DNA of 64,000 nucleotides, taken from Nageia nagi. Its lineage: Eukaryota > Plantae > Pinophyta. Position 1 is the first letter of the stretch; every line of letters starts with the position of its first letter. The stretch is taken from NCBI GenBank assembly GCA_050084985.1, contig JBITNC010000001.1:141918001-141982000 (forward strand), read 5' to 3'. Both the position numbers and the translations under genes were made by a program. A model generated the notes under the pieces. That model saw only the letters and a program-made list of their open reading frames with translations, made no database searches and was not told the DNA's origin. This document shows, in pieces, positions 1 through 64,000 of this stretch.

Positions 1-565
1 TCTATCATTTCATGCTTTGTCAATATATTGATGATAGCTTTAGTGTTGTTAGTAACAAAATATTCTAATCTATCATCAAGAGCCATTACTTGATTTACAA
101 ATTTTATATTAGAAGGTATAACATCAAGATCACCATGTGCTTCAAATTCATCGATAGAATTATCCAAGTTAATGCTTTCAAAATTATCTTCATCAAGATC
201 TACTTGAAATTTATTAGGTGCATTACCAATAATACTCATTCAATTTGAATTAATGAATTCAATATCATTTTCCTCATCAGTTGCAATTCTATCAATAGGA
301 TCTAGTTCATGGAATTGCTTAGGTAGATAAGGGTTTAATCTATTGCTTCTAATTTTATTAAAATGAACTCTTCCTTTAGACACTTTAGTTTATTCCTTAG
401 TAGGTAGAAATATCTTTGGGAAAAAGATGGAAGAAACCCTAGAATTATAATTTTCTTGAGTAAATTTTCTATGAATATCATGCAAAGTATAAAATAATAA
501 CATGAAAAGATTCATGACTCCAAAAGAAAGGTTCCCTAGAATGAATTCTAAGTGTGTGGGAATTA

Positions 566-577
566 TCGGGTTCACCA
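566..577 (-). promoter_or_regulatory. Primer-binding site complementary to the tRNA-Trp 3' end
   Basis: Minus strand reads TGGTGAACCCGA, 3 nt downstream of an LTR-like CA end at 581. This matches the plant tRNA-Trp 3' terminus (...TCGGGTTCACCA). Confidence 0.65.
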
Positions 578-580
578 ATA

Positions 581-1300
581 TGTAGATAAGAAATTATGGT
601 TACAATGAAGAAATACAACAATTATAATGTCTATTAAAAAAGGAGGTGAAACACTTACTCAATATTATTGTGACTAATATATGAGAAGAGTGCACTTGAT
701 ATGATGGATAAGTGATGTACAATCTTCAATATGTGGAATTGATATATGGAGGATCAGATTGAATATGATACAAAGATTCAAGGATATTATATTCCCTCAA
801 TTTATACTTATCATCCTCAAGATCGGATGCCTTGGATCATGAAGATTCATGATGTAGATGCCATAATTATAGTCCTATTTTATGGTGCAAATGTTATGAA
901 ACCTACATAATTAAGATGCATAAAAGAGATAGCAAGTAATGAAATCTAAAAAAAAATAGATTCTCAGATAGGTGGCATCAAGAAATATCGTAAGTGATCA
1001 TATGGGAAAACCACCTATCATAGAGATCTGATAGGCATGTCAACCTTCAACTCCTCCATTATTAATCTACAAGAAAATAGAGAGAAGTGAAAGCCAACTT
1101 ATATCAATAATATAATAATTATAATATTCAAGATACTTGTAAATATAACTAATGTTTAATAATATTGCATTGGTTCTAGCACATGATGTTATCTTGTAAT
1201 AAGACCACTATCTTTACTTTTGTAATATTGATTTCATTTCTTAAAGATTTCTAAAATAAGATTTATTAAATAATTAATAGATTAATTTTAGGTGTCTACA
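581..1300 (-). repeat. 5' LTR of a retrotransposon whose body runs off the left edge of the window
   Basis: Minus strand starts TGTAGACACC and ends ATCTACA (short TGTAGA/TCTACA inverted termini), immediately followed by the PBS. Confidence 0.65.
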
Positions 1301-1938
1301 CCAACCCTTAAAAAACCATTTACCTATCTTGAGAGATAAGATTTGATTATGAAAAATCCAAACCCAAACATTACTAGGAGAGATCTAAATTGAGAAGGAC
1401 TAAAAATCATGAAGATCACAAGATAGATCCTCTTCACACATACCCAAATTGATAGATCCTATCCCAAACAAAACCCTTATATTATCTTGAGGTACAACAC
1501 TTGGTTATGGAAGTAGAAGTGATTTAATACAAAAACTTCCTTAAATCTCATAAAGATAAAAATACAATTCCCAAGAGAAATCTAGAGGAATTCATTGAAC
1601 AAGAAGTGATTCAACAAAAAGAGGGCTTTGATATCCATAGGAAAAAAATAAAATTCCAAGGAAGTATAATAGATTCACTCTTCTTGCAAGTTATCTTCCT
1701 ACTTCTAAGCTATCTAACCCAACTCTATTTTGTAGGTTTAGTTCATCATCATCATAACACTCCTCTCCATAATCATTGTTCATGCTTCCACTACCATGCT
1801 ATCCATGAATGCTTTTAGAATCTATTTTCTAAAATTTTACACCTCATTACCAAGGTACTATTGGGACAACTTAGGTACTTTCACCTATATATGTAGGGAA
1901 TCAATATTTAAACTTCTTAGGGAGTTGGTTGCATTCAT

Positions 1939-3126
1939 TTTAAAATCCTAATGCAATTTATTACACAAATAACAAAATTCCTTCAAACCAACACACATGT
2001 ATGACCTAGAAGGGCATAAAAAAGCATTCAACACCTTAATATGCCAACATTAGGGTTAGAGCTCAAGATACTAGAAAACACAACCTCACAATACCAACAC
2101 TTGGCTACAACATGCATGAAAGAGTAAATACACCACAAAATTGCATACATAAATAAGTGCACAATACAATATAAGATCAAAGTTCCCAATGATTGCATTA
2201 AAGATAAATAATGATTAATGATACAATACCAGCCTCAAAGGGCTGGACATTGGCCTCCAAGGAATCATCTAGGATACACCATGTATCTCTCATTGTTGGA
2301 AAGATGGATGATGAATGGGATAGTATTGATCCTCAGAATATGAATCCTCTCCACCAAAGGAGCCCTCCTTAAAGCCTAGTGATCAACTAAATGGTAGAAG
2401 ATCAACCTTAAAATACCACTATATGGGTTAGAGTACTACACCAAAGTTGTAAATTAATAGAATCCCTCAACTTGCTAACCCTCCTAGATGCTACACCTAG
2501 GGATCTTACTTAGTGCTGTGTTAAGACTTCTATCCTCTAGAATATATGAGTAATATTATCAAATCAGTATATCCAGCAATAAGGCTTCAAGTTCTAATAT
2601 AACTTTCCTAGATTTGGATCTCACCTCAATGTCATCACCTAGTCCCCTCAAACCCAACGTTGGTACCTATGAGTCATTATAGGCCTAACATGGGTATCTA
2701 AGCCTCCATCATGCTCCACATGGATCTAATAATGCATAAGTGCATTAAGGAGGTATGCATGGGAATATAGGAGGGTAACATTGGTATCATGGACTAATGT
2801 GGGGGGTATAAAAGTATCCCCAAGGTTGGAGCATGTATATAAGTGCTCCCAATCTCAATGTTGGGCCCATTAAGTGCTCATCCATACTATAAGTGCTAAA
2901 TATACCTTAGGATTCCCATAATCATGTTTCAAGATCTTCTAATACATTAAAACACTCTAATCTACACTTGGGAGGGAGACATCCCACTTGGGGCTCACAA
3001 TGGGGTCCAATGATCCATTAAGTCTTTTATCCCAAGTCCTAACTAATAATTAATAATTAAATATGTACAAATGGGGAATCCATTGGATTTCATAATTAAA
3101 TACAATAATCAAAGGGGTACATCACA
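1939..3126 (-). repeat. 3' LTR of E1
   Basis: Direct repeat of 6229-7315. Minus strand begins TGTGATGTACCCC after the PPT. Confidence 0.9.
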
Positions 3127-3589
3127 AAGCATCCCCTCTTGAATTTCTTGCCCTCAAGTAATGGTATAATGTTGCAACATATTAGCTTCCAAAAATCCTT
3201 CAACCTTGTTGATTGCAATCTACCAAAGTGGAATGCAACTTCAATATGTTCCCTCCATGATTAAGGTACTATGTGAAATGTTAAAGGTTTATCCTCATGT
3301 ATCAATAATACATGCAAAATTTTTGACATGTTGTTGTTGTCACTCCTTGTCCAATACCAAATTGTTATCCTTAGAAAGCATAGAAATGTATGCAAATAAA
3401 GGCTTTGAGATAATGTGCCTACAAAAACCTTAAGTAAATAATGTGAGAGTGTAAATAAGGGGATCCTTCTCTCAATAGATGAGGCCAAGCCTTCCCCATC
3501 CTCAATGTGGAATTTGAAACTATTCCAACTGCCAACTTGGAGTCCTAATCCTCCATGAATTCCAACATGGTATTCCAAACTATCTTTAT

Positions 3590-4050
3590 ACCCCATGCTA
3601 GGTATCTAAGCCTTCCTAAGCCCAATGTGAGAAGCTAACAAGACATCAACCCAATCATTGGTGACCAAACCTTGTTAACCCCATAATGGAGTTCCCAAAC
3701 TCCTCCATGCTTACCATTATGTACCAAAGTCCCTCAACCTCCTGCATGAGGTATAATAAGTTCTCTAGATCCAATGTGGGGTGTAAGAGCTCCTCCAAGC
3801 CAAACATCTAACTCTAAGTCTCCTTAGTGTCCCATGTGAGGGGTAGAAGCTCTTTCAATTCTAACATTAGGTGGTAAGTATTCTCAAGGTCCAATGTGAG
3901 GAAGCTAGCCTTCTCAAAGCCCAATGTGAGGTGCAGGAGACCCTTCAAGCTCAACATTAGATATCCTAGCCCCTTGATGTGTAATGTGGGCTATGGGAGC
4001 TCCTCATTGCTTCTAACCTTATGCTAGGACTCATCCATATCCAATGTGAT
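3590..4050. repeat. Degenerate 30-bp tandem array inside E1
   Basis: CCAATGTG/CAACATTAG-type cores recur at exact 30-bp spacing (3771, 3801, 3831, 3861, 3891, 3921, 3951, 3981, 4041). Confidence 0.75.
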
Positions 4051-4129
4051 CTCATTTTCTTATTCCTCATACTTTTGACACCACTAAACCACCTCTAGCT
4101 ATTTATTTTCCACTTATGGATAATCATCT

Positions 4130-6060
4130 CAAATCCCCTGAAATGTATGGGTCTTCCCCTCAATCTTAAAACTTATAGTGAGTTTCTGGTAGTTGGTGTG
4201 AATGTCACCCAACTCAAACAACCATTGCATGCCCAAAATTATATGAGGATATCTCTACAAAGGATAAACATAGAATTTATCCCTCACTATGTAACTCTAC
4301 GGTCTTACCCCAAACTTCTCAATGATGTGGTCTACCAAAGTGAGTTTCTCATTGGCATTGGAAAATCTAAATCCTTCAAATCCTTTGGTATTTAAGTTCT
4401 TCTTCTCCATAAATACTTCATTAATGAAGTCATGGGATGCTCCAAGATCAATCAAGACCATCACATACTAACCACTTGCTTGCCCCACCACCTTCAATGT
4501 GAGGTACTTCTTCACCCCATAGAGTGAAGTGATCATACTCCCCAATGAGCCTTTAGTATTAGACACTTCTTGATCCAACAATTCCATACCAAGATTTAGA
4601 TATGAATAATTTGTCTCTTCATTAAAAAACATCTTGATGTAAAGAACCATTCCCTTTCCTTGGTAATCATACCCTGGATCTTAAGTTTTATTATAGTAGA
4701 AGCACTTGGCTTCCTCCATTAACTTCCTTTGAGTGGCTACATCCAACTAGTTCATCTGAGGTGGAGGAAATGGTTTGGACCTACTAGGTCCCTCTTTCTT
4801 AGAAAATATATTTCAAGTGGTTGGTCCCTTATACACCTATCCTCCCTTGATGGGTTTCATAGTTGAATCTAAGTAATATGAATCCCTGATAGCATTATCA
4901 AGGACGTTGATGAGGATACCTTAGCAATCCCTTGTAATAGCTCCATCAATCCTTATATGAAGAGGACTATCAACCAATTCTTAGGAATGTGGTAAATTAT
5001 GACTACAATCTTCTAAAACTTGTACACATATTCACCAACAACACCTTGTTGTCTTAGAGATGTCAAATCTCTAAAATGGTTATTCTCCCTCTTTCTATCA
5101 AATATATTAAACAATCTCCTTTCAAACTCAATGAAAGAGGTGATATTTGAGTAATCTTAGTTGACTACTCTATTTTGCCACCATTTGAGGGCATCATCCT
5201 TAAAGTGTAATGATTTAAAGTGGATTGCATCCTCCTCTACCATATTTAGGATCAAGGTAAAATAGGTCTATAGATGATGTAGCCAAGATATAGCCATCAT
5301 CCTCTTATAATCATATAGTGACACTTAAATTTTATTAATCTTCTATTGTAGGTACCTCTTATCTCACCATGAGTTGCTTTGAGTATGCATACCATATGAT
5401 TTGCTCCCTTTCAACCTTAGTATCTTTAGATAGTCATTGAAATTTATGTCTCTCTTCAACACTAGATCCAACATGGATCACTCCTTGAAAATTAGATTCA
5501 GATCTAGTGGGCTAAGAACCTAGTTCTTTGCTTCATCTATATATTTATTGGAAAATATGGACTTGGAAAGCTTGGGAATAATGGGCTACTTCCATATCTT
5601 CCCAATATCTTCCTCTAGGAACCTCCCTTGGAGAGGTTTAGTTCCTTATGGAGCTTTATGTGAGTGGGATCTCAAGAATGTGATTTTTATATAACCCATG
5701 GATACATGATGAGTAGATCCTCAATCTCTCATATTGCAATATCTCCTTAAACTCATCTCCCTCTCTTCTCTATCCTCCTCCCATGGATCTTCTCCTTCAT
5801 TAAGGATAGGATGTGGTGGGCTCATGTGCATTTCTGACACCTCTTGAACTCCTACTTATCTGTGGATGGTTTTCAATTATTTTTGCATGGTGGTGATGGA
5901 TTAAATGATGCTATGGATAACAAATATGAGCTCATTAAATCTTCTCTTAGGTGTGGACTTCCTAGCTAGAGTAGGGCTTCTTCTCTTGGCTAATGTATAC
6001 CTCCCCCTTATCATCTCATTCTCCTCACCATAATTGTCCATATTTGGGACTTTATTTATC
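4130..6060 (-). pseudogene. Decayed gag and retropepsin of E1
   Basis: Minus-strand translation gives LHFKDDALKWWQN...FERRLFNIFDRK...DLTSLRQQG (gag), a decayed zinc knuckle near 4680-4720, then VLIDLGASHDFI...HIILGMQWL (protease). Many stops. Confidence 0.85.
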
Positions 6061-6228
6061 CATGGTCAATGATCCTCCTCTTGCTTGGATCTATAAGGGG
6101 TCTCTTCATGTTATGATTTTATGCTTTTCCTTATAGATACCATCTCCTTTCTGATACTAGATCTGGTGTAGTAGCATTAAATTATAGGTAACATTCACAT
6201 GTTGGCCATCTCTAATCCCTAATACCAC

Positions 6229-7315
6229 TATAAAATTTCTAATACAATTTCTCACCCAAATAAGCAAATTTCTTCAAACCAACACACATGTCTAGCCTAT
6301 AAGGGTATAAAAAAGCATTCACCACTTCAATATGCCAACATTAGGATTAGAGATCTAGATGCTATAATGCCAATGTTTGGCTACAACATGCATGAAAGAG
6401 TAAATACACCACAATGTTGCATACATAGAAAAGTGCATAATAAAATATGACATCCAAGTGTCCAATGTTTGTATTGAAGATAAATAATGATCAATGATAT
6501 AATACTAGGCTCAAAGGGCTACACATTTTCCTCTAAGGAGCCAACTAGGGTACAATGTGTGTCTCTCACTGCTGGATAGACAAATAATGGATGGGATGAT
6601 CTTTCTCCCTTAGAATTTGAATCCTCTCAATTGAAGGAGCCCTCATCAAAATGTGGTAACCAAATTAATGGTAGAATCTCAACTTTATAATATCACTTGA
6701 TGGGCTAGGGTGTTACACCAAAGCTATAGATTAACAAGATCCCTTAGCCTACTAACCCTCCTAGATACTGCACCTAGGGATTTTTCTTAACACTACACTA
6801 AGACTTCTATCCTATGGATGGTATGAGTAATATTATCAAATCAATATATCCAATAATAAGGCTCCTAGGGATATTATATCTTTCTTGGATCTAGATCTCA
6901 CCTCAATGTCATCACTCAATCCCTTCAAATCCTAATGTTGGCACCTAGGAGTCATTCCAAGCCCAACATGGGTATCTAGGCCTCCCTCATGCTCCACATG
7001 GGTTTAATAATGCATGCATGGGTCAAGGAGGTAGGCATGAGTCAAGGAGGCATGCATGGGAATCTAGGGGCAACGTGGGGGTCTAGAAGTCTCTCCAAGG
7101 TTGGTACATATGTACAAGTTCTCCCAAGCTCAACGTTCGAGCCATTAAGTGCTCATCCATCCTCTAAGTACTAAATAGACCTTGGGACTCCCATAATCAT
7201 ATTTTGGGATCTCCAAGTACATTAAAACACTCTAATCTACACTTGGGAGGGAAATGTCCCACTTGGGGCTCATAGTGGGGTCCAATCAAATACAATAATA
7301 AAAGGGGATATCACA
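6229..7315 (-). repeat. 5' LTR of E1
   Basis: Direct repeat of 1939-3126 with a deletion of about 90 bp near 7285. Adjacent to the PBS. Confidence 0.9.
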
Positions 7316-8302
7316 TTCATCAATTTCCTCACCCTTGTAGGCATATAAGTGAAATAATTAATTAATATTCTTTATTGCTATATTTTATGTATTATTTTAT
7401 CACTTAGCCAACATATAGTTGTTATCTCACATTATTCCTTTTTTGTGATGAAAGATACAATGATGCTAAGTGAGGTGAATTTTCCAAGAAGTAATCTTGT
7501 GTATAAGGAGGAATATTTGAGATAACCAACATGATTCAAATCTTGATAGACTAATTTTTATCATTGATTATTATCACCACTTATCAAGTTTGGATGTTTG
7601 CACCCTATTGCTATCATTGCCTTTATCATTTTGCTATTATTGTAGTATAGGTTAGATACCTTGATAGGAATTCTTAACGAATAACTTTGAGTTTGGAACT
7701 ATTATTAAGAGGATGAGGTGTGTTGCTACATAGCATGCTTAATATAGTGCATCAATATGTAAAGACTATGAATATGTAAGCTCCAAATTTTTGGGGAAGT
7801 TCATTATAATTTTATCTAGCTCATATATGGCAATGAATATTCATCATTACAAGTAAAATAACATGTATGTGTTATATTTGGATTCGTATTTGATATGGTT
7901 TAGGTCATATTGTTTTTGATTGTGGAAGATCTCATTGTGAATAATTTTGTATATTTTATTTATTATTTAATGATTTAAAATAGATATTATTTATTGAGTA
8001 AAATAATTTTTTAGTATCTATAGGTAAAAAATCCCAACATAAGAAAGAAATAAAGATAAGTATAATGTTTTAACCTAAGAAATGAACCAAAGAGATTAGA
8101 AAGAAGAATAGAGGAGTATGTGTAGTATTCTTTGAGAGATAAGATCTTGTCTCTTATAGTGTTCAATGTCAAAGGATATCTATTGAAAAACTCATTAATA
8201 TACTCTATTCATCATTGATAAGGAACCCCAAGGATTTGTAGGTGTACTATCTAGTGGTCATGCCTCTATCTAGGTAGTTCAAAACTTAACATTTTCATCC
8301 AA

Positions 8303-8525
8303 CACTAAACCAATTTTATCCTTGTAGAAAGGCTAAAAGAGGACAAATTTTAAGGGCAGTTAAAAATTACCCTTAAAGACTCCTAAGATGATAGGTTTTA
8401 AAGGAAGATTTTAAAATAGCCCTTAAATTCCCTTAATATGGTGATTTTAAATTACCTTAATAAACCATAAGAGGGTGGATTAAAACTACCCTAAAAAATA
8501 ATGTAAAAAAATTGAAAAATTACCC
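8303..8525 (+). mobile_element. Possible CACTA left terminus with subterminal repeats
   Basis: CACTAAACC at 8303 is followed by repeated AAA(T/C)TACCCTTAA-like motifs in both orientations. Similar motifs recur at about 17815-18064. No TSD found. Confidence 0.3.
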
Positions 8526-8595
8526 ATCCATCTTCTTTCCCACTCAAAAGTTTGGCAGATGCCCACAAAGTTGAAAATGGTTTTGTATTAAATTT

Positions 8596-10148
8596 TGTAA
8601 TGTTCCCATTTTTAGTTGTTTTTCCCATTTCACCTAGGATAAATGAGAATATTAATGTAGGAGTGTTTTTGTCAATATTTTTTATAATTTGACTAAAATG
8701 ATGTAAATTCCACTTAAAGACTCAACAAAGCTGTAATTATGGAATAAATGGCCCTTTTCTTTATTTATTTATTTTCCAAAATGCTAATTAATGATGTATT
8801 TGTGATACCAAGGAAACTATAGCTATAAATGCAATATTAATCTCATTAAATGAGGTATTACATATTCTAGCCTTGATGATTGTAATATTGATATTAAATG
8901 TATCTCTAGTCATTAGTGATCCCCTCTTCAAGGTAGCACATCCCCCTAGGTGATTGAATTGACTGTAAGGATATTTATAGCTCCATGGATAAACTTGACA
9001 CTGCAAACTAAGATTTTTCCATCTCAATGTAAGTAAATGATCTTAAAATATGGAAATTGAGCTTTAGAGGATCCCAAGATCCCATGTTAGCTACCTAGGC
9101 ACATGAACCGATGTCATTGATCACAAGGCACTCTGAAATAACCCTTCTTGTATGTTTATTTTTTTTGCCCTCAGATGTGATTACACTTATCCCAAGCCTT
9201 CTCATATTGGTCATTGCATACAAGAGAACACAAATCACATCTCTCCATCATTGGATCACCCCAAAGAAAGATTAGAAGATGATCATCCTCACATATAAAA
9301 GGAGAGCTCATAGCTATTATGAGATATACTAAATTTGATTATAAACCCTTTTATTCCATATTGAGTGGAGGCTCTATATTTGCCACTTGTGGGGTGACCC
9401 ACATTTGAGGTATTAGAGGGAGAGTAGGATAACTTCAAACTTTAGCCATATTGAGAGGAACATTGTTGGTTCCATCATAGTTACTATAAAGGAGACTTGG
9501 TATTGCCTCACTGCTTCTAGGATTTGTGAGGCCTTGTAGCCATCCAAAATAACCTAATAGGAGACAATCCTAGTACAAGCTCCATTTGTTGATACAAATA
9601 TTGTAATTGCTCTACTCTTTCTATATTAAATATAATTATATTCCATTATTGAAATATTGTTGTTTATCTCTCTATGGTTAGACATTGGATTTTGGAGTAA
9701 TTTTTGCATTATTTGAGTATCATTTGTGCTCCCAAATTGGGACATAGCATATGGGGTGAAGTTTGTGTTGTTTACTTGCTATTTTTTCTCTTGATTGGTA
9801 CATTGGAATACTTGGAGAATTTATTCTTGTTTGATGTATTCTTTCCTCCTAACTAGGATATTGCAATTGGAGAGGTATTTTGCATTGTTGAAGTTACTAA
9901 TTGCTCCATAATTGGGATGTTGGATCTGGAAGTGTATTTTCATTACTTAAGACCTATTTTTTCTTCTTTACATAGAATTTATATTTGTGTGTCAATTTTT
10001 GAAATATAATTGCAAAATTTATCAATCTTAGCTATACATTGGAATGCTTGTATAATTTTGGTCTTGCTTGGCTAGTTTTAAGGTTAGAATCCAAATGTCC
10101 CTCTCCCAAGGCATATTTGAGAAGTGAGCTCAGAAATGACTCATCATA
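8596..10148 (+). repeat. 5' LTR of E2
   Basis: Starts TGTAATGTTCCC and ends TCATCATA (decayed CA). Repeated at 13644-15119. Confidence 0.9.
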
Positions 10149-10689
10149 GGGGTATAAAAGCTTTGATTCTACCATCCTATTGGGAATCAAGGGTATCATT
10201 CATAGAGGATTTCAAGAGAAGTTGAAAAGACACTAAATATTGGGTACCTACATCACAGTGGTATCATATACAAAGAATTATTGAAGAGTAGTCGGAGATC
10301 TTGCCCTTGCTACTAGGTAAGAACTAAGGAGTTGTTACTAAAGGAGATTGCTAAAGGATTTGGAAGAGCTAAAAAGGACTCATTATGATATTCTATCAGA
10401 TCACATTGCAATTACAAAGAGGTCTTGTTATGGAGTTGACCTAACATCATAGTGGTTATTTTGATGGATTTCTAAAGGATAATGGAGCCCTATCTCATCC
10501 TTCTGAAAAGTTGTTGGGAATATATTATCCTTAATTCTAAATTTTGAACCTTCAAGGAGGTTCATATAGATTGAAAAGGTACATTCTCAAAAAATTTTGC
10601 ACTTTTTAATTTAAGTTGAAGTTCCTTCTCAATTTGCTTTTCAGTTTGAGGGAGGAATAAGGTGTGTTTGAAGAGTTTGAGTCCATCTA

Positions 10690-11240
10690 GGGTTAGATGT
10701 TGGTATTTTGGATCTATTTTGGTAGATTATTTGACATTTTAAGGGTACTTAAAGGAGGATGCTAATTTTCTAGGGGTATTTTTATGCCCAAAGTTACATT
10801 TTAGGACCACTAGGAGATAAATGTTGGTATTCTAAGTGGGTTTTCACCCTTGAAGTTACATTCTAGGTCACTAGAGGCTATGCATTACACTAATAAGGGT
10901 ATTTTGAGCTCTCTAAAAGGTATATGTTGGTGAATTGAGCACTTTTTAGAAGTTAGTTCTATATTTTAAAACCACCTAAAAGAGGACATTGGACAATTTG
11001 GAGGATTTTGAGGCTTAAATTGCATTTTGAAGCAAATTCTAAGTGGACATTGGTACAATGGAGGTATTTTGAGGTCCATACTACTTTTTGAGACCATTTG
11101 GAGCTATTTTGGAGGATGTATTAACATTTTGAGAGTTCCCAAGGCCATACATTAAGTTTGTGGGAGTTTTATTGAGACCTTTTCTACATTTTGAAGATAC
11201 TTGATGTGGGACATTGGCTTGTTGAGGCCAATTAGATGTT
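10690..11240 (+). repeat. Degenerate tandem array of about 60 bp in the E2 leader
   Basis: Recurring (G/A)TTGG...GGTATTTTGAG...ACATTTT units, for example the units starting at 10981 and 11042. A counterpart lies at about 25020-25620 in E3. Confidence 0.55.
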
Positions 11241-11930
11241 TTTTCTATATTCTAAGTGTCACTACTTATAATTATCAATTTATTTTCATCATTGAAGATA
11301 AGTATTGATAATCTACAAGGTTTTTCTAAACATATTGAACACTATTTTTTGGTGAATTCAAAGCTACACATCAAAGTTAGAAAATAAGGTAGTCAATTTG
11401 TTATTATTGACTAAAATTTGTAGTGGTGTCTACACCATGGAGGCTTGAGAAGGAGACATTGAGATTATTGTATTTCTATGATCAAAATTAGAGGTTAGAA
11501 GTGAGATGTTGGGAGTATAGGAAGATCTTTTTGCTAAGAGCTTGTATAAAACTCATCACTTGAGGTATCTTGTTCAATTTTCAAAAATTAGAACTTGCTT
11601 GGTATCATTTAGTTTGTGTGTGTGTGTGGATATTGAGCTTCAAGGAGGCATATTTGAATTTAGAGTTGTTTATTTTAGCCCATAATCCATAGGTTCAAAA
11701 TTTGCTATTTCATTCCATCATGGTGAGACCAAAATTCTAGGTTTGAGTATTGAGTAATTTGAGTATTTGAGCATTCCATATTTTATTATTTTCAAATAGG
11801 GAAAATAAGGGAAAAAGATAAAAAATATTTTATTCTAGTTTTTAGGTGTAATAAGGAAAGTTGAATCTCTTCCACTATATTTTTCATATTGGGAAAATAA
11901 ATTAAGCTTCAAGATAAGCTTTTACAATTC

Positions 11931-13640
11931 ATGCCCCCAAGATCTACAACCAATATCATAATAGGAATAAGAGGTAAAATTTTAGAATGGTTGAACAAAA
12001 GTTAGATACTCTAATCACTCTCTTAACTAAGATGATGACATAGATGAAAGCATCAAACCAATGGACCTCTCTTGAGAATGAAGCATCACTAAGAAATACT
12101 CCATCACTTCAAATAATGGAGTCACTTTTTATCCCCAAGTAGATTTCGAAACATGAGCAAGAAGAAGTAAGCATGGATTAGGTGCTTCAAGAGTATATGG
12201 ATAAAGCTTGAAACATTTAGGATGATTGTACCTTTTCACACATACTAGGAGACCCAAAGATGAAAAAGTTGGATGTCCCCAAAGCCATATATGATAAGAA
12301 ACCCAAAGTAATTCTACCTACTTTTGATGGGAGTGATAAAATTTCCACAAGGGCTTGGTTGCAAAAATTATAAACTTATTTCTCTCTCCATACCATGAGT
12401 GAAAAAGTAGGAATAAAAAAATAATTGTGTTTATATGAAATAGCTTATGAATGGTGGCACAATGGTGTTACTACACTTAGACATGGGAAGGTTAGAACTT
12501 TCAAAGACTTCAGCCAAAGGGTACTTGACAAGTTTAAATAAAAGCATATAGCAAAGTAATTCAAGGAGTTCAAAATGATTTGACATACAACCACCATGGA
12601 TGCATACAATAAGGAATTTCAAAGGATTATCATATCTATTACTAATATGTAAGATGGAAGGCTATCCTATCTCTTCATAGATAGATTACAAGAACCCATG
12701 AAATCATTAGTAAAAGCTATGAAACCATCTACTTTATCCATGACCATATATAATGCAAAGTTATTGAAAGGATTTAGTTACTCAAAGGGAGTTGTTACTA
12801 AGAATCTTACAATAGGAATACTAATAACTAGCACCAACAAGGAATTAATAAGAATCAAACCTCCACCACCTATTCAAAGACCAAAAAAAGGATTGGACTA
12901 TGCTACCCATGAGGTATTGAGGAAGTAATAGCTTTGCTTTACTTTTTGGAATCCCTGGAAGAAAGGAAATATGTGTAATGGAAAAGCATAAATGTAGTTG
13001 GAGGTATGTGAGGTAGAGGAAGATTTAGAAAAAGAAACAAATACTTTCCAACATGAAGTGGGTGTTCAAGACATTGGAGGGGCATTAACCACACTAAAGG
13101 AACCTTCACAATTTGTAACCATCAAGGTAGAAGGACTTATGGATAACAACAAAGTTGTGGTACTTATTAATGGAGGAGATACTCATAATTTCATAGATGA
13201 AGAATTCATAAAAAATGAAAGATTCAAAATGAAATAATTCTCTAAATTTGACATAACAATTGGAAATGGTAGCACAACTACTAGCCACAAGCTAGTGGAA
13301 AATGTCAGAGTTAAAGTAGGAGATTATGCAATCACTATTGATTTCTACATTCTTCCTCTTGGAGGATTATCACACATAGTGCTTGGGGTATAATGGTTGT
13401 ACACACTGGGAGAATTAGTTTCAAACTATAAAACATTGGAGATGAAGTTTAAAATGCATGGAAAAGAGGTAATACTTTGTGGCATAAAGGAATAAGGAGA
13501 AGCAAGTATCGAGTTCAATAAGATGGAAGATGCTAAAAAGAAGAAGGCACTACTTGAAGATTCTTGGACCAACCAAGAAAGTGTTGCTGTAGTAGTGGAA
13601 TTTTTGAATTTCTTAAGGGAAAGCAATTTATGGAGGGTGG
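11931..13640 (+). pseudogene. Decayed gag and retropepsin of E2
   Basis: LPTFDGSDKISTRAWLQKL...AYEWWHNG (gag), a decayed zinc knuckle near 12930-12980, then VVLINGGDTHNFIDEEF...HIVLGV*WL (protease). The PPT follows directly. Confidence 0.88.
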
Positions 13641-13643
13641 ACT

Positions 13644-15119
13644 TGTAATATCCTCATTTTTTAGGTATTTTTCCCATTTCACCTTTGATAAATGGGAACA
13701 TTAATTTAGGAGTGTTTTTATCAATATTTGTATAATTTGGATAAAATGATGTAAATTCTACTTATGATGAATTTGTGATACCAAGGAAACTATAATTATA
13801 AATGCAATATTAGTCTCATTAAATGAAGCATCATATATTGTAACATTGATGATTGTAATATTGGTATTAAATGTATCTTTAATCATTAGTGCTCCCCTCT
13901 TCAAGGTAGATCACCCTCCTAGGTGATTGCACCAAAAATGAGGATATTTGTAGCTCCAACAATGAACTTGATACTTCAAACTAAATGTTGGCAATCTCAA
14001 TGTAAGTAAATGAACCTAGAATATGTATGTTGGGATTTGGAGGATCCTAAGATCCCATATTGGCTACCTAGGCACATAGATTAATGGTGTTAATCACAAG
14101 GAAATCCAAAGGTACCCCCTCTTGTATGTAAGATTTTCTAGGCCCTCAAATGTAATTACACTTATCCCAAGGCTTCCTATCTTGGTCATTGCATATAGGA
14201 GCATACAAATCATATATCTTCACTATTGAATCATCCCAAAGAAATATTAGAAGATGATCATCCTCTCCAATAAAAGGAGAACTCATAACCATTATGAGAT
14301 ATGCTAAATTTAATTACAAATCCTTTTATTTCAGAATGAGTGGAGGCTCTATCTTTACCACTTATGGGGATACCTACATTTGATATATTAGAGGGAGAGG
14401 AGGCTACCTTAAAACTTACTCTATCCATATTGAGAGGAATACTATTGGTTTCATCATAGTTACCACAAAGGAGACTTGGTATTGCCTCACAACTTCTAGG
14501 ATTGGTGAGGCCTTGGAGCCATTTGAAATAACCCAATAAGAGATAGTCCTAGTACAAACTCCATTTGTTTGTGAAAATATTGTAATTGATCTACTCTTGT
14601 TATATTTAATACAATTACATTCTATTATTGAAATATTGTTATTTATCTCTCTATGGTTGGACATTATATTGTGGAGTAGTTTTTTCATTGTTCGAGTATC
14701 ATTTGTGCTCCCAAACTAGGACTTTGCATCTAGGGTAAAGTTTGTGTTGTTTAATTGCTATTTTTGGTACTTGATTGAAATGATAGAATACTAGGATAAT
14801 TATATGCTTGTTTGATGTATTCTTGCCTCCTAAATGTGAAATTGCAACTGGAGAGGTATTTTGCATTGTTAAAGTTACTAGTTGCTCCATAATTGGGACA
14901 TTAGATCTAGAAGTGTATTTTCATTGCTTAAGACCTATTTTTACTTCTCTATCTGGATGTTGGGTTTGTGTGTGATTTTTTAGAATATCATTGCAAAATT
15001 TATTAATCTTAGCTAGATATTGGAATACTTATGCAATTTTGAGCTTGCTTAATGTTGAAATCCAAACATCCCTCTCTTAGGGCATGTTTGAGGAGTGAGC
15101 CCAAAAATATTTTATCACA
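13644..15119 (+). repeat. 3' LTR of E2
   Basis: Starts TGTAATATCCTC after the PPT and ends TATCACA before the TSD. Confidence 0.9.
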
Positions 15120-15124
15120 AATTT

Positions 15125-16040
15125 TATGGTTTTTAATTACCTTGTAATATGTATGAAAAATGTAGAAGCATATAGAAGGAACATGAAATATTTGAAAATA
15201 TGCATACTAGAGAAATGATTTCATGTAATGTAGTGATTGTAGGATATGCACAAAATGGATTTTCTAAAAAGGATGTAGAGAATTTTAAGAAGATATAATT
15301 ATTAGGTATAAAACCCAACTCTGTAGTCCTTTCTAACATTCTTCAAACTTGTACCATCATGGAAGCTCTAGGAGAAGGTATGGACATCCATCAAAGAGTA
15401 GTTGAAAATGGTTTTTAATCACATGTGGTAGTTTTTTATGACTTGATAGATATGCATACAAAATATAAAAGAATACACAAGTCCTAAGAAATTTTTTACA
15501 AGATGCATGATGCAAAAATAATTTCATGGACTATAATGATTACAAGATATGCACAAAATGAGTTATTTGATAATACCATGGAGAATTTTAAGAAAATACA
15601 ATTTTTAGGAGTAAAGGTTGACTTTGTAATCTTTTCCAACATGTTCCACCATGGGAGCTCAAGCAAAAGGTATGGAAATACATAAAAAGTAGTGGAAAAT
15701 ATTTTTACATCGAATGTTGTGGTATTGAGCCTTAATAACATGTATGTAAAATGTGGAAGCATAGATAAGGTATACAAATTATTTAAAAAGATGCATGATG
15801 GAGGAAATGGTTTCATGGAATGCAATGACTATAGAATATATACAAAATGGATTTTATAAGAATGTTATAAAGAATTTTAAGTAGATGAATTTATCAAGTG
15901 TAAAACCAAACTCTATAATCATTACCAACATTCTTCAAGCATGTGCCACCATGGAATCTCTAGAAGGAGCTATGGACATACATCAAAGAGTTGTTGAAAA
16001 TGGTTTTGCATCATATGTGATGGTTGTGACTAGCTTTATA
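15125..16040 (+). pseudogene. PLS-class pentatricopeptide repeat (PPR) gene fragment, about 3 P-L-S triplets; a short 5' piece lies at about 8567-8595
   Basis: Repeating units of about 300 bp such as NMYEKCRSI..EIFENMH..ISCNVVIVGYAQNG..KPNSVVLSNILQTC..ALGEGMDIHQRVVENGF. Multiple stops and frameshifts. No E/DYW domain seen. Confidence 0.9.
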
Positions 16041-17290
16041 TTGTATTTTTTCATTCCATGAGATTATATTTCTTTAAGATATTTTCATAAAAAGTGTCAA
16101 TTCAAATTTGAAAAATCTATTCTATGCATACCTTGCAATCATTGTATTCCATGAGATTATGCATTTGTATTGAAATTGTTTAAAATATATTTTTAGTAAA
16201 TGGAGTAGTAGAGGTTGCAAAAAATATATATTTTGATTAACATCTATGAGATCTATTATGTTGTTGTAGAGAAGATTGAAATGTATTAGTACACACATTC
16301 ATATTTTCAATACATTTCATATATCATTTGATATAGTAGTGAGGGTAATAACTTGATTTTATTCTCATTTTTTGTGTTGTAATGGCATGAAATAAAGTTA
16401 GAGGGTTGTATGAACTCTACAAAGTATTTGTCAAATGTACCAAATATTGCAAGAGTTGAGAGAGGATGTAGTTCCAATATTTACATGGACAATAAGTATT
16501 ACAAAAATTTTCTATACTCTAGTTTCAATAGTACTCCCCTTGATGAGGACAACACTACATATATATTAGTAATTAGTATTATAAAATCTCACTAGAAATA
16601 AATATTGCAATTACTTTTATTACTAAAATTAGATTGCACATTAATTAAGATTAGATTCTAATTTTCCATTGTCTTGATCTCTTATGTATCTTGGAGAAAT
16701 GGTATATCTTTCATATCCATGAAATCAATATCCAATTTGGTAGGAAGGTAGTTCATTAGGAAATGAGAATTAACTTTACTCTTATGTACAAAAATACAAT
16801 GCAAAAATAGTAGTTTATGAATTGTTGAAAGAACTCAAAGCAAAAGCATTTCCTCCAACTGAGCCCCTAGTGAAGGCTCTTACTTCTATTGAGGCTACAA
16901 AATTATTAATAAATACTCTTTCATAATTTATCCATTATAGGATATTCAAACTACCTTAATTAATAAATAATTAAATAAATATAAAGTATAAATAATTGTA
17001 TTCTATGAGGATACAATCCGAATATTTTCAAGTGCATACAAGCAATGATTTATAAAATAAAGTGTTGAAAAATACTTTGTAATGATTTATCAAAGCTATA
17101 TACCATAATATTATAATCTTTATATATTAATGAAGTTGTTTATATTGTCTACATTCTTTAATAATGTAGTTTTCATTTATAGTGTTAGAATGGGATGTTT
17201 AAGTTTATGGAAGTTCAATGATAATGTATTAAATACTTATTATTTTTGAAGTTGCTGAGTATTTAGTAGCATTATTCTAGTATACTACAC

Positions 17291-17482
17291 CATCAAAGAA
17301 TATTTGAAAATGATTTTGCATCAAATGTGGTTGTGACTACCCTGGTGTTGTGGTTTTGCAATCCATAATATTTTATTTCTTTAATGTATTTTCTTAAAAA
17401 GTTTTAATGTATCATCAAGAAAACCATTCTATATATACCATGCAATCATTGCATTCCATGATATTATGTATATATATTTCAT
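17291..17482 (+). repeat. Diverged duplicate of 15981-16175 (PPR end plus adjacent non-coding DNA)
   Basis: CATCAAAGA..TTGAAAATG.TTTTGCATCA..GGTTGTGACTA..ATTCTAT..TGCAATCATTG.ATTCCATGA is colinear in both copies. Confidence 0.8.
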
Positions 17483-18189
17483 ATTCCTAAAAAGAGTTTT
17501 AGCTTCCTTAAGAAGCCCAATCTAGACATATCTTATAATAATTGAATTTCATGAGATGGTATCTCTCTATTACATTTTTTTAAAACATTACATTGGTTCT
17601 CTGAAATATTCCCAAACTTAGAATACATTTATATTAAATAATTCATCACAATAATATCCAAGTGAAAACCAATTCGTATTACTTTTTTATGGATATCAAC
17701 ACACTCTACCATGTCTAAATAGAGTTGGTGATGTAAGTCTATAGGAGTTGAAGACATGTTGGAGAGTGACAATTTAGGTATATAAGAGCATTAATATTAT
17801 TTCAAAGTTTTTAAATTATAAGAGGATGATTTTAAAATTACCTAAAAGGTAAGGGTTTAAAACCACCCTCAATGACATTTAATATGATGGTTCTTTGAGG
17901 TAATTTTTAGCTACCATCATATGTGGGCAACTTTTAATAACACCCTCATATACGATGATTGAAAAAACATTGTTAAATATATTTAAGAATGGGTTTATGT
18001 ATTCCCTTAAATTTCAAAATATAAATCCCTCCTTTACCCATTTAAACTAGAGAAATAGGTTGTGATGAGTCAAAAGTATGAGGGGTAAGAGCTACTTGGA
18101 GGAGAGTTCATTTGTGTACACAATTAATTCATCTCTCTAATGTAAAGTACAAGACATAATTATTAGAAATAACTTAAAAATATTGATAA

Positions 18190-18900
18190 AGATCATGATT
18201 CATCTCTAAAAAGATTATAGAATCTACCCCAAATCTGATAGTAGATATGAGATCAAAAGATAAAGTGGTGCATGATTACTACTTCTCCCAAAGAAAATAA
18301 TAATAGATTTTCTCCTCAAGAAATAGGTGATAGTTTGATTCAATTAGAAGTTGGTGAGAGAATACTTTGATCTATCCAATATAGTACCATATGCTATTCA
18401 TCATAGCTTGTTCAAGGTACTATGGAGGACCTATTTGACTTGCTTAGATATGAAGATAGTATTGTGGTAGAATTATAACTTGGGGTAGAGAGTAGTGATA
18501 TGAGAGATTTATATATAGCTTATATCCTTTCAAATATATTTAATTATATTACCCCATTTTATTTTGATATGGGAGTTGAGGGTATCCTAAGTAATAAAGG
18601 GGAATTCTACCAATTTGAATATGAATGTTGGTTAGAAGTGTACAAACTTGAGAAAACCAAACTCTTCATCACCTATAAAATCTATTTAAATTTTTTAATC
18701 TCTTTCATGAGTCTTATAAATTTGGCCTTTATTCCTAAACCATTTTCATTAGATCATTTATTGGATATAGAAAGAATATTTTTCTCAATTATGTATATAT
18801 ATTAGGTATTAGCCATGAGGGTTTTGAAAATCTCACTAAACCTTGTAAAATTGGAACTTTACCACACACATATGATATTTGGATCATATATCAATATATA
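18190..18900 (-). pseudogene. Highly decayed Ty1/copia integrase remnant
   Basis: Minus-strand traces of (SD)VCG, YTSN, TP..(Q)NGV and a KS..IF.G motif in copia integrase order. Confidence 0.45.
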
Positions 18901-19078
18901 GGGGATTGGATTTGAACTTAGGAATCCATTTACAATAGTTGGGAGTTTCCACAACCAAGGTTCGCAGAGACTCCTAACATGTGGAGATGATCAATTTTAT
19001 ATTATTCACTAATAAATATTTGTATTAACACCATAAAGATTTATAATTTTATAAAAATAACTTGTACTTGATAATTAT

Positions 19079-20885
19079 GGTAGGGAGGGGGAGGGTCAAA
19101 GAATGGATAACACAAGGATTGAAATAGGCATGCTAAGCAAGGTGATGAATGCATATGATGCCATATCCCTAGTTGATTCTATAGCATTGCCATATATTAA
19201 TCTATGAAGGACCATTGATGTAGGGGACCTGTGTACAAAAATGATTGTTAAACACTCAAAGCCCAACATTTTTTCTATTAAACATTCAAGGTGGAGCATC
19301 TTTATTTTAAGTTATGTTTTCCAAATGATGAGCATCATGACTAGATAGGAATGCACTATGCCAGGAAATGGGGATGAGTTCAAAGAGGATCCTAATGTGT
19401 AATGGGGAAATTAGAGGCTTCATTAAGGCTCTTGACAAACATAACCAAAAATGGTCTATGTAGGTTTCTATCTCTTGGGATGAAGTCCAAGTGTCGGTGG
19501 ATGACCATCATTTTAGAATTAGTAAAGAATTGATCTCATAGGATACAAGGATGGTTAATGATGGGATCAAACACTATAGGGATATTTAGTTAACCATCAA
19601 GGAGGTCCAAAACTTCCTCAATCTAGGTGAAACTATCTCTAAGAGAAGGGTATTTGCTTATGTGATTTATTATATTCCATGCCCATGGAATGAAGTCACC
19701 AAGTCTTTGGTTAAACTCTTCACTCTGAAAGGAAAACACTTGAAGATTAGTGACTTTCATTTCCCCTTGCTGGCCTATTTTAGAGGAAAGTTGTAGGTAA
19801 ATTTTCCATATTTCTTATATCATTTGATGAATTCCTATATTTGTAGGAATAGGGGATGAATGCCGCTCCATTAGGGATTAATTAAAATTATAGTTTTCTT
19901 TGCTAGGGGTAGCGATGAATTATTCCTTTGTAAATGGTTCCTTTGAAGCCTTAAGTAGATGACTCTTATCATGTACAATAGTACCTAAATTCTCCCTCCC
20001 ATATTTTTCTCAAGAACATGTCAAATATGATAGCCCATCAAACCCAAGGAGAGTTGAAAAACTATCATAGGAGACTTGGCAAACACTAATTGAGATCTCT
20101 AATGAATCAGATGCCTTGGAGTTAGTAGATTCATACTAGGAGCCTTCCCAAATAATGTAGGAAAATATAACCTCAAAGTTTGTGGAGGAGAATATTCCTT
20201 TGGAGATAGCTAAGGAGACTTTTCCTACAATGGAGGAGCCTTTTTCTTTGAATATTGTAAAGGAAACTTCACCTATAGTGTAGGAATCTCTACTTATGGA
20301 TATGGAGAAGGAGCATTTTCCAATGGTAGAAGATGTATCGACATTGGAAATTTTAGTAGCTACAGCTAAAAGGTACTTGGGCCATCTCAACTAGAGGGGA
20401 TTAGCTCTGGTAGGAAAATGCCTTTTAAATTCTTCTTTGACATCATATACTAGGGGAACTTAGAAGAATGGGACAACATCAAGAGAATTAGAGTGGAAAT
20501 TTAGAATGATGAGTTCATGATAAAAAAGAAACAAGCTTAAGTCTTCGTAGCCATGTAGCATGAAAAAATCCTAGAAATAGTCCTAATTCACATAAAGGAG
20601 GGATTCATAAAAATAGATTTGGTTATATTTTGGTTCACATTTGAGGTGCAGAAGAAAGTTTCAAAGGTCCTTAAGAATCAAAATTTGAATAAACATGCAT
20701 TATTATAGGTGGTAGATCCTACAAAGGAGGAAGATGACTAATATGGCATGAGAAGCCATTATGTTTGACCCTTTTTGACCAAAATGTGTATCAAATGTCC
20801 ATATATTGAAAATCTAAATGAAAGATAGGTTTTGAGAGCCCTGTATAAATAATCCCCTTGAATAAATTTACCATTATAAAAAAAT
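19079..20885 (+). mobile_element. 5'-truncated non-LTR retrocopy (LINE 3' end) carrying the ORF3-like gene
   Basis: Perfect 17-bp direct repeat TTGTACTTGATAATTAT at 19062-19078 and 20886-20902. An AATAAA and a short A-run (20878-20884) precede the 3' copy. Confidence 0.8.
19325..20741 (+). pseudogene. Decayed ORF of unknown function, homologous to the LINE 3' ORF at 46150-48065
   Basis: FKEDPNV...GFIKAL...IPCPWNEVTKSLVKLFTLKGK...HFPLLAYFRGK..VNFPYFL...PLH*GLIKII, then a 16-aa acidic repeat and a K/E-rich tail. Confidence 0.7.
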
Positions 20886-21114
20886 TTGTACTTGATAATT
20901 ATAAGTTTAAATTTAATAATTTTCAATAAAAAATACTTAATTGTATTTGATGGCCTATTATTGGAATATTATTTTGTACATCTACAAGCCCTTGCAAAAG
21001 AGATCAAGTTCAAGAGATCGAAATCGAATTAGAGATAATAAGGCCTCTTTCTTTTCTCCATGCTATTGAAATAATGTGATATTATTTTTTAAAACATGAT
21101 TTAATGTTGGTTTT

Positions 21115-22934
21115 TGTGATGAGCCATTTCTAGGCTCACTCCTCAAACATGCCCTAGGAGGGGACATTTGGATTCCAACCTTCAAACTAGCCATGAAGCT
21201 CAAAATTGCATAAGTATTCCAATATCTAGATAGGAATGATAATTTTTTCAATGATATTATAAAAATTCATACACAAACCTAATGTCCAAGTAGAGAAGAA
21301 AAAATAGATCTTAAGCAATGAAAATGCACTTCTTGATCCAATATCACAATTATGGAGCAATTAGGAACTTCAACAATGCAAAATATCTCTCTAGTTTTAT
21401 TGTCCCAACTAGGAGGAAAGAATATATAAAATAAGAATATAATTCTCAGAGTATTATAGCATACTAATTATGGAGTAAATATAACAAGTAAATAACAAAA
21501 ACTTCATCCTAGATGCAAAGTCCTAGTTTGGGAGCACAAATGATACTCGACTAGTGAAAAAACTACTCCATAATCTAATGTCCAACCATAAAGAGATAAA
21601 AAATAATATTTTGATAATATAATGTAATTATATTGAATATAACAAGAGTAGAGCAATTATAATATTTTTTTCAACTAATGGAGTTTGTATTAGGACTATA
21701 TCCTATTGGGTTATTTTGGATGCTCCAGGGCCTCATGAATCGTGAAAGTAGTGAGGCAATACCAGATCTCCTTTGCAACAAATGTGATGGAATCAATAGC
21801 GTTCCTATCAAGATGGCTAGGGTAAGTTTAAAGATAACATCCTCTCCCTTTGCACCTTAAATACTGGTTGCCCCACAAGTGGCAAAGATAAAGCCTCCAC
21901 TACATCCAAAATAAAAGGGTTTATAATCAAATTTAGCATATCTCATAATGATTATAAATGAGTTCTCCTTTTATAGGTGAGGATGAACATCATCTAATCT
22001 TACATTAAGATGAGATGATGATGGATAGGTGTGATCCATGTGCTCATATATGCAATATCCAATATGGGGAGCCTTAGGATAAGTAAAATCATATTCGAGG
22101 GCCTAAGAAAGCTAATGTCTAAGAGGGGGTGATTTGAATTACCTCATGATCAATGCCATCAATCCATGAACCTATGAGGCCAATGTGGGATCTTGGGATG
22201 CTCCCATTCCTAATGTTCATATTCTAGGGTTTTCTACTTACATTGAGATTTCTAATGCCTTATTCAAAGATCCAAGTCCATCCTTGGAGCTTCAAATATC
22301 CTCATAGTCAATGAAATCACCTAGGGGGATGCTCTACCTAGAAGAGGGGAACACTAATGAAGACATACATTTAATGTTAATATTACAATTAGCAAGGTTA
22401 GAATATGAAATACCTCATTTAATGAGACTAATATTGTATTTATAGTTATAGTTTTCTTAGTATCATAAATACAATATTATTGGCATTTTATTAATTAACT
22501 AAATTAGTCCTTTCATGCTAAAGTAGGCCCAATATCCCATAATTGGAATAATTAACTAATGTATAATTGGAACTTACAATAGAAGGCTTATTACAATGTA
22601 ATGATCTTAACTAAATATAAAATACTCCTAAATTAACCAAGTAATCATTGTACATCCTTAAAGAGAGGATGTAACCTTTCTAGGAGTAAACTGGAAAGAG
22701 AAGTCTAGATTCCCGTACATACATATGATATGAGTAGATTGGTTTGATAGGTGAACTTCAAAGTGCCATAACTTCCTTATTTATTTACCAAAATAGATCA
22801 TGCAACCTATGAAAATCATTAGCATGAGGTCCTCTCTCCATTCTGTATGTTGATACATCCATTTATGTATTGTAGAAGATGTAATATTATCAAAACCAAA
22901 AATGAATGAAACCTTAAAAATTGGAGATATTACA
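21115..22934 (-). repeat. 3' LTR of E3
   Basis: Reverse complement of the E2 LTR over most of its length. Termini TGTAATATCTCC...CTCATCACA. Confidence 0.88.
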
Positions 22935-23499
22935 AGACCGCCACTCCAAAATTACTTGACCTCAAGCAATGTTAAAACATATGCTAAGTTTATAATATTC
23001 TAATTTATTTATCAAGTAGGTTCTTCATGATTCCCCTATGCAATTTTGATGTTGCATGCAAAAATTATCATCACAAAGGTTCCAATTCCTTGTTGCCATT
23101 CAAGGATGCCAAGAAATACCATGATGTATTCATGTTGTTCTATAGAAACCTTACAAAATTATATACCAAGTATATTAGATCCTTTCCACCCCTTATTGTA
23201 TAATTTAATGTGCTCTAAAATAACCAATTAAATTGAAAACTATATATATGATGTTTAATGGCATGGCATCATGTTCCCAAACCTCCAACATCTTTGCTAT
23301 AATAAATTCTAAGTTCAATGTATAACATGATACCTTCATGTTGTAATCCTTCTCCAAGGGTACCCATAACATCTTTATAATCTCCTCCTTGAGTGGTGCA
23401 ACTCGAATGTTACTCATTTGAAAACCTTTGTATAATATTATAGCATAAGAAGTACCCATAATCCTAACATCTGAACTCTGCACTTCAAGTGATAAATTG

Positions 23500-24801
23500 T
23501 ATTCCACTTGTTACATAACAACATCCTCTTTCCTCTATACCTTCCTATCATTAAGCTCATATTATAACTTCATGTTTATGTCCATTGATTTGTCCTTATC
23601 CCTTTGATCTCTATCCAATGATTGATATAAGCAAAAATTATCTTCTTTTAGAAGCATAACCATCTCTTCCAATTGAAAATTTCTCCTAGAAACTTCATTT
23701 TATCTTTGCTTGATATTATGAAGTCTTACTTGATAATGAAGTTAGTTTTCCATATAATTTTTTTGCAATATTCCATATTCCTCTTTGATAGTTATTACCT
23801 TTATTATATCCATAAGCAATGCCTTCTCTAATTGTTTGATTTTATCAAAAGATGCCACATTTATAGTCTTCATATTTTTATTTTCTTGAAAAAAATTCTA
23901 TAGCTCTCTCTTCTTATCAAGTAAGATATATTGGAGCATAATAATTTATACTTTCATGTTCTTGATATCAGATTTGGCTTGGCTTGCATTAGATTTACCT
24001 TCTTCAAGAGCAATCACTAGTTTAACAATTTCCTTCTTTATGTCTTCAATCTTAAGTTCTACCAATCAGTTATGTTCTACTAATTTATTTTCCCTTTTAT
24101 TCCATGTTTCCTTGGATCTTTTAACTTCTAAGTATGTCCTTTTAAATTTATTCTTAGCTTCTTCAACTTTAGCTCTAGTCTTATCCTAAAGGGCCTGATA
24201 CTTTACCTTTGTATCTTTAACTACCTTTTGAGTGAGCCTGATCAACTTATCCTTATGACTCAATTCCTGATAGATTTGTGACATCTCTATAATATTTAGT
24301 TTGATGGTTGAATCATAGTCAAAATTCTTCCTATGAAGAAGCTTGATTTCTTCTTCCTTTTATTAAAGAGAAGATTCAAAATTTATCTTCAATGATTTCT
24401 CTCTTTGCTGCATCTATTGTTGTAGTATCATGGCATCTTGCAATTCCACTTGAGATCATTCATATTTCTCCTTCCATTCGTAACTCTCCCTTTTTATTTC
24501 CATAAAATCTCCATCTATATCATCATACTTTATCTCTAATTATTCATACTCACTTTCTAAATTATTCAAGCTTTTGGTTGCCTCCATGAGATCTTTCTTC
24601 ATGTTTATTAGCTTATTACAAAGAGTGTTTACCTCTTCTTATTTCTATGTGTCTTTCTCTTGATATGGTGGAATAATTCTTTCTTCTTTTTGAACCATAT
24701 TCAAACTTTCCCTCCTCTTTTTTAGAAATGCCCTAAAGTTGTTCATATCTTTGTAATTTTATGACTCTATCTTGCTAATTAATTTCCTTTTAAGTTTCCA
24801 T
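23500..24801 (-). pseudogene. Decayed long coiled-coil ORF (cargo of E3)
   Basis: EEVNTLCNKLINMKKDLMEATKSLNNLESEYE*LEIKYDD...WKEKYE*SQVELQD...KTRAKVEEAKNKFK...LKIEDIKKEIVKL. Composition is K/E/L-rich and heptad-like, and the stops are explicable as C>T changes in Gln/Arg codons. Confidence 0.65.
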
Positions 24802-26154
24802 GGTGTAGATACCACCATGAAATTTAGTTAGTATAAATAAATTGGCTCCCTTATTTTTCAATGTCCTCCTTCCAATGACTTGTGGCTTCAATATTATTAG
24901 AAAATAGTGGCCAATATGCTCATGAAACCTTGTATATTTATCAATACTTATTTTTCATGATAAAATGAGTTAATACTTATAAGTAATGACACTCATGATG
25001 TAGCTAAAATATCTAATCAGCCTCAACAAGCCAATGTACCACTTCAGGTGTTCCCAAAATGTAGTAAAAGTGTCAACATTTGGCCTAAGGATCTCTCAAA
25101 ATACCAAGATATCCTTTGAAATAGATTCAATCTATGAACATTTGGTCTTAATTGATCTTGAAAAGTAGAATAGATCTCAAAACTCCTCCAATGTACCAAC
25201 ACCCATCCATAAATTACCCTAAAATATAGTATAAGCCTAAAACTTTTCCTAGTTGGCCAACATCCTCCTTTAGGTGGCCTCATAATGTAGAACCAACATA
25301 TGAAAAGTATCCTAATCACCAACATCTACCTTCTAAATAGCTCAAAATGTAGAACTACACTAAAAAATGTCCTCAGTAGTGCAACATCTAACCTTTAATG
25401 ATTTAAAAATGCAATGTACAGCCTCAAATAATCCTAGAATACTAATTCAAGCATGAAAATCCTCTAAGAATACCAATATATATCTCTTGTTGGTCTTAAA
25501 ATATAGCTTTATGCATAAAAATACCCTTAGAATACCAACATTCTCCTTTAAGTACCCTCAAAATACTAAATGAGCTATCAAACAACTCTCAGAACACTAA
25601 TGACTAGCCCCATATGGGCTCAAAATCTCCAAACACACCTTATTTTTCCCTTAAACTTAAAAGTAAATTAAGAATGAACTTCAAATTGTAATAAAAGATG
25701 TAAAATTTATCAAACATATACCTTTTCAAGCTATATAAACCTCCTTAAAGCCTCAAAATTTGGAATTAGGACCAAGAGATGCCCAATGACTTTCCAAACA
25801 AATGAGATAGGGCTTCAAGATCCCTAATGACTTACTTTGATCATCTAGATCCTTTGAAACTCCTTTAGAATGACCACTATAATGTTAGGTCAACTCACTC
25901 CTCAATAGGACAATAATAACTCTTTGTAAATAACACTATGATTAGATATAATATCATAATGAGTCTTTTATAGCTCCTCCAACTCCTCTAGCAATCTCAT
26001 TCAGTAGCAACTCATCAACTCTTACCCAATAGTAAGGGAAAGATCTCCATTTTACTCAGTAATTCTTTTATGTGTGATACCATTATGGTGTAGGTATCTA
26101 GTCTTTAGTCTCTCTTTAGCTTTACTTGAAACCCTCCATGAATGATGCCATCCA

Positions 26155-26923
26155 TGCCATCAATCAATGGACCTAGGAGGCTAACATGGGATCTTGGGAT
26201 GCTTCTATGCCCAACGTCTATGTTCTAGGTCATCTACTTGCATCAAGATTGCCAACACCTAGTTTGAAGTTCTAGGTCCATCCTTGGAGCTCCAAATTTC
26301 CTCATTGTTGTTTCAATCACCTAGGGGATGCTCTATCTTGAATAGGGGAGCACTAATGACTAGAGATGCATTTAATTATTACAATAATCAAGGCTAAATA
26401 TACAATGCCTCATTAAAAGAGAATAATATTGAATTTACAATTATAATTATCATAGTATTCCAAATATAATATTATTGGAATTTTATTAATTAACTAAATT
26501 ACTCGTATCATGCTAAAGTAGGCCCAACATCCCATAATTAAAGAAATTAACTAATCTCCAAGTGGAACTTACAATAAAGGTTTATTACAATGAAATGCTC
26601 TTAACTATAAAATAATCCTAAGTTAACCATGTAATCATTACACATCCCTAAAGTTAGGACATGATCTTTTCAAGAGTAAAATGGAAAGAGAATTTTGGAT
26701 TCCTGCACATGCACACAACATGAGTAGAATGGTATAATAGGTGAACTTCAAAGTGCTATAACTTCCTCATTTCATTACCAAAATAGGCATGTAACTTGTC
26801 AAAATCAATGGCATGAGGTCCTCTTTCCATTTCTAGTGTTTAAATATCTATTTATGGCTTATAGAAGACACAATATTCTCAAAAATAAAAATGAATGAAA
26901 CCTTAAAAATTGGGGACATTATA
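26155..26923 (-). repeat. Truncated 5' LTR of E3
   Basis: Matches about 22155-22934. The remainder of the LTR and the PBS are deleted. Confidence 0.85.
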
Positions 26924-27819
26924 GTTTTGTAATAAAGGATTTTTAGATAACATTATTCATTTGTGATAGTATGGAGCCAATTTTTTTATATTATAAGTAG
27001 TTTAATTTTCTAGAATAACAAGAGACTATCTTCATAATTCCAAGAGGCTTTATTCATACTTAAGAAGAATCATCTTAAAACATTTTTACAACGTTTGGAT
27101 AACTCCTTTAAAACAAACACAATTGAATCATTCTTTAATTTTAAAACCATTTTATCATCCTAATGATAATATAATACATGTCTATTTTATAGTATAGTAA
27201 AGACTATTATTGCATCACTATTCCATGAAGTTTTAAGTTTTAACTACTTCACAAAGTTTATTCCTACCATTCGTTGAGAAAGAGAATTATTTAAAATGGA
27301 TCATATTTATGAGTAGTACATATAATTAACACATTCAAACTTACTCTTCCTCACATGTTTTTATTTTATAGAATTGTATTGGTAAGAAAAATTTAAGATA
27401 ATGTAAAGTTTATCCATAGCCATATTGATATTCACAATGAGAATGAGAGAATATGAAATTCAGTAAATATACTTTATTTTACAAAATAACCTTAAAGAAT
27501 GTATGTCAAGTGGTATGCATTATGTAGAAACCATAGTTTACAAATTTGGTGAATGTTCACCAAATTCATTGAATTTTCCTTGCAATTGCATTTTCCTCAA
27601 AAAAATACTATCAATTTTTTCTTATGTCAAATTCACAAAAAAAATCCAAAATTCATCAAGTTGATTGGTCAAACTATGAAATATGGCCAAGAAAATATTT
27701 GACAAAACAAATCATAAATACAACAAAAAATGCTAAATTTGCCATGAATTTATGGCATGATAATAGTAAAAATTTTTTTCTTAATGACCTCTATCATATT
27801 TGCCAAATTTTTGGTTAGC

Positions 27820-28682
27820 ATAAACAAACTCTTGGAATGAAAATCACTAAAGATAAATAAAACAATATGCTAAAGTTAACTCAAGAATATTATATTGAAA
27901 AGGTACTAAAACATTTTAATATCAAAGATGTAAAACCTATTACTACACCATTGGAAAAATATTTTAAACTCATTAAATGTTTATATCCTAATACAAAATA
28001 GGAACAAGAGTATATGACTAATGTTACTTACGATTCAATACTTGGGAGTTTAATATATATGATGGTTTGCACTAGACTAGATATAGCATAGGCAGTTAGA
28101 CTTGTAAGAAAATTTATGAAAAATCTAGGAAAGGGACATTACAAAGAAATTAAGTGGATTTTAAGGTATTTTAGGGGCACTTAGTAGTATTTGTCATATT
28201 TTGTAGGTTATAACATTTATTTTAAAGGTTATGTTGATTAATATATGATAAGTGATCTTCATGGTGAAAGAAGCACTATAGGTTATGTCTTTACCATTGG
28301 TGGTCTTATGGTTAGTTGGATATCTAAGCTCCAACAAGTTGTAGTTATCTCAACCATTGAAGCTAAATATATTACTTCTATAGAAGCTAGCAAGGAGCTA
28401 ATTTGGTTTCAAATATTGTTTAAGGAATTGGATGAGAAGCAAGAACATGGAAAGTTATAACGTGATATTCAAAGTCTTATCCATTTTGTAAAGAACTTAT
28501 CCTTTCATTTGAGAACCAAACACATTCAACTTAGGTACCACTTCATTAAATTATCATTGGAGGATGGTTCAATGAAGTTGGAGAAGATTCATACATCTCA
28601 AAATATTTCATACATGTTCACTAAAGTTATCACAAAGAAGAATATGGGCTTTCTCTCAACATTGGTTGGCCTTAAGGAGTAA
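27820..28682 (+). pseudogene. Ty1/copia RT C-terminus and RNase H (5'-truncated element)
   Basis: LGMKI..LTQEYYIEKVL..GSLIYMMVCTRLDIA..KWILRY..RSTIGYVFT..VSWISKLQQVV.ISTIEAKY..RTKHIQLRYHFI..MFTK. Confidence 0.93.
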
Positions 28683-28753
28683 AGGTCAAAATGAGAAGCT
28701 TTCAACAATTTACTAAAGTGTGATGTCATGGATTCAATATCCAAGTAGGACAT

Positions 28754-29485
28754 TCTTGAGTATGGAGCCTAATTCATAGGCTAGGTTTGAATTTCTTACA
28801 CTTTATTTCTAATTGGTTATCATAGGGTAAATTCTAAAGCATTGGTATATTGATAAGGTAATTAATAGGCTAATTAATGAAGGGGTATTTTGATCGTTAA
28901 AATATCATTCAATATATAGGAATCCAATCATGGGGTCAAGATTGGTCTAATGCATATCGATTAGAAAATGCAATGTTAAACTCCATTTTAAGTAATCAAA
29001 ATCAAATCTCTTAAAGTATTAGTTTTATGGATAGGAGTTATAGTCATGTTGGAACATTATCCCATGGATTCCTTGATCATTATAGGTTCAAATTGGAATG
29101 CTATCTCTCCAATAAATTAAGGAGCTTGAATTAAGATTGTAATATATAGTTTTAATGTGTAGTTTTGGGCTTGTAGTGTGTGATTTGATGTTGCTCTTAT
29201 GTTGACAATTTGAGATATTTATGGATATGTATTGCTTATACAAAAAAGAAAGATTTTATAGCAAGCTTATGTTGTTGGTATGTTTCTTAGAGTACTTGGA
29301 ATATTGATGCAATACAAGGGCTGAAACTTCTCCATAGATGTAGCCCACTTTGGGTGAACCTTATTAATCTCTTGCTTTTCTTATTTGTGTGATTTCATAC
29401 TATTTTTTTTTATTTATCTTGTTTATTTTTTTGGATTAGGAGGACTAATTGTCTAAAATTTTATTGAAAATACTTGAACCTAATA
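28754..29485 (+). repeat. Probable 3' LTR of the copia element
   Basis: Follows a decayed PPT (CCAAGTAGGACAT, 28741-28753). Decayed TGTTG...CCTAACA-like termini. No partner LTR in the window. Confidence 0.55.
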
Positions 29486-30199
29486 CATATGGGTTCTCCT
29501 ATTATCCCTAACCAAGGATTATGAGAGACCTTATATACTTACGTATTTTTTATTTTAACATCATCATTATTTTCTTCAATAGATATTAAATAAAAAGATG
29601 ATATTTGAGTTCATTATTTTTATAATAAGGACTTTAAAAATATTCCTTTAGATGATTAATTCTTACCCTAAAAATATATTTTTTAGGTACTATTTCTCAA
29701 ATATATGAGAATATAAAATAACTTCTTTACAAAATTATTTAGTTGATAATGTGAGATAAATATTTTAACATAGGTTATATATGTTCAAACTTTTATATAA
29801 TATAAAGATTCATAATCTTCCAAATGAATTAAATTTAAACCAATTGTTTTTAATTTTTGACCTTTGTGTGAACCTTAATGAGATGGTACATGATATAAAA
29901 ATTATTGATATGTAATACATTTTTTATGTTTAAAAGTGAAGGAATTTATAAAGACCCTAAAACCTTCCAAAATATTCATGAAAGATTTTAAAAGAGACCA
30001 CAAAGATACATAAAAGTTCATAAAAGATCCCCTATACTACCTAATACAACTTAATCAGCCAAACTCCATCCAAATCTAGGTTTTGATACAATGTAGCCTA
30101 CAAACTAGATTTAATATATTATAACCAAATATAACTTTTATTCTATTAGGGGAATTCCCTCCCCTTCTATTCTATGTAGAATCTTCAAATAACTATTTA

Positions 30200-31590
30200 T
30201 GGGGCTAATATACGCCCATGTTGCTCCAAAGTTTTTTGCAATCTATTTTCTATAACTTCCAAGGTCTTCTTATCTAAGCTTTGTTTATTTTTTGGTCTTC
30301 TTGATGAGTTTTTGCCTATGTTAGGAATATTCCTTTGGATGGTGATTTTATTTCTAGAAGTAGGCCTTCTTCAAATTGATCCATTGCAAAAATGTTCTCT
30401 TCTTAATCCTTTTAATATATCTTTCATTTCCTTTCTTATTCATTATGAGTTTTGTAAGAAATAATATCCATACATGTTGCTTCTGAACTTGGGTTTTCCT
30501 CATCATGAATTTCCTCGATTATTAGTTATCATATTCCTTGGTCCTCCTCCTCAATATATCTTAGCATAATCAATGAATTTCCATTTTTTATTTTTTCTTG
30601 TATTTGGTTATAGTTTCTAGTTGTTGATGCTCTATTTTGGCATCATTTAATTTTTTTCAACCTACCTTCAAATTATCTCTATGCTATTATGTGATTTCTC
30701 TTTTCTTCATTATTCATCACTTTTTTCTCCAAACATTTTCCTATAAATGATAAAAAAATTTGTAGATATTTATTTAATTTATAGGTTTTCATAAATAAGT
30801 TTTTTCTTCCATAAACCTCCCTTCTCTTTATCCATTTTTTTTGATTTTTTAGCTTCTTTGTTATGTAAATATTTACACAAAATCTAAAATCCATAATTAT
30901 CTTCTCCTATTGGATGTCTCTATCAATAATGATTAAAGATCCAATAGTTTTTATGATTTTTTAAAGGATGTTAATATTCTAGTATTTAGATGGTCGGCTT
31001 GGAATACTAACCCATATAGGAATTAAGTTAGTGTTCTCTACTTTAAGATGTAATCTCTAGTGCTAGTGGTTTAAAATCAACCCTTTCCTAACCAAGAACC
31101 ATGGCCCTAGTTCAAGAACTTTATTAAGATCCTCTTCTTATTTGAGTTTGAATAACATGAATTCTTCCTTTAAATAGTAATATGAAAATCTTTAACCCAA
31201 TAAATTATCATTCATTTTTCAATAGTCCACCTTCGAATTTCATCCAAGTTAGGATGAATTCTAATGAATCTCCAAATTAAAGTATTTTTCCCTCTATTTT
31301 ACTCAAAATTTATGATTTCCTTCATAATTGTGATTCAAGTGTTGTTTTCAATGACGTTGGTTTCAAGTTCAACTTTAATATGTTTTGTAGGGTTTTCCCT
31401 AATGAAAACATTCACCAATGAACATGGTGTATTTAAATCAAACCTTTTTTGGCTTTATTCATTATAGTACTACTATAATTTTATTTATTTTTAAAGTGTT
31501 TTTGTTTAATTTCAACTTCTAGACTACTTTGTTACAACTTCTTTTATTAATATAGTCTATAATATGCTAACTCGACAAACCCTAATCCAT
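30200..31590 (-). pseudogene. L1-clade LINE ORF1 remnant (DUF4283/RRM-like)
   Basis: PNLDEIRRW...EEDLNKVLELGPWFLVRKGLIL...IPIWVSIP...KTIGSLIIID...RFCVNI, the typical plant L1 ORF1 motif order. Confidence 0.75.
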
Positions 31591-32417
31591 TTTGTTGCAA
31601 CTTCACTATTCCTATAATTCATGTGCATAAAATTTAGGGTAAATTCATCACACATATATAGTTGGTGGTGTCAACAAATGTTGATAAAATATCTTGATAC
31701 ATATAATCCATCTAAAGTCCTAAAATTATTATTAATTTTTTTAGGAAAATGGATTATCTTCATGCTTCCACCCTTTTACACCTTTTGAAGAATACAAAAT
31801 GCAAATAAGGTATCTTCACAAATGTACAACAATAATTATTTATATAATTCTAAAATATTTTTATAAACATACAAAAGAATCTCATGTTTTATTAAAATAT
31901 AAGGGTTTTCTAGAAATCCTAATTTTTGACCAAAAGCTACAACATCAATTAAGTTAAATTTAAATAATATAATTTAAAAATTTAAACTAATGAATAGCTT
32001 AAAAATTTAAGATTTAAATATTAAATAATTAAAAAAGAATCCTATTATATGTAGATATTTGAAATTTTCATTTCATAAATAATTTTAAATTATCACATAA
32101 TGTTTAAGGTATCAATTTAAATAATAATAATGATCATATTTTGAACCATATTTTTCATTAGTGCTTATATATTATTATTCATGATCTATTATTTTTTAAT
32201 ATATTCTTGGAATAGTATTTTGATCCTTCATATAGATTTCCAAGGGTTGGTGACACTCTTAAAACATATCCCTTAAGTAAATAATCCAAGTGGAATCTAT
32301 TAGACCTTAAATTTAGATTATAGATTGGCTTAGCTTTATAATCAAATATGGCCCCTTGACATCATAGATTAGATTTGATCTCTAAAATCATATGAATATT
32401 CTAAATTATATTATATA

Positions 32418-32446
32418 TGTGTGTGTATGTGTGTGTGTGTGTGTGT
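32418..32446. repeat. (TG)n microsatellite
   Basis: Near-perfect TG dinucleotide run. Confidence 0.9.
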
Positions 32447-33739
32447 ATAAAGTTACTAGGTGTTTTTCTATCATTACAAATAAAGTATAAAAGTTTAGAA
32501 ATCCTCTATTTGTAAGGCTTAATGTTCTTCATATGAAATCATGAGCTTTTTTATATATAACTATGATGTACTTAGTGAAGATGGCTATTTATGTTTAGAT
32601 AATCTTGAAGGAACTTACATGTATTATTTTATGATTAGGGTTATGATATACAACCTTATAGTTTAGAGTCTCAACTCATATGACTATCACCTTGTGGTGA
32701 TGTAATATATTAGTTTGAGGATATTTTAGATGATTAAAATTAACCCTAATGTGTGAAAAATTATGTATAATCAACCTACTTAATATATAGAAGATTAATA
32801 TTTAAATGAACTTATGTATCCTACAAAATGAATATACATAGATAATATATAATAATCTAAAATATTCATAAATATAAATCAATAATAACAATATGTAGAA
32901 TATTGGATGAAATTCACAACCTTTGAGTGAGGGATCATGATAAATAATTGTTACCTTACTTGGACAATCATTTGTATGCTAAGACTTTTCCTATCATTAG
33001 GGTCAACCTTAGAGAGAAAGACTCAATATAAAGGTTGGATCTATAGAGTAATCAAAATTTATATGGTGGTACAAACACCATTGGTATCATGGATACTATG
33101 ATCCCTATGAGTTATCATTGGTAATATAAATTACTTATAGCAAATATAATATGATAACCTACTAATCTAGCATATGCTGAAAGATGAATAGTAGAATTCT
33201 CATGTGAAAACATATCTCAATATTGATAGATAGTGTCAAGAGATATATTATAATTTTTAGTATTTGAGTGTGATTATTACAATGGGATTTTTATAATCTT
33301 TTCATGTTACCTTACATGCTTTTATATGTGACATAACCACCATAATGCATGCCTACAAGAGAGCATTGATGCTAGGATTCTTACATATAGAAAGAGAAAC
33401 AATATGAGAAGAGAACATAAGTTGGCTTAAGTAATAATAATATGAGATATAAAATTAAAATAGAACATATCAGTAATCAAGTAATATGATATTTGATTTA
33501 TGATATTAGATATATAAATTAACTATGAAGAGATGCCCTTGGAAGTTTAAAGAAATGAAATATAATTATTCTAAAAAATGAAATAAAGTATAGAAAAATA
33601 TTCCATTTTTGAGTAATCTTATGCCCCCTCTTTGCATTGAATATGGTAGAAGTAGGGTAAAATAAAGAATTTGATTCCACATAAAGTGGAAGTTTTACCA
33701 CTTGAAATTTTTTTGAAGCCAATGTAATCCTAATACATA

Positions 33740-33888
33740 AAACATGAGATCCAATATTGCTTTGGAATCTCAAGCCAAAAAGTAAAATAAGATCCCATTT
33801 TTTAAATAATAGCATCCCATTTAGGCTTAATATCCCAACCTTAATGGGATCTCATTATTAAAACGAGATCCCATTTCATAAAACTATA
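33740..33888. repeat. Cluster of GAGATCCCA(TT) motifs, possible DNA-transposon subterminal region
   Basis: About six ATCCCA/TGGGAT copies in both orientations, ending in AAAACTATA. Confidence 0.35.
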
Positions 33889-35660
33889 CATGTTATGAGA
33901 AAAACCATGCAACCTCATTCTCTCCTTGAAATATATTAACCTAATGGTGATAATGACTGTGGAAATTAGGAACCCTCTTTGTGATACCTCCTCACCTTCT
34001 CAATAATCATATTCAACCTCCATTATTATAAGTAGGATCTATCCTCTTTTTTTTTGCTTTTTTAAATTGAAAATGAAATTTTCTTCTTGAAATTGGGTTA
34101 ATTAGGTTTTTTCAGAGTTTTCATGTACCAAATAAGATTTTTTACATAATCAAAATTTGTATTTGTAATTATAACTTTATGCATAAGTCAATCCATAAAT
34201 TATTAAACCAAGATAACCAAAATAACTTGACTCATAAAATCTTACACTAAGAAAACCAAAACAAGTTTGATGATTTTATTATACAACTTAATTATGTGAG
34301 ACATAATCATTCAAATTATTAATTGATATATATTTATTTTTTGATAAAATTTGATAGGTTCTACAACCAATGGGTTTGAAAGAACATTAAAATACTTATC
34401 CCAAATAGTTTTTTTTAAGTGTTATTACTATTCTAACCTTGCAACTCTTACTTGATAGTGTTACTTTTTATGCATGCTAATAATTAACATATATTATAGT
34501 GGATGGAGTATTAGACATGTGCCTTTAGAATTATAATATATCCTACAATTTTAACTATTAAAATACTAATATATATTATATCTAACCAATAACCTCTAGG
34601 AGGTGTAACACAAAATAGAATTTGAACTAATATGCAAATCCCAAACCATGATGATTCCTTATAAATACTTCCTATAAAATTCTTCTCATGCTAATATTAA
34701 TCTAAATCATACTCATAATGAATATTAGGTTTATATAGAAATGTAATTATTTAAAATTTAGTTCCAAACATAGTTTTAATATAATATGAGATCCCTCCCA
34801 TGGTTGTAATACCCATCCAATTCATCATTTGCATTATTTTTATCAATCAATGATATAAGCTAGATATTCTTATATAAAGAAACTTATGTGATATTTAGAT
34901 AACAAAAAGATATAGCCACATCATAAATATGCTTATTTACTTATGTTATTCAATACATATGTAATGAATAATCAAAACTATGAGTTATATATACAATCAC
35001 TTTTAATTTAATAATAAGAAGTTCTAGGTTGTATGGGTATATTGAGTCTAAATCTTCTATACTTTAGTTTCATCTATCTTGTTCCTTTAAAAAACTTATA
35101 TTATCAGGTAATAAGACTCCTCATTTCTTTAGTTTTATATTCTCTTACCCTTAACTCTTGACCAATATAATAACCAACAAATAGATGGTTGTAGGGATGA
35201 ATGAATAATCATTCTTGGGTTATTTCTATAACACCTTTTTTTATGCATTCAATTCCTATTTTCAATCTTAATATTTTTGGATTAAACACTATACCTACAT
35301 ACTAGTTTTCATCGCCAAATATATCACAAATGGGATAAATAGGGCCATTATTTAACATACATGAATATAGGGATGTTACTTCTTAATGGAACAAAATATT
35401 TGAGAAAATTATAAAACTTTTTTCCTTTTAAACCTAAACATATAAATTTTAAAATTTATCTAAGTTTCCTATATCAATTAGTTGGTACAATTTGAATATA
35501 ATTATATGCTAAAAATTTATCTGTAGGATACAAAAGTACACATCAAAGTTATGCCCAATATAACTTGTATGACTAAAAATCATTAGGGATCTAAACCCAA
35601 TATATCTTGTATCACCAAGAAAATATATTAGTGTGTTTCTTAAACAAAGGAAAGAATTGA

Positions 35661-35720
35661 CCTTAATCCCCCTTAATTCTCCTTAATTCCCCTTATGTAC
35701 CCTTAAGCCCCCATAAAATC
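35661..35720. repeat. 10-bp tandem repeat (CCTTAATYCC)
   Basis: Six consecutive degenerate 10-mers. Confidence 0.75.
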
Positions 35721-35945
35721 TTATCATAGATATTGATAAATTTTTTAAAATAATTAAGATATATATTATGTTGAAATAATTTAATATTGGAAAATTATTT
35801 TTTATGTGAACCTTAGAGATTGAGTGTTATTTTAAGTTTCATTTAACTTTAATTTAATTTTTTTATATTCACTAAATTGTTAAGACCTAGATTTAAATTT
35901 ATGTAAATTTATTCTTCTAATTATTAACATGTAGGTGACCTTTTC

Positions 35946-37076
35946 TGTAACACTCCACCTATTCCCAACTTCATCAAAATCCTAAAATTTAGACCTATTT
36001 TTTATTTAATTTAAAACACTAAAATAATTTAGGAATGGACAAGGAGATCCACATAAGCATGTCAATATTGCTAGCTAGTCAGCACCCACATGGAAATATT
36101 GGCCAAATTTAGATTAACCAATCATGATCAAAACTTTTGGTGTTCACTTCACAATGCTCACCCTGTTGGAAGGCACCACACATATGACCCCACCATTTCC
36201 ATCCACAAACTATGAAATGTATAATTTGTTCATGAAGCTATGATTTTCTACTTAGGACCCATATTACCCAAGAGAATGCTCATCCACAAGGTTATACATC
36301 TTAACCCAATGAATAACCCTTTGAATCATATGAGTAGATAGATTTTCCTAAGCAAGCTTCCATATGTAACAGGTATAGTGTCATATCCTATGGAATAATC
36401 ATCATCCTCCTATGTATTTAACCATAGGAGGTATTAATACAAGTTAACCTAACCTTGTAACTATAGTTTTATCAACTACTACCCCTATATGACCACCTAT
36501 CAAGGATATGAAACACTAGCCTACCCATATCTATTAGATAGGCCCACCATATTGACTGGAGTACTTATGCCCATATCTTGGGGAGTCATGGATATTATGA
36601 TAATAACATACTTGAGTGGTTTATTTTTTCTAATCATTTCATTACATAGGTTATAAATTAAAAACCACCTGATACTATCAATAATCATTCCTAGATATAA
36701 TTGGTATCGAACTAATTATTGATGTTCTAAGTTTAACCACCTAAATGTTACAAGCAATGAGGTGTATTACAATCTAATCATTGTAATATGAAAAAACCAC
36801 ATATCATTAAGCATATATATAAAATAAAATGAGATATACAATCATAATAATTAAATGCTACCAGTAATCATTTCAAGTATGCATGAGAAGATAGAATTAA
36901 ATAAAGCTTACACAAGAATCCATAATAGAAAATATGCAACAATGTATCAATTCAATAATCCCTCATGTATGAAAAGAAAAAAGGAATAATAGTTTAAAAT
37001 TACAACACTACTGAGAAGTAATAACAAATCCTTAGAATCTTCTAAAAGTTGCTACTCCTAGAAAGGGAGTGTGACA
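35946..37076 (-). repeat. LTR, probably the 3' LTR of a truncated gypsy element
   Basis: Inverted termini TGTAACACTCC...GGAGTGTGACA. A minus-strand purine tract lies just outside (about 37082-37097). The flanks do not form a TSD. Confidence 0.6.
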
Positions 37077-38692
37077 TAGAGTGCTCCTCACTTAGGGGAC
37101 ATTTTTGATAAGGATTATCTTATCATTCAGAGAATTCACAATAACATTTTTTCTATTCTCTTTAGACATTAGGAGCCATAGCTATTTGATGATCAATATT
37201 TCAAATATTGACTTTGGTTTATTACATCATCCATTAGTATGCTTAACCAATAATTACTATACTTGGTCAAGCCTTCTTATTTGTTCTTTATGATTAACCA
37301 AGGCTTATATTTCCAACATCACTTTTTGGATGTCATAACTGCCATCTAAGTTTCAAATATTTTTTGGTATAATGATCTCCTAGGTAATATTTAAATTTAT
37401 CTAAGGATCATAAAACTTAGCATTCATTAGTATTCAATATTGGTTAAGTTTTATTCCCTAATTCCATATATTTTTAGGCATATTAAACCAAGATGTATTT
37501 ATCACTAGGTTCCATTCATGCTATTAAATATTTGTTACTAGTTTTCCAATATAAACTTGTATCTTTATACATTTGAGCCAATGATAATTCAAATAATAAT
37601 TTTAGTGTATAGTTGGTTTTCTTTTATGATTCTCTAACTTATCTCTTGATACCTCCTTTTTAATTAGAGAATGATTTACTTTGCTTTTCTATTGATCTTA
37701 ATACCTTAACTATAACTATTATTAATTTTAGGATCCTTTTTTTTTAGATCCATAAGTGTTCCTTAAAGATATAAAGAATAATTTTAAAAATAAGTCAATG
37801 ATGAATGATCCCATTTATTTAATAGATTAGGACTTATAATTACATCAAGGCAAGTATAACCCTAATCCTTATTTAGGTCATAAAATAAATCATATTAAAG
37901 TTTTTAAATCCCAAACTAAAATTATTGATATTACATATATATATATATATGAATTAATAAGTACCTCAATATATTATACTTTTTAAAAGTAGCACACAAT
38001 AAGGCTAAATACAAATTATTTCTTCACACTTGAGTTTCCATACTCTTGATAACCATATAATATATTAGGGTTTTCTAATTTTACAAATGGAAATAACCCT
38101 ATATTAAAATTCATCATTATATTTTTTATATATTTTGAGAAGTCTTCAAACATCATTCTTGATCACTTTATGAGTCTTCAAGGCTTGTCATTTTCATCTC
38201 CATGCATACAACCAAGAGAACCAAGACTTGGATATTTAGAATACTAGGATTTGGTTAGGAGTATTTTGAGGATCAAGATAATACTTTTTCTTTGATCTTG
38301 AGATGGTCATAGTCACACTTAAGGACTACCTCTCTTCCTCAATCATGGAATGATTCATAAAAATAATACAAACTTGATTCATAACATCATTATCATTCAT
38401 AATTCTAAAATTCAAATACATATTTCATAATTTTCATATTATTAATGATGAGAATATAAAATATCAAGTTCTTATAAAATTTACATGAATTATTTGAATC
38501 ATAACATAATATTTTATCACTAACATATTCTTATCATAAAAATATGAATAATTTACATCTTTTAGATACAAATCATTATTCATAATATTCTAATGAACGT
38601 TTATACCAAATAATAGTTTTACATTATCCAATAAGATTTATATAAATCAATATTTTTAATTTAAAATAATCCTCTATATTATCATAGTCTAT

Positions 38693-41610
38693 TTATTTTT
38701 CTATATTTACTATGAGGGGGACTATCTTAGCCTCATATTTCTCTAAGTTTCCACCCAACTTGTCCATTGTCATTATTGAATGTGCTCTTTGGTCATAAGA
38801 AAGGTATTTATCCATATAATATTGAATTATAGTTGGCTCTAGTTTTTTCTCCATAGCTGTAACTTGAATTGAAATAATTTCCATTTACATTACTCCATAT
38901 TTATTTAAATTGGTCATCACCTAGACTTGATGCTTTGGTAGTTTTGGTTTCTCTATAATTTTCTTCAACCAATCAAATATCTTTGTTTTTTTTGCAAATA
39001 TAGTTTTTATGTCTCCTATGTTTTTTTGGTGTATAATCAACTATTTTATGGGGACCAAAAGCTCTAATTTCTTCTCAAAAGAACTTCTCATTATGAACTT
39101 CCATGGATCTTCTACTACTTTCTTTATATGCAAGGTTTATTATTTTGGTCCTTGGTTGGTGTCTTGATCCATTGAATGAGTAGAGTCTTCATATTCCTTT
39201 GCTCCTTGACTTTCATCTACTGCATCCTCTTTATTTTGCTCTTATATATTTCTAGGATTCATGGTCTCTTTGTTCTTATGTTGTTCTTGTGTGGTTTTTG
39301 GTTCAAAAATTGCTAGTTCCAAAATTTGTAACCAAGCTAGTAAAGGTACACTAATTTTCATGACCTCTTGGGTTCAGCCTTAATTAGAAGTTTAGGATAG
39401 GTTCTTTGGAAGTTTTACCATCATCTTTGTAGGTATTTATAGGGCTAACTCTTGTATCATTTTTCAGATTTGGCTTCTTTGTCTTTGACTTCCTCTACCC
39501 TTTCCTATTAGATCCTCTGGGTTTCTTAGTTCAAGGTTTTAGAAATTCATTATTTGATTATTATTTTGTATTATTTATCCATAAAGGCTTTTTTATTTGT
39601 CTCTTTACCTTCTTCATGAGTAAGAATATCTCTCTTTGATGTTCCCGTCATTGATTTCTACTTCTTAGCAATAGCCTGCTCTTCCACTTATTCTTCTTCA
39701 TTTTCAACATCCTCATGAATTTTACTTAGCATAATATCATCCATTAGGTTTGAATCATATGTTACAACCTATACTTCATCTCTAGAAAATATATCATATT
39801 TGATAAATTCTAGATTCATTGAGGTACATACTTCATATCTGAAGTGAGTAAAATAGTGTTTTTGGGTAGAAGTCCACCCAAGTTCTTCTAATTGTTCTTG
39901 CATAACTTGAGAAATAACAAAATCATTTCTTTTATTATTCCATTATTTATTCTACAAATACTCTTACAAGTTAATCCATGGTTTGAATACTGGGTTGAAT
40001 TCAAACTCTTTAGTCATTTCTACTTGTTCATATATCATATTTATGAATTGCTCTAAATATGGCCTCACCTTATGTTTGAATCGATGGGGTTTAGTATTGT
40101 TCCTGACTATCAGTGTAATTATGCCAAGTCCATCATAACAAGGCTAGGTGATTTCCATTATTTACAACTAGAATTATTTAACTAAATATTATTTTATTCT
40201 CTTGTATGCCTGAACCATTATCTTTAGAATTGCTAATAATACTATGCAAGGATACTTTACAAATCCTTTCAAATGCCTAGTAGCTTACCAAAGTGCTTCT
40301 TGTTCATCAATTTACCTTGCATATTTTAGTACACATATCTACTTCATGGCATATTTAGGAAAGATTAATGGGATGTATAAAAATTGGTATATCAAAATGA
40401 TAGTTTTATTCTTCATGAAGTACCAATCCCTATCTCTAATCCTTTGGCTTGAAGAAAAAATTTCCATTTTCTTTTAATCCTTTGGGGTAATGCTTCAACT
40501 AACATTTTCTATGTTGGAGAAAATATGAATTCATAGTATAAAATATTATTATTCTTCCTCAACATCTGACATATGAGGTCTATACCTTTTCTAGGTGTTA
40601 CAAGATTTACTATCACTTTTGTAGATATAAAGGGATTTTAGTATAATGTTAGGCACACCAGGTACCTTGAGTACCTAAATTATTCTCTCTTGTTAAGCCT
40701 TCATGGTTGATAATAAATTCCATCTAAAATAAGCTTATCCTAATCAAAATAAGAAATTTCTAGCTTTATCACATGGGTAAGCAAGATCATAGCTTGGTCT
40801 ACCCAAATTTTTAACTCTTTTCCCATTACAATAGCTAATACCACCAATACCTCTTGAGTTCTTAGATACATAAAATTAGTAATTACTAGGTTTTCTGGGA
40901 TTAACTTCAATATTTTTTTGTACTAATCCCATAGAAATGCCATGATTAAATTGTATTCAATTGTGAAACACCTGTTCCTTTCACCCTTTAGGTCAACTCT
41001 TCTCAAATATTTATTTGTATGGATTGTTGCTACATAGAAGGATTCATTGATGGCTTATAGGAGTAGTTGATGAAGAGCTTATCACCATGTGAAGAATATC
41101 CCAAAATGTGAGTTGTATTTATTCTCATCCTTTCTCCCATTAATTCTAAGAGCTTTAGGTAATGGAAATTTTGGAATGGCACTTAGTATACCAATCATTA
41201 ATGTATAAGAGAAAAAGAATACATCCTAAGAGATGCTCTCATATTCCCATACACCATAGAGTATGGATTTCTTGGGTCCTTCTTCCAAGTATATGATTTT
41301 TCTCTTTTATAATTTTCCATCCTAGTTAGGCCATCAAATAGGTCTTTATCTCTGTGATGGGTATGTTCTTTCTATACTTCAATAATATGTCTTATTCATT
41401 TGCATGTTTGACTATATTGCATCATATATTCTTCTTGATTTTGTATTCCTACATTACCTTCACTTTTTATGACTTTTGGATGCTCTATATACATTCCTTC
41501 TACTAAAATTCTTTGATGATTTTTAAAGAATACTTTGGCTCTCGAATCTTGGCTTGTAGTTATTTGAATTCTTAATCTCTCAAAAAAATTAGGCACCAAT
41601 AAGCTCAAGA
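38693..41610 (-). pseudogene. Additional long ORF downstream of pol in the Tat-type element
   Basis: About 2.9 kb of decayed coding-like sequence on the pol strand: a hydrophobic/aromatic N-terminal half (e.g. FRYSRYLVCLTLY), an acidic low-complexity middle and a coiled-coil-like end (MEKKLEP...LEKYEAKI). Confidence 0.6.
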
Positions 41611-41881
41611 TGGCTATTTTTTTGGCTTATTACCACTAACAGCTATTTTTTAGGCTTATCAATTCTAATATTTTTCAATCTGATGACACATGATGGTATG
41701 AAGAGTCAAGATCTTTTTATTGGATAGGGATTCTATCAATAATTAGTTTATAACATTTGGCACATAAAATAAAATATTACATATACAATTTGAATTAATC
41801 CTACTTGTTAATCCTATAACATGCCTATTTATAATAATATTATACAATTGTACATGCACCAGTTGATGCTTTAATTTATAT

Positions 41882-44800
41882 GATAATATTTTTGGTGGAT
41901 CCCATTGACTAGGATTGGTAGCTCCTAAAGTTCAAAATGTTTTATTAGCTTGAATACATTATTTTGCATAGCACAAGTAATCACATAGGGCCCATACCAA
42001 TAGGAATCAATTTTTTGGTATTTTTTGGGTTTTACTCTATCTTCATCCCATTCCAATACAAGGTCACCAACTTTAAAAGACATCTAGGATGATTTCTTCT
42101 TATCAAACCACTTATTTACTAACTTTTATATGTGTTGAAATGGTTTATAATTATTCTCCCAATATTCTTCTAACTATAATAGCTAATTAAACCATACTTG
42201 AAATGGCTTCAAATTTGGATCCTCTAATTATTTTAATAGTTGTATGGAAGGAAACTCCAAATAGATAGGTAATGCAATTCCTCTACCATATACTAGTGCA
42301 TAAGGGGATGTTTTGATTGCAACCTTCATACTAATTCTATCTTCCCATAGTGCTAGATACAACTTATTATGCTATTACCTTTGATTTACTTCTATAATCC
42401 TTTTGACAATCCTTATGAGATTCTTGTTAGTGTATTTACCTAGACCATTTCCTTGAAGATAATAATTTGAATATGCTCTCCAATATATGCCACATTGAGA
42501 TACAAATTCTAAAATAATTTCTCCTAAAAAGGTTGGGCCATTATCTGAGATAATTATTTAAGGAATTTTGAATCTAGTAATCAGTCTCTACAATAAACTT
42601 ATCATATATTATTGATCAACATTTTTACATGGCATTTCCTTAGCCTGTCTTGTAAAATAATGTGTAGTTATGAGGATGAATTTCTATTTGATAGAAGAAT
42701 TTGGGTTGATGATCGTAATGAAATGTATTCCCTTTTTCTTAAATGGTTCTTCCATAACTATTGGGTTCAAAGGTATTGTTACCTTTCTTATTCTACCAAC
42801 AAATCTATTGCATTTTTCACATTCTTAGGAGACCTTGAATGAATATTGAAATATAGTCATCCAGTAATAGCCAGCTTGCAAAATATTTGTAGTTATTATC
42901 TATCCAAATAAATAACCTCTAGAAAATCCATAGTAAAATTCATGTAATATTCTTTGAGATTCATCCTAAGAAACACATATCAATAGGGTACCATCAAAGT
43001 TTTTTTAATACTAGTCATCTATCATCATATAATTTAGTTCTTGAAATTTAAATATCCTTTCTAGTGATTTTTCCATAGTTTTTAGGCATTTACTAATTCT
43101 AATTAGATACATAATTATCTAATCCAATTAGTTTATAAGTTTTATTGTAGCATAGATTCTTCAATGATTACCATAACTTGGGCATCCATAGCTATGTTTT
43201 CACATAGATATCTTCCATTGACCAATGTGGTTGGCTTAATTTCAACATCAAATACTAAAATTCTAGTAGTCCATCCAGTTTTTCCTTATTCTAGTTCTCC
43301 TTGTATTATATAGCTTCTAACATCATAGTGAATAGGATACACAAAGATCTTACTTTGAGTTACATAAATTTAAATTTCTCAAGACTCTTTATAATCATAA
43401 AGACTTATTTTTGTATAATTATTTACCTTTTTTAGTGTTCATGCAGTATTTGGTTATGAAAATAAATAGGATATTTTTCTTGCTTATCATCCTTCTTTTC
43501 AAGTACTATTGCTAATATTTTGTTAGCGTCATATGCATACATGATGAAATCCTTAAAAAATCTAGATTCTTCAATACTGGTGCTTTGATAATAGCCTTCA
43601 TAATGTTATGAAAAGCTTATTTTTATTCTTTAGACCAAAAGAATCATACATCTTTCTTTAACATTACATTGATAGGTGCAATAATTCCTAAGAAGTCACT
43701 TATGAACTTTCTAGAAAAATTGATTTATTGTAAAAATGATTGCAGAGATTTCTTATTATATGGCAAAGGAATTTTTTCTATTGCTTTAATCCTTCTTTAG
43801 ATATAACATGCCCTAGCAATTTTCTTTGATTTAAATCAAAATTAACTTTTTTGGATTTATTGATATCCTATAGTATTTGCTTTTTTCAAATATGTTCCAG
43901 AGATGATCAACATGATCACTTTGAGATTTAGAGAACACAACATGATATCATATAAATAAACTAAATTAATTTTTCTTATCAACTCACCAAATGCATGATC
44001 CATTGCTCTTTAGAAAATTGCTCCAACATTAAATAGTTCAAATGATATTATTTGAAAGGAAAAATTACCCATTTGGTGGTAAATGTTATTTTGTATTAAT
44101 CTTCATCTTTGATGAATATCTTATTGAAACTATAAAATCAATCAATCATTGAAAATCAACATGCTCCAGAAACTATTTACAAGATTTATTCCATAGTAGT
44201 AAGAGGATAATTATCTTTGAGAGATATTTGATTTAGATTTTGAAAATCAACACATAGTCTAATTTCTCTATTCTTCTTCCTGATTGGGACCAAATTAGCA
44301 ACCCAAGTTGAATGCTTGATTGGATAAATGATTTTTCATCAAGCAACTTTAAAAGTTCCTATTTCATAGCTATTTCTATCTTTATGTTAATTGGTCTTTT
44401 CTTTTTCATGTATGGTTTAGAACCTATAACTAGTCCTATTATATGTTGAACGAAATTTTTTTCATAGGTATTAAGATCATCATATTTCCATGCAATAATT
44501 TCAATAAATTATTTCCATAATTGTAGTACTAAATATTATTTTTTATATGTACATTCTAAACCAATTTTGATTCTCTTTCTAGTACCAATCTTCTTTGTGG
44601 GATTGCTTTTATAAGGGTAATATTATTGCTATGTATAAGTCATCCAAGTAAAATACGATTTCAAAAGATATCAACCCTTTAGGAATGAAATTATTTTTGA
44701 GCTAGATAATATCTAACTCTTAGAAGTATTCTAGAAAATCTTGATCTCTAACCATATGATTCATAGTTTCATTAATAATAAAGTTGAGGACTTGGTTATT

Positions 44801-45800
44801 AGAGTCAAAAACTTGCTAATAATTTTCCATGTCTACTATTGAAGGTTTGTTAATTACCTTGACTCCTCTAGCACATCTGATATAGTGAGGATGATTAAAT
44901 ATTTCCCCTTTTCTAGCTAAAATATAAATAATTTGATTATACTTCATAAGAATAGCTATGAAGTTTAAAGCAATAAAGGATTCCATTAAATCCCATACTC
45001 TATTCCTATAGGAATTGAGGTAATGATGCTTTACACTACATTTGTTTATGACTTGTTTGATTATAAGTTCAAAATCATCATATATTTATAAACATCTTAT
45101 TCCCATTTTGGTAGCTTGATTCATTCCAAGGTAAATATCTTCGTATTTTGTTGCATTATTAATGCAAGCCCAAGTCACTCTATAAGAAAATATTTTATAA
45201 CCTCCTTTGGGATTTTTAAACACTATACTAGCTCCAAGTCCATACTTACATCTTGCACCATCAAAATACAAACTCCAAATCTTTTTCTCTTTTTCCTGAT
45301 ATATAGAAATAATTTGATATTTTTCATGAAAATAATAGTTTCCAATCATAGCATCAGTCATTATGTAGCTAATATCCTTAGGGGAAATAATTTCAATAGT
45401 AATTAAAGCTTCCCTGACTAAATCTACTTGGATAATTTCTATAGTATCTGACACATTCATTGAGTTGTTCTCATGTATTCTTTTATGGTGAATAAGGGTT
45501 GTTAATTAGGAATATTGAATCTATTATTTTCAAATGGGATCTCTAAATGTGTATAATCTAGATATAGGAATCCTCCTAGTTTGGCAATGATATTTATAGA
45601 AAAATAGAGGCTAAATAGAGGAGGTAAATCCACAACAATGATATCCTAAGGGATTGAGATTTGGGAAATATGATTTCAATCCATATTCTTTTATTTAACA
45701 TATTCAACCATATCTACATGTATTGAGTCCAGCTACAAGACACCTTCTTCACACCTAGTATAATACAAGTTCATTTCTTTAGCTATGGCTTTAGGCATTA
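41882..45800 (-). pseudogene. pol of the Tat-type element: protease C-terminus, archaeal-type RNase H, RT, RNase H, integrase
   Basis: aRH WSLYFDGA...NNATKYE at about 44900-45290. RT WVANLVPIRKKNREIRLCVDF..LN..KDNYPL at about 43750-44400. Integrase IISDNGPTF, YLQGNGL, WYGPYVI, ending LVNGIHQKYY. Confidence 0.92.
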
Positions 45801-46149
45801 CTATTTTTTTTATTAGAACTAGCGAGAAAATTTTATATTAATCAAAAAATAAAACCAAGTTTTTAAAGGACATCAAAAACCTTTTACATATAAAATAAAT
45901 AACTGTCAAAGAGTTTACCCTGATCATAAACAAAAAGAGTATCGAAGTAATCAACAACAAAATTATTTGAGGTACATATTATATAGACCAAGAGAGATAG
46001 AATTATGAAATAGCTATTAGTTTGTCAGGTCCTCAAAAAGTTGATTGAAAATAAAATAAAGTTATGTGTGTAAATAATCTTAATCCCACTATTCATGGTT
46101 AGCTAAATAACCCTTTAGAAAAAATGAAGCTCATTCCCTTGATAGCTAT

Positions 46150-48065
46150 GGGTGGTGTAAATATAGGAGTAAGCCTAATATTTTTCTTTCTAATTTTGTA
46201 TATTGAAAATCATCCTTGATTTGTAGTGCATCCGACATGTGGTTTTATCTTCTAGAGTGGCATAACCTTGAAATATATCCTTTTATTAAACTTGGGCCTA
46301 ACATTCTATCAGACTCTATTGAAGGTCTAATACCAGTAGTTTCAAGTTCTCCTATCATTAGGATGAAAGATATCCTTGACAAATTTCATCTTTAGCTTTT
46401 AATAGTTATTTTTTATAGAACTTGATGTAGATATTTCTCCACATTTTCCTATTATGAATCAACCACTTATTCAAAGCTTCTATTCCATGCATGTAGTGGT
46501 AAATGGGTAGGGATTCAAAAAGAAAATTAGGGCTTCCTCTATATCTCTTTGCTTCCCCAAGCATACTGTTATGAATGTAAATATTCTCATACAATATGAT
46601 AGCTTGGAGTTGGAATTTCTTGGACTTATTAGGAGTTGATTAGTAAGGTTTTTCCTTATGAATTATGTTTTAAGGAGATGGGATACTTGGTTCTTGGTTG
46701 ATACAAGGGTAGGTGATATATAGGATAATCTCTCCTATCAAACTATGCACATCCTAATCTATATTAACATCAAAGCCCCTAAACTCATCAACAATGGGCA
46801 AAAATTGAGTAGAATATTTCCTTTTAACCCTTTTAGAATAAGTATACAACTTAGTTTCAATGGGATGCTAATGCAAATAGGTAGGGGTATTAGTATTGGT
46901 TTCATTATCCATGGGGATTGGAATAGAAGTGTTAAATTCTCCAAAATTTTGACTAGATTGACCCTATTTAGTAGTAGGGCTATCATTGACAAGAATGGGG
47001 GTGGGGACCAACTTACCTTTGCCTTTGTATATCATGGCCATTGATTAGGTCCTTCTTCTAGTAACTATTTGAAACCTTCTTTCTTCATTTTGGGGGTAAT
47101 TTTTATGTTCTTGTTTGGCCTTTAAGTCTATATTTTCCTACATCACCTCTTGAGTCCCTTCCTCTACATGGATAACTTGAGGGTATGGTTGTCTATGCCT
47201 GAGCCATCGAAATTAGATTAGGCCTTCATCCTTATCTTTTTCACTTTGAGGGCATTTATTTTGAGGGCCTATATTACACACATTAACTTCATTTTATTGT
47301 TGCTATATTTGGATCTGAGCGATGTCCTCTTGATTTTGTTCCAAAATGGGCTTTCATGCATGCCTTCAGTCCTAGCCCTAGTTCATCACCAATCTAGTTC
47401 ATCTTGTTGAATTTGTTTTTGAGGGGCTTGATCTCTAATTTGAGGCTACTATTGCACATATTAGGCTAGTTTATGCTGGTATACCAAGAGCATAACCCAT
47501 TGATATAGGGAAAATAATTAAGTTTAACTCTACACTTAGCTACTAAAACTCCCATAGAAAATTTGATGAATTGGGAAAAATTAAATTGATCTCTCTATGG
47601 TTTGAAGTGATTCATTAGTATAATATGGGTTCTAAATACCTCAATATACCTTCCATCCAACATAATATACTTCATAATGATTTTGAAAACCTTATGCCAA
47701 GGGTAAGGGATTCTTCTTCTATGGAACCTAGTTCTATAGGGGATTAACTCAAAGTTACATCCTTCAAATCTTCTTATTTCCTCTATTTTGCTAGTCTTTG
47801 AGTTTTGGTACACTTCCTTATCCTTGTTAGGCAAACCAATGGATTTCATAATTGTATCCCTATTGAAGATAATTTCCTTCCCATGAATTCTATAGACACC
47901 ATCCTCCTAGGTGCTAATGAGATAGTCTACCATCCTTCTTTTTGCTCCCCTACATGCCTTAATAAAAGTGTTTAAAACCCCCTTGCATATGATTCTCCAA
48001 ACATTAGGGTCTTTTTTAGCTTTGGTTGGGTCATTTAGCTCCATGAAAACTAGGGCACCTCCCAT
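46150..48065 (-). pseudogene. Putative LINE ORF3 (unknown function); 3' boundary approximate
   Basis: MGGALVFMELNDPTKAKKDPNVWRIICKGVLNTFIKAC...IGLPNKD...IPYPWHKVFKIIMKYIMLDGRY...HIILMNHFK. Starts just after ORF2 on the same strand. Confidence 0.7.
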
Positions 48066-48169
48066 AATTCCTAACATCATATTGGATTGTGCTCTATAGA
48101 AGTTAGGTGGAAAAATGGTGATAATTCACTTAAGTCAATGCTTGTGCTTAATAGTCATATCAAACATGT

Positions 48170-51100
48170 GATTTGTTATCTTTTTGTACCCAAATCCATG
48201 ATGATCTATAATCTCTCACTTTCTCCATTTTTTCAAATTTATGGGAGCATCATTACTATCATTAATCTATTTTTCCCTATGATTGCCTTTCCTAATATGA
48301 TTTTCTTGATTATAATTAGACTTTGTATTATAAATATTCTAGGAGTCTTTAGTTTCTATATCCATTATAAAATGATAGATATTAAGTTAAAATTTATGGC
48401 ATTTGTTGGATTTCAAAGTGTTATTTCATGTTCTCCAATAATCTTTAAGTGCTAATCCTGAAAACCTCTTTTGGTTTATTTTGTTGATCTTTGAAAATTC
48501 TTTTATTTCTTTGTTTCCAAATTTTCCACCACATATGGCCAAGAAGCATTAGCCAACATTTTTCATAACCTTTTGCTCTTGTGTGGTCTGACCATTGCAG
48601 TATGCATTATTTGACATCCTTCGGTAGGACCCATTATATCTTCATTTCTTTACATAGCATATCCTATATACTCCTTGAATAATTATAATGAAGAAATATA
48701 TCTTCTATATCTTCATCTTCCTCTTTACAAAGTTCACACCTATTTGTCATATTAAACCCCCTTTTTTTAAAGTTGTCAAAGGTCAACAATCTATTTTTTA
48801 GGCAATTTTTGGTGTAATTTTTGCTTTCCAAATTTTATTCTAGACATCTTCCTCTTTTTTGTTTTCATGATTTTTTGTTAATAGGCCTATAGCTTCTTTG
48901 AATTTGTATTTCCTATCCAATCTAATCTTCCAATTAGGTTTAACTTTTTCCATAGTAATCTAGAAATTAGATTCATTAGCTTCTTTTCTAGATCTCTAAG
49001 CTAATTTGCTACTTTTCCTCTGTGGGGTATATGAATGGTCCATTTATTTGTGTGAGAATAAAAATATTTATCTATTTTATCTCCTTGGTGTTTTAAGTCC
49101 CATTTCACTCCTTATTTGTACTTTATCATATTTATAAGAAGGTTTTCTTTCATCTAAATATCCTCTCACATATATACATGGGTTCCATCTCTTAGATTCC
49201 ACTTTATAGCCCTTTGAACATCTAATCTAGCTATGATGATCCCATTATAGAATGGGGAAATATAGGATGGATTTTAGATTCTGAGCACTATATCTTGACC
49301 CATCATATACTTTTATTTATATATATGTATCTACTCCTCATCTTGTGCTATCTGCCAGACCAATTTGTCTCTTAAAGATTGAATAACATGCTTCATTTTC
49401 CTCATACCAAGGCATCCCTTTCCATTTTCCATACAAATAATATTTCAATTTACCAAAGTTATTTTCCTTTTTTCCTCATCTCCTAACCATAATAATCTAT
49501 TACAAATTCTATCAATCTTATCACAAATGTTTATAAGTAATTTGAATACCATAGCATTATACATTGGGATGCTTTGTAGAACTATTTTAATAAGAATGAG
49601 TTTTCCTACATAGGTTAGGCATTTTTCCTTCCAAATTGTAAGTTTGTTTTGAACTTTTTGAACAAGGGTGTCCCAATAATGAGATTTGAGTTTCCCAACA
49701 TACAAAGGCATGCCTAAATATCTTATTGGGAGTTCACCTACTTAGCAACTCCAAACTCTAGTTACTTGTTTCTTAATTAACTCATAGAAATTTAGTATAT
49801 AAAATTTAGTTTTTTGAATGTTTCTTTTTTATTAGAAGCTCTCTCATAAAGATTTAGGATTTTCTTAAACTTAATAACTTCTTCTCTCTAATCTCTCCCA
49901 ATAAAAAATGTATAATCAACAAATTGATAATGTGTCATTGTAGTACAGTTACAAATAAGGAGAACACCTTTTATTTCATTACTTTGATAGGATTCTTTAA
50001 TATTCCTACCCAAGGCTTCAACCATAATGATAAATAAGTAAGGTGATAGGGGATCCTCTTGCTTGAGTCCTCTTTGGGAACTAAAATAGCCAATCACTTC
50101 TCCATTTATGATAATAAAAAATGTAGGAGATGAGATACATTTTGTGATCCAGCTTCTCCATATGTTTCTAAAGCTAAATTTTGTCAAAACCATATTCAAA
50201 AAAGTCCATCTTACTCTATCATATGCTTTTTCCATATCAATGTTAACTACCATGGTGGGGTTTTTCTTCTTGTGGACCAAATGAAGAACCTTGTGCATAT
50301 AAATTATACCATATTTGATTTGTCTCCCTTAACAAATACATCATGTTCATTAGATATTATATGGTCCATAATTGGTTTTAGTATTTTAGCAATTACTTTG
50401 GTTATTATCTTATAGACCAGATTGCAAAGGCTTACAGGTCTATAATCTTTAAAATCCTTTGCTTCCTAGGTTTTAGGAATTAAGGTTAAGAATGTGTTAT
50501 TCAATTATTGTAGGAGTTTTCCTCTTTTGAAGAACTCTTTTATAGCATACTAGACATCTTTTTCCACTATCTCCAATTGTTTTGGAAAAAAATAGCCAAA
50601 AAGCCATTTGGTCTTGGAGTTTTATTAGGTTCCATAATGAAAATCACCTTTTTGACTTCTTATATAGGTTGTTTCTATAGAGCTTTATTTTGTTGATCAA
50701 TAATAAGTCTTAGAATATTTTGGAAAAAAATTTCCCTATTTTTGGGATTATTCCTTTGATCAATTGTAAGTATACCTTCATAGAAAGTAACTACTTCCTC
50801 TTTTATATCTTATTCTTCTATTTCCATGGTACCATCTATTCTCTTGATTGTATTTATCCTATTATAACTTCTGCATCTAAGGGTGGTTATTTTGGATAAC
50901 TTTGTATTTTTATCACCTTGTTTAAGCCAAACCACTAGATTTTTGCCTCTAAAATGGTTCTTCCTAAGACACAATATTGTAGTAGTCATCTAGCACTAGC
51001 CTCTCCTCTTTATAGGTTAGCCATTCTACCTATCTATATAATCTCATTTTCAATTTCTTCTTTCTTCTCTTTTCATATGATTTTTCTTTTAAAATGTTTA

Positions 51101-51984
51101 ATTTTTTTTAACTTTATTAGGTTCTTCTTAACTTCATCTAGTTTTTTAACAATCTTTAACATTATTGTGCCAACAATCTTGATCTCACAATATGAGAGGC
51201 TATTTTTGAACCCCATGAGACATCCGCATATTTTCAAATTTGAAGGGGGATTTTTTCTTATTACATTTATCCATTATCAACTCTATAGGTATATGATCTG
51301 AGGAAATTCTTGAGAGGGAGTTCAGGATAGAATTTAGGTGCTAATCTAGCTAGTCTTGCATAGTTGCCATTCTATCTAGTCTCCTTAATTTGGATAAAAC
51401 ATTTACCTATTCTTCTACTGGTCCATGTGTATTTATTACCTTTTAGATTAAGGTCTATTAGTTCATTCCCATCCAAAAACTTTCTTCAGCTCTCCATGTT
51501 GGTATTCATATTTATTCCTACCCCATATTTATCTTCTAAATTTAGAGGGGTACTAAAATCTCCCCCAATCAACCAAGGCATATTTTAAAATCTATTTCGA
51601 TGATTTGATGAAAGATTTTAAAACTATTTTCTCCTAGATATAATGTTAGGAGCATATATATTAGAAATGACAAAACTAAAGTTTGTGGAATTACATTTTA
51701 TCTTCATTTATAAGCATCTATTTGAATGGAAAAGAATCCTTTCTACTTCCATATTCACTAGGTCCCACATAATCCATATACTACCCAACTTTCCAACTAC
51801 AGGAATAGCTTCATACTTCACTTCCTTTCATATCCTAGTAACTAGCTTCCTTATTTTTTTCCCTAATTTTGATTTCTTGGATTAGAAGAATATGAGGTTT
51901 CTTATCCCTCCTTAGGTCCCTAGCAATCTTTTGTTTCTTAGGAAGATTGCATCCTCGGATATTCCAACATATGATGTTCATCAT
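48170..51984 (-). pseudogene. LINE ORF2 (APE endonuclease, reverse transcriptase, zf-RVT)
   Basis: MMNIICWNIRGCN, NIYAPN, WLIGGDF, DYRPVSLCN, IDMEKAYDRV.W, RGLKQEDPLSPYLF, QFVDYT, YLGMPL, NRCELCK. Confidence 0.95.
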
Positions 51985-52554
51985 TTTCATTTTCCTCCTC
52001 CACTCTACTCATGAGTGTTTTTCATTTATTTTCCTTTTTTCTTGGTAGATTGGGGTCTTTTTTTTCCATCCTTTGCGAGGTTGCCTATTATTCTCTTTAA
52101 CTTTATATCTTTTATGGTTTGGGGTATTTTTTATTTTTGGTATTTCCTCTTTTTTTTTTCTCTAACCTTCCACTTTAACATCTATTCCATGACATTATTC
52201 ATCCTCTTCTTCTTCTAAAACTTCATCATTCCCCTCATGTGCTTCATTTTCTTCAAAATTATTTCATCTAATTCCTCTCCTTTTAGGTCTATTCTTTGTA
52301 TTAGTATATCTTTATTTCCAATTATCTCATTTGTACCAATGATACCCTCTTCCTCATTGACTTTTATCTTAGATTCAGTTTCTTCTACTTGAAATGGAAT
52401 TATTTATTCTCTTTTATATAATTTTATGTAAAACATCAAACCTATTACCTTTTAGAGGTACTTCTTCATTTTATAAATCTTTCTGTTCATTCATTACCAT
52501 CTCCACTATTGGTTTATCAATGGCTAGTCTTGTGTTCTCTTTTTTCATTCCTTG

Positions 52555-54460
52555 TTTAGGCATTATAGTGCTAGTATCCTTGATATTTATTAGAAAAATA
52601 TGAACAATCCATCCTTAAAATTTAAGATAAATATAGAATGGAGGAGGTTTAACAAAACCTATAGGGGCTGGTGGAGGCAGTTCTACATTAAGAACATGGC
52701 ATTATTGGCAAAATATTTTCTTTTTCTATTCTTCATCCTTAATGCTTCTTGTTAAAAGTACATTTAACCAAGAATTCTTAATGCATAAAAAATAGAAATA
52801 TTTATTAGAGTTCATTTTAATTATTCCATAATATTGTAATATACAAAAAGATTTGACACACGAAGATTTGGTGCATTATTTCCCTTGTATTACTGAGTAG
52901 CTCTTTGTATTTATTTTTCAATGATAAATGGATATATAAGCATATCAAGCTTATCCCTTTACTGCTCAGGAAATTTTGAAGTAAGAGTTTTCTTTTTAGT
53001 AGGAGGTGCTTGGATTTTGAAATCTTGATTTCTAGGTGCTACTAACTTTTACAATATAGGATCTTTTTTTAGGATTTGTGATATCTTCTCCAATAGTTGT
53101 TGGACTTTACCTGGTGCTTGTTGTTGAATTAAAATTGGAATGTTAGCTATTTGTGTTTGTTGTGGTGTTAAAATTTAATCCTTTTAGCATTAAAATTACT
53201 TTTTTAGTAGTAGTAGTAGTAGTAGCTTGTGAGGTACCAATATCATATATGTAGATGCTCTTGTATTTACAATTATTGTTTGATTAGTAGAGACCATGGG
53301 TACTTGCAAATTCATCATTGTTATGTTTGATATTGGATCAGTAGGAGTATATGATTATTCTATAATTGGATGATATTCCATCATTTGATCATAATAAATC
53401 CCTAGATTTTGATGCTAATAAACTATGCATAAATTAGGTGAATGAGGATTAGCACAAGGAGGACACCATTGATTCATTCCAGATGGTCCATCTTCATTAG
53501 TGAATAATGATAACATAACCATGTTAGTAGATGGAGAGGCTTTATCATTAGAAGTTTGATATTGAGGGTATTTTCTTGGAAATATGTAATTATGCCTCTT
53601 ATATGTAGGATTCTTGTTCTATCTTTATGCTAGATTCAGCTAATTGGTTAGATTTCTTATGTTCATCTCAAGTTGCCTAATCCTCTCTTAAACTTGAGAT
53701 TTGCTATTTATATTTTTTATAAGAGGAGTAGGTAATATGAGTGGTTAAGACTAATAAAGGGATTTAGGATTTAATGTTAATTCTCTAGGATTAGGATTTA
53801 AAACTTTAGAATTCTTTTAGGGTAAATTAGAGAAATGAGATATTACACCCCTAGGAAGTAGCTTTCCACTAGCCACAAGAATCTCTTAAGCTCTTTTAGA
53901 AAATTCATATGCTCCTAGAATATTCTATGTTGATATAGTAATTTTCAAAGCTATATTTGGATGAAATTTTTTTTATGAAATATATGAGAGAATGATAAGC
54001 ATTCGATCTAATTCTTGTAGGAATTCTTTTCTAGATTTTTTTAAATCTTTAGTTGAAATCATCTATAGTTTCTTGATGATGTACTTTAATAGTAATGAAA
54101 TGATTACATAGAGAGAACTTATCTCAATCTTATTAAAAATTACTATCTAGAGCTTTACATAGGTATACCCTCATGTTTATAGACTAAGGAGGCAAAGTCC
54201 TAAACTATTCAATAACTTTATCAATAAATGAGAAATATTAAAGCCTCATCATGATCATGTAGTCATCAATATCTAGAGTGCTAGCAAGGAAGCCTACATC
54301 CTATCAATGTTAATAAGGATTTTTTCTATTTCCATCATACTTAAGAAGTAATTTCATGGCTTTTTAAGGGACTTTAAGTGATCTAGTAGGTATAGCTAAT
54401 GGACTCACATCATTCCAATCCAAAATAACATTTTGGACATTAGCTTTTCAATGAGCCATA
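52555..54460 (-). pseudogene. gag and protease N-terminus of the Tat-type element
   Basis: KLLLKYDG-type gag start, WCPPCANPHSPNLC zinc knuckle near 53425-53470, and KPPPFYIYLKF...TSTIMPK protease start at about 52556-52650. Confidence 0.8.
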
Positions 54461-57400
54461 CTAAGAATAGGAGGAGAAAATGCACTTTTAAGTGGAAAAA
54501 CTCTCAAAAAATATCTACTGTATGAAATAGGATTATATCTCCTCTTATCCCTTCTTAAAAGAATTAGAAGTTCTAAGAACCTAGGCTACTAAGTGTTTCT
54601 AGTGGTATTTCTAGTAAGTCTGGGCTATGGAGGTTTCAAGGTTCACCTAAATGACTTATTTTGATACTAGAGTTGTAAAAAAGGTTTTAAAATTATCTAA
54701 TAAAAGTATTATAGCGTAAGGATGACTTTAATTGACTAGCTTTTAATAGCTAAAATCACCAAAAACATGCTTATGTTCAATTGGAATAAATGATCCCATT
54801 AAGCATCATAAAAATAAAGGAACTATTATTGATCACAAAAGTATAAATTGGTGATCCTACTGAATCCAATATCCATTCCATAATTTAGAAAGTGGTTTTT
54901 GAATGAAAAAGGATGATAGGATAGTGCACTTTTGAATTAATATCCCTACTCAATCTCTAGAATAGATTAGCTCCTTATAGTATGGAGGTAAAAAGTACAT
55001 GAACAAGATAAAAAAGAGCAACTATAGATATGAAAATAGTAAATACTAACTTAAAGGATCTAAAAATTCAAATGCTACAAAGGAAATAATACAAAATAAA
55101 ATAAATTTATCAAGGTCAAGAACTATTGGATTAGGTTGTATTCCATAACTAAAATCTATGAACAACAAGTTGGCCCAGACTTAGGCTCCCACAATTGCAT
55201 CACAAAGTCACAAACATAATGACATGCATTTATAAATCCAAAGTTAACAAATAAAATAGCCATAAGTGTAAGAGGGAAAATAGATTCTATTAGCTTTAAA
55301 ATAAGAAGATGTGTACCTACAAAAGGGTAACAATGCTCAAAGTTTAACCCTTTTACTATCTATTTATAGTTATTTATAGAAAATTTTACAATATGGGGAG
55401 ATAAGCCTCCATGACTCCTACATAAGTATAAGAATTTAATGTCTATATGACTATCTATAATATTTTGTAATCAACTATTGTTTGTATTTATTCTTAGGTG
55501 GTTGTTGGATCTGTGAATTATTCCAATAATTTCTTCATGAAGAAGATGGTTATAGACCTTTTGTAGTAATTGTTTGAAATTTCTTCATTTGGATTTTATC
55601 TGTATTTAGTCATTCCAAATGATTTGTGAAATAGGTACTTGTTGTATTCTACTTATACCATGTTTCAATCTTCTTGGCTTTGCAATTACAACATTAACTA
55701 TTTTTGGTTCATTGATGTATACAACTTTGTTATTTGTTTTGATAACAATTCTTAGGTGAAAAGATCGATCTATAATGTATATATCTTGGTGTAGTCAAGT
55801 TTCTATTTCATGGTAAAATATGTGTTATATTAACCCATTGTCATAGGTATAGGGGTTCCACATTTATATTGGATAAATGTAAGTATTGGCATGAATGTGT
55901 AGTGCCTCATGATAGTTGTTTTCTTTCTCTAGGTGTTATGCACTAGTACCCTTTAAGGCTTCTAAGTTTGGGAGATTCTAGCTACTAGATAGTCATTAAT
56001 TTTTAAAAATCCTTGGGATTTATTTATTGTTGATTCTATCATTTAGGTTCCTAGTATTTTACATTTGGGATATATTAGGTCATAAAAATTCTTTGGGTTC
56101 TATTATCTATTATTATTTACCTATAGAATCTGAGACTTTTAAATACAGGGATAATAACTCTTTGGCAAAACTTCCCTAATTCTAAAATCCAATGCTAGTC
56201 AATCACCACCTTTGGTCTTATAGGGTACATAGGATTGAGGGTATTTATATTTGGTGATAAAATTATCAAGAAAAATTCCCTCGACTCTAGCTGCATGTTA
56301 TACTTAATAATATTTTGAGATATAGTTAATAGCTTCCAAAAAGGTTCCTAGGTTCTTGAAGATACTAAGTATTTATAACTTAATGAACACAAAAATATAT
56401 AAGTGAGGGAAGAAAAGATACGATAAATAAAATAGGAATAGGACTTAGCAAAATTTGGAAGGGAAAAATAGTTACCCTTACAAAAATGTTGTGAAACACA
56501 ACATAAACTTATGTTACTAACCACATGTTAATATTAGGAACCTAGAAAACATCTCATAGATTCATTTCTTTTATTAAAACTTTCTTGTTTTACAAATACG
56601 AGATTATCTATATATCAATAAAGTTATTAGCTTACCTTCACAAAGGTGAGTATATTTGAATATTAATTAAACTTATTTCTTTTGATATTATTTAAACCTT
56701 ATAATCATACAAAAACATTTATAGAATATTATATATTCAAATCATTTCATTTAACAACCAATTTATAGATATTAAAAGGAACAAATAGGTCAAGATAAGG
56801 ATGAAAAATATGGTCCATGATACACTTCCCTTATTTTCTTAAATACAATCTCATATGTTTGAACAATAAATAGATTAGGAAATTATTGTTTCATGGTGTC
56901 CATATCCTCTCAAGTGGAATTATTTTTTGAATATTGGTCCCATTGAATCTTTCACTATTCTATTTTATAATTTCTAGGCATATTTGTATAAGTTCTCATA
57001 ATTATTATAGGTTTAACTTCAACAAACAAAAGATCTATCAACTATAATTTTTTGACATCCTAGATATGTGAGGGATCAGGTAGATATTTCTTTAGGAGTG
57101 ACACATGGAAAACATTAGGAATATTTGCTAGGCTAGATGGAATATCAAGATGATAAGTAATAGGATTCATATTTTTAATAATAGATAAAGGTACAACAAA
57201 TATTGCTACTAATTTAGAAGATTTGATTGAACTCTTATGAGGCCTAACCCTAAAAAAAGCTTTATCCCCGATAGTGAACTACTTAGGAGTTGTCTTGATA
57301 TATGTTATAATTTTTTGTCCATCAAAATCTTCCTTGAACTTCTTTTGAATATTCTTAAGATGATATTCTATTACTCAAATTTAGGCTCAATGATTACTTT

Positions 57401-57528
57401 ATCATCCAAGTTATCCCAAGAAATGGGTGTTCTACATTTTTTATTGTAAATAACTTCGAATGATGCCATACCATTTACTGTTGATATGAATTATCATATA
57501 CAAACTCAAATAGATGCAAAATTTATTC

Positions 57529-58593
57529 TACTACTATATTTTAGTAATTTTATGTCATACCATACACCATAAAATTACATTTTGACTTTGAGATGCAAGA
57601 TGCATCACTATTTTGCATGTCTACGTTAATCTAGATAAAAACATTTTTTTGATGCATTGGTTTATGCATTACTTGATGCATTTTATTGCATAAAGTGATA
57701 CATGGAATAGAAAAAAAAGGTGTGGATCATGCACACAAATCATGGCATGATCTGCTATTGATTGTTGATGCATTCCCTTGATCAATGATGGAGTTTTAAT
57801 GGTGAGTATGATGCCATTGATGAGTAAATGAAGGAGATTTCCATTTATAAGGGCATTTTTAGGGATATAGGTTTGCATTTTAATGATACAGGTCTGCAAG
57901 AGATGAACACAAGTTGGAGAACATAGATAGTAGTGTGTATATACATTTTGTGGTAAGAAAAATATGTATTGCATACTTCAACCACCCACAAACTTTGGAA
58001 GAGGAGGCACTCAAATTTTGGTGGATTCCCATGAAGTTTTTGACTATATGATCATGGAATATGATAATTTTAGGTTACCAAAGATATGAGTTTCCTTAAC
58101 AAGCATTGAAATTATTTCACCAAATGCAATAAAAATTAGTAGTAGTCCAACCAAATGAATTCACCTTTCCCAGCATGCTTCAAAGTGAGATATTTGCAAA
58201 AGGGTTTATACATACATCAAAGACTCTTTAAAATAAAAAACTTTATCAAATGTTATGGTTGTGAGTACCCTGTTAGACATATATGCAAAATATGGAAGCA
58301 TAGAGAAGACATATGAATTGTTTGACAAGATGCAAACCCTCATTCCTATAATTTTGACATATACCTATAATTTTGATGCTATACATGATGCTTTATATGT
58401 CATGTATAGCATCAATTATTTGACACTCATAACTTGATATATGATGCAAGGAATGATGCTATACTTGTACAAATGATGCTTTGTTCGATATTATCTTTAG
58501 CATCAATTGATGCATCATGGTTTATACAATTAAAAAAAAAAATACTATGGATTGAAAAATGGTATGACAAAAAATAGCTAAAATATAGTAGTG
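57529..58593. mobile_element. Non-autonomous CACTA element carrying a PPR gene fragment (Pack-CACTA-like)
   Basis: TIRs of about 35 bp: (T)ACTACTATATTTTAG..TGTCATACCAT and ATGGTATGACA..CTAAAATATAGTAGTG. 3-bp flanks TTC/TTT. TGATGCA subterminal repeats. The integrase frame of the host element rejoins across it. Confidence 0.85.
58024..58335 (+). pseudogene. PLS-class PPR fragment inside the CACTA element
   Basis: DSHEVFDYM..SWNMIILGY..ALKLFHQMQ..QPNEFTFPSML..IHQR..VVSTLLDIYAKYGSIEKTYELFDKM. Confidence 0.88.
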
Positions 58594-61500
58594 TTTCCAT
58601 TTATTAGGACTATCCATGCAATACATCTTGATCATGTCTTCTAGAATCTAGTTTGTTCTTTTTATTTACCCATCAATTTCAAGTTGGTAGGTTAAGCTAA
58701 AGTTTAGTTTAGTTCCTACTTCCTCATGCATGCATGCCAACATTATAAGGTAAATTTATTATCATAGTAGGAAAATATTCTTTGTATAAATCCATGCAAT
58801 TGTAATATTTCTTTCATGAATTTATGATCTATGGTAATAACAATATTAGCAAGTTTGGTCAATCTATCCATAACTACAAAAATAGAGTCATGGCAAAATC
58901 TAATTTGTTTCAACCATCTATGAAGTTAATGTTGATAGATTTCCTTTTTTGTGTACTAATCTCATGTGGATGCAAGTTTTTAGCTAGTATAATTTATTCT
59001 ATCTTGACCTTTTACACCAGTAAAATTATTTCTTTATATTTTCTCTCATCTTGATTATTCCTAAATGAGTAGAGAAGGGTGTGACATGAAATTTATACAT
59101 GATTTATTTACATAAGTTTCCCTTAAGAGGAATAACTATTCTATCTCCAAAATACAACAACTCATCATTTTTTATTAAGAAACCATCTTGTATACCTTGT
59201 TGTATTCTCTATTTTTGGTTAATCCAAAAAGTATCCTATGTTTATACATAAATGGTCTTTCTTTGAGATTAGGACTATAGCTTAAGATAGCTAATAGTTC
59301 ATGTATTTTCCTACTTAGTGCATTGGAAACCTTATTCTATTTTCCCTTGACATACTCCACTAAAAACTTCATCCAATGTTACTATTTAGCATTAGGAGTG
59401 GGCTGAGTAAACATATATTGTAAACTATAGTGATCTATTTTTAAATAGAAAGATCTTCCTAGAAAGTAATATCATCATATTTTAAGGGCATGCACAACAT
59501 CTATAATCTATAAGTCATGTGTGCAATAATTTCTTTTGTGCTATTTGAGTTTGTGTTACCCCTAAGCCACTCCATGGTAACATCACCCAAATCCTCTCCA
59601 TAAGCATCAATACAAATTGTGAAGTCTTTTTATGGGTTTTAAGGTTTAAATACAAGGTTGAGGTTAATTTTTATTTCAATAGGTTAAATGCAACTTCATA
59701 AGAAATTCTATTTCTCTTTCTTTGCAATTGAGTTATGGGATAAGCTACCTTAAAGAAATAATTTACAAATTTATTAAAATAACTTGCTAGACCCATGAAA
59801 CTTCATAATTTAGACACATTGGTAAGGGTTGGAAAATCCATAATTACCTCTATCTTATTAGGATCAACTATTAATCCTTTGGTAGAAATGATGTGGCCAA
59901 GATATTGAACTTGTTGAGTATAAAACTCACACTTGGATATTTTTCTATATAATTAGTTCCTTTTCAGGATCTCTAGTGTTAAACTCAAATATTAATCATG
60001 TTCCTTCTTATTTTTTGAGTAAATCAAAATATAATCTAAAAATACTAGCACAAACTTATCTAAAATTCCCTAAATACATTGTTTATCAAGTTTATAAATG
60101 CTTATGGTGCATTTGTCAATCCATAAGGTAAAATAGTGAATTCATAATGTTGATATCTAATTTTAAATATTATTTTATAAGTGTCCTAATCCTTGATTCT
60201 AAGTTGGTAATACTAAAACCTAACATCAATCTTTGAAGAAACACTAGTACCTTTTAGTTGATCAAATAAATTGTTAATCTTTCAAAGAGGATAATAATTA
60301 TTAATAGGTAATTTATTAAACATCTTGGAATTGATGCAATGTCTCATTGAGACATCAATTTTCTTTAAAAATAATACTAGTGCACCCTTGTATGATACAC
60401 TAGATATAATCATCCCTTTATCTTTAGTTCTTGCATGTCAATAGTAGTCATTTTGTATGGAAATTTAGAGATAGGTTCAGCTCCTGGAATTATTTTGATG
60501 AAAAAATCAAGCTCTCTCACTAAAGGTATGCTAGGATGTTCATCAAGAAAAATATCTTGATATTCTCTTAGTATTAGACATTGATGCATAGGATTAAATG
60601 ATTCAACATGGTCATTTTGATAGACTCTAATAGCAAAAAGTTGACATCTTTTCTTAACTACCTTGGCAAATTGCATGGATGTTAATGGATGTGTTTTAAA
60701 ATTCTTTTTCAAACTGAGTAACTAAATTTTTTCTCCATTTTCTTTTGTTACCCTAACAAATTATTCAGGAATATCAATCTTATCTTTAGGTGATAATAAC
60801 TAGTCCATCACTAAGATGACATCATATGAGGGTAATGGAACCACATGCAAGGGTATTTTTGACTTAAAATCAAGTAAGGATACTATTACATTAGGTAGAA
60901 ATTATCTTACTTTATGCATTTAAATAGATGAAAACTCAACATTCCATTGTTCATGCATTCTTTCAGATTTTATGAGTAATTTATCTAGAATGTATGAAGA
61001 AATGAAGCTCTCAATAGCACCATAGTTAATCAAAATGAAAAAAATTGATCAAAAATATTATCTTTAAGCATTATGGTAAAGGTATAGTTTTCCAATTCAT
61101 ATTGGTTAGTAGTAGCATAGATCATATGATGGTTCTTTTTGGCATCCTTTTTATCACCCTTGTAATCATTCTTGTTGGTACATTGTGTAAGATAATGCCT
61201 ACCCCCACAATAGAAAACCTAGTTTTAGGAAAGGTGGGTTTACTTTGGTTCTATTTTTTGTATTTATAATTTCTTTCATTATGATTGGTTTTGGATTCTT
61301 AACATCTCTATTAGTATTATCATCCTAATGATTCTTATTTCCAAATTTGTTTAGACAATTATTTGAGCCTTTTCCTTTTTTCTTTTCATCATCGATTTAG
61401 TTCTTCTTCTAATTCTCTAACCAACATAGTTGACTTCAAATATTTGTCTTTTCACCCCTTTTTTTTATCATTTTTAGTATTATGGTAATGTTTGGATGCA

Positions 61501-64000
61501 ACTCTCCTTGATGCTTGATTCATTTCTTCCCTCTTGGTAAGGTTAAAATATTTTTTAACTATATCAAGATCATGGAGATTTATAGTTGTTCTACTTCTTA
61601 TTTCCAAATCCAAAATGAAATTTTAGGTTTTTTAGCTTTTCATCACTTTCAAAAGTTGGCATGTATTTTAAGATTTCAATGAATTTTAGATAGTATGCTT
61701 CCATAGTCAATTATTTTTCCAACTATAAAAATTCATTATGTCATTCTACATAGAACTAATTAGTCAGTATCCATCTTTATAAAGCCTAAATGTTTTTTAT
61801 GCAATTTATATTAGTGACTTGCTTTTCAATATTGGATAAGTATGTGTTCCACCATTATAAATAAAATTTAGTTAGATTCATTCCTTCCATATTCAATTAT
61901 GTATGAGAAACATAGCCTTTTATGGTGAAGTAGGTATTTAGTTCTATCAACTAGTTTTTAGCTTCATCAACATTCTTTCTATTGAACTTGGTTAACTAGA
62001 AATATCTCATATCATTGGTCAAATTAACTCAAACTTGATATCTTAGTTGTAGCATAAGATCATAGTGATCAAGTATTCCTACATTAATCCTTGGATGAAT
62101 AACTTTGAGTTATTTAATAAGTTTTTAGTTTTCTTGCATTTGTTTTCTAATTTGTTCCATGGTTGTTGCCATGGCTACCATTTTGTTATTGAAATATACT
62201 TATTGGATATTATGATTTGGTTTATAAATTATTAGGATGATTATATTTTGTATCCTATAGGTTTTGGATTGGGTTACCCCTTCTAGCTCTACCTCTACCT
62301 CAATTCCCACCTCTTCCTTGGTTTCCACCTTTTCCCCTTTGAGTCTCAACCATTGTTACCTATATAAAGAAAAATAATTTATTGAGTTCTTAGACTTCAA
62401 AAATCTATTCTTATCATGGGCTTTTTCACCATATGTAAGATACCAATTCCTCCTAATAGATAATGGTATCCAAAACTTCATTTACTTCAATAGGTAATAA
62501 ATTTCTTTTTGAAATGAAATACATAAAAAATAGAAATCACTAAGGACTAAGCTTATCAAAATATTAAAAGTACTATTGTATACATAGATAATATTTATAA
62601 ATAATAGATAATACCCATCTTTAGACTCTATGCTACTAATTTCTCTTTTATAAATAAACCCAATGATGTGTGATGGAACTCTTCTTTGAATTCCCAATTC
62701 ATCATGAGGTATTCCAAATATGGATTTTTGTATACTCCTTACTTTAGTAACCATATTACAATAACATGATTTATATTCTTATTACATTCATAATTTCATA
62801 ATCATGTTTGTATGGATTGGTTTTAAAACATATTCACCATTTTAGGAGTCTTAATCTTGGTGAAAATGGTTTGCAAATAAATTTCTAACAATAGCCATCA
62901 TTACCATAAGGATATAAATAAATATATTTCAAGATTATTAACATATTTTTTATAGGAAGAAACTACTACACAATTATATTACCTACCTTCATTATTCCTT
63001 GATTTATTTATCTGGATTTTCCAAGGTCTTGTTGCTACCACATCGCTCATTAGTTGGTTTTGTTATCCATTATTTGAAGAAACACCCACCAACTAGCATA
63101 ATTTATATGTGTTATAGAAATAAATTTTTAGACTTAATGTTGCTTTTTATAACTTTTACATTTCAAGTTTTCAACTTGTAATTTTTTTATTGCATTATTG
63201 TTCATAAGTCTCTCATGTAATTCCACTCTTGTATTGATGGATTTATCTAATGATTTAACCATACAAATAATTTGATGGTTTGGTAACAAAATCCTTTACA
63301 TATACTCTACAAGGAGTTTATAATAATTAAGATAAGTTTCAATCTAATCAATTTCACATCTAAAATATTATTTGTTATCAGATAGAGTAATTGTATATAA
63401 TAGTCTCTATTAGTTAGTGAAATTTTTTCTTAACAATGATACTATAAATTGCAAGGTTTATACCCAATGTAATCAATTTGAAACTCAATAGTAAGCATCA
63501 TTTTCAAATAAAATAATAAGGCTTTTTTTTATATCATGTATTCAATTTTTTAAATCTGAAATATACTTTTTGGCATGCACTTGTTGCATTAAAATCATAT
63601 GTTAATTGTAATACTTCTAATATATCAAAACTCATGTTAAAATAATCTCACATAGGGATGAGATTATCTTATTTGTGCTGAATGAGTATCTCTATAAAAA
63701 TATAAGTAACATAATACTTGTAAATATCAGCTTGTTGAAGTTAAAACTATTATATCTATAGAAAATCTGAATGTTTAACATCACTACAAAATTCATTATT
63801 GGGTTGTGTTCAAAATACTGAAATGTAAAACATATATGTATCATAACACTTGCAACACAAGCATCCACTGTAAGTATCAAATATATAGTGTATATGTAAT
63901 AATATTAGGTTCAAAATTTACCAAGTTCAATTCTTTATTAGTTTCCTACAACAAAGTTTTCATTCTCCTATACTTCAATAAATATTAATAGTGAGATAGG

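Follow-up and report, generated by a model that had tools for sequence, protein, structure and literature searches.

The window, a 64,000-nucleotide stretch of Nageia nagi DNA, carries at 45801-52554 on the minus strand an insertion in which a decayed L1-type ORF2 and a further open reading frame downstream of it, designated ORF3, lie within one pair of target-site duplications (TSDs) together with a poly(A) tail. ORF2 occupies 48445-52008, ends in a TAA stop at 48445-48447 and was assigned using Pfam and its translations, with matches to RVT_1 at 49891-50328 (E 3e-15), zf-RVT at 48667-48834 (E 4e-9) and Exo_endo_phos at 51838-52008 (E 0.011, below the curated cut-off in this decayed sequence). 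The upstream element therefore has the features of the plant L1 clade, namely an APE-type endonuclease, a reverse transcriptase (RT) and a C-terminal zf-RVT in ORF2, and it is bounded by poly(A) and TSD (an A8 tail and an 11-bp duplication). Upstream of ORF2, a K/E-rich, 5'-truncated remnant on the same strand (52012-52554) returned no Pfam match and is, from its translation, probably the end of the L1 ORF1. The 11-mer TTTAGGCATTA (plus strand) lies both at 52555-52565, some 550 nt upstream of ORF2, and at 45790-45800 on the 3' side, where the element terminates at 45801-45811 with ...CTAAT, A8 (45804-45811) and TAG; a degenerate version of a 3' terminal motif described below (GTAAAAGGTTT...CCTTT...AAC) lies at 45859-45887. 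Between the ORF2 stop and the ORF3 start codon is a spacer of 379 nt (48066-48444), in which neither a poly(A) remnant nor a duplication nor a second copy of the 3' tail motif was found. Searches of the rest of the window at the DNA and protein levels detected no paralogue of the L1 or of the whole element. The window has a GC content of 0.30 and a CpG observed/expected ratio of 0.05-0.06, and all of its coding sequences are riddled with stops.

The 11-bp duplication is suggestive but falls short of proof, since in approximately 3.6% of empirical trials on this window an 11-mer taken at a fixed point had a second occurrence at a distance of 4-9 kb. The flanks of the insertion were examined by motif reading. 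Beyond the 3' TSD, from 45789, the sequence can be read as the C-terminal portion of a gypsy-like RT (...RCEEGVL.LDSIHVDMVEY...DIIVVDLPPL), and this segment of the interrupted host element is followed by an RNase H-like domain at 45505-44819. Just before the 5' TSD, the translation ...IFF, two stops, ISRILAL, one stop and CL fits the F-x-DD...S...CL stretch that precedes this part in such RTs. Both flanks consist of co-oriented retroelement pol sequence. Continuity of the host RT across the insertion rests on this motif reading, as Pfam and tblastn returned no match on the short decayed pieces. The TSD, the bare spacer and the host RT-like flanks together lead us to conclude, as far as the sequence can be read, that 45801-52554 entered the pol gene of an LTR retroelement as a single piece. 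An explanation in which the 11-bp duplication is a coincidence, and the L1 and the unit carrying ORF3 arrived as two adjacent but separate insertions, could appeal to the empirical chance of approximately 0.036 and to a competing match of 8-9 bp, CATTACTA(T) at 45796/48251, which would bound the unit alone and give it a 185-nt leader. However, the L1 3' UTR and poly(A) should then follow the unit, and what follows instead is host RT-like coding sequence from 45789; the L1/ORF3 junction also lacks a poly(A) and a TSD, and the pol sequence on the two sides is co-oriented. We regard two insertions as extremely improbable. The 45796/48251 match was rejected as a TSD for the unit alone because the host RT-like sequence resumes at 45789; if that motif reading is right, no room is left for the remainder of an L1 3' UTR.

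ORF3 starts with ATGGGAGG at 48065, 379 nt past the ORF2 stop and in a different frame. Its translation reads MGGALVFMELNDPTKAKKDPNVW..., interrupted by in-frame stops at 47907-9 and 47595-7 but free of frameshifts as far as about 47469, so that about 200 codons are readable before the frame decays into K/E-rich low-complexity sequence. The N-terminal globular domain, delimited with a profile hidden Markov model (HMM) and assigned from its relatives to a VANC21-like fold family, occupies 47460-48065 on the minus strand; the decayed continuation (46409-47459, minus strand) translates as a low-complexity K/E-rich linker with several frameshifts and an uncertain end. A second copy is present on the plus strand at 19079-20885 as a stand-alone unit without RT, flanked by a perfect 17-bp TSD (TTGTACTTGATAATTAT, at 19062-19078 and 20886-20902). 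This copy has a 279-nt leader, an ATG at 19358 (MPGNGDEFKEDPNV...), the domain at 19395-19910, the 3' motif at 20827-20859 and an A7 tract at 20878-20884. Both copies retain the degenerate tail motif and a ...C[CT]xTAAT-poly(A) terminus. Aligned directly by tblastn, the two copies share 26% identity (E 0.003), and their kinship becomes certain because both match the family HMM built from 38 members, the first with E 1.9e-56 (47993-47460) and the second with E 6.8e-40 (19395-19910); no third match was found in the window. The motifs DPNV, FIKA, IPxPWxxV, KxxxLxG and HxxLxxxF are present in both copies, and NFxxF was seen in the first copy and in family members. An HMM of the C-terminal helix of Ginkgo-type members (see below) matched neither window copy, and TRF detected no arrays in either. 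The initial annotation, made from the sequence alone, is thus upheld in its description of the locus: it had placed this stretch inside the same TSD/poly(A)-bounded insertion as the L1 ORF2, had read it as opening with MGG and encoding a globular-looking domain followed by low-complexity K/E-rich sequence, and had identified 19079-20885 as an independent insertion encoding a homologous protein with these motifs in common.

Relatives were collected by an exhaustive phmmer search with the 103-residue piece encoded at 47598-47906, which returned 40 representatives, two of them spurious repeat proteins; the remaining 38 were used to build the family HMM. The named matches are Ginkgo biloba gene models, and word-indexed searches with Ginkgo members extended the family to more than 60 Ginkgo gene models, typically of 330-450 residues. 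Pfam domains were found in these models only where they are fused to unrelated host genes (PPR, RuBisCO large subunit, 2OG oxygenase and TIR). The ORF itself matched no Pfam family when all window pieces, ten long relatives and 51 members were searched, and the family profile matched no PDB sequence, VANC21 included. An alignment-based word search added nothing further, and scans of viral and prokaryotic contigs were negative. Full-length members begin MGGDPVTTEP... and share a conserved core (...LPxPWxxV...MKYxTLEGxF...YHxxLLNHF...NxPxFL...PLHQGL), followed by a linker of serine, acidic and basic residues and then by a helix pair (...LKxLNxLGGSL...INLLTLEIxNYLKEV...). The closest relatives of the window copy (P0003, P0007 and P0008) are encoded on contigs of 4-8 kb. 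None of about 100 family proteins includes an RT part or aligns to the window L1.

The genomic form of the relatives was determined from a scan of metagenome contigs, which gave 12 loci with plant DNA; because two loci were sampled twice (as L001/L002 and as L003/L004), there are six independent Ginkgo-type loci. The family 3' tail (GTAAAAGG...CCCCTTCTACCTTAAT) is nearly invariant among these: all six end with GTAAAAGGTTTGGGGACCTTTCAACACCCCTT, after which five continue TC[TA]AC[CT][TA]TAAT and then poly(A), the sixth (L008) diverging past CCCCTT and having no clear poly(A). Between subfamilies, similarity covers the ORF and approximately 220 nt of 3' UTR and ends near the ATG; leaders of different subfamilies could not be aligned, and leaders are inherited within sub-subfamilies. 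Clear boundaries were obtained for three relatives, namely the second window copy, L006 (a 15-bp TSD bounding a 1.6-kb unit) and L004 (a 14-bp TSD with one mismatch). They measure 1.5-1.8 kb, and their leaders are 279, 250 and 299 nt long, respectively; in lacking an RT and having a TSD, a poly(A) and a defined 5' end they have the make-up of non-autonomous, L1-dependent retroposons. L007 appears to be 5'-truncated inside the ORF, and for L002 only a weak 8-bp candidate duplication was found, which would give a leader of about 316 nt. An apparent 16-bp TSD at L008 was rejected, as it belongs to a local repeat. With the window L1 as the query, no L1 ORF2 was found upstream of the ORF in any of five loci (L002, L004, L006, L007 and L008; 1.3-10 kb of upstream sequence), a small sample with none from the genome of the window. 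Most relatives thus travel alone and not as the third gene of a LINE, and the only LINE seen to carry the family 3' tail is the composite at 45801-52554 itself. RNA structure in the 3' motif was unconvincing, with an RNAalifold energy of -1.8 kcal/mol and single-sequence z-scores of -1.1 to +0.8.

Among five Ginkgo-type ORFs, two (L002 and L004) are intact and the others have one, two and six stops; none of the five has a frameshift. Synonymous sites are saturated (pS 0.74-0.9) against a pN of 0.18-0.37, and constraint is stronger in the N-terminal domain and the C-terminal helix than in the linker. The family is under strong purifying selection, in agreement with the initial annotation, which had taken the ORF for a real and conserved one and had named dN/dS as a check. 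The low pN and near-invariant tail, set against saturated synonymous sites, indicate that protein and tail are kept by selection in replicating lineages and hence that the copies are not ordinary dead-on-arrival pseudogenes. This bears on the idea that they are processed pseudogenes of a host gene family, for example of a MAIN-like chromatin factor, which would account for TSDs, poly(A) and intronless single ORFs and for their annotation as genes in Ginkgo. Such an origin is very improbable in our view: the copies number in the dozens, are 40-70% identical and each have a TSD and a tail of their own; the 3' terminus stays near-invariant despite saturated synonymous sites; diverged retrocopies retain intact ORFs; and one copy is joined to an L1.

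A structural model of the family member P0049 was calculated using AlphaFold2 with a 51-sequence alignment. The model has pLDDT values above 90 for residues 10-200, a disordered linker (226-333) and a helical hairpin (338-390). In a Foldseek search against the PDB, the sole match below E 1 was VANC21 in complex with its target DNA (9lnj_A; E 7e-3, probability 1.0), and, of 48,161 representative chains compared with the globular domain (model residues 5-201) by VIA-align, VANC21 ranked highest (Z 7.5, rmsd 4.6, 186 residues). A second model was made for P0012, a member about 30% identical, from a different alignment. With this model, VANC21 was the only chain above Z 5 in VIA (Z 7.7, 187 residues; next chain 3.9); its Foldseek match was weak (E 1.2) but had by far the highest TM-score (0.38). 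The globular domain is accordingly predicted to have the fold of the VANC21 DNA-binding region. The Z-scores are middling in absolute terms, and the match carries weight because it was replicated, covers the full domain and is separated by a gap from the next match. By sequence, no window piece, relative or any of the 51 members matched DUF1985 (PF09331), and none of the 51 matched PMD (PF10536), Transposase_32 (PF20167) or ATHILA (PF03078) at E values up to 5. Language-model neighbours of a window piece and of P0049 were Transposase_32 and ATHILA ORF-1 clusters (0.85-0.91), which are taken as leads only.

Accessory proteins of the VANC, PMD and Athila kinds are known from MULEs and LTR retrotransposons, and among plant transposon proteins VANC alone has, to our knowledge, been shown to reverse DNA methylation on its own family. 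As an anti-silencing factor, VANC causes sequence-specific loss of DNA methylation on its own VANDAL family (PMC5735166). It is structurally homologous to the PMD protein MAIN, is, like the Athila domain, predicted to oligomerise via coiled coils, and has been described as dicot-specific (PMC13547354). Tat LTR retrotransposons, among them those of one gymnosperm lineage, have been reported to carry extra ORFs that combine PMD and coiled coil (PMC4408406). The present family resembles VANC21 of the Arabidopsis VANDAL21/Hiun MULE (PDB 9lnj/9lnk) in being a transposon-borne accessory protein with the same predicted fold over about 186 residues, in its layout of globular domain and helical tail and in the fast divergence of related copies. 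It differs in having no detectable sequence similarity to VANC21 and no DUF1985 match, and in its carrier, which is a poly(A) retroposon or L1 in gymnosperm hosts rather than a MULE; DNA binding and hypomethylation are in this case putative. With PMD-CC and Tr28-CC of Tat Ty3/gypsy elements, Athila and Transposase_32 (PF20167), the family has in common the capture of an accessory domain, often combined with a coiled coil (PMC4408406), whereas those ORFs reside in LTR retrotransposons and have no Pfam-level link to the present one. Fold and layout thus place the protein among the accessory proteins that plant transposons have repeatedly captured.

Judging from the models, the most likely role of the protein is sequence-specific nucleic-acid binding in the service of the element, which is the best-supported mechanism, and counteraction of silencing by DNA methylation is the leading candidate function. 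The initial annotation had guessed at an accessory or anti-silencing role and had suggested a fold comparison; with VANC21 as the top match for both models, that guess gains unexpected structural support from a predicted fold. The main alternative, which leaves the history of the elements aside and concerns function, is an ORF1p-like protein that would bind RNA, oligomerise, package the RNA of its own unit and recruit the L1 ORF2p. Being the sole ORF of the short units would suit such a protein, whose RNA target might be the conserved 3' tail, and a nucleic-acid-binding fold with a C-terminal hairpin recalls, by analogy, the coiled coil and RNA-binding layout of L1 ORF1p. Against it, the sole structural relative binds double-stranded DNA (9lnj/9lnk), the protein has neither an RRM nor a zinc knuckle, and the composite L1 seems to possess an ORF1 remnant of its own upstream of ORF2. 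RNA packaging is on these grounds an unlikely function, though one to be taken seriously.

The L1-linked copy is either the autonomous form of the family or a one-off chimera. The initial annotation had reasoned from two diverged copies to a heritable ORF3 of a LINE. That step does not hold, because the second window copy, L004 and L006 are RT-less, TSD-bounded units with discrete leaders. Its broader proposal of a tricistronic LINE lineage survives in part: the window does contain a single insertion with ORF2 and ORF3, but the ORF lies behind an L1 ORF2 in none of the five other loci, and no RT part occurs among about 100 family proteins. Within the sample reached, homologues therefore lie behind L1s only sporadically, a pattern that the initial annotation itself had named as counting against its proposal. 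We nevertheless put forward a modified version, in which an old gymnosperm retroposon module, whose ORF of about 390-550 codons is preceded by a leader of about 250-300 nt and followed by the conserved 3' terminal motif and poly(A), would be copied by L1-type target-primed reverse transcription, the hallmarks of which, TSD and poly(A), are borne by the bounded copies. Its protein would comprise the N-terminal VANC21-like globular domain of about 200 residues, a disordered acidic/basic linker and, in Ginkgo-type members, a C-terminal helical hairpin. At 45801-52554 the module forms the 3' end of a 5'-truncated L1 and was co-inserted with ORF2 in one event. The short units would be RT-less derivatives: their transcription would begin at a putative internal site a short way upstream of the ORF, and the common 3' tail would allow them to be mobilised in trans, in the way that SINEs exploit the tail of a partner LINE.

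That the composite is a heritable, autonomous form, and the far commoner short units its derivatives, is the account we favour, at somewhat less than an even chance. In its favour, the composite went in as one piece, the L1 part has no tail of its own and the junction leaves ORF2 whole. Moreover, for a family without RT to stay under selection across deep divergence, a stable autonomous partner bearing the family's tail is required, and no candidate other than the composite was seen; conserved tails held in common with SINEs are known from plant L1 lineages (PMC3747384). Against it stands the single L1-linked copy, every other bounded copy being short with a discrete leader; this pattern suits independent short elements at least as well and would seldom arise by random 5' truncation alone. 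It is accordingly quite possible, if a little less probable, that the short units are self-propagating, non-autonomous, protein-coding retroposons following a HAL1-like logic (HAL1-type elements are RT-less derivatives of LINEs) and that the L1-linked copy is a one-off chimera. Such a chimera could have formed by template switching of the RT from the 5' end of the unit RNA onto L1 RNA, or by read-through of an L1 with a unit in its 3' UTR. That three TSD-bounded units of very different subfamilies each have a discrete leader (250-299 nt; about 316 nt in L002, weakly supported), that leaders are inherited within sub-subfamilies, and that neither an upstream ORF2 in the five loci nor an RT fusion was found all agree with solo propagation. 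However, a whole ORF2 with a same-orientation junction no more than about 100-200 nt past its stop would be expected in only a few percent of chimeras if junctions were random, and the stable same-tail LINE partner that a selected RT-less family needs has been seen in no form without the ORF. Readings other than a heritable composite or a one-off chimera are improbable even when taken jointly.

Among known systems, the arrangement is closest to pairs of SINEs and LINEs with a shared tail and to HAL1. The short units are likewise RT-less and bear a TSD and poly(A), and they share a conserved 3' terminus with the single L1-linked copy; some plant L1 lineages, of the stringent type, have a conserved 3' tail in common with SINEs (PMC3747384). 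The units described here differ from these systems in encoding a large protein that is neither ORF1p nor ORF2p; further differences are that no stable stem-loop was demonstrable in the tail and that no partner L1 without the ORF was found.

The full proposal, of a gymnosperm L1 lineage with a VANC-like, sequence-specific anti-silencing third cistron that also spawns abundant RT-less solo-ORF retrocopies via an internal start and a shared 3' tail, is rather unlikely as a whole. If true, it would be the first report of an anti-silencing gene in a non-LTR retrotransposon, and the third cistron might help retroelements to persist in giant genomes with heavy methylation; in the part of the literature covered, an ORF3 of plant LINEs was nowhere described. 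More generally, a VANC fold in elements copied by LINEs would extend the anti-silencing strategy to non-LTR retroelements and to gymnosperms. The predicted fold is conserved by selection across a deep gymnosperm divergence, and the CpG observed/expected ratio of the window is about 0.05. A concrete protein of about 200 residues is available together with candidate targets, namely the leader, the linker repeats and the 3' tail. Finally, the more than 60 Ginkgo 'genes' of the family, several of which have been fused with PPR, RuBisCO or oxygenase models, represent retroposon cargo and are due for re-annotation.

The decayed minus-strand L1 element (45801-52554) interrupts the pol region of an LTR retroelement of gypsy-like type, which is likewise decayed and on the minus strand and lies at 52566-54600 and 43400-45789 of the window. 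Gag-like and RT N-terminal motifs lie upstream of the L1 (within 52566-54600), and the RT C-terminal part lies downstream of it (within 43400-45789), together with an RNase H-like domain at 45505-44819 (RVT_3, E 0.046). This domain is followed by a second RT start at 44508-43400, suggesting that an additional nested or duplicated element is present downstream of the L1. With a GC content of 0.30, the whole window has a CpG observed/expected ratio of 0.05-0.06, indicative of extreme C-to-T decay driven by methylation; the depletion was equal in the L1, its ORF3 part (starting at 48065) and copy 2, the RT-less plus-strand unit at 19079-20885 encoding an ORF3 homologue.

The linker of copy 2 contains a degenerate 24/48-nt tandem array (20138-20326) with the nucleotide pattern AGGAGxCTTTTCC...ATGG, each unit encoding approximately 8 residues (KExFPxME). 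The targets of VANC, the VANDAL transposon anti-silencing DNA-binding protein, are in many cases tandem repeats, and by analogy the array is therefore a candidate binding array, although it may equally be merely a coding repeat.

An ATGGG(A/T)GG start context (Met-Gly-Gly) is conserved in nearly all subfamilies (window 48056-48070 and 19350-19375; metagenome-contig loci L001-L012). This start departs from the canonical N-myristoylation motif.

At L009, a long inverted repeat with arms of approximately 60 nt each (positions 1-230) immediately precedes the ORF copy. The Ginkgo-type unit of L008 sits inside a local repeat family (AAATGGGCCAAAAAGG...; 9000-9400 and 11395-11440) that mimics a target-site duplication. 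In five Ginkgo gene models (P0094, P0096, P0092, P0081 and P0098) the retroposon ORF is fused to unrelated sequence, the partners being PPR repeats, RuBisCO large subunit, 2OG oxygenase, a TIR domain and a hAT-like tail; these models are probably annotation chimeras arising from unmasked retroposon cargo.
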